DNA of 64,000 nucleotides from a virus, in IMG/VR virus record IMGVR_UViG_3300031576_000011, positions 33,307 through 97,306 of that record; one strand, given 5' to 3'. Of this stretch, positions 1 through 64,000 are shown piece after piece; within the stretch, counting starts at the first letter, position 1, and the number at the start of each line of letters is the position of its first letter. The notes beneath the pieces were generated by a model. The model searched no databases. It was not told the DNA's origin and saw only the letters and a list, made by a program, of their open reading frames with translations. The position numbers and the translations under genes were made by a program.

Positions 1-1
1 C

Positions 2-550
2 GGGGCGATCACGGCCTCCGAGGCGCCCGCCCTAGCGAACCTGGACGCCACCGTCTCCTCGCGCGCGGTCCCAGGCGACGCGATGGACCTAATCCCGGGA
101 TCGGTGGATGCGGCCGCGCTCGCCGCGGACGCGGTGGCCGAGATCGCCGACGGCGTGTGGGACGAACCCCTCGCCGGGCACTTGGCCGCCGGCTCGACCG
201 GGAAGGCGCTCGACGACGCCCAGGACGCCGGCAGCCCTGCGCAGATCGCGGCGGCGGTCTGGGACGAGGCGCTCCCTGGGGCGCACGCCGCAGGCTCTGC
301 CGGCGAGCGTCTGGCGACGACCGACGATCGGGTGGACGTCGTCGTGAGCACGCGCGCCGAACTCACTCGCCAGGTGCTCATCGAGAAGATCCTGCGGAAC
401 AAGCTCATCACGGATCCCGTCGCGGGCACCATCACGATCTTCGACGACGACAGCGTCACCCCGCTCATCACCGCCGCGCTGTTCGAGGACGTCGCGGGCA
501 CGCAGACCTACCGCGGCTCGGGCGCCGACCGGCGGAACAGGATGACGTAG
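2..550 (+). CDS. Virion-associated protein, 5' partial
   Basis: Frame is open from the window start; repeated (A/G)VWDE motifs; leads into the structural operon. Confidence 0.6.
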   Translation, partial: GAITASEAPALANLDATVSSRAVPGDAMDLIPGSVDAAALAADAVAEIADGVWDEPLAGHLAAGSTGKALDDAQDAGSPAQIAAAVWDEALPGAHAAGSAGERLATTDDRVDVVVSTRAELTRQVLIEKILRNKLITDPVAGTITIFDDDSVTPLITAALFEDVAGTQTYRGSGADRRNRMT

Positions 551-551
551 C

Positions 552-824
552 GTGGCTGCCACCATCACCGCCCACGGGTACGGCCGCAGCGGGGGCCTGA
601 TCCCGTCGTTCGGCTACGGTCTCGCGCCCATCGTGCGCGTCCCGGCCGTGGCGATCATGCTGATCGGTGCGGACCCTTCGGTACGTATCCTCGTCGGTGC
701 GGATCCATCGATACGTACCCTCGTGGGTGCGGACCCGTCGGTACGTACCCTCGTCGGTGCGGACCCGTCGGCGATCGTGCTCGAGGGTGCCGACCCGAGT
801 AGAATCACGCTGGAGGGCGAGTAG
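552..824 (+). CDS. Small protein with five 10-aa GADPS repeats
   Basis: GTG start right after the upstream TAG; repeats GADPSVRILV/GADPSIRTLV. Confidence 0.65.
   Translation: MAATITAHGYGRSGGLIPSFGYGLAPIVRVPAVAIMLIGADPSVRILVGADPSIRTLVGADPSVRTLVGADPSAIVLEGADPSRITLEGE
663..812 (+). repeat. Five tandem 30-bp coding repeats
   Basis: Units like gtcggtgcggacccgtcggtacgtaccctc start at 663, 693, 723, 753, 783. Confidence 0.9.
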
Positions 825-826
825 CG

Positions 827-1171
827 ATGCCCGACGTCGTCTTCGGACCCACGAAGGTCGGCGACCGCAAGGACGCGCTTCTCCTTCAACTCAAGCACGG
901 CGACGGCACGCCGGCGGACCTGACCGGCCTCACGACGGCCGACGTCCGCATTCACATCAAGAATCTCGTGACCGGGGTCGTGCAGCAGTCGAACGTGAGC
1001 GCGATCGTGACGCCGGCGAGCGGGATCGTGCGCTACGACCCGACGGCGGCGGACGTGGCCGAGATCCGGGACTACGAGATCGAGGTGAAGGTCACGTTCT
1101 CGGTGGGGATCACGAAGCGGTTCCCGAACTGCGATCGGTTCCTTTGGCCGGTGGTCGCCAACCTCGCGTAG
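827..1171 (+). CDS. BppU N-terminal-like virion protein
   Basis: KVGD..L.L.L...DGTPADLTG and GIVRYDPTAADV..YEIEVKVTF..G...FP pattern. Confidence 0.65.
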   Translation: MPDVVFGPTKVGDRKDALLLQLKHGDGTPADLTGLTTADVRIHIKNLVTGVVQQSNVSAIVTPASGIVRYDPTAADVAEIRDYEIEVKVTFSVGITKRFPNCDRFLWPVVANLA

Positions 1172-1181
1172 GATGTAGCCC

Positions 1182-2156
1182 ATGGCGTACTGCACGCTCA
1201 CCGATCTTCGGGACGAGGGGTTCGCCAAGTGCGACGTCACGGACCGCCGCGCCCAGAGTAAGCTCGACGACGCGGCGGCGCTCATCGAGTCGCTGCTGGG
1301 TCAGTGGTTCGAGCCGCGGGCGCTGACCATCCGGGTGGATGGGCGCGGCACGAGCGAGCTTCTGCTCGAGACCCCGATCATCTCGGTGGCCGAGGTGCGG
1401 GTCGTGAACTTCGATGGCACGCTGCAGGAACCCATCCCGGCGACCGAATACGTGGTCTACAACCGCCACCTGTCCATGGGCCTGCTGAATCCCGACGATC
1501 GGCAGAACCCGCGGATCGCGTTCACCGGCACGAAGTCGTGGATCGCGCCTGGCCATCCCCTGCCGGGGGTGACCCGGTCCGAGCGCTTCTTCCACGAGGA
1601 GCGCCAGAACTTCCAGATCCTCGGCAGGTTCGGCTACACGGATCCGAGCTTCGCGGTCGCGCGCGCCATCGCCTCCGGGGTGGGGGACGCGCTCACGGCG
1701 CCGAAGACCCTGAAGATGGTCAACGCGGCCTTCACGGGCGCCGACGTCGGGGCCACGCTCACGATCACCGGAGCAGTGAATGGCGCCAACAACGCGGCCC
1801 GCACCATCGCGGCCGTCCTGGCCGCCGACACGGTCGAACTCACGCCCGAGACGATCGTGACCGAGGCCGCCGGCTTCACGGCATCGATCGCGGCGTTCCC
1901 ACAGACCGGCGTCACGCCGCGGGCGATCAAGCAGGCGTGCCTGCTCCTGGCGGCCAAGAACATGGCGACGCTGTCGGAGCGCGATGCCACCGACCTGGCC
2001 TCCGGGCGAATCGAATCCATGAGCGTGCGCGATCAGTCCCTCAAGTTCAGCGAGGATCCGCGCATCTCTTCGGGCATGGCCTACTTGACCGGCGATCCCG
2101 AGGTCGACGCGCTCCTGATCGGCTTCCGAAGGCAGCTCTCGCTCGGGGCGGCCTGA
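1182..2156 (+). CDS. Head-to-tail adaptor with internal insertion
   Basis: MAYCTLTDL start, IESLLGQWF, P.AIKQACLLLA and TGDPEVDALL motifs; position before tail genes. Confidence 0.75.
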   Translation: MAYCTLTDLRDEGFAKCDVTDRRAQSKLDDAAALIESLLGQWFEPRALTIRVDGRGTSELLLETPIISVAEVRVVNFDGTLQEPIPATEYVVYNRHLSMGLLNPDDRQNPRIAFTGTKSWIAPGHPLPGVTRSERFFHEERQNFQILGRFGYTDPSFAVARAIASGVGDALTAPKTLKMVNAAFTGADVGATLTITGAVNGANNAARTIAAVLAADTVELTPETIVTEAAGFTASIAAFPQTGVTPRAIKQACLLLAAKNMATLSERDATDLASGRIESMSVRDQSLKFSEDPRISSGMAYLTGDPEVDALLIGFRRQLSLGAA

Positions 2157-2671
2157 TGGCGTTCCTCGGCCGGGCCATCTTTCCGATGCGGATCGTGATC
2201 CGGCAACTGCTCACGAACACCACACGGGCGGCATCGGGTTATGACGATCGCTTGCGCGAATTCAAGATGGTCGACACCAACAGCGACGGCATCGGGACGC
2301 CCGCCCGCAGCGAGAGCGCCGAGCTCGTGATCCCCGGCCAGGTGACGACCCGGGTGCTGGATCGCGGCGATCAGCGCGAAGGCGGGCGCGTTCCTGAAAC
2401 GCCCAATCTCGAAGTGACGCTGCACCGGCGCGACCTGAAGGCCGCGGGCCTTCTGGCGGCGGACGGACGATGCAAGATCGTGCCAGGCGACCGGCTGGTG
2501 CGCATCGAGAGTCGGTCCGGCGACGTGATTCAGGACTTCCCGGATCCCCCGGGGATGTACCTGGCCAGCAGCCGGGTGTCGGGGTTCCTGGGATCGACCG
2601 CCAATCTGGTGGTCTGCACCTTCACGGACCGCCGCGAGGCGCCGGGCGAGCCGGTGGAGACCCAGCTCTAG
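2156..2671 (+). CDS. Putative head-closure protein
   Basis: ATG overlaps upstream TGA; synteny after the adaptor. Confidence 0.55.
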   Translation: MAFLGRAIFPMRIVIRQLLTNTTRAASGYDDRLREFKMVDTNSDGIGTPARSESAELVIPGQVTTRVLDRGDQREGGRVPETPNLEVTLHRRDLKAAGLLAADGRCKIVPGDRLVRIESRSGDVIQDFPDPPGMYLASSRVSGFLGSTANLVVCTFTDRREAPGEPVETQL

Positions 2672-2802
2672 TGGCCCGCCCCCTCTCGGGCATCGTTCCT
2701 GGGCCCGAGCACTTCCGGGTGCCACGCCGATTCGTCGGCGGATTCAGTCCCGCGAGGCTGCTGCCGAGTTCGGTCCGCCCCACGCCGGGGCCTGGCGGAC
2801 GC

Positions 2803-3378
2803 ATGCGATTCCACGTCGTCCGCACGGGACCGGACTGGGATCGGCTCAGGAAGATCTTCACGCGGCTGCGGACCTGGCCCGTCGACAAGACTGCGGAGGG
2901 GATCGCCCGCTTCCTCGTGGCGCGGACCCGGGAAGGCATCCTGCGTGGCGCCCCTGGCGGGAAGCAGTTCAACCGCCTCGCCGCGTTCACGATCGCGCGG
3001 AAGGGCCACGACCGCCCCCTCATCGACACCCGGCAACTGCTCGAGGCGTTGCGGGCCGAGCGGATGGGCCAGGGGCGCAACTGGTCCCAGTGGTACGCGG
3101 GCATCCCCGCGGACCTTCCGCACCGCGAGCCGCGCCGGATCGCCGGATTCACCCCGGAGCGCCTGATCGCGATCCGGCGGACGATCGCCCGGATCGGCGC
3201 CTTCCACGAGTTCGGGTTCCGCCCCAGCAAGATCCAGACGACCCGTCCATTCCTGGGGCCCACGCTCGAGAGCGAGCGCCAGACCATCGAGCAGCTCGCC
3301 GAGGCCAGGCTCGCCCAGTGGATCGGGCTGGATGGCCCGCGCATGCCGCCACGGTCGGGTGGTATCTTTCGGGTGTAG
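2803..3378 (+). CDS. Virion morphogenesis / tail completion protein
   Basis: TIARKGHDRPLIDTRQL, HEFG and RPFLGP motifs; start uncertain (alternative GTG at 2671). Confidence 0.65.
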   Translation: MRFHVVRTGPDWDRLRKIFTRLRTWPVDKTAEGIARFLVARTREGILRGAPGGKQFNRLAAFTIARKGHDRPLIDTRQLLEALRAERMGQGRNWSQWYAGIPADLPHREPRRIAGFTPERLIAIRRTIARIGAFHEFGFRPSKIQTTRPFLGPTLESERQTIEQLAEARLAQWIGLDGPRMPPRSGGIFRV

Positions 3379-4266
3379 ATGCCGCCCCCCACCGTCACGT
3401 CCGTGTCCCCGTCCTCGGGGCTCTCGCGCGGCGGCTCCCTGGTGTTCGTGAACGGCACGAACTTCGCCACCGTTGGGGCGGTGACCGTGTCGTTCGGCAC
3501 GCGCCTGGCGACCAGCGTCGAGGTCCGATCTGCGACGAAGCTCTCCTGTCTGCCCCCGCGCGGCGAGATCGCGCTGGGTGCCACGTCGCTGGCCGTCACG
3601 GTCACGGTCACGAACGTCGTGGCCGCCGAGAGTGACTTCCTGGCCTCCGCGTACACCTACCGACGTCCGGACCTCACGGTGGAGTCCCACCTGCTGACGG
3701 TGATCCGGACGCTCATGACCCGTATGTCGGAACAGTTGCTCGAGAACACGGTGCTGACCACGCACACGGACTTCGACCTGGCGACGTCCGATCTCCAGAA
3801 CCGGGTGGAGCTGGCGAAGGTGCCGGTGGTCATCCTGGCGGGTCCCACGCTCATCCCCCACCGGATCGTGAACTACAACGACCGGCCTCCCGTCTTCACG
3901 GGCAGCCCCAACCCCACGGCCTACAAGAAGTACGACCAGCACCGGGCCGTCACCCTCGAGTTCGACGTCCGGATCCTCTCGAAGGCCAAGAGCGAGCTGC
4001 TGAACCTGGTCCACCAGGCCATGGCCTTCCAGATGGGGAACGAGATGCTGGAAGTCCTCCGAGACCCCTTGAACCCGGGGGCCGGCTCGGTACACTACCC
4101 GCTTATGGTCGTGGGGGAGTTCGTGGCGGCGGATCGGCCGTCCAGGGCCAACCTCCGCGAGGCCGTCGGGCGCTGGAGTGTGGAGGGCGTGCTGATCGAG
4201 GACGGCGACCTCGTCGAGGACTACCCGACGGTCGACGTCACCACGCTGACGACCGAGGCGTTGTAG
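3379..4266 (+). CDS. IPT/TIG domain fused to putative tail terminator
   Basis: PTVTSVSPSSG...GG..V.V.GTNF...V.V.FG pattern; directly before the sheath. Confidence 0.65.
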   Translation: MPPPTVTSVSPSSGLSRGGSLVFVNGTNFATVGAVTVSFGTRLATSVEVRSATKLSCLPPRGEIALGATSLAVTVTVTNVVAAESDFLASAYTYRRPDLTVESHLLTVIRTLMTRMSEQLLENTVLTTHTDFDLATSDLQNRVELAKVPVVILAGPTLIPHRIVNYNDRPPVFTGSPNPTAYKKYDQHRAVTLEFDVRILSKAKSELLNLVHQAMAFQMGNEMLEVLRDPLNPGAGSVHYPLMVVGEFVAADRPSRANLREAVGRWSVEGVLIEDGDLVEDYPTVDVTTLTTEAL

Positions 4267-4275
4267 GAGGGGACG

Positions 4276-5850
4276 ATGGCGGAGCTCCTGTCTTCGAAGA
4301 TCGTCGTCGTCGAGCGTCCCCCGGTCCTCCGCACGATCCCTGGCCAGCCGACGGCAATCGCGTCCACGCCCGTCGTGACGGAGAAGGGTCCGGTCCGGAC
4401 GCCCTCCCGTACCACGAGCTTCGAAGAGTGGGTCGGGATCTACGGGGGCTACATCGCGGCCTCGAAGTCCGCGGCGATCATCGAGAAGGCGTTCCAGAAC
4501 GGGCTGCGCGATCTCTGGACGTCGCGGGTGGTCCACTACACGGACATCACCAACCCGCTGACCAAGACCTCGGCGAAGGCCCAGGTCATCATTCCCGACT
4601 CCACGCCGGCGAACACGCTGCAGGTGGACGGGAAGTACGACGGCGCCTACGCGAACGGCCCGACGACCACGCAGGTGATCGTGGCCAACGCGAGCAACGG
4701 CGCGGCCGCGAATTACAACCTGGCGGTCAAGTACAAGGGCGTGGTCATCGAGGTCTTCCCGAACGTCGTGAACACGGCGGGGCTCCCCAACTCCGTGGAC
4801 ACCGTCGTGAACGCGACGGGCACCGGATCGAAGTACATCGCCGTGACCCGGCTGCTCACGACCCGTCCGGTGAACGGGACGTACAACCCCACGGGCGGGA
4901 ACGACGGGCTCACCGGGCTGGCGGACACCGACTACACGGGCAGCCAGGCGGGCGGGACCGGGGTGTACGCCTTCGACGCCACGCAGGGCCTGCGCCTGAT
5001 GTTCGCGCCGGATCGCCTCACCAGCGCCGTCGAGAACGCGATCATCGACTACTGCGAGGTGACGCGGAACGGCTCGATCTTCCCGGTCGTGGACCTCCCG
5101 GCTGGCCTGACGGTGAACGCGGCCATCACCCACGTGGAGACCACGGCCCTGCTGCTGAACAAGTCCGAGTTCGGCGTCGTGTACCACCCGCACCTGAAGA
5201 TCCTGAACCCGAGCCGGTCCGTGTTCGGGGACACCGACGAGATCGTGGTCCCGAGCTCCGGGCACCTGGTCGGGCTGTTCGCGCAGGTGGACGGGGCCCG
5301 CCCTGGCGGAGTCCACGACGAGCCCGCCGGCATCGAGCGCGGGATCCTGATCGGCGTGACCGGCCTCGAGTCCGACGAGGTGCTGGACGAGCGGAAGCGC
5401 GACCTCCTGTACCCGAAGCGGATCAACCCGATCCATTCCGATCCGGGCATCCCGATCTACGTGGACGGGGCGCGTGTGCTCAAGGGCGACAGCAACTTCC
5501 CGACGGTCGCGCAGCGCCGCGGCGTGATCGACATCGAGCAGTCGATCAAGGACGGGCTGCAGAGCATCCGGTTCCGGGCGAACGACGAGGAGACGCGCGA
5601 AGAGGTCTCCCGCACGATCTTCGCGTTCCTGCTCACGAAGTTCAACCAGAAGGCGTTCCGCGGTTCGACGCCCGAGACCGCGTTCTTCGTGGACGTCTCC
5701 GAGGAGATCAACCCGCCGACGGAGCGCGAGGCGGGGCGCCTGAACGTGAAGATCGGGCTCGCGACCCAGCGGCCGATCGAGTTCATCGTGCTCACCTTCC
5801 AGCAGGATCTCCGGGACCTCGAGGCCCAGTTGGCGTCGGCGGGAGCCTAG
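4276..5850 (+). CDS. Tail sheath protein
   Basis: EKGPV, PSSGHLVGLFA, HDEPAG, LYPKRINPI, GARVL, PIEFIVLTF motifs; RBS AGGAGG. Confidence 0.92.
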   Translation: MAELLSSKIVVVERPPVLRTIPGQPTAIASTPVVTEKGPVRTPSRTTSFEEWVGIYGGYIAASKSAAIIEKAFQNGLRDLWTSRVVHYTDITNPLTKTSAKAQVIIPDSTPANTLQVDGKYDGAYANGPTTTQVIVANASNGAAANYNLAVKYKGVVIEVFPNVVNTAGLPNSVDTVVNATGTGSKYIAVTRLLTTRPVNGTYNPTGGNDGLTGLADTDYTGSQAGGTGVYAFDATQGLRLMFAPDRLTSAVENAIIDYCEVTRNGSIFPVVDLPAGLTVNAAITHVETTALLLNKSEFGVVYHPHLKILNPSRSVFGDTDEIVVPSSGHLVGLFAQVDGARPGGVHDEPAGIERGILIGVTGLESDEVLDERKRDLLYPKRINPIHSDPGIPIYVDGARVLKGDSNFPTVAQRRGVIDIEQSIKDGLQSIRFRANDEETREEVSRTIFAFLLTKFNQKAFRGSTPETAFFVDVSEEINPPTEREAGRLNVKIGLATQRPIEFIVLTFQQDLRDLEAQLASAGA

Positions 5851-5891
5851 TCGCGTCGCGTCGGCCCGCGTAGCGGGCCGGGAGGAGTCGG

Positions 5892-6422
5892 ATGCCCGTC
5901 ATCGCCACGTCCACGCTGGTCAAGCAGCGGCTCCGGTTCATCGTCGAGATCCCGGGCGTCAACGGGTCGCCCCCGCTGCGCGCGCGGTTCCGCACCTGCT
6001 CCGAGCTTTCGTTCGAGGTCGCGCCGTCCGAGATCCGGCACGGCGGGTCCGTCATCCCCTACTCGCAGCCCGCTGGGGTCACCTACACCCCGGTCACGCT
6101 CGAGATGGGCGCCACGAACGACGGGCGGCTGTTTCTGTGGGCCATGCAGTGCGCCCTGGCGGGTGGCGGGATCGGCGGGGCGGGCGACGCCCACAAGCGG
6201 ATCGTGGATATCGTCGAACAGGACCGGACGGGGCTGACCATCAACCGCTGGCGGTGCTTCAACGCGTGGGTGACCAAGTTCGTCGCCGGCGACTGGGACA
6301 ACGAGTCGAACGACTTCCTGATCTCGTCGGTGACCCTGAAGTACGACTTCTTCGCGCCCACGCTGATGCAGGGCCAGCCCGCGATCGCGGAGGTCGCGCG
6401 GATCGCCGCGCGCCTCGGGTAG
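5892..6422 (+). CDS. Tail tube protein (T4 gp19-like)
   Basis: RFIVEI, F..CSEL, YTPVTLE.G, RW...NAWVTKF..GDWD; follows the sheath. Confidence 0.88.
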   Translation: MPVIATSTLVKQRLRFIVEIPGVNGSPPLRARFRTCSELSFEVAPSEIRHGGSVIPYSQPAGVTYTPVTLEMGATNDGRLFLWAMQCALAGGGIGGAGDAHKRIVDIVEQDRTGLTINRWRCFNAWVTKFVAGDWDNESNDFLISSVTLKYDFFAPTLMQGQPAIAEVARIAARLG

Positions 6423-6476
6423 CATTGGACCGCCCGCGGGGGCGCGGGCAACGTCGCGTCGCGTCAGGAGGATCGC

Positions 6477-7292
6477 ATGCCAGAGCTCACGGGGTTTCCC
6501 AGCGGCCTCGCCGTCGAGGTCCGGGAGTTCTCGGTCGGGGACCGAGATGCCATGCTGGCCGAGCGGGAGCGCCCTGGGCCCCGGACGGTGGAACAGGCGG
6601 CGGCCGAGGAACGGCCGATGGAGCCCATCACGCGGGTGCTGCAGAGCACCTGGGTCCGCACGATCGACCCGGCGCACTACAAGTTCTCGGACGGGCGCTT
6701 CGACATCCGGAAGCTGCTCGACGGGGACCGCTGGTACTTCCTGCTGCAGCACCGCCTCATGACCTGGGGCAAGATCGCGCACATGCCCCTGATCTGCCGG
6801 CGGAAGCACGCGTGGGAGCACGCGTTCGACCTCTCGCTGGCGCCGATCCTGACGATCCGTCCGGAGGTCGCCAAGGCGCTGGCGGGCGGCCAGCCGCTCG
6901 AGTTCCTGCTGCCGCGCTCGCAGCGCCGGATCTGGTTCCGGCTGCTCGACGGCGAGATCGGGGACCGGATCGCCGAGGACATCGAGGCGTATCCCATGGA
7001 CCCGGAAACCGTCGCGCTGGCCGCGCGCATCGTCAAGGTCGATGGCTGGGACGACAAGACGGGCCTCGACGCGAAGACCGGCCTCGACTTGAAGACCTGG
7101 GTGAAGCAACTGCCCATGGCTGACGATGAGGCGTTCCGGGACCACCTCGAGGCGGTCGAGCCGGGGGTCGACTTCGAGGCGGACGTCGCGTGTCCCGCGT
7201 GCGGGCTGGTCGTGCCCGTGGATGCGACCGATGCCCCGGATTTTTTCCCGACCCGGCGACAGCGGCGGCGGCGCATGAGGCCGAAATCCTGA
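6477..7292 (+). CDS. Tail assembly chaperone / T4 gp26-like
   Basis: Between tube and tape measure; C-terminal CPACG...DFF. Confidence 0.7.
   Translation: MPELTGFPSGLAVEVREFSVGDRDAMLAERERPGPRTVEQAAAEERPMEPITRVLQSTWVRTIDPAHYKFSDGRFDIRKLLDGDRWYFLLQHRLMTWGKIAHMPLICRRKHAWEHAFDLSLAPILTIRPEVAKALAGGQPLEFLLPRSQRRIWFRLLDGEIGDRIAEDIEAYPMDPETVALAARIVKVDGWDDKTGLDAKTGLDLKTWVKQLPMADDEAFRDHLEAVEPGVDFEADVACPACGLVVPVDATDAPDFFPTRRQRRRRMRPKS
7241..7247 (+). other. Putative -1 frameshift slippery heptamer T TTT TTC
   Basis: In phase with 6477 (GAT TTT TTC); the -1 frame stays open to 7453 and abuts the tape measure start. Confidence 0.7.
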
Positions 7293-7452
7293 TGCTCCTG
7301 CAGCGGCGGCCGATGCAGACGGCCTTGGGCCTCACGTACGCCGACATCCTGCAGTTGCCGGTGCATCGCGCGCGGGCGATGTGCGAGTGGCTGGCCGAGC
7401 GGTGGGAGGCGGAGGCTGCGGAACTCGGTAGACTGCCTCGCGGAGGCGCCTG

Positions 7453-9270
7453 ATGCCCATCGGCCTTGGGATCACCGTCTTCCTGCGGGACCTCGCTTCG
7501 ACCGGGATCGACCGGCTGGATCGGGGCTTCGGCCGGTTCGTGAACACGGTCGACCGAGGCGCCGCCGGCCTCGCCGAGTCGGCGATGAACGTCGGCGTGG
7601 CCGGCCGGACCGCCGCGCTCGGGGCGGTGGCGGGGATCACGGCGGTGGGGGCCGGCCTCCTGGCGGCGGCCGCAACCGAGGGCGAGTTCGAGCGCCAGTT
7701 GCGGTTCGCGGCGTTCGCCGCCAATGCGACCACCGACGAGATGGAGGAGATGCGGGCGACGGCCCTTGGCGTGGCGCGCGCCTTCGCCGTCGCGCCGGTC
7801 GAGGTCGCCCGCATGGAGTCGATCCTCGCCCGGTTCGGGCTCACGGCCAAGGAGACGACCGAGATTGTCCGGCCGGCGGCCGCGCTGCTCGCGGCCTCCC
7901 TCGGCGAGCTTGGGCCGGACAAGGCCGGTGGCCTGCTGATCCAGACCCTCAAGACCTTCAACATTCCGGCCACCCAGGCGAGTCGCGTGGCCGATCAGCT
8001 TTCCGAAGCGGTCATCAGCAGCGCGCTCGACTTCAAGAAGCTCGACCTCGCGCTGTCGATCGCGGGCCCCAGCATGACGAACTTCGGTGCGAGCCTCGAG
8101 GAGACGCTCGTCCTGCTCGGCCTCACCCGCGACGTGATCTCGCGGGTGGAGCGTGGCGGTACGGGGCTCTCCCGGGTGTTCGAGGAGCTCTCGAAGAAGG
8201 AGAAGCAGCGCGAGGTCCAGGCCCGCTTCGGTATCCGGGTCACGGACGAGACGGGGAAGCACTTCCGGAACGCCACCGACATCATCGCGGAGCTCGCCGC
8301 CGCGCTGTCGGGGATGGGCGAGGTGCAGCGCGCGGCCGCCTTGGAGTCGCTGTTCGGACGCGAGGCGACGCGCGAGTTGCTCGCCCTCACGCAGCGTCTG
8401 GGCAGCTCGCTGGGGGGCGGCGCCGCGACCGCGGAAGGCTTCGCGGCCGCGATGCGGGACATGGTGAAGGCCAACCGCGCAGCCACCGGCACGACGGAGA
8501 AGCTCATCCAGACCCAGGAGGGGACGTTCCCCAGGGCGCTGGAACGCCTGAAGGTGTCGTTCGCGGAGTTCGGGATCGAGGCGGGCAAGGCCCTGAACGA
8601 GAACCTGGTCCCCGCCATGATGGCGCTGTCTGACACGATCAACAGCGTGACCGAATTCCTGCGGGAGCTCTCGCCGGAGACGAAGTCCTTCCTCGGCTGG
8701 GTCTTCGCCGCCACGGTCGCCGTCGGCGGGCTGACGGCCGCCATCACGGCGATGGGATTCGCGATCCGTGGGGTCGGGTTCGGGCTCGGGGGACTCGGGC
8801 TCGGCCGCCTGCTTGGGCGCGGGGCGGCGGGCGCCGGGGGCGCGGTTGGAGGCGGGCTGGCGGCAGGGGCAGCCGGCGCGGCGGGTGCGGCAGGCTTCCA
8901 GGTCACCGCTGCAGGGATCGGCACGCAGCTCTCGCCAGCGGCCAGACTGGCGGCGGCCGGGGCGGCCACCGCCCCTGGACTCGGCGCAGGCGTCGGCGGG
9001 GTGATCGCCCCCATCGGGATCGCGGCGCTGCTGACCGAGATGATCGCTGGCCCAATTGCGGCGGCGATCGATGCGGCGAGTCAGCGAAGTTTCGAAGCGA
9101 CCCAAGAAGCCGCGAACCGCCGAGCCGTGGCCGAAACCGAAGCCCTGCGAGGGGAGTCGGAGATCGTGATCGAACTCGACGGAGCCGCGGTCGGACACCT
9201 CATGGGCGCGCGGGTGGCGAGGGAAACCAAGCGGCGCTTCGGCGCCCAGGTGCGCGAGGGGATGCGGTAG
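7453..9270 (+). CDS. Tape measure protein (TP901-like core)
   Basis: Ala/Gly-rich; LEETLVLLGL...GGTGL, LFGREA; hydrophobic C-terminal segments. Confidence 0.9.
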   Translation: MPIGLGITVFLRDLASTGIDRLDRGFGRFVNTVDRGAAGLAESAMNVGVAGRTAALGAVAGITAVGAGLLAAAATEGEFERQLRFAAFAANATTDEMEEMRATALGVARAFAVAPVEVARMESILARFGLTAKETTEIVRPAAALLAASLGELGPDKAGGLLIQTLKTFNIPATQASRVADQLSEAVISSALDFKKLDLALSIAGPSMTNFGASLEETLVLLGLTRDVISRVERGGTGLSRVFEELSKKEKQREVQARFGIRVTDETGKHFRNATDIIAELAAALSGMGEVQRAAALESLFGREATRELLALTQRLGSSLGGGAATAEGFAAAMRDMVKANRAATGTTEKLIQTQEGTFPRALERLKVSFAEFGIEAGKALNENLVPAMMALSDTINSVTEFLRELSPETKSFLGWVFAATVAVGGLTAAITAMGFAIRGVGFGLGGLGLGRLLGRGAAGAGGAVGGGLAAGAAGAAGAAGFQVTAAGIGTQLSPAARLAAAGAATAPGLGAGVGGVIAPIGIAALLTEMIAGPIAAAIDAASQRSFEATQEAANRRAVAETEALRGESEIVIELDGAAVGHLMGARVARETKRRFGAQVREGMR

Positions 9271-9953
9271 TGGCCCTGCCGTACGCCAGCCTCACGGACA
9301 TGCTGCGCAAGGAGCGGCTGTTCTGCCAATTCAATCCCGAGACGCTCGACGAGTCCCTCGAGGTGGACTGGACGTCGCACCTCCCGCTCGGGGGCAGCCG
9401 CGAGATCTCGCACTACAACGGGACGCGCAGCGTGCGGATCCCGCTCACGCTCTACTTCACGATCGTGGGCCGCCCCGGCAACGGCGTCCCAGGCTTCTCG
9501 GATCTGCTGGTGGCCACGAGCGAAGCCGGAGGGTCGCCAGGCATCGAGTTCGGGCTGGCGGCCGCTGGCCAGCGCGGACCGGCCGTGGTGCGGCAGAGCC
9601 TCGCGGGGCCCGAACGGTTCCTCAAGGCGCTGTGCTACAAGAACGGCGGGCCAGGGGCGCGCGGAGGATTCAGCACCGAGCCGCCCACCGTGATCTTCGA
9701 TTGGCCCGGCATCGTCCGGCTCGAGGGACACCTGCTCCGGTTGCGGACCCGGTATCAGCAGTTCTCGACCGAGGATCTGCGCGGGCTGTTCCTCGTGGCT
9801 GAGACGGAGTTCCGCGAGGATGCGGCCGAGGGGATCGGGAACGAGGACGTCCGGGTGAAGGGCTCCAATCGGTCGCCGACGCTGCTGCCGCATCGCATTC
9901 AAGAGCCGCCAGAGCAGAAGTTGATCGTCCAGTTCACGAGGCCGGGCGTGTGA
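9270..9953 (+). CDS. Tube-like baseplate initiator protein
   Basis: CQFNPETL and PPTVIFDW motifs; follows tape measure. Confidence 0.7.
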   Translation: MALPYASLTDMLRKERLFCQFNPETLDESLEVDWTSHLPLGGSREISHYNGTRSVRIPLTLYFTIVGRPGNGVPGFSDLLVATSEAGGSPGIEFGLAAAGQRGPAVVRQSLAGPERFLKALCYKNGGPGARGGFSTEPPTVIFDWPGIVRLEGHLLRLRTRYQQFSTEDLRGLFLVAETEFREDAAEGIGNEDVRVKGSNRSPTLLPHRIQEPPEQKLIVQFTRPGV

Positions 9954-10258
9954 TCAATCCCTCCCCCAATTCGCGCAACCTCGCCAACCGTGTCGTTACC
10001 GACGCGGCCGGACGCGAGCTCTACGAGATCCGGACGCCCATGCCGTACGCCCCGGTGCCAGGCATCGCGCGGGCCATTATCCAGGCCGGCGACTCGCTGT
10101 TCGCGATGGCCTACCGGGCCTACGGCAGCGCCCAGCTCTGGTGGGCGATCGCGGACTTCAATGAGATCTTCGACCCCACGACGGAGACGACGCCGGGCCG
10201 CGAGATCCTGATCCCGCCCCGCGACTACGTCGAGGCGTGGCTCTCGAGGAGCGAATGA
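9950..10258 (+). CDS. LysM / tail X-like baseplate protein
   Basis: GDSLFAMAYRAYGSAQLWWAIADFN...PG..ILIP. Confidence 0.85.
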   Translation: MINPSPNSRNLANRVVTDAAGRELYEIRTPMPYAPVPGIARAIIQAGDSLFAMAYRAYGSAQLWWAIADFNEIFDPTTETTPGREILIPPRDYVEAWLSRSE

Positions 10259-11604
10259 CCGGGCGCGGCCCCTACCTACGGATCCGGACCAGCCACGGCT
10301 TCGGCGGCTCGCCCCAGCCGCTGCCGGAGTCGATCCTCGAACGCATCCTCTCGGTGGAGGTGCTCGACTCCGATCTGGGGATGGACGAGATCACCGTCAC
10401 GTTCGACAACGCGGACCTCGCGCTGTGGGGCCAGGCCATGTCGCGCGCGGCGCTGGCGTTCAACACGCGCTGGCACATCCAGTTCGGCTGGGAGGGCGGC
10501 ACGCTCAGCCCCATCCGGGCCTTCCTCGTGAAGAGCCTCAAGGGGAACCGAACGCTGACGATGCGCGCGTACGGGGGAGCCGCCGTGCGGCTCGACTACC
10601 CGGCCCGGCACGTCGTGTTCCGGAACTCCGGCGGCGACGGCAAGATCACGCGCTCCCAGGTGGCGCGCCAGATCGCGCTGGAGGCCGGGCTGGTCGTAGA
10701 GACCGGAGCGATCCAGACCACGTTCGGCGAATTCGAGTCGATCACCCAGCACGGGATCTCCGACGGCGCCATGCTGACGAAGATGGCGGACGACCTCGGG
10801 TTTGTGTGGTGGGCCAAGGATTTCGGGGACGACCGGGCCTACTTCTTCTTCGGGCAGCGCGAGATGGACAAGCGCGCTGACCGCCGGATCGACCTCGGCG
10901 ACGAAGGCGTCGTGGGGGAGCCGGAGATCGAGGTCGACGTCTTCCAGATCCCCAACACGGCGATCTCCCTGACGATCGATCCGCTGAACAATGTCCTGAA
11001 GGAGCACGAGGGCTCGAACGACGCAACGGAGCGGGCCGTGTCGGGGTCCTCGACGCCGATCTCCAAGGACATCGCCGGCCAGAACACGGTGGAGCCGCAC
11101 GAGGGCGGGACCATCCCCTCACTGCCCGCGATGTCGGAGAAGCGCCTCGAGGAGGAGATCGATGGGCTGTTCAAGAAGGTGGAGGAGAACCTGATCCGGA
11201 TCCGCCTGACCGTGGTGGGGGATCCCTCGATCGCGGTGGGCCACACGCTCGAGCTCGTGGGGTTCGGACAGGCGCTCGACAGCTCCCCGCAGTCGCCGGG
11301 TGGCGGCAACTACTACGTGTCGGAGGCCAGGCACCGGATCCGGCAGGGAGGCGGCTTCCTCACGGAGTTGTCCCTGATGCGGAACGCGCTCGGGGACTTC
11401 GACGTGCCGGCGAAACGCGACCGCCTGCGGGCGCGCGTGGCGTCGGAGCGGCGGGCCGCCCAGGGCGGCGTCACGACGCCGTCGGCCCCTGGCGTGCCGC
11501 CCGTCGCCGTGGCGGATCGCACCTTGGGGACCTCCCCGGACGCGGAGTCCGTGAAGGTCCCGGTGCGGGCGGTCGGATTCTCCACGGGAAGCACCGGGCA
11601 GTAG
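10255..11604 (+). CDS. Baseplate hub (late control D-like)
   Basis: ITVTFDN, ITQHGISD..ML..MA, VVGDPSI..G, GNYYVSEARH. Confidence 0.8.
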   Translation: MTGRGPYLRIRTSHGFGGSPQPLPESILERILSVEVLDSDLGMDEITVTFDNADLALWGQAMSRAALAFNTRWHIQFGWEGGTLSPIRAFLVKSLKGNRTLTMRAYGGAAVRLDYPARHVVFRNSGGDGKITRSQVARQIALEAGLVVETGAIQTTFGEFESITQHGISDGAMLTKMADDLGFVWWAKDFGDDRAYFFFGQREMDKRADRRIDLGDEGVVGEPEIEVDVFQIPNTAISLTIDPLNNVLKEHEGSNDATERAVSGSSTPISKDIAGQNTVEPHEGGTIPSLPAMSEKRLEEEIDGLFKKVEENLIRIRLTVVGDPSIAVGHTLELVGFGQALDSSPQSPGGGNYYVSEARHRIRQGGGFLTELSLMRNALGDFDVPAKRDRLRARVASERRAAQGGVTTPSAPGVPPVAVADRTLGTSPDAESVKVPVRAVGFSTGSTGQ

Positions 11605-11605
11605 C

Positions 11606-12265
11606 ATGTCCGACTTCGGACCCCCCTTCTTCGGTATGTACCTCGGACGGGTCGCGGAAACCGCGGACCCGCTCAAGCTGGGGCGGATCCGACCGATCGT
11701 GCCGGCCATCGCGGGCGCCGCGAAGATGGGGTGGGCCTCCCCGCTCGGGACCGTCGGCGGCGGTGCGAAGGACCGCGGCCTCTTCGCCGTGCCGCCGTTC
11801 GGGGCCCTCGTGGCGGTGTTCTTCGACGCCGGGGACGTGGACTCCCCCTACTACCTGGCGGGCCCATGGGCCGCCCCGTCAGGGGCGCCGGATCCTCCCG
11901 TGCCCTCCCAGATTGCGCCGGCGCTCGGCACCCAGGGAGATCCCAAGCACGTGGTGTGGGAGACGGAGAAGTTCAAGGTCACCTTCGCGGGCGGCTCCAC
12001 CGACAAGATGCGGATCGAGAGCAAGTCCACGCCTGGGAGCTACGTGGAGATCGACGGGGCGACGGGTAAGATCGTCCTCTCGACGACCGATCTGCGTCTG
12101 GCGGACGCCGCGGCGGTGGAGGCCATCATCCTGGGCACGTCGTTCCAGACCTTCTTCAACGCGCACATCCACAGCGGCGTCACCACCGGCGCTGGGTCGA
12201 GCGGCGCCCCAGTGACGGCGATGCCGGCCTCCCTCCTATCGGCGAAGGCGAAGGTGGGCGCGTAG
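11606..12265 (+). CDS. Baseplate spike (gp5 / gpV OB-fold)
   Basis: G.Y.GRV....DPL.LGRI, PPFGALV.V.F.AGD...PY and C-terminal HIH motif. Confidence 0.88.
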   Translation: MSDFGPPFFGMYLGRVAETADPLKLGRIRPIVPAIAGAAKMGWASPLGTVGGGAKDRGLFAVPPFGALVAVFFDAGDVDSPYYLAGPWAAPSGAPDPPVPSQIAPALGTQGDPKHVVWETEKFKVTFAGGSTDKMRIESKSTPGSYVEIDGATGKIVLSTTDLRLADAAAVEAIILGTSFQTFFNAHIHSGVTTGAGSSGAPVTAMPASLLSAKAKVGA

Positions 12266-12768
12266 TGCCGATCAAGCCCGAGCAGGACTTCCTCGGATCG
12301 ACGCCAGCATTCCCGTTCCGGGAGGCCGACGCCGGTCTACCGGACCTTGCCTTCGTGTCTGGCGAGGCGGCGGTCGCGGCCGGGATCGGCTTCCTGCTGC
12401 GCACGGCGCCAGGCGATCTGCCGTTCGATCCGGAGCTTGGGATGGATCCGGAAGTGCTCCGGTTCGACCCGGCGGACCCCGGCACGGCGAGCGACGCCCA
12501 CGCGATGATCGCCGCGTCGATCATCCGGGGCGAGCCCCGCGCCACGGCCGTGCGCCCAGAGATCGTGGTGGACCCCCACCAGAACCGTCTGGACATCCAC
12601 CTCGCCTACCGCACGATCCAGCGGGACGTCCCTGGCAACCAGGTTCGCCTGCCTTCGGGCAAGCACGAGGACATCCTGAAGCAGCCGGACACGCGGCGGC
12701 TCGCGATCCAGGGCTACTTCGACTCGATCACGATCGCGCTCGGCATCGGGCGCACGGGGAGCGCGTAG
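12265..12768 (+). CDS. Baseplate wedge gp25 / GPW-like
   Basis: LLRTAPGD.PF.PE.G and EPRA motifs. Confidence 0.8.
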   Translation: MPIKPEQDFLGSTPAFPFREADAGLPDLAFVSGEAAVAAGIGFLLRTAPGDLPFDPELGMDPEVLRFDPADPGTASDAHAMIAASIIRGEPRATAVRPEIVVDPHQNRLDIHLAYRTIQRDVPGNQVRLPSGKHEDILKQPDTRRLAIQGYFDSITIALGIGRTGSA

Positions 12769-14247
12769 ATGGCCACGACCCCGACGAATATCCCGCTCAT
12801 CCCCGCGCCGACCGACTACACGGCTGCGGACTTCGACGCGTGCCTCGTCGCGGTCCAGAACGCCATGAGCACGGCGTTCCCCCAGTGGACGGACTACAAC
12901 CGGGCGGCCGCCGGGAACAACGTGCTCCGCGCCTTCTGCCACCTGGCCGACATCGTCACGAAGTATCAGAATGACCAGGGCCGGGAGGCCGGCTGGGCGA
13001 CCGTCAAGCGCCGGAGGAACGCGATCGCGCTCGGGCGTGGGGTGGGGATCCGCCTGAAGGGCATCTCGGCCGCGACCGTCGATCTGACGTTCTCGATCCC
13101 GGCGGCGCTGACCCGGGACGTGCTGATCCCGCGCGGCACCCGGGTCTCCACGTCCGGGCAGGAGACGGCGCTCGAGTTCTTCACGACGGCGGACGCGCGG
13201 ATCCTCGCGGGGGCCACCAGCGTCATCGTGTCGGCCCGCAACGCGAAGCCGCGGGCGGAGACCCTGACCTCAACGGGACTACCGGACCAGCGTCTGCCCA
13301 CCGCCTTCCTGGGCTTCGTCGAGGGCTCCGCCGTCGTAACGATCGCGAGCGACATCTGCGTGCCGGTGTCCAACTTCTTCGCCTCGGGGCCCACCAGCAA
13401 GCACTACATGGTGCTCGTGGATGAGGAGGACCGCTTCTCGCCCCTGTTCGGGAACGGCACCAACGGCGCGGTCCCGGCGGTCGGGGACGTGGACATCGCC
13501 TACGAGACCGGCGGCGGGGCCGGCGGCAACGCGGGGGTCGGCACCATCGACGCGCTGGTCAGCACGCTGTTCGACACGGGGGGCAACGCGATCAACGCGA
13601 GCGTCACCAACGTCTCGGCCGCCGCCGGCGGTTCGGACCGGGAGACGGTGGAGCAGGCGCGCCGCCGGGTTCCCGGCGCCATCCGCGCGCTCACCCGCAC
13701 GGTGGCGCGAGAGGACTTCGAGATCGTGGCGCTGGGCGTCCCAGGCGTCGCTCGGTCGATGATGCTGACGACCGACGAGGATGCCACGGTGCTGGACAAC
13801 CACGGCCAGCTCGTGATCGTGCCGGTCGGGGGCGGGGCCCCGTCGACGACGCTCAAGGACCAGGTCAAGGCCGAGGTCACGACGGTGTTCCCGACGATGC
13901 TGACGTTCAAGGTCGACATGACCGATCCGACCTACCTCACCGTGAACGTGTCGTGCCAGGTGAAGAAGCGGCCGAACTTCACGAACACCCAGGTCGAGGC
14001 GAACATCACCGCGGCGCTGACCGCGTTCTTCGCGATCCAAGACGCGGACGGAGCGCCGAACCCGGCCATCGACTTCGGTCAGAACCTGACCGACGGACTG
14101 CTCGCGTGGTCCGACATCTTCGCGGCCGTGCGCGGGGCCACCGGGGTGCAGCGGGTGGAGGAAGACACCTTCGTGCCGGCGGACGACGTGGTGGTCACGA
14201 AGAAGCAGTTCCCGGTGCTCGGGACGGTCACGGTGACCTTCCTGTAG
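12769..14247 (+). CDS. Baseplate J-like protein
   Basis: DYT..DF, WTDYN, FGNG..G..P, GGSDRET.EQAR.R, RTVAREDFE. Confidence 0.9.
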   Translation: MATTPTNIPLIPAPTDYTAADFDACLVAVQNAMSTAFPQWTDYNRAAAGNNVLRAFCHLADIVTKYQNDQGREAGWATVKRRRNAIALGRGVGIRLKGISAATVDLTFSIPAALTRDVLIPRGTRVSTSGQETALEFFTTADARILAGATSVIVSARNAKPRAETLTSTGLPDQRLPTAFLGFVEGSAVVTIASDICVPVSNFFASGPTSKHYMVLVDEEDRFSPLFGNGTNGAVPAVGDVDIAYETGGGAGGNAGVGTIDALVSTLFDTGGNAINASVTNVSAAAGGSDRETVEQARRRVPGAIRALTRTVAREDFEIVALGVPGVARSMMLTTDEDATVLDNHGQLVIVPVGGGAPSTTLKDQVKAEVTTVFPTMLTFKVDMTDPTYLTVNVSCQVKKRPNFTNTQVEANITAALTAFFAIQDADGAPNPAIDFGQNLTDGLLAWSDIFAAVRGATGVQRVEEDTFVPADDVVVTKKQFPVLGTVTVTFL

Positions 14248-14256
14248 GAGGGCGAG

Positions 14257-14622
14257 ATGGCAGCGATCAAGAGCGCGGTGTCGATCTTCACGGCGCAGGC
14301 GCTGGCCGGCGACAGCGGCGTCACGACCTCCGGCTGGCTCAACCTCGACACCCGGTACGGCGGGATCGTCCAGGGGAAGGTCACGAACGGCGGCACCACG
14401 CTCGGCAAGGGCGCGGTCATCCAGGCGCAGATCTCGCCCAACCAGGCGGCGGGGGCCGAGGCCGACTTCGAGTGCCGGCGCGTCATGGGCAAGGACGCGT
14501 CCGAAGTCACGACGTTCGAGATTCGGATCCCGCCCGAGGTCCAGAACCTGCGGCTCAAGGTGAACCGCGGGGATGCGGCCGCCACGATCGACGCGATCTT
14601 CTCGAGGTTGGACGAGGTCTAG
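14257..14622 (+). CDS. Hypothetical tail-region protein
   Basis: RBS AGGAGG; codon usage matches neighbours. Confidence 0.6.
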   Translation: MAAIKSAVSIFTAQALAGDSGVTTSGWLNLDTRYGGIVQGKVTNGGTTLGKGAVIQAQISPNQAAGAEADFECRRVMGKDASEVTTFEIRIPPEVQNLRLKVNRGDAAATIDAIFSRLDEV

Positions 14623-14625
14623 GCC

Positions 14626-15375
14626 ATGGCCGAGGTCTGCGAAAAGGACCCCTGCGACCCGAAGGCGGACCCGTCACTGGCGGTCGCGCTGCTCGCCAAC
14701 GCCACGCCCGTGGCCACGGACACGGCGCCGGACGACTGCGAGCTCGACCGCGACTTCCGGATGCGGTCGCTGTTCCCCCGCCGGGTGATCGGGGACGACG
14801 AGGACTCGCCCGAGCCCTTCATCAGCCGGTTCCTCGACGCGCTGGACGCGGAAGCCAACGCGATGTTCCACCGGGTGGACTGCTTCCCAACCATCGCCGA
14901 TCCCCTCCGGTGCCCGGCGCCCCTGCTCGATCAGTTGCTCTACCACCTGGGGAACCCCTTCATCCTGGAGGAGGGGATGCCCGCGGACCGGAAGCGCATG
15001 CTCGCGCTCTCGCTCTTCACGATCTACGCGCTGAAGGGCACGTGCTACGCCATCATCGGGGCCGTCCGGCTGATCTACCGGGTCGAGGTCACCGAGTGCG
15101 TGCAGCCCAACATCGAGTGCTGGATCCTGGGGATCGACACCCTCAACCAGACGGCGATCCTCTGTCCCAGCACCGCGGCCGGGCGGCGCTCGTTCTCGAT
15201 CATGGTCCACAGGAACCTCACCGACACGGAGCGGGCCCAGATCCGGAACGTCGTGAACTACCTGAAGCCGGCGAACACGCACTTCATCCGGATCATCGAG
15301 CCGGGATCGCCGGGACACGTGGCTCACTGGGTGCTGAGAAAATCAAAGCTTAATCTGAATGCTTTCCTCCATTAG
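14626..15375 (+). CDS. Tail protein I-like (P2 gpI)
   Basis: DPLRCPAPLLDQLL..LG, IYALKGT, YLKPANT. Confidence 0.85.
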   Translation: MAEVCEKDPCDPKADPSLAVALLANATPVATDTAPDDCELDRDFRMRSLFPRRVIGDDEDSPEPFISRFLDALDAEANAMFHRVDCFPTIADPLRCPAPLLDQLLYHLGNPFILEEGMPADRKRMLALSLFTIYALKGTCYAIIGAVRLIYRVEVTECVQPNIECWILGIDTLNQTAILCPSTAAGRRSFSIMVHRNLTDTERAQIRNVVNYLKPANTHFIRIIEPGSPGHVAHWVLRKSKLNLNAFLH

Positions 15376-15470
15376 CGATCTGCTGGCCCTTTCTCCGCAT
15401 GGCGCAGCTCCGCGAGCAACACGGAGCTGTGACGTCGCGTTTCGTAGGATTCATAGAAAGGCAAGACAAC

Positions 15471-16922
15471 ATGGCTGCCCGTAGGGACTATTTCATATTC
15501 CAGGCTGTCACCGAAGCAGAACTGGACGCAGGGTTCGACGGTCTCGAGTTCGCCGAGTTCAACATCAAGGCCGACGCCTTCTCCGGATCGGCCGGGTTCA
15601 TCATCGCCGGCGTGACCGTGACGCAGGCTGGGGTGCCGAACCAGACGGTCCTCGTCGGCTCGTGCCTGGCCTGGGACAACCTGGGACAGCGCGTCTTCAA
15701 GTCCACGACCGGGACGGTGTTCGACTTCTCGCCCGACGACGATCCGATCAACCCCCGGATCGCGCGGCTCTACATCAAGTTCGCGCGCGCGCTCTCCGAT
15801 CCCCGCGTCGATGGGCTGGGCGCCACGGTGAACTTCGTGCGCGCGGAGTCGTTCGTGCTCGAGCGCGACCTGGGCGCCGCGGCGGCCGTTCCGGTCGCGC
15901 CGGCGCTCCGGATCGACGAGTCGATCCTGCTCGCCAACATCACGATCCCGGCGGCGGCCGGCGTGATCAACAACGCGCAGATCACCACGACGATCCAGAC
16001 CCTGAACTCGAAGTTCAAGGTCCGCCAGCTCTTCGGTGCGACCCAGGGCCTCGACGACGCGTTCATCGCGGCGGCCTCGGCCTCGCCGCTGCCCACGACG
16101 GCGAACCGGGTGGCCCTGTTGTCGGACGTCCCGGCCGGGATCGCCGGGTTCATGGGCCAGAACAAGATCGTGACGACCGGGGTCTTGGCCATCGACATCG
16201 AGCGGTTCGATGGCGTGGACCGCACGGCCGCGAAGCGGCTGCGGCTGCGGAACCGCTCGCTCACCCTCACCGGCGGAGCCGGAGCCGTGAACGACAAGGA
16301 CTACCCGGGCGCGATCGCGCCGTCGTCGTTCCACTACATCTACGCGATTGGCGACAGCACGCTCGTCAACCCCGATGCGTCGCTGGCCTCGCTCGCCAAG
16401 GGCGCGGGATTCGCGCCATTCACGAATCCCACCCTCCCGGCCGGATACGACCTCTACCGTCTGATCGGCGTGATGCTCACGAACGGCGCCGGCACCGACA
16501 TCTTGCCGTTCCGGCAGATCAACGGCGAGGTCATCTACGACGACTCGTTCCTGGCGAACGTCTACGCCGGCGGCCTGCCGCCGGCCGCCTTCACCGCCCT
16601 CGCGCTTGGCGGATTCGTGCCCCCGATCGCCGAGCGGGCGATCGTCGGCGTGGCCATCACGTTCGCCACGTCGCAGAACGCGATCATGGAGTTCCGGTCG
16701 CTCGGCGGGCCGACCGTCGTCAACTACACGACCCTGTTCCGCGCCGGCGCGAACGACACCCTGGACGGCGCCGTGCTCGCCGCGGACTCCGACTGGGAGA
16801 AGCGCCTGCACGTGAGCCTCACGGGCGGGATCGAGTGGCGAACCGCAGCCGGGACCGTCGGGGCCCACGCCGTCCGGGTGGACGTCCGGGGATTCGTGCC
16901 AGACCTTCACTACGACGTCTAG
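15471..16922 (+). CDS. Putative tail fibre / receptor-binding protein
   Basis: Follows gpI; N-terminal attachment-type region and beta-rich C-terminus (YIYAIG, PTLPAGY..YR.IG). Confidence 0.7.
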   Translation: MAARRDYFIFQAVTEAELDAGFDGLEFAEFNIKADAFSGSAGFIIAGVTVTQAGVPNQTVLVGSCLAWDNLGQRVFKSTTGTVFDFSPDDDPINPRIARLYIKFARALSDPRVDGLGATVNFVRAESFVLERDLGAAAAVPVAPALRIDESILLANITIPAAAGVINNAQITTTIQTLNSKFKVRQLFGATQGLDDAFIAAASASPLPTTANRVALLSDVPAGIAGFMGQNKIVTTGVLAIDIERFDGVDRTAAKRLRLRNRSLTLTGGAGAVNDKDYPGAIAPSSFHYIYAIGDSTLVNPDASLASLAKGAGFAPFTNPTLPAGYDLYRLIGVMLTNGAGTDILPFRQINGEVIYDDSFLANVYAGGLPPAAFTALALGGFVPPIAERAIVGVAITFATSQNAIMEFRSLGGPTVVNYTTLFRAGANDTLDGAVLAADSDWEKRLHVSLTGGIEWRTAAGTVGAHAVRVDVRGFVPDLHYDV

Positions 16923-16996
16923 CCTCGGCAGTTGCACGGGGCGCCGCAGGTGGTAGGATCTGAACCGGGTGGCCGCAGCCGCCCGTGGAGGTCGCG

Positions 16997-17365
16997 ATGG
17001 CGTTCAACGGCGGTGGGACGGCCCTGCTCGAGACCGACGAGGCCGTCCCAGTCAGGCTCTCGAAGGTGCTCTCGGCCCTCACGGCGGGGGCGAAGGTGCT
17101 GGTGGACGAGCAGCTCACGGGCCCGGCGACGCTCTTCGACCTGGCCCCGCATGTCGCGTCGATCGCGGCCCCCAAGCTCGGGCTGCTGGTCTGCGACGGC
17201 GACGGGGCGCGGCTCAAGTTCGACGGGGCCGCCGCCTTCACCGCGAAGGCGTTCAAGGTGTTCCTGTTCGAGCTCGCGGCGACGCCGTCCGGCGTCTTCG
17301 ATCTCGAGCTCGAGATCCAGGGCGCGACCCAGCAGCGCGTCCAGTTCTTCGTCATCGGCGACTAG
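16997..17365 (+). CDS. Hypothetical protein
   Basis: RBS GGAGG before ATG. Confidence 0.6.
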   Translation: MAFNGGGTALLETDEAVPVRLSKVLSALTAGAKVLVDEQLTGPATLFDLAPHVASIAAPKLGLLVCDGDGARLKFDGAAAFTAKAFKVFLFELAATPSGVFDLELEIQGATQQRVQFFVIGD

Positions 17366-17368
17366 GAC

Positions 17369-17680
17369 ATGCGTGCGCCCTCCTACGCCCTCGCGCTCCT
17401 TTCCGTGTTCCTGGCGGTCCCAGGATGCGGGAAGGCGCTCGTCGCCAAGGACCATCCCATCGCGGTCGCGGCGCACTCCAACACGGAGGATCTCCGTGGC
17501 ATCCGCGCCGAGGTGGTTGGGTTGCTCCCGGAGGCGTCGCGTTCCACGTGGAACACTCGCCTGATCGCCTACGTCGTCCGGTCGCTCTCCATCGAGGCGG
17601 GGCTGGCCGGCGACACCGACTTCGACGTGCGCCGCGCGCTCACCGAAGAGCAGGGGAAGACGGATGCCGGAACTCGCTGA
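17369..17680 (+). CDS. Putative lipoprotein
   Basis: Hydrophobic N-terminus ending VPG-C (lipobox-like). Confidence 0.55.
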   Translation: MRAPSYALALLSVFLAVPGCGKALVAKDHPIAVAAHSNTEDLRGIRAEVVGLLPEASRSTWNTRLIAYVVRSLSIEAGLAGDTDFDVRRALTEEQGKTDAGTR

Positions 17681-17960
17681 GGTCATCGCCGACGCGAAGG
17701 ACGTGCTCCGGGACGCCCGGATCACCCCGGAGGTTCTCGACTCCGCGCTCGACATCCTCGAGCTCGCCAAGACGCTCGCCGAGAAGGACGCGCTCGACAT
17801 CACCGACCTCCTCAGCGGCGACCCGAAGGCCGACCGGGCGATCTTCGAGGCGGCGAAGGTGCAGGCCGAGATCGGGCGCTCGATCGACTGGAAGGCCGTG
17901 GGGAACCTCGCGTTCCAGGTTGCGGGCGCGCTGGCGAAGGTCGCCGCGGTGTTGGTGTAG
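17664..17960 (+). CDS. Hypothetical protein with hydrophobic C-terminus
   Basis: Overlaps upstream gene; coding-like codon usage. Confidence 0.55.
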   Translation: MPELAEVIADAKDVLRDARITPEVLDSALDILELAKTLAEKDALDITDLLSGDPKADRAIFEAAKVQAEIGRSIDWKAVGNLAFQVAGALAKVAAVLV

Positions 17961-17968
17961 GAGGCGGA

Positions 17969-18220
17969 ATGAGCGATGCGACGCCAGCGACGGCGGCCCC
18001 AGGTGCGGTGGCCCGCAAGCGCAAGCCGTTCTGGCGGAGCCACAAGGTCTGGGCGGCGGCGCTCGCGGCCGCGGTCCCGATCCTGAACCGCCTGCTCAAG
18101 ATCGAACTCTCGCCAACCGAGGTGGCCGAGGCCATGGCGCCGTTCCTGGCCCTGATCGGCGTCGAGGGGGGCGCCGACCTCGCCAAGGTCTGGCACGAGG
18201 CGAAGCGGGCCAACGCGTAG
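17969..18220 (+). CDS. Holin-like membrane protein
   Basis: KPFWRS.KVW followed by two hydrophobic segments; end of late operon. Confidence 0.55.
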   Translation: MSDATPATAAPGAVARKRKPFWRSHKVWAAALAAAVPILNRLLKIELSPTEVAEAMAPFLALIGVEGGADLAKVWHEAKRANA

Positions 18221-18327
18221 TCCACCCGTCGGACCGGGAGGCACGATGCGGTCCCTGAACGACACGGAGACCCGGCTGCTGCTCGAAGTCTCCGCGTTGG
18301 CCGCCGAAACGCGGCTGAAGGTCGAGG

Positions 18328-18603
18328 ATGCCGGATCTCGAGCCGCTGCTCCTGTCGCTGCGGGACAACATCCTGTTCCTGAAGGACAGCCTGACCGAGC
18401 GGGGCGACGCTCAGGGCAAGTTGATCGAGGGGCTGGCCGACTCGCAGGGGAAGCTCGCGGATCGCCTGCGAACGGTGGAGCTGGAGCAAGCACGCGAGTC
18501 TGGCGCCGGGTCGTCGCGCTCCTCCGCCTGGGCCGCCATCGCCACGGTGGTGGGCATCCTCCTGTCCCTGGTGCTCGGGGTGCTGGCCCTGGTCTTTAGG
18601 TAG
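18328..18603 (+). CDS. Coiled-coil protein with C-terminal TM helix
   Basis: RLRTVE followed by WAAIATVVGILLSLVLGVLALVF. Confidence 0.6.
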   Translation: MPDLEPLLLSLRDNILFLKDSLTERGDAQGKLIEGLADSQGKLADRLRTVELEQARESGAGSSRSSAWAAIATVVGILLSLVLGVLALVFR

Positions 18604-18699
18604 GCGGCCACGGCGCGGAGGGCTGCCCACCTGGATCGGCTCCACGCGGCCTGGCAGGCCCGTGGCGGCTCAGAGGGCGACACGCCGGTCCCGGATGGC

Positions 18700-18969
18700 T
18701 TGCCGCCCGTCGGGCAGGGCCCTGGGGGCCACAACCGGGCTGCCCGGTGGCTTCGGGCGCGCGGCTGGGTCGCGCTCAGGGATCTGGCGCTGGCCTGGAA
18801 CGTGAACCGCCCCTGGCTCTGGCGACAGGCCAAGGCCGGGCGCATGCCGTACCTCCGGGTGGGCGAGCGCGCGATTTTCTTCGCGCCGAGCGACGTCCAG
18901 AGGCACGCCGACAGACTTGCCGATCCCGGCATACGGGTTGCGGTAGACTCGGCGGAGGCTCGTCCATGA
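18700..18969 (+). CDS. Excisionase-like HTH protein
   Basis: LRDLALAWNVNRPWLWRQAKAGRMPYLRVG..IFF; start uncertain. Confidence 0.65.
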   Translation: MPPVGQGPGGHNRAARWLRARGWVALRDLALAWNVNRPWLWRQAKAGRMPYLRVGERAIFFAPSDVQRHADRLADPGIRVAVDSAEARP

Positions 18970-19361
18970 GGCCGCACACGAAGCCGTACCTGGAAACCGC
19001 GATGGTACGCACCGGCCTGGGGGCCGTGGAGATCGCGGCGAAGGCCCAGATGCCACTCCGCACGCTCTACGACATCCGGACGCGGGTCTACCCGCTGCGT
19101 GCGCGCGGGCCCAACCGCGCATCCTTGCAGCGCTTGGCGGACGTTTTGCACATCGACCTCATGGTGTTGCTGCGCTGGATTGGCCTCGTGAAGCGCCGGA
19201 AGCCCAAGCCGAATCCGGACACGGCGTTGCCGCTAGTGGCAAGTCCATGTCCTGTGGCGCCGCCGCCGGTGGCGGCAAGCGAGTTGCCACTGGCGCCGGC
19301 CACGCAGACCGCCGCGTCCGGCAAAGACGGCACGGCTCATGCGACGTCGCAGGCGACATGA
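18966..19361 (+). CDS. XRE / Cro-like HTH regulator
   Basis: GLGAVEIAAKAQMPLRTLYDI...PNRASLQRLADVL; ATGA overlap. Confidence 0.7.
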   Translation: MRPHTKPYLETAMVRTGLGAVEIAAKAQMPLRTLYDIRTRVYPLRARGPNRASLQRLADVLHIDLMVLLRWIGLVKRRKPKPNPDTALPLVASPCPVAPPPVAASELPLAPATQTAASGKDGTAHATSQAT

Positions 19362-19479
19362 GACCTTGCGCGCATTGCGGGATCAGATTCTCGGCATGCA
19401 GGCCGTGGCTCGAAGGAGTCCAGCGGTACTGCATCTCGGTTGCGTGCAAGGCCATCAAGGGCCGGACCTGGAGGTTCGC

Positions 19480-28564: not shown

Positions 28565-31186
28565 CTATCCGGTTACGGTCGTGCCATCTGGCATGGCCGC
28601 CGGCATCGTGGCGTTGATCAGTTGCTGCTTCCGCACCAGCAGCCCGTGAACGCGACGGTCGAGCTCGTGGTCAGCCACAAGGCGCTGCACGAGCACGCCG
28701 CGGTGCTGCCCGATCCTGCAAAGGCGATCTTCCGCCTGCTGGTTCAGGGCCGGGGTCCAGTCTAGGGACACGAACACGACGTGCGCCGCCTTGGTCAGTG
28801 TGAGCCCTGTCCCGGCCGCCTGGATGGTGCCGGCGAGCCCGCGGTGCGTCCCGGACTGGAAGGCCGCGGCCACCTCGGCCCGCCGCTCGTCTGGGGTGTC
28901 GCCGGTGATGGTGAGCCAGCCCGGCCGCGCGGCCACGAGGTCGATCGCGGCGCGATGGGGCGAGAACACGATCAGCGGCTCCTCCGCCTCCTCGTACGAC
29001 TCGACGAGCTCGAGGAGCGCCGGGATCTTCGCGGCCGAGAGCGCCGTGCGCGCCGCCGAGATCCGGCGCATCACGTCCTCGGGAATCCGGAGATCGACTT
29101 CCAGGGCGGCCTCCGAGAGCTCAATCCCGCAGCCCCGGAGCATCTCGAGGACGTCGTCGCACATCGTGCGCGTCGCCTTGTCGATGCCGTTCACGAGGAT
29201 GTCCTGGTACCGCTTCGGCGGCAGCTCAGGGAGCACGTCCATGCGCCGCCTGCGGAGGCAGACCTTGGCCAGCAGCCCAGGGACCTCGGGCGCAGGCATG
29301 CCCCACTCATACCCCCCGAAGTAGCCCTTGCGCGCGTCGAAGAGCCGGAGGAACCGGGGCCAGGATCCGAACGCCTCCTCGGCCAGGCTGGCGGCGTGGA
29401 GCACGTACCAGAGTTCGCTCGGGCGGTTGAGCATCGGGGTTCCAGAGAGCATCCAGGTCCGTCCCATCCGGTCGAGCACCGCTCGCGACACCGCCTCGAA
29501 CTTTCGTGTCCGCTTGGACTGCCCGTTCTTCACGAGGTGGCAGTTGTGGACCAGGAGACCGTTCACCGAGTACGACGGGTGCCCTGCAACCTCGAGATTG
29601 TGGACGACAACCTCGCCGCCGTCGTAGCCCAGCGCTTCAAGATCTCGTCGTTCGAGAATCTCGACACCGTCCAGCCGAGCGAAGCCAGGACGCGGTCCTT
29701 GCGCCGATCCTGCGCCTGGCGATCGAGGGCCCGGTGTGATCCGCCATCTGCCTCGATCGCCAGGCGCAGGGCCGGGATGGCGACGTCGATCTTGTAGTGA
29801 CACGGGGATCCCATCCGCCTGCCAGTCCGTATCACGAAGTTCGACTCGGCCATCGGACCAAGGAATCGCAAGAGCCTCCGCTCCGGTCTGGTCGGTCCGG
29901 CGCCATTCCCGCCGCGCACCGACGGCCGATGACCCATCGCACGAAGGGTCGCCGACAGCCGTTGCCTGACCGCGGCCCGCCACATCGGGTTGCGCGTCCG
30001 CATCCGCTTTGACGAGCGCGCCGCCAGCGATGGATCCCTTCGGTTGGCCGCTCGGCCGGCCGCGCTGATCCTGGCGCGCACCTTCGCACAGTAGACCTTG
30101 GCTCTGATCTCTGGTTGCCACATTCTCCACGTCGCCGAGCAGGATGTTCCGCAGAATCTGGTGGGCCACGGGCGGTCCGGATACAGCCTTCGACAGTACG
30201 CGCATCGCCGTGAGGGCTTGGGATGCATGGGTAGTCATCATCCACTGTCCAGGCACTAGGTCAAGAGCGCGGCGCCAGCCACGGCCTGTCATGAACTTGT
30301 GGTTCTGGGTGACCACGATCGTGCTATCTCCAACGGTCAGCCGCACCATGCTCCGGGCTCGGCGGACGGACAACGCGAGCACGCGTCCAGCCCCTACCGC
30401 GTTGCAGACAACCTCGCCGACCCGCACACGCTCGATCGCCTTCGGGCCGCGCGGCGTGTCCACGAGCGTCCCGGATGGAAAGCACTCGTCCGCGATGAGG
30501 ATGGTGCCATCTGGCGGCGGGCCGTACTTCTCGTGCAGCACCTCACGCCGGTGCTCCCCGGGCTTGACGACGTCTGGCAAGACGTCGTAGTTGAGTACGA
30601 CCGCGTGCCCAGGCTGCGGCCAGTGGAAGGACTTGCGCCCTCGCAGCACCTCGACCTTCAGGTCCGGGCGCCACTTCGCCGCCTCCGCCCGCCACACGCC
30701 CTTGACAGAAGCCGGACAGACCACTACACTTGGTGCGCGCTTCGGTATCGCCAGAAGCGCCTGACACGTCTTGCCCAGACCGGGCTCGTCCGCAAGCAGC
30801 GCCCGGTCCCGGCCCGAGAGCCAGGCGACGCCGGTCTTCTGGTACGGGTAGAGCGCCGCCCCGTCGTCGGCCGCGGTCGCCGCCTCGGCCCCATGCGTGA
30901 GCCGGACCGCGGTCCGGGTCCGGTTGTGCTGGGCGACCGCGTACGCCTCGAGCGCCGCCCGGAGGTCCGGCTGCACGTAGGAGACCAGCTCCCGGATCCG
31001 GAGGGCGTCCAGCACCGCCTGGGTCTGCCCGCGCTCGCAGACCTGGGCCTTGCAGACCGGGTCGTACCGGGCGCCGGCCTCCCGGCACGCCTCGCGGTAC
31101 GACTCGAAGTCCCGGCGCGGGACGTAGCCCTGTGGCTCGATCCGGGTGCGGCCGTCGACCATCAGAGAGAGGGCGATCGTGCTCAT
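28565..31186 (-). CDS. SNF2-family helicase containing an intein
   Basis: LYPYQ, LLADEPGLGKT, DE[intein]CH, LSGTPMLNRPSEL, GTGLTLTKA, QAEDRLCRIGQ. Confidence 0.92.
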   Translation of the reverse strand: MSTIALSLMVDGRTRIEPQGYVPRRDFESYREACREAGARYDPVCKAQVCERGQTQAVLDALRIRELVSYVQPDLRAALEAYAVAQHNRTRTAVRLTHGAEAATAADDGAALYPYQKTGVAWLSGRDRALLADEPGLGKTCQALLAIPKRAPSVVVCPASVKGVWRAEAAKWRPDLKVEVLRGRKSFHWPQPGHAVVLNYDVLPDVVKPGEHRREVLHEKYGPPPDGTILIADECFPSGTLVDTPRGPKAIERVRVGEVVCNAVGAGRVLALSVRRARSMVRLTVGDSTIVVTQNHKFMTGRGWRRALDLVPGQWMMTTHASQALTAMRVLSKAVSGPPVAHQILRNILLGDVENVATRDQSQGLLCEGARQDQRGRPSGQPKGSIAGGALVKADADAQPDVAGRGQATAVGDPSCDGSSAVGARREWRRTDQTGAEALAIPWSDGRVELRDTDWQADGIPVSLQDRRRHPGPAPGDRGRWRITPGPRSPGAGSAQGPRPGFARLDGVEILERRDLEALGYDGGEVVVHNLEVAGHPSYSVNGLLVHNCHLVKNGQSKRTRKFEAVSRAVLDRMGRTWMLSGTPMLNRPSELWYVLHAASLAEEAFGSWPRFLRLFDARKGYFGGYEWGMPAPEVPGLLAKVCLRRRRMDVLPELPPKRYQDILVNGIDKATRTMCDDVLEMLRGCGIELSEAALEVDLRIPEDVMRRISAARTALSAAKIPALLELVESYEEAEEPLIVFSPHRAAIDLVAARPGWLTITGDTPDERRAEVAAAFQSGTHRGLAGTIQAAGTGLTLTKAAHVVFVSLDWTPALNQQAEDRLCRIGQHRGVLVQRLVADHELDRRVHGLLVRKQQLINATMPAAMPDGTTVTG
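29543..30484 (-). mobile_element. Intein (314 aa) in the helicase Walker B motif
   Basis: Starts CFPSGTLV, block B VTQNHKF, ends VHNLEV...Y..NGLLVHN followed by Cys. Confidence 0.9.
29563..30228 (-). CDS. DUF559 / Vsr-like endonuclease nested in an alternative frame of the intein
   Basis: CAYC...FCGTSC, T.PER.L, YKIDVA....LAIEADGGSH, DRRKD..L..LGW.V.RF.N. Confidence 0.8.
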   Translation of the reverse strand: MHPKPSRRCAYCRRLYPDRPWPTRFCGTSCSATWRMWQPEIRAKVYCAKVRARISAAGRAANRRDPSLAARSSKRMRTRNPMWRAAVRQRLSATLRAMGHRPSVRGGNGAGPTRPERRLLRFLGPMAESNFVIRTGRRMGSPCHYKIDVAIPALRLAIEADGGSHRALDRQAQDRRKDRVLASLGWTVSRFSNDEILKRWATTAARLSSTISRLQGTRRTR

Positions 31187-32140
31187 CGACCCCGCAGGCC
31201 CGAGCGGCGGTCCTGGGACACCATGTCGATCTCGATTCCGCTCACCTCACAGACCGCCGCGGTGGGCCCGCCGATGTCCAGGCGGGACAGGACGATGTTG
31301 CGGGCCACCTGCTCGGCCTCCTTCTCGTTGCGTGCGAGCACGCCCCAGAGCTCCACGGAAAGATCCCCGCGGAGCTGCACCTCGAAGCGCTGTCGCCGCG
31401 CCTGGGGCTTCGTCTTCCTTCGCGTCTTCATGCGTGGTCCTTCCGGGCCTCGCCCGGGGTTCGGGTCTCCTGCAGGGCGTCGGCGATCTCGGCGCCGATC
31501 ACGTCGTTGATCTCCATCGGGTCCGCGGGCCGCTCCCCGTTGGCGCAGGCCCGTGCGATCTCCTCGACCACCGAGTGGGACGCGCGGTCCCAGACCGCGC
31601 GCAGCGCGAGCAGCGCGTCTGCCACGGTCTCCGCCTCGGCCTGGTCGAGGTAGATCGCCACGATGTGCTCGGGCACGAGACCGCCCTTGAACTGCTGGGC
31701 GAGCCCCTGCACGTGGGTCTGGAACAGGATGTCCCCGCGCGTCGGGCGCCCCGACAGGGATCCCAGCGGGGTGCAGACCACCCAGAACTTCTCGATCTTC
31801 ATGGCATGCTCCTTTCGGTTGCGTGTTCGTTGAACGCCAGGGCTCGGGCCGCCCGCGCCAAGCGCACGGCCCGCGGCCAGTTGCGCTTGGACGCCCGCTC
31901 GGCCAGCTGGGTGAGGCGCCAGGCGCGCTGGATGCGCGCCAGGTCCGCCATCACCGCGGCGTGTCGATCAGTTTCCACGGGTCTCCTCCGGCGGGAGTCG
32001 GTCCCGCAGGACGCGCAGGACTCTGGCGATCAGCGCGAGCTCCATCTCTCGGGCTGGGCCCGGGTGCTCCTGGAGCAGCTCGGCCACGCACGACTCGATG
32101 CGGTTCGCCACCGTCGCCTTCTGCGCCTCGGTCATGGGCG

Positions 32141-32422
32141 CTACGCCCCCTCGCTGGCCTGTGGCGGGGCAGCACGCGCGAGCCACGCCGTCACCTTGTC
32201 GGGACTTCCCCAGGCTTCGGCCGGGCACTCGTTGTAGAGCCAGGCCGCCCAGTCCCGCATCGCGGCGGTGTTCTCCTCGTCCGCCGCGCTGTAGGCGCCG
32301 ACGAGATCGTTTTCGAGCACGGCAGTCAGGAAGGACCCGACCCGGCAGTGCTGCTCGACGTAGCGGCGCGCCCCATCCTGCATGTGCGCCGGCAAGCGGG
32401 AGTAGTCGATCTCGCTGGGCAT
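32141..32422 (-). CDS. Hypothetical phage protein
   Basis: RYVE.H...GSFL.AVLENDL...AD.EN...WGS; coding-like codon usage. Confidence 0.7.
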   Translation of the reverse strand: MPSEIDYSRLPAHMQDGARRYVEQHCRVGSFLTAVLENDLVGAYSAADEENTAAMRDWAAWLYNECPAEAWGSPDKVTAWLARAAPPQASEGA

Positions 32423-32424
32423 GG

Positions 32425-33141
32425 CTAGCGGCTCCCTTCTGGCACTGTGGCCAGAGCGGTTCCTTCCCGAATCACCTCGGCGGTACGGACCTCGAGCAGC
32501 CGCTCCACCGTGTCAACCTGCACGCGCAGCGGGTGGTCGGTCGGCAACGTGGACAGGGTGTCCATGTCCTGCCACCCGAGGAACGTCCGCGCGGCACACG
32601 GGTCGCCAAATATCCAGGCGGTCAGCGCGGCGTACTTCTCCTTGCAGAGCGCGTGGTTCGCGAGCGAGATGCTCGGGTCCATCGCGGCCATCCCGACGGT
32701 CGCGTTGCTGGCCGGATCGAAGATCGCCACGCGGGTGACGGCGCTCCCGGGGATCGTGCCCCGGTGTCCGATCGTCCCCAGGCCCTCGAGCGAGGCGCGC
32801 CACTGGCCGGCGTACAGGTGGGCGCGCCGCCGCCACCACAACGTGCGCTCGCGCAGGTTCCCGGTCGGCTGGCCGGGGTGTCCGCGCATGGCCTGCTCGC
32901 ACCAGTCCTCGTCCGGCTGCAGGCGGGACTGCTCGAGCCGGTTCACGTCGATCTCCACCAGCCCCCAGCGCCCGCCGCCGGTGGCGTTCGCCGCGAAGTA
33001 CCCGGCGTAGACGTCGGTGAGGTACACGGTCTTCGCGTTGCTGGGCAGCGTCCAGTTCCCGGCGGCCCGCCCGCGCGGCCGGAGCCCGTGCGTGAAGGCG
33101 CCGCGCGCCACCGCCTCGGTCGTGCCGTGGTAGAGCCTCAC
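32425..33141 (-). CDS. Putative ADP-ribosyltransferase-fold protein
   Basis: RLYHGT.......GL.P, VYLT...A..FA, LVEID. Confidence 0.55.
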   Translation of the reverse strand: MRLYHGTTEAVARGAFTHGLRPRGRAAGNWTLPSNAKTVYLTDVYAGYFAANATGGGRWGLVEIDVNRLEQSRLQPDEDWCEQAMRGHPGQPTGNLRERTLWWRRRAHLYAGQWRASLEGLGTIGHRGTIPGSAVTRVAIFDPASNATVGMAAMDPSISLANHALCKEKYAALTAWIFGDPCAARTFLGWQDMDTLSTLPTDHPLRVQVDTVERLLEVRTAEVIREGTALATVPEGSR

Positions 33142-33506
33142 GCGCCACCCGGCGTCGCGGGCGGCGCTGGGGCATGGGCTGCGGCATTCCTCGCCGCCTC
33201 CTCCTGGGCGTGGGACATGATGTGGCCGTGCCTGAGAATGCTCTCGACCATCCAGTCGTAGCCACAGAACCCGGCCGACTTCTTCGCCCGCTCGCCCTTC
33301 GGGAGTGCGCGCGCCGACACGCTCGCGCACCACCCGTCGCCGAAGTTGTACGACCACGAGGCACGGCCGTTCGCATCGAGGTTCAGCCGCGCCGTGATCT
33401 TTTCCGCGAGCGTGCGGACGATGGCGTAGTGCTTGCCCTCGCCGCTCCACTTGCCGTTCCATGAGGCGACACCGGGCATGGTCAGAACGAACTCGATGCG
33501 CTTCAT
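33138..33506 (-). CDS. Hypothetical phage protein
   Basis: RBS GGAGGAGG; SWNGKWSG, Y.FGDGW, GFCGYDWM. Confidence 0.7.
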   Translation of the reverse strand: MKRIEFVLTMPGVASWNGKWSGEGKHYAIVRTLAEKITARLNLDANGRASWSYNFGDGWCASVSARALPKGERAKKSAGFCGYDWMVESILRHGHIMSHAQEEAARNAAAHAPAPPATPGGA

Positions 33507-34022
33507 GGTGCCTCCTCCGGCGCGAACAGGTCGTCGATCTGGACCCACACCGCGGCGCCTCGGACTGCGGCGCGACCCACGTAGCCGCGCAGCAACGTCT
33601 CCCGGATGTCGATCTCCCAGCTGGTCGCGCATCGGACGATGCGAAAATCCAGGCTCGGCCCGTGCCGATGCGTGCGCGCCGCGACGTCTGTCAGGAAGTC
33701 GAACAGCGCGACGGCGCTGGTGAACTCGCGTTCCATCACGCCTCCTTCAGCCACTCCCCGCAGGCCACGCACTCGTGTGTGGCCCGGCCGTAGAAGCCAA
33801 CTCCCGTGATCGGCCGCCGGTTCATGTGCCGGCACCCAGGCTTCGGCTCGCGCCGGCGCACCACCGCGCCGGGGTGGTGGTGCAGCGCCTCGGAGAGCGC
33901 GGCCGCGAACGTGGGGTGTGGCCCATGGTCCGAGCGGGGATCCCACGTCTCGTACGCGGCGCCAATCGGCTCCCAGCACCAGCCGGTCTCGATCTCGTAC
34001 AACCGGATGGCGAAGCCCGCGC

Positions 34023-34502
34023 TCACGACAGCAAGCCCCGCTCGGCCAGGGACACGTACTTCCCCTCACTCCCGATCACGACGTGGTCGAGCAGCTCGAT
34101 CGCCAGGATCTTCCCGGCCGCGGAGAGTCGGCGCGTGAGCGCCACGTCCTCCGGGCTCGGCTCGGGATCGCCACTGGGATGGGCGTGCGCGACCAGGATC
34201 GCGGCGGCCGACTCGTGGATCGCGCGGCGGAACACGTCGCGCGGAGACACCAGCGAGGCGTCCAGCGTCCCCAGGCTCACGAGGTGGATGGCGGTCACGC
34301 GTCGCTGCGTGTTCACGTGCAGCACCACGAACATCTCCTGGGACGCCGACCAGATCATCGGGGCGAGGAAGGCGACGGCGTCCGCGGCCTTCCCGATCAC
34401 CGGGCCGATCGGCGCCGGCGCCACGCCGCTGGCCGCCGCGACGTCACGCACGAGGCTGGCCCCACGCAGGGGGCCAGAGAATCCTGGGCTCCGCCGGCGC
34501 AT
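34023..34502 (-). CDS. radC: RadC-like JAB domain protein
   Basis: E.F.V...N, GTLDASLV.PRDVF, HAHPSGDPEPSPED, LLDHVVIG. Confidence 0.9.
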   Translation of the reverse strand: MRRRSPGFSGPLRGASLVRDVAAASGVAPAPIGPVIGKAADAVAFLAPMIWSASQEMFVVLHVNTQRRVTAIHLVSLGTLDASLVSPRDVFRRAIHESAAAILVAHAHPSGDPEPSPEDVALTRRLSAAGKILAIELLDHVVIGSEGKYVSLAERGLLS

Positions 34503-35295
34503 CAGACTCCCTGCCGCGCGAAGTACGCGTCGCTCCGGGCCTCGGCCTCGGCCTGCTCCTGCGCCACGCGCGCCTCGGCCGCAGCCCGCTCGGCCTGCTC
34601 CGCCAGCCAGTTGAGCTCGATCCACATCACCGCCTCGTGGACCGTCTCGAAGTAGTGGGACGCCTGGCACGGCCCCAGCCGCGCCCCGGCGATCCCGTCG
34701 TAGACCGCGTGGACCGTGCCGGGCTCGCGCCGCGGGCAGCGGCAGTCGTCCGGGCGGCAGAACTCGTGACCGCTGCGGTAGTGGTTGGGCCCGTAGTCGA
34801 GGTAGTTCCCGACGCTCGATTCCTGGCCGGTCGGGACGGCCCAGCCCCGATCGGTCGTGGCCCACTCCGGGCTCTCGAATGGGGCCCGGCACGTGTGGTG
34901 GTCCCAGCGGATCATGCGCTCTCCCTTCGGCGGACGCGCCGCCACTGTCGCTCGGGCCATGCCGAGCGGTCCCGCGCCCAGCGATCGATCACTCGGGGCG
35001 GGAACATCCCGTCCGGCATCCGCGACGGGGGCACGAGCGTGGCGCGCTGCGCGTTGAGCGTCCCGAGCGGGTAGGGCCGTCCCTTCACCCCCGCCGTGCC
35101 GAAGGCGTACCAGACGGCCCTCCGGTCCTGGTCCTCGCACCACCGCCGCACGATCCTGACGCGGTGCTGGGCCTCCGCGTGTGTCGAGAACGGGCCCAGC
35201 AACAGGGCGGAGCGTCCGGCGTCCTGCACCGAGACGTAGAACCGCTCGTCGCGTGGGTGCGACTGGTTCGCGCAGCGCTCGCAGGGGTCGTGCAT

Positions 35296-35670
35296 CTAGT
35301 ACCCCATCGCCTCGGCGGCGTGGTCGCGCTGGTCGCGCGTCACGACGGTCCACTCCGGGTAGCGGAATCCCTCGATCTCGTGGGCGGCCAGGCGGTCGAG
35401 CGGGCAGAACGACACGGTGGTCCGCTCGAGGAGGCCGTCGCAGTCCCGACTGCGGAAGTGCTCCTCGCGCCGGATCCCGTCGCCCACGTGCTCGTAGGTC
35501 GTCTCCACGTATTCGTAGCCTTCCTCGCTCGGACCGCCCTCGCGCAGCGTCACGGACTCGCCCTCGATCATGGCGAACCCGCGGGGCCCGCTCTCGCCCG
35601 CGTTCGGATCGCCGTGGTCGTGCCACGCCCAGAAGATCGCGCGGCCGCGTGCATCGCCGTTCGGATTCAC
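35296..35670 (-). CDS. Hypothetical protein, paralogue of 42465-42803
   Basis: Shared RDC(D/E)G, RLAA, P.W and C-terminal GY. Confidence 0.65.
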   Translation of the reverse strand: MNPNGDARGRAIFWAWHDHGDPNAGESGPRGFAMIEGESVTLREGGPSEEGYEYVETTYEHVGDGIRREEHFRSRDCDGLLERTTVSFCPLDRLAAHEIEGFRYPEWTVVTRDQRDHAAEAMGY

Positions 35671-36664
35671 GATCGGTCCTCCTTCACGCTCAGGACCGGC
35701 AACACCTCGTTGCCGATCGTCTCGGCGCACAGCGCCGCGGTGTCGTCCCCGAGCCGTTCGTAGATGCCTGCGCCGGTGAACGCGACGAGGTCCGCGTCCG
35801 TACGCATCTGGTGGTTGACATCCAGCAGCAGTTCGTGGGCGGAGAGGATCCACGCCTTCGTCCGAGACCACGCCGCCTCCTCTGTGGTGCGTCCCCGGAG
35901 CGCCGCGTCCAGCACCGCGATGTCTGCCCGCGCTTGATCCCACTTCGTCATGACGCCTCCTTGCGATCCCGAAGTTCCTCGGCGCACCATTCCACCAGCT
36001 GTCTCCCGGCCGCGAAGATGCCTGCGAACTTCATGTGCTCGATCATGAGCGCCCGCACGACCGCCGCAGGATGCCGGGCGAGGATCTCGCGCACCGCGGC
36101 GCGTCCCCACGTGGCGCCCAGGCGGCTGATCTCGATCTGCGCCTGCGCGGCGAGTTGCCGGTCGGTGAAGGCGGTCACCGGCACGCCGCGCCCCAGGCCG
36201 CCTTCATGCCGTAGCCGAGCTGCGACCCCTCGACGATGAAGACGTCGGTGGCCCGGTTCTCCGTGCCGATCGCCGGCACGGCGTCTCCCGCGTCCTCGCC
36301 GTGCGACTCGCGCTCGACGCGTTCCTGGCGCAGGCAGTCCTCGCGGCTGACCACACCAGCGATGCCGTACTCGAACGGCCAGTTCGACTGGCACATCAGA
36401 CGCACGGTTGCCTCGGGTTCGTGGTCTTCGAGCAGGCGGATCAACTCTCGCGCCTTCATACGCCGCTCCTCTCCCTGAGGGCGTGGCCCTCCGCGTTCCG
36501 GATCGCTCCCTCCACCGACTTCAGGGCCCGCCGGCAGTAGGCGGCCGCGTGGTGCGCGCTCGCGTGCCGGCACTGGTAGGCGGCCGCCCGCAGGTACGCG
36601 ACCGCGTCGCGGAGCCGCTTCAGGTCGTTCGGATGCACGGGCCGCCCGCGCTGTCGAATCCCCA

Positions 36665-37573
36665 TCACGCGCCTCCCTCCGAAGATCCAGGCCCAGGGTC
36701 GGGCGTCAGCGACGTCCCCTGCGACTCGGCGACCGCGATGGCCGCGGCCACCAGCTGCTCGATCCGCTGGCGCGACACCCGCAGCAGCCCCGCCACCTCG
36801 ACCTCCTTGAACCCGATCGCCACGAGGCAGACCGCCGCCGCCTTCCGAACGGTGACGACCGGCTTGTGTCGGGCGTCTGGCCACGGGCAGCCGAGTTGGC
36901 GCGCGATCAATCGCAGGTACATCGGCGTCAGCCCGAGGCGCGCCGCGACTCCCATCAGCGACTCCCCGGACGCGCGCGCGGCGATCACCGCGTCGTGACG
37001 CGCGGCCCGCACGGTCTTGGACGGTATCTTCGCCGCTCGTCGCCACGACGCGACCGTGCTCCGGTCCACGTTCAGACGGTCGGCGACCCAGTTGTCCGGC
37101 TCCTTGCCGAGCCACGCGAACTCCTCGGGCGTGGCGATCCGCGCCAGGGGTCCGCCGCGGGGCCGGCTCAGGCCGAGATCCCGGCGCTTCTTGTTGTAGG
37201 TCGCCGGGCAGAGGTCGTGGCGCACCGCGAAGTCCCGATACCGGAGCGTCCGGACATCCTCCAACATCTTGTCGGTCCAGAGGACCGCGCCAGGTCGTCT
37301 GGCCAGGCCCAGGCGGACGCGCTTCTGGGAGACGGTGTACGGTTTGAGTCCGTACTTCCTCGCGACCTCGATCGGCCGGAGCACGTGGAGGTCCGCAAGC
37401 ATCGCCTCGGTCCAGCTGGTCTGGGCCACTCTAGGCTCCGAGATCCCCAGGCGTCGTCGCTTGGTCGACACCGTGGCCAAGGACATGTGGTACCGCTCCG
37501 CGAAGACGCGGCGCCGCATCGTCCGGAGGTCCGCGATCATCTCGGCGCTCCACTCGATCGCCCGTGCGCTCAT
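36665..37573 (-). CDS. Tandem multi-HTH DNA-binding protein
   Basis: Three W...M..D.......A......T...KR..LG repeats plus three further HTH-like units. Confidence 0.7.
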   Translation of the reverse strand: MSARAIEWSAEMIADLRTMRRRVFAERYHMSLATVSTKRRRLGISEPRVAQTSWTEAMLADLHVLRPIEVARKYGLKPYTVSQKRVRLGLARRPGAVLWTDKMLEDVRTLRYRDFAVRHDLCPATYNKKRRDLGLSRPRGGPLARIATPEEFAWLGKEPDNWVADRLNVDRSTVASWRRAAKIPSKTVRAARHDAVIAARASGESLMGVAARLGLTPMYLRLIARQLGCPWPDARHKPVVTVRKAAAVCLVAIGFKEVEVAGLLRVSRQRIEQLVAAAIAVAESQGTSLTPDPGPGSSEGGA

Positions 37574-39651
37574 GCGACGAACACCACCCGCGCGTACTCC
37601 GGCATGGGGATGGCCGTCCCGCATGGCGCGCTCGCGCCGTTCGCTTGGATGCATCGCAGGGCGCGCGTCGCGATCGCGCGCATCCGCCCTGGCCGCACGC
37701 GCACCTCCCAGACTCCGTACCGCACCTCGATCTCCAGAACCTGGAAGTCCCCGTGCTCGGTCATCACCAGTTCGTAGGGCCCGGTGTGCCCACACGCCGG
37801 ACACCGCGGCCCCTCGTACTCGTTAGCCATCGGTCCTCCCTGGGGTCGCGCGGTGGATCGGCGTGCGGCCGCGGTTCCACACGCGGACCACCTGCCCCGC
37901 GATCACCGCCGCGTAGATCCCGAAGTCCTGGCCTTCGTGCCGCAGCCACACCACGCCCTCGTCCACCACGAAGGTGTGGCCCGGGTTCTCGGTCCGTAGA
38001 TCGTGCGCCAGCGCGTCGAGCGTCACGCCTGCACCAGCTTGCCGACCCGCTTCGCCGCCGCGATCCCCGCGAGCACCATGCTGGCGAGGAAGGTCTGGGT
38101 CGCGATCTCCGGAGGCAGCAGGGAGTCGGTCGCCTGCTTCGCGTCCGCGACCGCGGCGCGCCAGGTGTTGCGTACCTCCTCGAGCACGGCCGCGCCCACG
38201 TCGGCATCGCTCGCCTCGAGGTGGTGCTCCCGAAGGTACGCCATGGCCCCGCGCACGGCCGTCGCCATCGCGCGCTCCGCCAGCGCCCGCAGCGCCGGGT
38301 CCGTCTCGGTCGTCATCGCGTCCGCCTCCCGTCGCCGTCGCGCCCACACACCATCGCGAGGGCGCGGTCGATCTCGTCCTGGAGTTGCTTCGCCCCGCAG
38401 GTGCATGGCCCGTGCCGCTGGCCCATCCGCCAGTACGGGCACTCCCGGGCGTGACAGGTCGTCACCGCGACGCCCGGATTCATCAGCAGGCGTCGGACGG
38501 CATCCCACGCCACCACCGATCGCCTTCCCGCGATTCCTCTGCGCGCGGCCCGGCGCGTTCACGCGCCATCCCTCTCGGGATCGAACGGACCGGGGCCCGG
38601 GGCGAAGCCCGCGAACCGCTCGCCCGCCACCCGCAGCTCGTCGATCGTGCCCTCGCTGTCGCGGCAGAACAGGCGGCGCCCCCGCAGCCGATCGGCCGCC
38701 ACCAACTCGGCGACCACCTGCTCGGCGTCGTTCGTGACCGTGGGGTGTCGATCCCACGGCCCGAGGTCCCGGATCAGGATGGCCTCGGGCGTCTCCCGCA
38801 CCACCCGGTACCGTGCGCGCTTCAGCATCTGTCCTCCTCGAAATCCTGGGCCCCGGCCGCGCCTCCACCAGTCCGTCGCACGCCACGTCGTGTGGCATGT
38901 CGCATGGCACGTGGTGTGGCGAGGGGTCTACCGCGTGTTCAGCGTCTCGCAGAGCAGCCCGACCTCCTCGGGATCCATCGCCGCGACCGTCCCGCCGTTC
39001 GTGAGCACGTCCGCGATCGCCGGGTCGAGCGTCCCCGCCGCGAGCGCCGCCTCGAGCAGGCGGAGCCCCGCGAGGATCGGGTGGATCGCGCGCCCACCCC
39101 AGGGCTCGTCGAACTTCACGCCGAGCATGCCGCGCGCCAGGTCCGTCGCGATCGCGGCCGCCTGCTTCGCCCCGTCGCTTCCCGTCCCGATCTCGAACCT
39201 CGGACGCGCCCCGGACGGCAGCACCACGACTCGGTAGAACCGTGCGGGCCACGCCTCGGCCCAGACACACACGTGCCGGCCGTCGCTGGCGGGCGCGTAC
39301 TTGGCGACGAGCACCCACTGCGCGTGCGGGAACGCCGCGGGCCCGCACCAGTGCGTGCCGAACGGCACGCGGTCGGTGTCCCGCACCTCGTACATCGACT
39401 GCATGATGTCGTCGCTCCGCATGGGTGCCTCCTTCGGTTAGGCCGCGACCACCCACTGCCCTGGGTGGCGCGCCAGCACGGCTCGGATCGCCTCGTCCTG
39501 CTCGACCCGGCAGTCGGCCGTCGCCGTGTAGCGCGCGACCGGACGCCGGGTGCCCAGCAGGATCTCGTTGCACCTCCACCACTCGGCTCCGGCCGCGCAC
39601 TCGAGGCACGCGCACGTCGGCCAGACGGTCAGGTGGTAGAGCGCCTCCACG

Positions 39652-39885
39652 CTACTCGACCTCGACCTCGCACCACTTCATGGCCGTCGCGAGCAGCTTG
39701 TTGTAGTCGCCGCTCATCGCCTCCTTGAGGAACGCGTCGCGCTCCTCCTTCGTGAAGCCGGCCTTGGCGAGGGCCTTCACGCACGCGCCCATCACCGCGA
39801 ACGCGTTGCCGTCGCGACCGATGAGCTTCACTCGGGGACGTGGCCGCTCGGGCGGTGGTGTCGGGATCTTCGTCTCGGTCTCCAT
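39652..39885 (-). CDS. Hypothetical phage protein
   Basis: L.G.DGNAF..MG...AL...EAMSGDY..LL; RBS GAGGAG. Confidence 0.7.
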   Translation of the reverse strand: METETKIPTPPPERPRPRVKLIGRDGNAFAVMGACVKALAKAGFTKEERDAFLKEAMSGDYNKLLATAMKWCEVEVE

Positions 39886-39904
39886 CGTCGTCTCCTCTCC
39901 CGCC

Positions 39905-40345
39905 TCAGCGGGTCTCCGGGCACGTCCAGTAGCCGTAGACGCAGCGCGTGCCCTCGCGCGACGGGTCGTGCGTGTCGCGCACCTCGCCGTCGATCACCGC
40001 CGCGTAGTGCTTGCTCAACACCACCACCAGCCTCCCGCGCGGCAACTCGTCCGACAGGAGATGCACCCGGCAGCCGGTCCCGATCCCCATCGTCGGAGTC
40101 CAGGGCCAGCCGAGGGCGTCCAGGATCCGCCGCATCGTCGTCCCGTACACGCCGGTCCGCGCCGACGACTTCGCGCGCCGGCGCTTGCTCGCCCGCTCGC
40201 GCAGGCCCCACGCGTTCACCATGTCGTACACCTGTGTGTACGGCCAGCGCGACGCGATGGTCAGCGCCCGCACCGCGCAGTCGCCGGCCTTCCCGCGGAA
40301 GCCCGCGGCCGCGCGTCCGCCGTCGTCGTAGACCCAGGAGGTCAC
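39905..40345 (-). CDS. Putative papain-like (Cys-His-Asp) protein
   Basis: GDCAVRAL...HYAAVIDG...D. Confidence 0.5.
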   Translation of the reverse strand: MTSWVYDDGGRAAAGFRGKAGDCAVRALTIASRWPYTQVYDMVNAWGLRERASKRRRAKSSARTGVYGTTMRRILDALGWPWTPTMGIGTGCRVHLLSDELPRGRLVVVLSKHYAAVIDGEVRDTHDPSREGTRCVYGYWTCPETR

Positions 40346-42464
40346 GCCGGCCTCGTCTCGCTCCGCGCGAGCACCGCGCGGGCGTCCGTCAGGAACCTGT
40401 CCATCCTCGTGATCCCGCGGATCACGCCGAGCGGCACGTCCTCGCCCCGGCGGTCGGCCGCCTTCTTCGTCTCGCGCCGGTAGTACGCGAGGATCGCGTC
40501 GAGCACATGCAGCGGGCTGTTCTCCTCTGACGACTGATCGCCGCGCAGCACCGCGAGAAGGTCGGGCGCGGCGGCGATCAACTGGGCATCGGCCTCGGCC
40601 TGCTCGTGGGTCATGGCCACGCGAGCGATGAGGCGCTTGCCAACGGACTCGATGTGGTAGGCGAGGGTGTGGCCTTCGCCAACTCGGTAGGCGGACCACG
40701 GTCCAGTTGTATGGCTCGTCGTCCTCATGCTCTCGCCTCCGTTGCCGTTCCCATCTCGGCCGCCGTGATCGCCCGCGCCCGCAGCCGATCGCGCGCGTCC
40801 CGCCGCACGTTCGCCTCGGCCATGTGCTTCTCCGCGACGGCCTGGTGCATGCTCGCCTCCGCGAGCCGCGCGCGGAACACCACGTCGTCTCCGCGCGACC
40901 ACGATTGCATCCCCTCTTCGGCCCGGCGCTTCGCGTTCGCGAGTTGCTCGGCAGCGAGCCGCTCGAGGCCCGTGATCGCGACTGCCTCGCGGGTGATCCA
41001 GTCCCGTAGCACGGCGCCGTCCGTGTCGTTCCAGCGCCGGCACACCTCCCGCAAGAAGGCGTCGCTCGCGGCGCCGTCCAACAGGACGTAGCCGGTCCCG
41101 GGGGCGAACAGCTTCCCAGGCGTGTACCCGAGGCTGTGCTTGAAGTCCGCCATCGTGTGCCTCCTACCGCCCCGCCGCGGCGTCGCGGCTCCTCACGTCC
41201 GGGGTGTAGATGTCCGTGAGCGTGACCACGGCGCGCCCCGCCTTCCGGGCACGCCCACCCCGCGCGGGCGGGCACTCCACGCTCGCCACGACGTCGTTGA
41301 TCGGGACTTCGTCCCCCGAGCACTCGTCCTCGTCACGCTCGCCGGTGCGCTCGAAGACCACGACCGCGCTCCCGGGATGGGCCGCGCCCATTTCGCGCAA
41401 CTCGACTTCGGCCAGCGCGAGCAACGCGCGCAGCCGGTCCAGAGTCATCGTCACGGCGACCCCCTCTCGATCAGGACCACGTTGCCAGACCGCAGAAGCA
41501 CGGCGAGACCTTCGCTGGCACTTCCGTTCAGGTTCAGTCTCGCCATGCCGCCCGGTCCCTCCTCGAGGCGCGCCGTGACGGTGAAGCGCTCGCCCAACAG
41601 GAACTCGATCGGAAGTTCCGGCAGCACGAGGTCTGGCCCTTCCCAGGTCCGCATGCGCACGCGAGTCTGTCCCGTGGAGATTTTCAAGGCGTTCTCGCGC
41701 TCCTCTGCGAGCCGCATCGTGAGGACGCGGATCTCTTCCTGCGCCCACCGGGGCAGCCGCGCGAGCATCTCGGGCGTCACCATCACGGCCTCCTCCGGCA
41801 CGCCTCGCACGGCTCCACGATCTTCAGGTCCGCCACCTCGGCGAGGAACGCTGCCACGTCGGCCGCGCTCAACCGCCGCACGCGCTGACCGGAGAGGTCG
41901 CGCCCCGTGTACCGGGCCGAGGCGCCGCAGCACCGCCCGTGCAGGATGCAGCCGTTGTCGCCCGAGTAGTAGGCGGCGTCCTGCAGCACGGGCGTGGGAT
42001 CGACGGCCTTACTCATTCGCCTGCTTCCACAGGCGGAGGCGCGCCGCGGATCGGATCGCTCGCTCGACGCTGTCGATCTCGGCCACCGTCTCCGTCGCCA
42101 GGGACTCGACCGTCGCCCACGCCGCTTGGTAGACGCGCGAGCCGCAGTTGGTCTCGATGTCGGCGTCCAGTCGGATCTTCTCCGCCTCCTCGCGCAGGGG
42201 CGGGAGGCTGGCGACGTCCGCGACGAGGTACCGCCAGTCCCGATCCTCTCTCTTCGCCGCTTCGTGGAGGCGGAGCGTCTGCTTCCGGATCGCAGCCAAC
42301 TCCTCCACCGCGGCCTCGACGTCTTGGGCGACGTCCGCGGCGAGCACGCCATCGGTCTTCTTCGTCATGGTCCCTCCGGATTTCAAGGCCCCGGCCGTGC
42401 CGTCTGGCGGGCGCGCGCCTGGCGCGGCGTCGCGTCCGTCCAGCGGCACGGTCCGGGGCGTCCG

Positions 42465-42803
42465 CTAGTAGCCCGCCTCCTCCAGCACCTCGTCCAGCCC
42501 CCTCGCCGACACCGACTCCCACGCCGGGAACCCGATGCCCGTCTCCGGGTCCACCTCGGCCGCCAGCCGGGAGGCGTCGCACCGCATCTGCACCGTGCGG
42601 CTGCACGGGCCCTCGCAGTCCCGCCCCTCGTCGATCGACTCTCGGTAGACCACGTCCCCCACCCGCTCGAAGTTCTCCGTCAGCGCGCGCCAGCCCTGCT
42701 CGGTCGACACGCTCCCGGTCGTGAGGCACGCGCGCCCGCCGTCGTCCAGCGCGATCCCGCGGGGCTCGTTGTCCCACCAGATCCAGAAGGTCAGCCGGCG
42801 CAT
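42465..42803 (-). CDS. Hypothetical protein, paralogue of 35296-35670
   Basis: Motifs shared with 35296-35670; RBS GGAGGTG. Confidence 0.65.
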   Translation of the reverse strand: MRRLTFWIWWDNEPRGIALDDGGRACLTTGSVSTEQGWRALTENFERVGDVVYRESIDEGRDCEGPCSRTVQMRCDASRLAAEVDPETGIGFPAWESVSARGLDEVLEEAGY

Positions 42804-43357
42804 CGGGTCACCTCCGTCGGGTCGTTCGGATCGCCAGGCTCCCCGTGGTAGGCGCGAGCGACCACGCCACCAAGACCCGGGCCGCGATAGGTGTGGACGC
42901 TCGAGCGCCCGCCGTGCCGCGACTCCAGGCGCAGCGTCCAGCCCTCGCCCGTCGCGCAGAGCGTGAGGTCCCAGTCCCGCCCCAACTCCACCAGCCGCTC
43001 GCCTACCACGGCACCACCTCCTCGCGCTGGGCCAGCGCCAGCGGCGCAGGAAATCCAGGCTCGCCGCGCGCGGTCATGCGCGCTCCGCCGTCGCCATGTC
43101 GAACTCCCCGACGAACACCGTGCGACCCAGTTCCAGGCGCTCCGTGCCGCTGAACACATCCCACGCCTCGACCGGCTCAAGCAGCGTGGCCCAGTACCGC
43201 CAGCCCGTCTCGTCGTCGTGCCACGCCTTCGTGATCTTCGCGGAGAACGACAGCGCGCCGCGGAGGTCCATGGCGGTCCCGCCGGACGCGTTCAGCCAGA
43301 CCACCTTCTTGAACTTCACCACGTCGCCGACCTCAGGGATCTGCCGCACGCGCCCTC

Positions 43358-43774
43358 CTATCCACGCGCCATCGTGTCGATGGCCGCGTCCAGCAGGCGG
43401 AGCACGTCCTCCTGCGTCCGCTCCTCCGCGTCGTTCCAGTCGTCCAGGGTCCGCACGTACGGACGGTCGTTCGGATCCAGCCGCCGGTCGCACCCCGCCT
43501 CCGCGTCTTCGGCCAGCGCGTCGTCCAGCGCCTCCGTGACCAGCGCGCGAATCGCGCCCGCCACCGGCCACATCATCCACAGCCCCACGCCGTGCTCTGC
43601 GCACGCCACGTCCACCGCCCCCTCGATGTCCCAGGCGACCGCCGACGGGCTCCCGATCTCCACGGGATTCCCGAGGTGGTTCACCGCGCCGAAGTCCCGC
43701 GTCCAGCCCTTCTGCAGGAGCGCCTTCGCGCGCACGAGGATCGCGAGCGCCGTGAGTTGGTCCTTGTGGTCCAC
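43358..43774 (-). CDS. DUF6197-like protein, copy 1
   Basis: GWT...GA...WND...RTQEDV..L.D.AI. Confidence 0.65.
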   Translation of the reverse strand: MDHKDQLTALAILVRAKALLQKGWTRDFGAVNHLGNPVEIGSPSAVAWDIEGAVDVACAEHGVGLWMMWPVAGAIRALVTEALDDALAEDAEAGCDRRLDPNDRPYVRTLDDWNDAEERTQEDVLRLLDAAIDTMARG

Positions 43775-44107
43775 GTTACGCCTCCGCCATCGCGGCGCGG
43801 ACCTCGGCCTCGGTCGCCTGCACGAGCAGTTCCAGGTAGTGCTCCGGGCTGTCGCCCTCCATGCGCACCAGGGCGTCGTCCACGCGAGATCCACGGTCGA
43901 GTTCCACCAAGTTCTGGGCCGTGATGGGGCGACTCCGCGTCGGCACCGCCTCACAGGCGGCGAGCCACGCGGGTCAGCCCGCGCCGGAGACGGTCACGAA
44001 CGCCCGCGCGTCGTCCCCGCAGGCGATCGGCGTGCGGCGCTTCGCGTGCCGCCGCAGCCGCGCCCGTTGGGCCTTCGGCAGAGTGCGGAAGCGATCCCGC
44101 AGGCCAC

Positions 44108-44488
44108 TCACGACTGCGCTGCGCATGTGTCCTCCGACCTCCCGGGCTCTCCGGCCGCGATCGCGATCGCCTCGTCCAGCACCGCCAGTACCTCCGCCTG
44201 GGTCCGGCCCTCCGCGTCGTTCCAGCTCGCGAGCGACCCAGGCAAGCGCTTCTCCGGGTCTCGCATCGCGATGGCGGACGTCACGAACGCGCCCGATCCG
44301 TACCCGGCTCTCCCCTGGGGCAGGCCAGCGAATCCGAGCGCCCCGAGCAGGCACCACACGCACGCGGCCGGGTCGCTCGGCTCGACGGTGGACCCGGTGG
44401 AGTCGCGCGCGAAGGACCGCTGGGTCCAGCCCTGCGCGATCAACACGCGCGCGCCCCGCAGCACCTCGAGTCTCGGGTTCGGGCTCAT
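44108..44488 (-). CDS. DUF6197-like protein, copy 2
   Basis: GWTQ..ARD...WC..GAL...WNDAEGRTQAEV. Confidence 0.7.
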   Translation of the reverse strand: MSPNPRLEVLRGARVLIAQGWTQRSFARDSTGSTVEPSDPAACVWCLLGALGFAGLPQGRAGYGSGAFVTSAIAMRDPEKRLPGSLASWNDAEGRTQAEVLAVLDEAIAIAAGEPGRSEDTCAAQS

Positions 44489-45181
44489 CGCTCCTCCACG
44501 GCCCTCGCGGTCGGCTCCCAGATGTCGGTGCGCACGCCTTCTCGCTCGACGTAGATCTCCTTCGTGGCGCCGCACCGACAGGTGAAGAACGCGTCGCAGG
44601 ACTGTGCCGCGCCCTTCCCGTCCTTCTGCCAGAGATGCTCGTGCGTCGTCATCGCGCCACCACCACGAAGGACATCCCGTCGTCGTACAGGGCGACGATC
44701 CCGTGCCGCAGCAGCCGGGTCAGGCTCGCCGCGAGCTCGTGGTCCGCCACGTACTCGCCCACGATGTTGTTCCGCAGCCACCAGGCGATGCTCGTGAACG
44801 AGGTTGGGAAGTCCAGCCGCACGTGGATCACGACGAGGTCGTCGATCTGCATCTCGCGGGATGTCAGGACGTGCTCGATGAGCGCCATGCTCAATCCTCC
44901 TTGCCAGAAAATCCAGGCTCCGCCCCGCGCCTCGTGCCCGCCCGCGCTGCGTCGCGTCGGGTCAGGTCACGAGGCGCGGGGCTCCGGTGCCGTCAGGCAC
45001 TCGAGGACCCACAGGACCACGCCCCACGCCACGGGCAGCGTCGTGTTCGTCCGATCCGTGTACTGCTCGGCCGCCGCGTCCAGACGGTAGCGGTAGACCT
45101 CCGCCATCTCCTCCCGGTTCAGCGTGAGGTGGTGGCTGGGGTCGAACCCCGGTGGCACCGTCCACGGGATCGGCTCGAGCG

Positions 45182-45535
45182 TCATGCGCCCTCCGCGGCG
45201 ATCGCCGCGTCGAAGAGCCCGATCACCTCCGCCTGCGTCCGCCCCGGGCGGTCGTTCCAGACGACCAGCGGGTTCTGCTCGAGCGACGCCACCCGAGGAT
45301 CCCAGGCTTTCGCCTCGACGGTCAGCAGCCCCATCGCGACGCCTCGCGCCTCGGAATCCTCCGGGGGCTCGTGCGGCGTGGTCGTCGCGAACAGCGCCCC
45401 GGCCGCGCACCACACGCACGCCAGCGGATGCTCCGGCTGGACCCGTCTCTGCGCCGCGTCGCGCGCCATCGCGCCCTGCGTCCAGCCGGTCCGGATGCGC
45501 TCGCGCGCCGCCCGCAGGATTTCCAGCACCGTCAT
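45182..45535 (-). CDS. DUF6197-like protein, copy 3
   Basis: GWTQGA.ARD...WC..GAL...WNDRPGRTQAEV. Confidence 0.7.
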   Translation of the reverse strand: MTVLEILRAARERIRTGWTQGAMARDAAQRRVQPEHPLACVWCAAGALFATTTPHEPPEDSEARGVAMGLLTVEAKAWDPRVASLEQNPLVVWNDRPGRTQAEVIGLFDAAIAAEGA

Positions 45536-48176
45536 CGGCCACTCCTCGCACGGGCGTGCTTCTGGATGTGGTGGGCCACCAGCCGGCGCGGATAGGGGTG
45601 CCGACACACCGGGCACGTCCACCGCTTCGCTCCCAGCCGCGCCCGCTCACGCTTCGCCGCGCTGCTCATGATCCCTCCGATCTAACGGGTGGCCACCCTC
45701 GGGAGGTCGACCACCCACTGGGACTGTCTCCCCGTCCCGCGGGACAACTCCGATGCGGGGGACACCGATGCGCTAGACCATGGGACACCTCCGCCGCCGT
45801 GTGCGGCCCGTTGATCCTACTCCGCACGCGCCTGGCCGACGCCAGGCTCGGGGCCATCCCCGCGTGCGCATTCGGTCTCCCTGTCTGGGATCGTGCAGAC
45901 CTCCAGCCACCACGCCACCAGCCGCTGCCCCATGAGATAGGTCCCTCGTGTCCGCGCCGCCCATTGCTCCGCCGCGCACGCGAAGAGCCCTTGCCAGCAC
46001 GCGGAGACTTCCTCGCGGTCGAGCGGGGTGAGCCCCTCCACCTGAGCGAGCGTCACCTCTCCCCACGGGAATGGCCAGGGACCAGGGAACAGCCAGTCGT
46101 TCTCCATCACGGCCTCCCGACGGTGAACGACACCCCGTCGTCGTACAGGGCCACCGTCCCCAACCGGATCAGCACGGTCAACGCCGCCGCCACCTCGTGG
46201 TCCGCGGCGTCGTCCGGACCCTGCTGCCGCACGAACCACACGAGGCTGCGGAACGAGACCGGACCGACCGTGCGCACGAGCCGCTCGACGAGCCCCGCGA
46301 TCTCCACCGCCCGCGGCGGCACGCACACCACCGCGGCGCACGTCTCGCAGACCGTCCCCTTGGCGCCACGCGCCGTCAGGATTCCAGGCGTCAGGATCCG
46401 GCTCTGCTCCACGTAGTCCCGTGTCGGCTGCGTCCCGATCCGCGCTTGCATCGCGTCGCACCGCCGGCGCCAGCACCCCGGGCAGTAGTCGAGCGCGTCC
46501 ACGTCCACCCGCCATCCCGCGAAGCCGTCCAGCATCGTCTCCATGATCATGCCGCCTCCACGTGCGCGTCCCACGCCACCCGCGTCGCGTCCGCACGGCC
46601 GCGCACGGACGACAGGAAGACCACCATCTCGATCCCCTCCGCGTGTTCCGCACACGCGCGCCACTGGTACGTCTCCGGGTCGGGCACCACCGTCGCGACC
46701 GCGGGCTTCCCGCAGCGCGCCCCCTGCACCCAGCGCTGGCACGTCCTGTCCATGCTACGCCGTCTCCTGCATGGCCTTCGCCACCGCCGCCACCACGCTC
46801 TCCGGCGCCGCCTTCGTCAGCACCACGGTCACCCCCGTGTCCGACCAGGCCATCCGCGTGCCGCTCGCCGTGTGCTCCGCCGTCGCCGTCCCGAGGTCCA
46901 CGTTCGCGTAGCAAATCCAGGCTCCGCCCGGGGCGAAGCGCTGCTCGGCTGCCGCCAGCCGACGTCCGGCCGCCTCCGCCCGCGCCCGCGCCGGCTTCCC
47001 CAACCCCACGAGGCGCTCCACGTGCCGCGCCCCGCGCGTCGCCACCTTCCGCAGCCCCGCCTCGAGCAGCGCCCGCACGTCCGGGTGCAGGTGCGGCGCC
47101 CGCAGCATCACCTCCAGCCGCGCCGCCTCCTGCGTCGCGTCGGTCACGCGGGCGCGCGCCTGCGCCGTCTGGCTCGCCACATCGAAGTCCAGCAGCCTCG
47201 GGTTCACCCACATCGTCGTACCCTCCGCCCCTCGCCAGGGGCTGTCGATTTCCAGGGCCACCTGCGCGCGTCACCGCGCGTCGGGTCGCCGCCTCCGCGC
47301 GCGCGTCGCGTGCGCAGACGGGGCGCCCCGCGCCCTACCCGATCTCGACGGGCTCCTCCACCTGGTCGGCCTCCCCCATCGGGAGGTCGTCGGCCGTGTC
47401 GTCGGCCCCGAACGTCGGGAGGTCGTCGTCCTCCACCAGGCCCAGGCCGACCGACCGCAGGCACTCCTCCGTCCACATCGCGGTCAGCGTCCCGTGCGAC
47501 ATGGCGTGCCGCGCGCGACACCCCGTGCAGAGGATCCCCTCGCTCGCCACCATCGCCACTCCGCACACCAGGCACTCGCTGTCCATGGTCCCCTCGGGGG
47601 GGCGCCCCCGCCCCGGGTCTTCCCCCTGGCACCCTCCGCGTCGGGACACCCCGCGCGCGGGCCCAGGATTCTCGGGCGCTACGCGCCCGTCTGTGGCCAC
47701 CCGTAGAGGCTCCCGACCGCGCGATCCTCGGCCGTCCCGAAGGGGTCCGCGGCGAACGCGCGTCGATCGTGCATCCCCAGTCCGCAGCCCGCGAGCCCGC
47801 GCGTGGCGACCGCCACGGCGCGCCGCAGCACCCCGAGATGCCACGCGGCGCGCATCCCCCCCGCCTCGTCGCGGGCCCGCGCCGTCCGCAGGGCGCGCGC
47901 CGCGATCTCTCGGAACGTCGTGGTCATGGGTCGCTCCTCAGAAAATCCGGGCTCCGCGTCGCGCCTTCTGCGTCCCGAGCCCCCCGCCCCGCGCTCGGGG
48001 CGGACCCTCTCCCCGACCAGGCGCCCGGACCGTCCGGGCGCACCCTGGCTGCCCGGGGTGGCGCTCGCCTTTTTCTAGGCGGAGCGTCCCCCCGTCACGA
48101 CCCCAACCCCCGCCGGGCCCGGTCGGCCCGGCAGGGGTTGAGGGGGCGCTACGGGCGCCCCCCCGAGCGCCCCGCG

Positions 48177-48614
48177 CTAGGCGAGGCGCCCGTCGAGCAC
48201 CGCGAGGATCTTGAACACGTACTTGCTCCCGTCCCGGACCGTGACCTTGAGTCCGTCCCCGTCGTTCAGGGTGACCCGCCCCTCCCCGTTCTCCGCCGTG
48301 GCCAACCCCAAGTCGGGATTGATCGAGATCTTCCAGGCAGGGTTGGAGCCCACCAGGCCCCGGAGGGTCTCGGCGTGTGCCTCCGCCGCCTTGGCGCGCT
48401 CGGCCGGGGTGCTCGACGCGCGGGTCGCGCGCGCCTCGGTGTTGGCGAGCACCGTCTTGGCACGGTCCAGGTTCGTCTGGAGCATGCGCTGGACGCTCCC
48501 CTCGGGAGCGTTCGCCACGCAGATTTCCAGGCTCGCGACCTTCTCCTTCAGGCTCGCGACCTTCTCGGTCAGCCGCTCGCCCTTCTCGGACTCCCTCTGC
48601 TGCAGGATGGTCAT
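48177..48614 (-). CDS. Coiled-coil protein, first gene after the non-coding region
   Basis: EKVASL repeat; RBS GAGGG. Confidence 0.65.
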   Translation of the reverse strand: MTILQQRESEKGERLTEKVASLKEKVASLEICVANAPEGSVQRMLQTNLDRAKTVLANTEARATRASSTPAERAKAAEAHAETLRGLVGSNPAWKISINPDLGLATAENGEGRVTLNDGDGLKVTVRDGSKYVFKILAVLDGRLA

Positions 48615-48699
48615 GGTCCCTCGCCATGGCTTCGGGGTGCCAGGCTACCCGTGGTTTCGCGCCGCGCGTGCCCCCGTCGTCGGGGGCGCCTACCGCGCC

Positions 48700-49620
48700 G
48701 CGCCGCTCCCAGGTACGCGAACCGCGTACCGCGCCACCGCCGCTAGCGGCAACTACTACCAGTAGCGGTCTACCGCCGCTACCGGCGGTATACCCCCATA
48801 GGTAGCGCGTAGTCGTTCCGGTCTGTTCGGGTGCCGTACGGATTACGACCCTACCGCCTATGTAAAAAAGGCTTTACACCCCTAGGCGCCCTAGGGGTTA
48901 CGGCGATCGTACTGGTTGCAAACCAGAAACCCGAACAGGGAAAAGTGTACCCGAACTCGGCGTACGCCTATACCGCCCTAGCACTTACGGAGTAGTGTCA
49001 CGGCCGTAGTCAACCACTACAGACCGCCGCTACCCGCGCCGCTACGTAGAACGTTACCGTAGGGTAGCGGTAGCAAACGGCGTAAAGCCGTACGGGGCCG
49101 GGACTAACGGAGGCCGGCTACTACGGGTACGGCTATTCGATAGGCGAGGCCGCGCGGCCGGCTGCTAGCGGCGCGCCTAGGCGCGCGCCGGCGCCTACCT
49201 AACCAGAACGGATACCGTACAGTATATCCTACCGGAACCCGTACGGACGCGCTCTATCATGTGCGGCGCGCCGCTACCGGCCGTCTAGGCGCCGGCATCG
49301 CGTAAACCCTAGCGGCCCTAGGGGATACCGCGTACTACACGGACCCGTGCCGTACGGCTATAGCCGTACCTATCCCGTACGGCCGGGCCAGGTACGCGGC
49401 TTGCTACGGCGCCAGCAAGCCCTAGTCCATTCCGTATCGCCTACGGCGGTACGGGTTTACGCCTGAAACCGAACTAGCACCCTACTGGCGCTAGGTCTGA
49501 GTACGGTACGCGCTACAGCAAACGACGGTCCGCGCCGTAAGCCCTAGGGCCGTCGGCGCTTACGTTTCCGCCGTAAGCCTAGGGGCCCCACGGGCTTGCG
49601 TTTGGTAGGTGTTTTTTAGG
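48700..49620. other. TA-rich, palindrome-rich non-coding region (origin, control or terminus candidate)
   Basis: No listed ORF between 48805 and 49609; many CCTAGG, CGTACG and GCTAGC sites. Confidence 0.7.
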
Positions 49621-49836
49621 GCCGCGCAGCACGCGGCACCCACCAGAGAAAGTGCGCCCCATTCCAAACGCGCCGGTCTAGGCGCCGGCTACGATGGCAC
49701 TTTTCCGCGGGTGCCTGCCTTCGTGGGTTGCGCTGGCGCGATTCTGGTACCTGGGCCCGCGTTTTCGTCCGTTCGCGTCCTGGGGCAACGTGGCGCGAAT
49801 GGGGCCCCACCCAGAAATCCTGGGTGGCGGTGCATT

Positions 49837-51339
49837 TCAGGCTGCCGGAGGCGTGGCCGGTTCATGGGCTGGCGCGCGGGCGACCTTGAGTGCGGCGTCG
49901 ACCCACGTGTCCTGGGCGCGGGCATCGCTGCTGGCGACAGGCGTCCCCGAGAGCCCGACCCAGCCGTCGCCGGTGGCTGGTGGGACTGGCCTGAGCCCGA
50001 GGTTGGGCTTGTCGGTGGCGTAGGGGTGGGCGTAGGCGCAGGCGCAGCGTCCGGCGATCCAGGAGCCGTTGCGTGCCTGGAAGCGCAGGCCGGGGCGGGA
50101 CTCGCTGCAGGCGTCGCAGGTGTGTGGCGTGGGGGGTGGGGTGGTGCTTCGTGTGGCGGCTGACTTCCGGAAGTCGGCGGCGGAGGTCGCAGCGGCGGCG
50201 ATCCAGCGCTTGGCGTCGGCGGGTCGCATGGATCCGGCGGGTGTGAGTCCGAGGGCGACCCAGTGTCCGGCGTTCCAGGTGGCGAGTTCTGGGAGCCGGA
50301 GCTGGTGGCCGTCGAGGGTGGGGGCGGCGTATGGGTCGGTGACGCAGCCGCGGCAGGCGGCGGCGAGCCAACCGGCGGTGGGGTGGTTCCGGAAGACGGT
50401 CTGTGGGGCGCGCCAGTCGCAGGCGCTGCACTCGTGGCCGCGGGCGCGGGGGTTGGTGCCGCGTTGGCGTGGGGAGCCCTCGAGGCGGAAGTGGGAGCCG
50501 CCTGGGGGGTCGGGATCTGGGTCTGGCGGGAGGGGTGGCGGATCGAGAACGGCGTCGGACAGGGGCTGGGGGTCTGGGCTCGGGTGTTGTGCCTTCGGAT
50601 GGCCCATCCGCTGCGCCCGGCCGTCGCCGGCCCCATCAAGGGCCGAGCGAGCGGCCGGCACATCGACCGCGGTGGTTGCGGGGGTGGGGGGGTCTTGAAT
50701 AGGACTCGGACTCGGAGCGGACCGAGAGCGGTCCGCTCTCCGGTCCGCTGACGGTCCACTGGTCCCAGCGGGGGTAGAGCGGTCCGAACTTGTGGGGCCG
50801 CTGGGCCCAGTGGTGATTTCTCCGCTGGGTCCAGCGGTGGAACTTGTGGGCTTTTCTGTCGGAGTCGGATCATGCACTATACTGCCGTACCGCTCTCGGT
50901 CCGCTCCCGGTCCGCTGGGCCCAGCGGTCGTTTTCACCGCTCTAGGTCCGCTGGGCCCAGCGGTCGGTGAGCGGTGCTTTCCGAAGCGACCATCGTTGCC
51001 GCGAGCGGCGGCGGAAGCCTCGGCCCCGCGGCGGCGGCCGCGCGCGAGATTCTCGCGCGAAACGCGGACCTGGGCGGCCGATCGGTTCCAGTGGAGGAAG
51101 TCGTGGATCTGGTAGTTGGTCCCATCGGGATCGAGGAGGCGGACCGCGAGGAGGCGGGCGATCGTCTCGGCCGCCCCAGGGGCGGAGAAGCTCTCGGCGA
51201 TCTCGCGGGGAATCCGGCCGTCGGTGCCGTGACAGTTGGACCACGAGATCATGCGGAACCACGGGCCGAGGTGCTCCTTGCCGGCCCCCACGATCTTCGG
51301 ATGCGAGTGGGCCTGGTCGTCGATCTTGCCCCAGCTCAT
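49837..51339 (-). CDS. Phage replication initiator-like protein (500 aa)
   Basis: W.KIDD...HPK......G.W....SW......TDG.IP...YQIHDF..WN; internal repeats; two Cys-rich C-terminal modules. Confidence 0.75.
   Translation of the reverse strand: MSWGKIDDQAHSHPKIVGAGKEHLGPWFRMISWSNCHGTDGRIPREIAESFSAPGAAETIARLLAVRLLDPDGTNYQIHDFLHWNRSAAQVRVSRENLARGRRRGAEASAAARGNDGRFGKHRSPTAGPSGPRAVKTTAGPSGPGADRERYGSIVHDPTPTEKPTSSTAGPSGEITTGPSGPTSSDRSTPAGTSGPSADRRADRSRSAPSPSPIQDPPTPATTAVDVPAARSALDGAGDGRAQRMGHPKAQHPSPDPQPLSDAVLDPPPLPPDPDPDPPGGSHFRLEGSPRQRGTNPRARGHECSACDWRAPQTVFRNHPTAGWLAAACRGCVTDPYAAPTLDGHQLRLPELATWNAGHWVALGLTPAGSMRPADAKRWIAAAATSAADFRKSAATRSTTPPPTPHTCDACSESRPGLRFQARNGSWIAGRCACAYAHPYATDKPNLGLRPVPPATGDGWVGLSGTPVASSDARAQDTWVDAALKVARAPAHEPATPPAA
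50756..50963. repeat. Five palindromic 16-bp iteron-like repeats CCGCTGGGCCCAGCGG
   Basis: Copies at 50756, 50798, 50822, 50912 and 50948 with 0-2 mismatches. Confidence 0.8.
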
Positions 51340-51556
51340 GGGTGCCTCCGCGAAGAGTTCCCCCCGGGCCCGGGCACACCCGGCCGCCGGAAGTAGCGCC
51401 GCCACCAAGGGCGCGGACCACGCCGAGCATGGCCCCGACCGTGCGGCCTGGACCCGGGGGGACAATCGGTGGGTGGCCAGGGCATGTCGGCTCGGCGCGC
51501 GGCGCCTTCCGGTGCCACCACGCGCGGCGGAACCGTAGGCCGATCGATCGGAGAAG

Positions 51557-52021
51557 TCAAGGAGAATCCGCCTCGAAATCCGGCGGCACCATCGGGAGCA
51601 GCCGGTCGACGATCGAGGGCGAGACGCGCCAGAACTTCTGGGCCCCCTTGGCGGGAACGGGCGCGAGGAGCGGGACGACCCGGTCGAGGACCCAGCCGAT
51701 CGGGCCGCGGAACCAGGGACGCTGGTCGAGAGGAAGTTCGTCGACGTGGTGGACCAGGTGCGAGATCCGCGCGAGCCCGATCAGGGCGCCGCGCACGTCG
51801 GCGTGGGGGGGCCAGGCTGGGGGGCGCGCGATCGTGTCGGGCTTGAGCCCCGCGTGGACGAGGAACCACCGGCGCTGCTTCCCGGTCCCGAGGAACGTGG
51901 GCCCGTACCCGAAGGGGCCCCAGCTCCGGTTCTCGACGCGCTTGGGGCCCCACACGATGCAGGCGGCCCACGGCTGGAAGAGCGTGAGGGCCCGCCACCG
52001 GGTGTGGTTCTGGCCCGTCAT
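51557..52021 (-). CDS. ASCH domain protein
   Basis: ALTL.QPWA..IV.G.K.VENRSW, HAG, GALIG, P..G.Q.FW. Confidence 0.88.
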   Translation of the reverse strand: MTGQNHTRWRALTLFQPWAACIVWGPKRVENRSWGPFGYGPTFLGTGKQRRWFLVHAGLKPDTIARPPAWPPHADVRGALIGLARISHLVHHVDELPLDQRPWFRGPIGWVLDRVVPLLAPVPAKGAQKFWRVSPSIVDRLLPMVPPDFEADSP

Positions 52022-52421
52022 CGGCGCGCGGCCCGCCCCGGGGCCGGGCGCGCGCGGGGCGAGATGGGAGCCGCCGGCGCGGGGAGCCGCGCGACCATCG
52101 CCGCGGCCTTCGTGTAGGTGGCGACGGCGCGCGCGCGGCGCAACAGATGGGCGGCGCCGGACTGCGCCTCCTGCGCCGCGGACAGGAGGGCGTCGGCGTC
52201 CTTGGCCTCGCGGGCGCGCCGGGCGATGGCCTCGAGCGCATGGGTCTCGCGCCAGGCCAGGTCCCACTGCTCGTACGCGTTCCCGCGCAGCCCCGCCGCG
52301 ACCTCGGGATCCAGCGGCCGGCGGCCGGGGCCCGGGAGCGTGCGGGCGGCGGGATGGGCGGCGGCGAGCGCGCGGACGAACTTGCCGCCCGTCAGGTAGC
52401 GGCGGTCCGGATCGGTGAGGG

Positions 52422-52844
52422 TCATGGGCACTCCTTCTGGGGGGCGGGTGCCCCTCCATCCCCTACTCGCTCCGGCGGGCCGCGTCGCCCCACGGAAATC
52501 CGAGAACTCTCGTTGGGGCGGATCATGGCCGGGGAGTCCGGGCCCGCGCCAGGAGCGCGAGCGTGCGCATGTCGCGGGCCCCGAGCGTGAAGTGCCAGTC
52601 CTTGAGGACCGACGCCCGACAGATGTGCGAGGCCGCACGTAGGAGATCGCCACTGGGCGGCGTAGGCGATGCAGCGGCGGACGGTCGGGTCCTCCTTCGT
52701 CGCATCGGCCGTGCTCGGATTGAGCAGGACGAACGCCACGGCGCCAGCCCGAGTCGGCTCCTCCAGGCGGAGGCGCCGGGTCAGGTCGTAGCGGTAGACC
52801 CGGTCCGGCGAGAAGGTCGCCTTGCGGTCCACGATCTCGATCAC
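52422..52844 (-). pseudogene. Truncated DUF1643-like gene
   Basis: A.FS...YRY.L.R, F..LNPSTAD...DPTVRRCI.YA..W; family similarity is lost afterwards. Confidence 0.55.
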
Positions 52845-53629
52845 GACGTCGCGACCTCCTGGGGCGGCTGGATCGTCCCGCCGTAGCGCAGCCGGTTCCG
52901 ATAGACCGTCGCCACCATCTCGCCCACCGCGTCCGCGACCGACTCGGTCGGGCACGGGCACGAGAGGCCGTAGGTCGCGTCGGGCCCGCAGTCCCAGGAG
53001 TTCTCGCCCTTGCCGTAGCCGGGGATACCCTTGTCTGGCTTGATGTCGGCGGAGATCCAGTGGCGCGCGAACCACCGCGGCCGCTTCCAGGTGCGCTCGA
53101 CGATCTTGACCGTGGCGGGGTAACCTGCCTCGGGCATCGGGATCGTCGTGCGGGTCTCCTTTAGGATGCGCTCCGAGTAGACGGGCTCGCCCAGGAGCCA
53201 CGTGATGGGGCGCAGGCGGAAGCCGCGCACCCACCAGGGATCGGCGGCCTTCCACTCCCACACCCGTCCCCACGGGGTCACCGAGAGTTCCCACGAATCC
53301 GTCACATAGATCCAGAACTGCCGCCCCTCCTTCGGGAGCCGCCGGTGGAGCCAGCCGCCCCAGCGCGGGACGAAGTGGAAGTAGAAGGCGAAGAAGAGGA
53401 AGAGGAAGGCCACGCTCGCCTGGATCGGATGCTCGGAGGAGGGCTCATGCAGGGCGAACGACACGGACGGCCGGGTGAACCCGAAGTGCCAGCTCCAGCC
53501 GAGCGTGCGCGTCGCGCTCCCGTGCTCGTCGCGCCCGAGCCAGAGCCACGCGCGGCCGTACCGCAGGATCGTGCCCAGCCGGTTGCCGGACTTCTCGTTC
53601 AAGTTCTGCCAGTGCAGGCGCAACTTCAT
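52841..53629 (-). CDS. Hypothetical Trp-rich protein
   Basis: RBS GAGGAGG; GKGENSWDCG.D. Confidence 0.65.
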   Translation of the reverse strand: MKLRLHWQNLNEKSGNRLGTILRYGRAWLWLGRDEHGSATRTLGWSWHFGFTRPSVSFALHEPSSEHPIQASVAFLFLFFAFYFHFVPRWGGWLHRRLPKEGRQFWIYVTDSWELSVTPWGRVWEWKAADPWWVRGFRLRPITWLLGEPVYSERILKETRTTIPMPEAGYPATVKIVERTWKRPRWFARHWISADIKPDKGIPGYGKGENSWDCGPDATYGLSCPCPTESVADAVGEMVATVYRNRLRYGGTIQPPQEVATS

Positions 53630-54123
53630 CGTTCCTCCTCGGTGAGCGGCACGAGCCCTGACTCCATCTCTGCTGGGCTCTTGCCGGCGGCTGGATCTTC
53701 GTTGAAGCCGCACCCGCGCATCGTCCCGGGGTTGTCTTGTGGAACGTGGTCGCCCATCCGGACCTGTTTCGTCATGCTGTAGTTGGGGTAGCCGCTACAC
53801 ATGCGCGGCTTGTTTGCGTGGATGGCGCATCCGGCCACGCGGAGATCCCCGACCATCTCGGTCGTCAGGTTCCCGCACGGCCCGTAGATGTAGCGGCCGG
53901 TCCGAGGATCACGGCCGAGACATCGTCCCGCGAGCATCGGGTAGATCAGATAGATGTCCTCGTACTCGATCATCTTCGGCGTGCTGTCGCGCCACGCCTG
54001 GTAGCCCTCGCGGAGTTGCCGTGGCGAGAGCGGGATCGGGATGCGCGTGCAGCAGCGCCCAGTCCGGAGGCAGGCCGGGACGAACGGCGTGGGGCGCGGA
54101 AGGCCATCGGGCGCGACGGTCAT
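53626..54123 (-). CDS. YkgJ-like cysteine cluster protein
   Basis: C...G.CC, C..L, C.IH..KP..C..YP. Confidence 0.75.
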   Translation of the reverse strand: MTVAPDGLPRPTPFVPACLRTGRCCTRIPIPLSPRQLREGYQAWRDSTPKMIEYEDIYLIYPMLAGRCLGRDPRTGRYIYGPCGNLTTEMVGDLRVAGCAIHANKPRMCSGYPNYSMTKQVRMGDHVPQDNPGTMRGCGFNEDPAAGKSPAEMESGLVPLTEEER

Positions 54124-54457
54124 GCCCGGCCCCGCGGGACCCGTGGGCCGATCTTCATGGCCACGATGAACTTGACGATGTGCCCCGACCGATCGTCCGT
54201 GATCGCGACGATCGGGCTGCCCCCGCGGCGGTCGATCCCGAAGATCCCGTTCAGGAGCCCAAGCCACGACAGCAGGTAGGGCCCGCGCGGGGTGAGTCCA
54301 GAGACCTGGATCGTGCGATGTGCCGCGAGCGCCGCGTTGCAGCGCACGCGCTTCCTCCACAACCACATGATCGCACCGGGATCCGCGCCGAGCGCCTGGT
54401 TCAGGACCCGCACCGCGTCGATCGGCGTGATGGCCCACGACGTCGCCTGGGGTGTCG

Positions 54458-54775
54458 TCATGCATCCTCCCGCGGCACGATCGCCGCCAGTTGCTGACAG
54501 AGCGCGCCGAAGCGGAGGTAGAACGCCTGGTGGTGCCCGCCCGTGCGATCGTCCGCGGGCCGGTGCGGGTACGTGTCGATGTGTGCGATCTCGTGCAGGA
54601 TGGCCTGCTTCGCGTACCACCACGGCTGGTCGCGGAGTCCCATGTAGAGCACGAGCGTCTTCCCCTTGTGGTGGACCTCGGACGGGGCCGCCGGGCTCAG
54701 GATCACACCCCAGTCGAAGTAGTCCGCGGCGCGGAGGAGCTGCATCGCCAGGGCCAGAAGTTCGGTCGCCGTCAT
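54458..54775 (-). CDS. Small HExxH metalloprotease-like protein
   Basis: AILHEIAH...GHH..F. Confidence 0.6.
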   Translation of the reverse strand: MTATELLALAMQLLRAADYFDWGVILSPAAPSEVHHKGKTLVLYMGLRDQPWWYAKQAILHEIAHIDTYPHRPADDRTGGHHQAFYLRFGALCQQLAAIVPREDA

Positions 54776-57342
54776 CAGGCGCTCCGGACCCGTGGGGCGT
54801 ACACGAGGTGGACCGAGAACGTGGCGTGGCACGGCAGGCTGTGGCGGATGCTGCCATCGATCTGCACGAGGAAGCGGCAGTGCCCACAGGGCTGCGGTTC
54901 GAGTTCCACGACGACCCGATGCCCGGGGACTTCGCACCGGGAGACGACGTAGTCTCGGAACCTCCGTGGTTCCTCTTGCATCTCGAGGTGGTGGATCCAG
55001 GTCGAGATCATCCCGCAGAGATCGGTGATCGCGCGTCCGACCATGGCGACGGCCATCACGTCCGCGGGCGCCGAGAGATCGATCGCCCGCGACCAGACGA
55101 CGGTCGATCGGCAGGGGCCTGTGCCGGTCGTCATGCCGGGAGCCTCCGATCCAGGATCTCCCGCGCGAACGCCGACTCCCGGTGCCCCATCCGGATCGCC
55201 TCGCAGCCCATCCTCAGCGCGTTCAGGTGCTCGACGGAGTTCACCCTGGAGCCGTGCTGGTGGGCGAGGTCTCGGAGGATCTCGGTCAGCGCCTCGACGG
55301 CCTTCAGGGCGTCCTCTGGGGTGGGCGGTGACTCCTTCATGGGTCCTCCTACGTCACGATCCGGCCGCGGCTCGCGTACTCGATCTCGATGTGGTCGAGC
55401 CGCATGCAGTCGAGCGACACCTCGACCAGTTCTCCGGTCTCGCGGATCGCCAGCATCACCAGCACGCCGTCCGTCATGACGCGCGCGGCCACGATCAGCG
55501 CCGCCTTCTCCGGATGCTGGACCTCGAGCGCCGTCCCGAGTCCGATCGGGATCCGGCGCGCCGTCAGGTATGCGCGTCGTCCGATCAGGTTCTCGAGCAC
55601 CGCGGGGTAGCGGGTCGCGTCACGGTCGGGGATCGTCTGCATGTGGCGCTCCTTCCGGCGGCGGGGCCGCCGCCTCCTCTGCCTCCGTCATTCGGTTCAG
55701 CTCATCGAACATCCCGGCATCCAGCAGGAGCCAGTACGCCTCGGCGTACCTCCCGGGACACACGCGATCCGCGAACCCGCGCCACGTATCCTCCTCTGCC
55801 ATGGCCTCGGCCAACAACGCGGCGAAGTCCCGAGGCTCCCCGCACACGGGACACACCCCGCCGGCCATCAGCCGCTCGCAGGCTGGCGACATCGGCAGCG
55901 GCGCCTTCACCTTGGGCGCCGCGGCCGCCGTGGCATCGGCCAGCGGCACCATGTTGTCGAACTCGTACCGGAACCTGCGCCGATGGTCCTCGAGGCAGTC
56001 CTGGCAGATCGTCCAGCTGATGGGAAAGCCGGACGCGACGACGAAGGCGCCGGGCTTGCCGCACCGCGGCTTCTCTTCGCTGTTGCGTTGCTCGCAGGTG
56101 AGCGAGAGGGGCCGCGATGCCGGCGTCGCGGGCGCCGGCGCATGGATCGCCGCGCCCTCTACGCGGACGCGGACGACTACGCGAAGCGCGGCGATGCACC
56201 GTGGGCATCCGCCACCCAGAATCAGGTCGGTCGTGAGGCCGTCGTGGGCCATCACCCGCTCGCCAGGCAGGGCGTCGCAGAGGCGCCGCGCCGCGGAGAG
56301 ATCCGCGGCCGTTGCGCCTTCGATCCCGTGCGGCCACGGGGAACTCTGCCGATCGCTCGGCGCGTTAGGCATGTGGACCCTCCTTCGTCGTCGGACTGGC
56401 GCCCGGGAACGCCGCGCGCCCGAACCGCTTGGGTTGCCGCCGCCGCCGGCCATCCGCGGGCTCGGCCCACAGGAATCGCACGCCGCTTGGTGGGATGGCC
56501 ATCGAGGCCGCATCTTCAGGCCACGACCGCACGATCAGCGTCGCCTCGTCGGGTCGTCGGAACGCGACCAGCGCCGCGCTCGCGGACTCGGCCTCGACGA
56601 CGCGGCGCTCCGGCGTCCGGGTCGGGTGGTTCCGTGTGGGCTCGATGCGCTCGCAGAGGAAGGTCATGGATGTACTCGCACGGCCCGAAGCCGGTTCAGG
56701 AGTGCCTGCACGGTGTCCCAGGCGCCCCGGGTCGCAACATACGCGCAGTCCGCGGCGTGGGGGAAGTCGTGGGTCTGGTCGAAGTACTGGGCCGTGTAAT
56801 CGACGACCAGCATCGATCGGTCACACGACCGGCACCAGACCGTGCGCCGGCCGGGCGCGGCCGTGTCTTCGCGCTGCCATTCGATCGCGTCGTGCGAGTT
56901 CGGACACGGGAAGGCGATGAGCCTCGCGTGGAGGCCCACGCACTCTTCGTGCGAGAGCGTCAGGCCGCCAGCCTGATCCGGCGCTGGTGCGGCGGACCAG
57001 AAAACCTCGCGCACCGTCGCGATCATCAGGGCGCGGTTGGTCGCCGGCACGTTCGCCCAAGGGACGGCAGACTCTCGACGAGTCTCGTAGCCGAAGGCCG
57101 GCGCCAGGCGCTCATAGGTGTCATGGAACCGCTGGGCCAGCTGTTCGGCGTCTGCCGGCGGAGGTTGGGGATCGGGCCGCCCCTTCTGCTCGACGTTCAC
57201 CCACGCCTCGAGGTCCGCGAGGGTGAGCAGGCCGATGGCCTCGACGTGTTGCGCGAGCGCGAGCACGATGCGGTGCCCATCCTTGTCGGGATGGAGCAAG
57301 TGGAGCGCGTGCGCGAGATGCGTCAGCCACTCGGACAGGGAC

Positions 57343-57576
57343 TCACCCACGGGAGTTCTCCTTCTTCGGACGCCAGTTCCATTTTGCAAGCGCGCGGGCC
57401 TGATTCGATCCGGTCACGATTGGCATGGCCGCGCACGTCAAGTTGTCGCAGCCGATCAGTCGCTTCCGTGGGCCGCCCCCATGCCACGGCTCGATGCTCG
57501 GTTGCGAGCCGCAGAACGGGCACGGCCGCGCGACGGCGGACGACAGGACGACGGGATCACTCTTGGGATCACCCAC
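57343..57576 (-). CDS. Lar-like restriction alleviation protein
   Basis: PCPFCG...I.C....C...A..KWN.R. Confidence 0.7.
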   Translation of the reverse strand: MGDPKSDPVVLSSAVARPCPFCGSQPSIEPWHGGGPRKRLIGCDNLTCAAMPIVTGSNQARALAKWNWRPKKENSRG

Positions 57577-58515
57577 GGGGCGCCTCCCGCGTCGCGTCGA
57601 CGCGGCGGTAACTGATCCACGTCCCACACGGGGTGGTCGGGTGTCGGCAGGCGTACCCGCGCCCGCCCTGGCTGTCGGTGTCGAAGTGGATCCAGGGCCG
57701 GCCATGGGCGCGGCAGCGCCAGCCGTTCCAGACGCGGCGCTCGAGTCGGATCTCCCACGGCACACCGATCGAGAGGAACAACACGAGCGCGATCGCGATC
57801 GCGATGGGGATGCCGAATTCGATGGTCACGTGGCCTCCGCTTCCGTTTCGGCCTTTCGCCGCGCCAGCGCCCGGATCGCGTTTGCGATTCGGAGGCACGC
57901 CTGCTCGGCCGCCTGGTTGCCCATGCCCAGACCATCGGCGTGCGAGGTGTGCTTGATGCGCTCGGATTCTTGCTCGGCGATCCGAATGCACTCTTCCGCC
58001 GAGAGCGTGAGGGGATGCGTCGGCCCCGCGAGGTAGTCGCAGCCTGCGTGCTCGCCCGGGAGGCAGAATCGGCCGCACTTGGTGCAGAACCAGCGCGTGT
58101 CAGGCGGGATCACTGGCAGTCTCCCGCGGCGCGGAGGCGATCCAGAAGCGGGCGCACGGCGGCGAGGGCCTTCTCTGCGATGTCCACCGCGTGGCCGTAC
58201 AGGTGAGGGCGGAGTCCTGGCACCGACGATTCCGTTCTCGCGATCCGCTCCAGCGCCTCGCCAAGCGCCACGACGCTCGCGGCCTCCGCTTGGGAGAGGA
58301 CGACCGCCGTCGCTTGCCGGCCGGCGACGAGCACGACACAGCCAGCATGGATCGCACGGCACACGTCACAGGTCACCTTTTCGGGATCGCCGGTATCGTG
58401 GGCGAACAGTTCCAGCCCACAGACGACGGCCCTGGGATGCCGGCGCTCTTGAAGATGAATCGGAGCGTCCGGCCGGACCGGGACAGCGGGCGGCTGGCCG
58501 GGACGACGCAGGCGG

Positions 58516-58875
58516 TCACTCACGGGCGGCCTCCGGGCCGAAGTCGAAGGCCATGGCCCTCTTGCCGTCGGGGTGCGTCACCGTGATGGGCGACACCTGG
58601 ATCAGCCCGTAGCCGGCGTAGTCGCACGGCCCTCCGGTGCGCTCTTCACCGACGCCGAGCCCACGCACCGGATTCGGGCGGTACCGTCCGATGCACTCCT
58701 GGTACATCCGGTTCGGGGGCGCGCCAGCATCCTTGAACTCCTGGCCGCTGGCGACGTTCCCACAGATCGGGCAGATGAAGCGCCAGTCCGTGAAGTTGGG
58801 CCCGAAGCGCCGGCGCCCCTCGGCGAGCCACTCGTCCAGGGTGTAGTTGACGCGGATCTGTGCGGGCGTCGTCAT
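58516..58875 (-). CDS. VVA0879-like Zn-binding protein
   Basis: W..EG..RFG....W.F.CP.CG, CIGR, CDY..YGL. Confidence 0.6.
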   Translation of the reverse strand: MTTPAQIRVNYTLDEWLAEGRRRFGPNFTDWRFICPICGNVASGQEFKDAGAPPNRMYQECIGRYRPNPVRGLGVGEERTGGPCDYAGYGLIQVSPITVTHPDGKRAMAFDFGPEAARE

Positions 58876-59483
58876 TCCGACAACTCCTCCTTCGGCAGAC
58901 TTCCGAGGGTGGGCCGCGTCTTTCCCTCCACCCACGACTTCGGCGCGTTCTTCTGGATCCAGTCGTCCACGATCTTCTCGATCTCCTCCGGCGGCGCGTC
59001 GAAGTCGCCGGCGCCGGCATCCTCGAACAACGAGTCGTGGAGGAAGTCCAGCACGTCGAACAGCGGCGTGCCGGCCTCCTCGCAGATCACGAGGTTGAGG
59101 TCGGAGGGCTTCACGTTCTCGTCGTCGCAGTAGTCGAGCAGCTCGTCTTCATCGTAGAAGTAGTGGTCGCCCCGGAAGAGCACGAGGGGCGTCGTGCCGT
59201 CCCATGCCACCTCGGGCATGGCCAGATAGTCGGCCGCGATCCGCTTCGCGGCGCAGGCCGGACAGTAGACCCATCCCTTCTCGTGGCGCCCCTGGCATCC
59301 GGCCGTCTCGCACGGGAGATCGGTCGCGCAGCACGATCGTGCGAGTCGCTCGTTCTCGCTGGGATCGCCAGCGGCGAACACCCGATTGCACGTCAGGCAC
59401 GCCCAGCCGTGGGCCGTGCCCTTCGGTGTGGTGATCGTCGCCGGGCCCGCGTTGTTCTCGTAGCGCACGACGGGGTCACCCAT
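58872..59483 (-). CDS. Cys-rich hypothetical protein
   Basis: RBS GGAGAGGAG; AR.CC.T, WDG..PL. Confidence 0.65.
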   Translation of the reverse strand: MGDPVVRYENNAGPATITTPKGTAHGWACLTCNRVFAAGDPSENERLARSCCATDLPCETAGCQGRHEKGWVYCPACAAKRIAADYLAMPEVAWDGTTPLVLFRGDHYFYDEDELLDYCDDENVKPSDLNLVICEEAGTPLFDVLDFLHDSLFEDAGAGDFDAPPEEIEKIVDDWIQKNAPKSWVEGKTRPTLGSLPKEELSE

Positions 59484-59968
59484 GGCGGACTCCTCTCCTG
59501 GCCGTGGTCTCGACCATCGGAATGACGCGAACACGAACGATCCGAGCGCCAGGCATGGCGCGCGCCTCGACACCGGCGTACAGGGTGCCGAAGTCCTTGA
59601 TCCGGCTCGACGGCGGCGGATCGTAGACGGCCCACCCGAGGCGGGGCTTCGGAATGAATCGGTCGGGCTTCTTCACGGCGTCCCCTCCCCGCCCGCGGGC
59701 GGCGGAAAGCGATCCGCGCCAGGGAGCCAGTCCGCAGCCCTCGGCTCGCAGAACCGCCACTCCTTGGCCTCGGGCCAGTACCGCTGCACCACCGCCTTCG
59801 CGTCAGCCTCGGAGTCCGCGTCCACCACCGCGCACATCGTCCAAGAGTCGTCGGCGCACCGCTGGCCCGAGCACCAGTAGCGGTGCGCCAGCGGCGCGGC
59901 CTGACCCTTCGGATAGATCGGTCGATAGTCCTCGGTGGGCTGATACCACGAAATCCAGAATCGCTGGA

Positions 59969-60916
59969 TCATGACCGCGTCCCATCCCCGCCCACGTCCC
60001 GGGCGGGCTCGGCCATGGCGGCGATGGCTGGCAGACCGAGCGACTCACGCACCAGTGACTCGCTCGGCGGCGGTTCCAGTGGCGCGGTCAAGTCTTCCCG
60101 GGCGAGTGCCAGTGCCCGTGCTTCGTCCACGCGCGCCAGTGCGTGGCGGAGCCGAACCGACTGGTTTCTGAATCGCCACGCTTCGTCCAGCGCCGCCCGC
60201 AGCGCCGCGGCGTCAGCCTCGGCCGTGCTCCGACACGGCGCACACACCGTCACGCAGACGCCATCGGAACCGTGGTTGAGCTTGCAGTGCGCGCAGCGCC
60301 CGAACGCCGCCCGTGCCGCGTCCCGCTCGTCGATGATATTCAGGACTGCAGCCGTGGAACCAGCAGCCTGCCCGCCACCTTCGCCACCGATCGCGTCGGC
60401 AATCTCTTCGAGCCGTTGGTGCAGGCGCTCTCGCTCGGCCTCGGTCGTGAGCAGCGCCTCGCCCATCTCGTCGGCAAGATGCGTGAGCGACGGGAACCGC
60501 TCGGCGAGTCCGTGTTCCATAAGTTGCTGGCGGTGGTTCGCGTCCTGCGCCGCCATCGCGCCTCGTGCCAAATCCCGCTCCCGCTCCGCCTCGATCCGCA
60601 GGGCGTTTGCGGCGCGGTCCAGCTCGCAGGCCGACTCCCACTCGCGGCGGTACTCGTCGCGGTCAGCCTCGGCCTTGAGGCGCAGATCGTCCGCCTCGAT
60701 CTTGGCCTCGATGTAGCGCAGGCAGACGGCGGCCGATTCCGACTTCTCCCGCTCCGCCGCGTCGAGGCGGGCGAGGAGGGCGCGGAGGGCACCGAGTGAG
60801 AGCGCTGCGGTCACGACGAAATCACGCGACTTTGGAGGCAAGTCTGCATGCCGTCGGTCGTGCTCGGTGACGGTCTCGCGTGCCCAGGCCACTGGATCCT
60901 CTGGGGTGTCGGTCAC
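59969..60916 (-). CDS. Coiled-coil hypothetical protein
   Basis: RBS AGGAGG; heptad-rich AERERD segments. Confidence 0.6.
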   Translation of the reverse strand: MTDTPEDPVAWARETVTEHDRRHADLPPKSRDFVVTAALSLGALRALLARLDAAEREKSESAAVCLRYIEAKIEADDLRLKAEADRDEYRREWESACELDRAANALRIEAERERDLARGAMAAQDANHRQQLMEHGLAERFPSLTHLADEMGEALLTTEAERERLHQRLEEIADAIGGEGGGQAAGSTAAVLNIIDERDAARAAFGRCAHCKLNHGSDGVCVTVCAPCRSTAEADAAALRAALDEAWRFRNQSVRLRHALARVDEARALALAREDLTAPLEPPPSESLVRESLGLPAIAAMAEPARDVGGDGTRS

Positions 60917-61901
60917 GGCGTCCTCCTGGCCTGGCAGGCCGGCGTCTGGCAGAGTGCCCGTACAGCGTCCCCGAGCGTGTCGTGCTCATCGTAGAGCCCC
61001 TCCCGCAGCGCATCCCGGACCTGCGTGGCCGTCCGGTATGCCTCCGTGTGGTCCCCGTCCAGCGGCACGGGCTTGTGGCAGTCCGGGCAGTACGCGGCAC
61101 ACCCGACCCAGCGACGGATCACGGCGCGGCGGCGGGGCTTGCGCGGGCTCACGCTCCCTCGCATTCGAGGCAGAGCGTCCGGAACCCAGCCGGCGCGCAC
61201 TCCTCCACGCAGCACTCGCCCCCGCAGCCGGGGCAGAGGACGATCTGCTCCGTGGCCTTCCCGCAGCGTGGGCACTCGACATGCCTCTTGGCTTCTTGGC
61301 TGGCCTTGGGTGAGTTCTTCTTCGGCTTGCGTGGGCTCATCGCGTCCGTCCTTCCTCGGGCTGGGCCGCGGGGAGCGCGCGGATCACTTTCGCAAGCCGC
61401 ACTCCACACCGTGGCGAGTGCTCAAGGCCGGCATCCGGTGCGTCACACGCACCGCAACGCCAGCCCTCTGGCATCCCCACACCGTGACAGGCCCGCGCAT
61501 CCGCCTCCCCGCGCTCCCGCCACCCCTGCGCCCGGCCCTCGGCGCGGAGGGTCTGCATGAGGCGTTCGACGACACTCCACGCGGCGCTCGCGATCAGCAC
61601 CGCCATCCGGCCTTCGACATCGCGGCGCGTCTTGCAGGGCGGATCGTAGAGGTCTTCAAAGCAGGCTCCGGCAGATACGCGAGCGAACTCGCGCACGGTC
61701 AAGCGCGCCGTCTCCCGGTCCGCCTCCGTCCCATGCGGCGCGCTCATCGGGCCTCCGGGGTGCGCCGGGCGTGATGCGTGCAGAATCGGAAGCCGGGCGG
61801 CGAGTGGAGAGCGCATCGGGTTCCTCGCCGCGTCGTTGCTTCGCAGCGGGGATCTTTCTTCCATTCCGCGATCCGCTCGTCGCGTTGCTTATCGCGCACG
61901 C

Positions 61902-62270
61902 TCATCGGGCCTCCGTGGGCGGCGGGGTACTGGCGTTCAGCGCCTCGATCATCGCGACCGCCACGGCGGCGACTTGCACGAGTTCGGTGCGGAACCGGCG
62001 CAAGTCGAAGATCCTGGCGTCCGACGACTCACCGGTGGGATCGGTGAGAATGCGCCTGGCGAACCGTCCAGCGACGGCCACCATCTCACGCACCATCTCG
62101 ACGCGGCCCTCAACCGGGCACACGCACTCGTCCATCACCTCGCCCACTTCCTCGGCGAAGACCATCAGCCAGAAGCCGATGCCGAGCGGTCGCGCTTCCG
62201 GCGTACCCCACTTGAGATCCTGGCGAGCACGCTCGGCGGTCACCAGCGCCAGGACGTCGGATGTGCTCAT
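61902..62270 (-). CDS. MazG-like nucleotide pyrophosphohydrolase
   Basis: ER.RQD.KWG, EEVGEV, ELVQVAAVAVAMIE. Confidence 0.7.
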   Translation of the reverse strand: MSTSDVLALVTAERARQDLKWGTPEARPLGIGFWLMVFAEEVGEVMDECVCPVEGRVEMVREMVAVAGRFARRILTDPTGESSDARIFDLRRFRTELVQVAAVAVAMIEALNASTPPPTEAR

Positions 62271-62301
62271 CGTCCCTCCCGGCGCTGCGCGAGGGCCACG
62301 G

Positions 62302-62778
62302 CTACGCCTCCTTCGGCGGGGCGGCCAGCAGCGGCGGCAGGCGTCCAGCATCCAACGCGGTCGGCAACTCGCGCGCCAGCCGCTCCCCAACCGTCGCGCC
62401 GCCTGGCAGCACGAGGTACGCGAGGAACTCGTCGTCGAAGGTCGCGATGCCGCTGGCGACCGTCTCCAACTTGGCCTTGATCGCGAGCGCCAGCGCCCGC
62501 CAGCGCCTTCGCGTTTCCAGCGCGTGCGCCCGCTCGCGCGCACCCTGTCCGTGTCGCCGTCGTCCGGTTTCCGTGCGCTCGGCCTCGGCTGGCACGGGCA
62601 GCGGAAGAATGAATCGCACCCGCCGCGGCGGATCGGCGTACTGGAAGGCGACCATCGCCCCGCGTCCGTCGTCGTACCCGTAGACGAATCCGGTGGCGCC
62701 GTACCGCGCGCACGTCCGCTCGATTTCCATGCGGCTCCGCTCGGGCGCGACGCTGGTCTGGGAGGCGTACCTGTTCAC
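62302..62778 (-). CDS. Hypothetical phage protein
   Basis: YA..T.V...RS..EIE....YGA, RWRAL.L.IKAKLE. Confidence 0.7.
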   Translation of the reverse strand: MNRYASQTSVAPERSRMEIERTCARYGATGFVYGYDDGRGAMVAFQYADPPRRVRFILPLPVPAEAERTETGRRRHGQGARERAHALETRRRWRALALAIKAKLETVASGIATFDDEFLAYLVLPGGATVGERLARELPTALDAGRLPPLLAAPPKEA

Positions 62779-63488
62779 GAGACACCAGGCTGAGGCTCGG
62801 ACGCCGGCGCCCCTTCGAGGAATACGTCGTACACGGACGGCATGGAAACCTCAACGATCTCCCCATCAATCGGCGTGCCGAAGTCGACCGCCAGCGGGGT
62901 GATCCGGAAGTCGCGGCCGCAGCCGGCGCACCGGATGATCAGCGTGGGCGCGCCGGCGATGGGACCACGATCGATTACCAGGAAACCACTCGCAGCGTCG
63001 CAGCGGGGGCAGCGCCCTGGCAGCGTCGATCCGATCGCGAATAGACCGCTCACGGCGTTGCCACTCGCTTCGCGGCCGTGGCCTCCAGGTCCGTCGGGAA
63101 GAAACGCGGGCTCTCTCCTGGGTCTCTCCGCTTCGGTGGAGGCGCTGTCGGCGGAACGGCCGGACGCCACACCCGCTGGGGCGGCGGGTTGTAGTGGGAA
63201 CTGCCCCGCTCATCGGATGGCAGCATGGCCAGAAGGAGGAACACGAGCACAAGCAGAAAGACGACCGTCATCGGGATGTGGCCTCCCTGAGCAGCGCCTC
63301 GCGGCGCGCCCGCAACTTCCGGATCCGCCACCCAGTCCAGCACCAGCCCACCACGAAGATGGGCAGCGGCAGCACCAGCATCGCGGCCGGGATCATGAGC
63401 AGCATCCACCAGAACTGCTGATCGATCAGGCGCGCGATCTTGGCATGCGTCGCCTGGGCCTCCGCGACGGCGCCGATCGGGTGCAGCA

Positions 63489-63785
63489 TCATCGGGACCT
63501 CCCCAGCTTCCGGCGACGCGCGGCGGCCTTCCGGTAGTGCGCGTTCAGCAACTTCAGGGCCTTGCGCAGCACGACGCGGAGATCCCGCTTGCCCCAGAAC
63601 GTCACGGCGCTCGAGTCGTCGTCTCCCGGGTGGTGCAGGAACGGCCCGCGGTACTGCCGGCCACGCACGGTGACCGGGAGTTCGAGGTAGAACCGAAGGC
63701 CAGTGAAGCGTTCCCCGCCCGTTGCGATCTTGTCGATGATCTCGACGCGATGGGTCTGCTCCTCGGCGTAGATATTCAGGCGCAT
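63489..63785 (-). CDS. Hypothetical phage protein
   Basis: RBS GAGGAGG; DDDSSAVTFW. Confidence 0.65.
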   Translation of the reverse strand: MRLNIYAEEQTHRVEIIDKIATGGERFTGLRFYLELPVTVRGRQYRGPFLHHPGDDDSSAVTFWGKRDLRVVLRKALKLLNAHYRKAAARRRKLGRSR

Positions 63786-64000
63786 GGTTCCGCCTCCTCT
63801 GGCCTGGGGCCACGCCCAGGCATGTCTAGGTGCTTCCCGCACACCCGCTCGTAGCCGCCGTTCGCCGTCGGTTGACCGCAGTCCGCGTACGCGGGGCAGC
63901 CCTCGCGCTGGCATTTGTTCTCTGGACAGGGCTGGGGATCGTCCCACCCGAGCACCTCGAATGCATCCTCGAGCGCAGAGAGGCCGCCGGTGTAGTAGCA

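Follow-up and report, generated by a model that had tools for sequence, protein, structure and literature searches.

The interrupted helicase gene

The window, i.e., the whole 64,000-nt stretch of viral DNA analyzed here (positions 33,307 to 97,306 of the IMG/VR record IMGVR_UViG_3300031576_000011), harbors on its minus strand a listed ORF for an 873-aa precursor of a SNF2-family helicase (28565-31186), with Pfam matches to SNF2-rel_dom (8.2e-20), Helicase_C (5.6e-11) and Hint_2. The ORF comprises an N-extein (30485-31186, minus strand; GC3 0.91) that ends with ...GTILIADE, an intein of 942 nt or 314 codons (29543-30484, minus strand), and a C-extein (28565-29542, minus strand) that starts with CHLVKNGQSKR.... 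The intein begins at TGC 30484-30482 (IADE/CFPSGT, the slash marking the junction) and ends at AAC 29545-29543 (LLVHN/CHLVKN), and it splits motif II of the helicase as DE/CH. A first-pass annotation, made from the sequence alone, had placed an intein open for 314 codons at exactly this motif, and all of its coordinates hold. At the insertion point, where the window reads LIADE/intein/CHLVKN, intein-less relatives have DEAH (LIADEAHALKN in locus L082) or DEIH (LVCDEIHCCKN in L083), and these two helicases are 52 and 45% identical to the C-extein, respectively. The intein is an in-frame insertion in a conserved host motif, and intein-less alleles are present in relatives. The spliced product is predicted to be a helicase of 559 aa with DECH as motif II. 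Judged by blastn, the helicase gene has no close cultured relative among 50,697 GenBank phages, since the sole match was 125 nt of helicase motif in Caulobacter phages.

The insert has the hallmarks of a class-1 intein. C1 (DE/CFPSGT) and the block B motif TxxH (VTQNH) are present at the N-terminal side, and the C-terminus VHN contains the typical His-Asn pair, followed by the +1 Cys of the extein (LLVHN/CH). Among 42 related inteins C1, H62, V312, H313, and N314 are invariant and T59 is conserved in >90%. In the model of the intein frame both Hint halves are confident, with a pLDDT of 94-97 for residues 1-85 and of 93-97 for residues 268-314, and in a Foldseek search the folded parts match the gp41-1, MchDnaB-1, and Mtu RecA inteins (E 3.5e-6 to 1e-4, rmsd 1.6-2.4 Å), the split intein gp41-1 being the best structural match. 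From the intact splicing residues and the Hint fold we infer a class-1 intein that is capable of splicing. The N-terminal splicing half (codons 1-85; 30230-30484, minus strand) is coding in the helicase frame only, according to the model and to the substitution pattern described below. It is followed by a stop-free "linker" of approximately codons 86-267 (29684-30229, minus strand), which is rich in G, A, R, P, and D and appears unstructured (pLDDT 40-60). A Pfam search of this middle part gave no match, in agreement with the earlier remark that the middle of the intein contains no nuclease motif. The columns of the linker that seem to be conserved in the intein frame (LQ, RSGR) are shadows of the motifs YK and EVDG of a nuclease encoded in another frame.

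A nuclease gene nested in the +1 frame

This nuclease gene has its own ATG, shares the strand of the helicase gene, is read in its +1 frame (30228-29563, minus strand), and comprises 221 codons. Its product can be divided into a zinc ribbon (C9, C12, C27, C31), a helical region, an RGGNG loop, and a DUF559/Vsr-like core of the EDxHD type with the residues Y145, D148, E159, D161, H165, D174, and K177. The match to DUF559 (PF04480) has an E-value of 2.4e-11 and 43.9 bits at a cut-off of 20.6, and the four zinc cysteines fit the family consensus CxxC...RxCxxxC. The catalytic residues E159, D161, H165, and D174 as well as D148 and K177 are invariant in 59 sequences, and the window copy has kept all 14 of the 14 family-invariant residues. 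Full-length homologs are 40-52% identical. Profile searches against the PDB returned 3hrl (8.7e-11) and, weakly, 3r3p, which is I-Bth0305I (E 0.027). The model of the nuclease frame is confident throughout (pLDDT 92.5), and its top Foldseek matches are again 3hrl and 3r3p, the latter being the catalytic domain of I-Bth0305I, with a probability of 1.00 and a target TM of 0.69-0.75, although with E-values of only ~1e-3; Vsr itself (1cw0/1vsr) ranks lower. The nested ORF thus encodes a zinc-ribbon and DUF559/Vsr-like nuclease of the EDxHD type, the activity of which is predicted from sequence and model, and the reading as a complete Zn-finger nuclease with its own start codon is borne out. A second copy of the nuclease was not found in the 97-kb virus record.

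Both frames are without stops over the 666 nt of the nuclease gene (29563-30228), as had been noticed from the sequence. Over most of this length only the nuclease frame appears to encode a folded protein. The true dual-coding stretch consists of ~40 codons or ~120 nt (29563-29683, minus strand), in which both frames are modeled with a pLDDT of 93-98. There the helicase frame encodes the C-terminal splicing half, VEILERRD...VVVHNLEVAGHPSYSV, and the nuclease frame encodes the last strand and the C-terminal helix of the nuclease, GWTVSRFSNDEI...STISRLQG. Upstream, the nuclease frame is closed by TGA TGA (30235-30240, minus strand) two codons before the ATG. For this reason, and as no slippery site is evident, a programmed frameshift from the helicase into the nuclease frame was rejected.

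Recurrence of the layout in relatives

Relatives of the nuclease are encoded on at least 170 viral contigs. The nested layout with the identical +1 offset is present in 77 of 80 related viral loci (GC 0.28-0.70), with the helicase frame open through the nuclease gene, and in 14 of 16 loci of close MAG relatives on bacterial and archaeal contigs, which adds up to at least 91 out of 96 close relatives analyzed. In nearly all viral loci the stop codon of the nuclease falls within intein block F/G. Other arrangements exist as well: the nuclease core is in frame within one intein, that of the UvrD helicase P0016, and in L080 the nuclease is fused to the N-terminal intein half. Between L065 and L070 the intein and the nuclease differ by 0.8% only, whereas the flanking exteins differ by 8-14%, which indicates a recent transfer and lends indirect support to site-specific cleavage of alleles devoid of the element.

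With the in-frame core of P0016 as a precedent, the layout of the window could be thought to be an assembly or sequencing artefact, with an ordinary intein endonuclease displaced from the intein frame by a pair of compensating indels. However, the TGA TGA upstream and the last ~40 nuclease codons, whose DNA also encodes, in a different frame, the C-terminal splicing half, mean that no pair of indels can unite everything in one frame. The identical offset was furthermore obtained in independent assemblies of the 77 viral and 14 MAG loci. One further contig spans the stretch without any difference or indel, and a second, short one overlaps only its end; both are from one cave-metagenome sample, and the spanning contig may come from the source sample and is hence not independent. 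Compensating indels, which the first-pass annotation had named as grounds for giving up its reading, can therefore be regarded as effectively refuted.

Regarding the constant +1 offset, a cause in the genetic code was considered and rejected: host-frame stops can be avoided synonymously at this offset, but at the other offset they are mostly avoidable, too. Common descent of a module of the nuclease and the C-terminal half is the simpler explanation.

Selection on both frames

When the codons of the window nuclease were shuffled synonymously, on average 3.8 stops appeared in the host frame and only 0.5% of the shuffles had none, as is observed. For the window locus alone this statistic is modest (P ~0.005), because 70% GC keeps alternative frames open fairly easily, and the second frames of the ordinary high-GC DUF559 genes L120, L123, and L133 are likewise open. 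Host-frame stops are completely absent from the 62 non-redundant nested viral loci that were measured, where 4-18 were expected from synonymous shuffles, with a zero-stop probability of ≤0.006 in each of them; at a GC of 0.28-0.38 even 10-18 stops were expected and none is seen. By contrast, three free-standing viral copies of the nuclease have 7, 29, and 31 stops in the corresponding frame (expected 8, 29, and 29), and in the third frame the observed number equals the expected one. The open host frame across the 666 nt is double coding beyond chance, and across the family it is kept open by selection. Keeping it open costs the nuclease only synonymous choices, since what has to be avoided is a T-ending codon before AAx, AGx, or GAx.

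These data also bear on the idea that the locus is a functionally split ("fractured") gene as described by Dassa et al. (2009), with separate helicase halves, trans-splicing and a host frame that is open only incidentally. High-GC frames can indeed stay open by chance, a split intein resembles the Hint fold most closely in structure, and in marine phage genes the same nuclease superfamily is found between split-intein halves, with its 3' end overlapping the C-terminal half (PMC2677866). However, the N-terminal half in the window is not followed by a stop, there is neither a non-coding gap nor an evident start for the C-terminal half, and ribosomes must therefore read through. As the absence of stops is moreover selected in each of the 62 loci, the low-GC ones included, a fractured gene is very improbable here.

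A frame-specific comparison of substitutions in homologs, which had been suggested as a check, assigns the constraint to the nuclease. Between L070 and L079 the N-terminal splicing half has 4/3/27 substitutions at the first, second, and third position of the helicase codons; the nuclease zone has 33/5/4, and 32 of these 42 changes are synonymous for the nuclease. In relatives the changes thus fall on third positions of the nuclease codons in the middle and on third positions of the helicase codons elsewhere, and the dual-coding stretch has a substitution rate 2-4 times below that of the neighboring zones. Purifying selection therefore acts in the nuclease frame and not in the intein frame across the overlap. 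As no close relative was found (the best nuclease identity being 40-54%), this is established for the family, and for the lineage of the window it is suggested by the composition. The exteins have a GC3 of 0.90-0.91, and within the overlap it is the third base of the nuclease codons that becomes GC-rich, with a GC of 0.78 at helicase position 1 vs. 0.64 at position 3. Counted in the nuclease frame, GC is 0.78-0.79 at the third and 0.61-0.64 at the first and second positions, which points to a protein that was constrained while the composition drifted toward that of a 70% GC host.

Start and possible expression signals of the nuclease gene

No Shine-Dalgarno motif precedes the nuclease ATG in the window, and among relatives the motif was found in only 3 of 17 loci. 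A promoter-like site (TTGACC-16 nt-GATGAT; 30237-30264, minus strand), identified by its match to the consensus, ends 9 nt before the ATG, and two such sites were found in the region of the window where 0.2 were expected. In relatives promoter-like sites occur at 1.13/kb upstream of the nuclease starts and at 0.31/kb elsewhere in host ORFs, an enrichment of ~3.6-fold that involves 12 of 44 loci. As several of these loci are interrelated and the nuclease starts are uncertain, the enrichment is a hint only. The site could give rise to a leaderless or near-leaderless nuclease mRNA.

The missing Shine-Dalgarno motif would also fit a decaying relic, i.e., effectively a mini-intein with a long linker, whose nested ORF has ceased to be translated or to be active. 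The family does include a case of decay, as L060 carries an in-frame stop close to where the nuclease starts, and no close relatives are at hand that show ongoing constraint in the lineage of the window. On the other hand, the frame of 221 codons is intact from ATG to stop, none of the invariant residues has been lost, the model is confident throughout, and the GC distribution over the codon positions implies constraint on the protein. Therefore, a relic is unlikely, although it is the least improbable of the alternatives considered.

Interpretation

Taken together, it is most likely (with a probability of roughly 85%) that the locus contains a mobile intein at the Walker-B/motif II site (DE/CH) of a phage SNF2 helicase, whose homing endonuclease is a separate, overprinted gene. 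The helicase would be translated as a single 873-aa precursor, in which the two Hint halves (codons 1-85 and ~268-314) are linked by the presumably unstructured linker of ~180 residues. Judging by the splicing residues and the fold, the halves should fold together and splice themselves out, leaving the 559-aa helicase with an intact DECH. Read one base later, the linker DNA would be the real coding frame of the 221-aa zinc-ribbon and Vsr-like nuclease, starting at its own ATG (30228) and possibly transcribed into a near-leaderless mRNA from an internal promoter. If it acts like I-Bth0305I, the nuclease would be expected, during co-infection, to cleave helicase alleles that lack the intein, and repair would then copy the intein and the nuclease together. 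Selection would keep the nuclease protein, would keep the helicase frame free of stops, and would preserve both proteins over the final ~40 codons, in which the C-terminus of the nuclease and the C-terminal splicing half share their DNA. The designation as a dual-coding selfish element, which the first-pass annotation had proposed, is supported by homology, by the models of both frames, by the recurrence, by the selection for an open frame, and by the substitution patterns. Its further suggestion that the element is possibly an intermediate has to be modified: split (PMC2677866), in-frame, and fused states of the nuclease do exist, but overprinting is the prevailing and selected condition rather than a transitional one.

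As the last ~40 nuclease codons also encode the C-terminal splicing half, a deletion of the nuclease gene would abolish splicing and thereby inactivate the helicase. A more far-reaching idea, which we put forward only tentatively and consider rather doubtful as yet, is that the Vsr-like nuclease gene in the +1 frame is inherited together with the C-terminal splicing half as one co-encoded module, and that a very large phage intein family at Walker-B (DE) sites has overprinting as its stable, selected form. If so, the overlap would be a linkage or "addiction" device, the usual homing cycle with loss of the endonuclease and formation of mini-inteins would be slowed, and it would be explained why the overprinted layout outnumbers the forms in which this nuclease is split or in frame.

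Since gene callers allow only one frame per stretch of DNA, such nucleases stay unannotated and their inteins are misread as decaying or as mini-inteins. For one nuclease family, with relatives on the many viral contigs mentioned above, overprinting is the rule and selection can be measured on both frames, and this revises the notion that such architectures are rare; in addition, the same 120 nt encoding two structured protein segments are a clean natural case. Because split, overprinted, and in-frame forms all occur within this one nuclease family, models of the entry of endonucleases into inteins and of the origin of split inteins become directly testable. The splicing halves, which would tolerate a linker of ~180 residues, may serve as parts in protein engineering, and the nucleases, a new set predicted to target Walker-B sites, may be of use in genome engineering.

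Comparison with known systems

Regarding the enzyme, the window nuclease resembles I-Bth0305I, the prototype of the EDxHD homing endonucleases (Taylor et al., 2011, PMC3239194; PDB 3R3P), and the DUF559 protein of PDB 3HRL in the Vsr-like catalytic fold (TM 0.69-0.75). With I-Bth0305I it further shares the E...D...H...D pattern, a predicted arrangement of an N-terminal DNA-binding part and a C-terminal nuclease, and the residence in a mobile intervening sequence. However, I-Bth0305I is encoded in a recA group I intron (PMC3239194) and not in an intein, the profile similarity between the two is weak, and the window nuclease's N-terminal part consists of a zinc ribbon and helices. An open host frame with an out-of-frame endonuclease is also described for the ShiLan insertion in phage methylases (PMC11855218); the insertion is reportedly not an intein by sequence, encodes an HNH nuclease, and lies in a different host gene.

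Fractured genes, in which a free-standing Vsr-like or GIY-YIG endonuclease gene lies between the halves of a split intein (PMC2677866), are similar in several respects. Their hosts are phage genes of DNA metabolism, a Vsr-like nuclease occupies the place where the endonuclease domain of an intein normally sits and has its own expression signals, and at its 3' end it overlaps the sequence that encodes the C-terminal intein half. In fractured genes, however, the N-terminal half ends in a stop that is followed by 27-51 nt of non-coding DNA, whereas the host frame of the window has no stop; the overlap with the C-terminal half is 6-69 bp compared to ~120 nt in the window; and the hosts are gp41, IMPDH, DnaE, NrdA/J, ligase, and terminase instead of motif II of an SF2 helicase (PMC2677866).

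Out-of-frame intein endonucleases as such have already been described, namely in actinobacteriophage inteins (Gosselin, Arsenault, and Gogarten, bioRxiv 10.1101/2025.01.02.630785) and in a cyanobacterial dnaX intein (Phillips, DeSimone, and Gogarten, bioRxiv 10.64898/2026.09.14.751524), and these preprints cite Gorbalenya (1998) for a further case. Like these non-canonical inteins, the intein of the window is a contiguous ORF with a middle part that is unstructured in frame, a complete endonuclease ORF lies between the splicing blocks in another frame, and purifying selection acts in the endonuclease frame, here in the relatives. The origin proposed there, a mini-intein that was invaded by a free-standing endonuclease gene, would fit as well. 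The general layout is therefore already known from the 2025-26 preprints, and what differs is the same-strand Vsr-like version in the +1 frame. The published cases comprise an endonuclease VII-like enzyme in "frame 3," LAGLIDADG enzymes in a +2 ORF or antisense, and a Vsr-like enzyme antisense, and according to the 2025 preprint Vsr-like enzymes are otherwise known only with split inteins (bioRxiv 10.1101/2025.01.02.630785); a same-strand Vsr-like endonuclease out of frame was not found in the literature on out-of-frame inteins that we compared. In contrast to those cases, the Vsr-like/DUF559 gene of the window shares the strand of its host gene and is read in the +1 frame, has ~40 codons that also encode the C-terminal splicing half, and belongs to a family with the Walker B of helicases and terminases as host site, in which the layout is not "rare" but the norm among close relatives.

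The helicase and its intein

The helicase ORF (28565-31186, minus strand) encodes 873 aa with SNF2-related, Helicase_C and Hint domains. As read from the DNA, its motif II is broken directly after 'IADE' by the Cys codon at 30484-30482, and the intein ends with 'LLVHN' (AAC at 29545-29543), followed by the extein sequence 'CHLVKN'. The intein (29543-30484) is therewith 942 nt or 314 codons long, which is exactly the span proposed in the first-pass annotation. L082 and L083, two intein-less relatives of this helicase, read 'LIADEAHALKN' and 'LVCDEIHCCKN', respectively, at the insertion point. In the intein-frame model, which drew on 42 related inteins, pLDDT is 93-97 for residues 1-85 and 268-314 but only 40-60 for residues about 90-265. 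The folded parts match solved inteins, among them gp41-1, MchDnaB-1, and Mtu RecA (rmsd 1.6-2.4 A, E-values as low as 3.5e-6), and the intein family keeps C1, block-B H62 and the terminal V-H-N without exception. The seemingly conserved mid-intein columns LQ and RSGR are shadows of the codons for the invariant YK and E-x-D-G of the nuclease. Downstream of the helicase lies a gene for a DUF932 protein (27673-28533, minus strand; PF06067, 1.5e-8); the Pfam search of the remaining helicase neighbors tested gave no match.

A Vsr-like nuclease gene within the intein

The nested nuclease ORF (30228-29563, minus strand) comprises 221 codons and is shifted by +1 against the helicase frame. Upstream its own frame is closed, since TGA TGA precedes the ATG by two codons, and its stop lies seven codons short of the intein end. 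The ORF matches DUF559 (PF04480) with an E-value of 2.4e-11, exceeding the curated cut-off, and has full-length relatives with 40-52% identity in a collection of 5.8 billion proteins. Alignments of 16 and 59 nucleases share an N-terminal zinc-ribbon pattern CxxC...RxCxxxC and the invariant residues G107, G109, Y145, D148, E159, D161, G162, H165, D174, K177, L181, W186, R190, and N193. The E...D...H...D pattern, after which the 'EDxHD' family of Vsr-like homing endonucleases is named (PMC3239194), is present. The family profile matches 3hrl, a DUF559 structure, with 8.7e-11; its match to 3r3p, the homing endonuclease I-Bth0305I, is weak (0.027). The same two structures are closest to the AlphaFold model (target TM 0.69-0.75), which is confident end to end with a mean pLDDT of 92.5. 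The nested reading frame is a genuine gene.

Chance and sequence error

An open second frame might arise by chance. When the synonymous codons of the nuclease were shuffled with protein and codon usage preserved, the helicase frame acquired a mean of 3.8 stops per shuffle and stayed open in 0.5% of the shuffles, a result that alone is only moderately strong because the window has 70% GC; ordinary DUF559 genes of high GC (L120, L123, L133) also have open second frames. The decisive evidence against both chance and error comes from the relatives. A scan of IMG/VR gave 173 viral loci encoding a nuclease relative, and among the 80 whose layout was examined an ORF of 550-2200 aa spans the nuclease gene in 77, at GC contents from 0.28 to 0.70, with the nuclease always +1 to the spanning ORF and the third frame always closed. 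Measured in 62 non-redundant nested viral loci, host-frame stops number 0 where 4-18 are expected (zero-stop probability ≤0.006 for each), and third-frame stops occur as expected. The free-standing copies L006, L032, and L055 have 7, 29, and 31 stops, with 8, 29, and 29 expected. The N-junction of the related elements mostly reads 'DE|CFPxGT', and in nearly all loci intein block F/G ('VYNLEVEG.HNYFANG.LVHN|C') contains the nuclease stop. The layout recurs in 14 of 16 close relatives among MAG contigs. Compensating indel errors, which would place the nuclease artificially out of the intein frame, are excluded by this recurrence, by the TGA TGA before the nuclease ATG and by the nuclease tail, which overlaps the C-terminal splicing half for ~40 codons in a different frame.

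Selection on the two frames

In the exteins, GC is 0.71-0.75 at helicase codon position 1 and 0.90-0.91 at position 3; in the middle of the overlap it is 0.78 at position 1, the third base of the nuclease, and 0.64 at position 3. This composition tells the same story as the intein-frame model and the conservation over the overlap. Substitutions were tallied by helicase codon position between pairs of related loci. At positions 1/2/3 the N-terminal splicing half has 4/3/27 substitutions (L070 vs. L079) and 12/3/38 (L077 vs. L081), and the nuclease-only zone 33/5/4 and 41/11/15, respectively; 32 of the 42 changes in the L070/L079 nuclease zone are nuclease-silent. Position 3 also dominates in the exteins, as it does in the N-terminal splicing half. 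Over the final ~40 codons, where both proteins have structure (final strand and helix of the nuclease, C-terminal strands of the intein), substitution rates are 2-4 fold lower and shared between both third positions. The layout noted in the first-pass annotation is confirmed, and homology, models of both frames, relatives and substitution patterns all support its claim that one stretch of DNA encodes an intein and an out-of-frame Vsr-like nuclease, the function of which is presumed. In one family member, L060 (3001-3684, +), the nuclease has an in-frame stop shortly after the start of the zinc ribbon and the host frame is open, a possible example of nuclease decay.

Split, overprinted and in-frame states

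Split, overprinted and in-frame states all exist in this nuclease family. The split state is known from fractured genes (PMC2677866), and one in-frame case is found in the protein sequence of P0016, a 1995-aa UvrD helicase with two inteins. The first contains an in-frame LAGLIDADG endonuclease; the second (residues about 1120-1450; 'LIDE|CFTGDT...nuclease core...VHN|CQ') has the DUF559 core in frame but lacks the zinc ribbon. In L080 (IMGVR_UViG_3300010351_001913; 2290-4550, +), the N-extein and the N-terminal splicing half share an open frame of 397 codons with the nuclease, and the C-terminal half and the C-extein are offset from it by one base; this reflects either a fused or split form of the element or an indel in the assembly. 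The three states fit the indel-transition models of the studies compared below. The first-pass annotation regarded the element as possibly intermediate between in-frame and split states; these states do exist, but the overprinted form is a selected and common state, the norm of its family, rather than a passing stage.

Hosts and mobility

The related elements reside in SF2 helicases (SNF2-related, ResIII) and in at least one terminase; the insertion follows the Walker-B 'DE' in most hosts and 'DEAH' in a few of the helicases. In L042 (2307-4547, +) the element follows the Walker-B 'IDE' of a terminase large subunit, and in L005 (1203-4838, +) the ResIII helicase carries two inteins, a canonical LAGLIDADG one and one with a nested nuclease. 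When L065 is compared with L070 over the intein and 300 nt on either side, divergence is 0.8% in intein and nuclease vs. 8-14% in the flanking exteins; at the sequence level this indicates that the element has recently moved horizontally between diverged helicase alleles. In L055 (2938-5075, +; GC 0.26) the free-standing nuclease copy immediately precedes a helicase with a one-base frame break located precisely at motif II ('IIIDE', then 'GHHAAA'); the break may have been left by repair of the target site or may reflect a sequencing error. Outside the window, the same virus record encodes a terminase-large-subunit-like ORF (L136 661-3138, +; G000:C1 about 16100-18590) with a second, canonical intein ('EMEC|FRPGTL...LAGYFLAEGS...AVHN|CEFVDEAH') and an in-frame LAGLIDADG endonuclease; both intein architectures are therefore present in one phage.

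Proposed mechanism

For splicing, translation and cleavage we infer the following course. The helicase precursor would be translated straight through, and, judging from the intact residues and the fold, the Hint halves would fold round a disordered loop of ~180 residues and then splice. The nuclease would be made separately from its own ATG, before which no Shine-Dalgarno sequence was found. A promoter-like TTGACC-16-GATGAT, a consensus match only, ends 9 nt upstream of this ATG and would suit a near-leaderless nuclease mRNA; such sites are ~3.6 times enriched at the equivalent position across the family. By analogy with I-Bth0305I, the nuclease would cut intein-less alleles.

Comparison with known systems

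In the fractured genes of Dassa et al. (2009), a Vsr-like nuclease gene lies between the two halves of a split intein; the N-terminal half stops, a non-coding gap of 27-51 nt comes next, and the nuclease overlaps the C-terminal half by 6-69 bp (PMC2677866). The window differs from these, since its host frame is continuous with no stop after the N-terminal half, and it therefore falls outside this definition. Gosselin, Arsenault and Gogarten reported actinobacteriophage inteins with endonucleases outside the intein frame, namely an endonuclease VII-like enzyme read in another frame as well as antisense LAGLIDADG and Vsr-like enzymes, and stated that Vsr-like enzymes had otherwise been known only from split inteins (bioRxiv 10.1101/2025.01.02.630785). 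Phillips, DeSimone and Gogarten described a cyanobacterial dnaX intein with a +2-frame LAGLIDADG endonuclease and termed this layout a rarity (bioRxiv 10.64898/2026.09.14.751524). The element studied here is the same kind of thing as these inteins; its combination of features is new, namely a same-strand, +1-frame Vsr-like nuclease, a nuclease tail that shares its DNA with the C-terminal splicing half and an overprinted layout that is the norm in its family.
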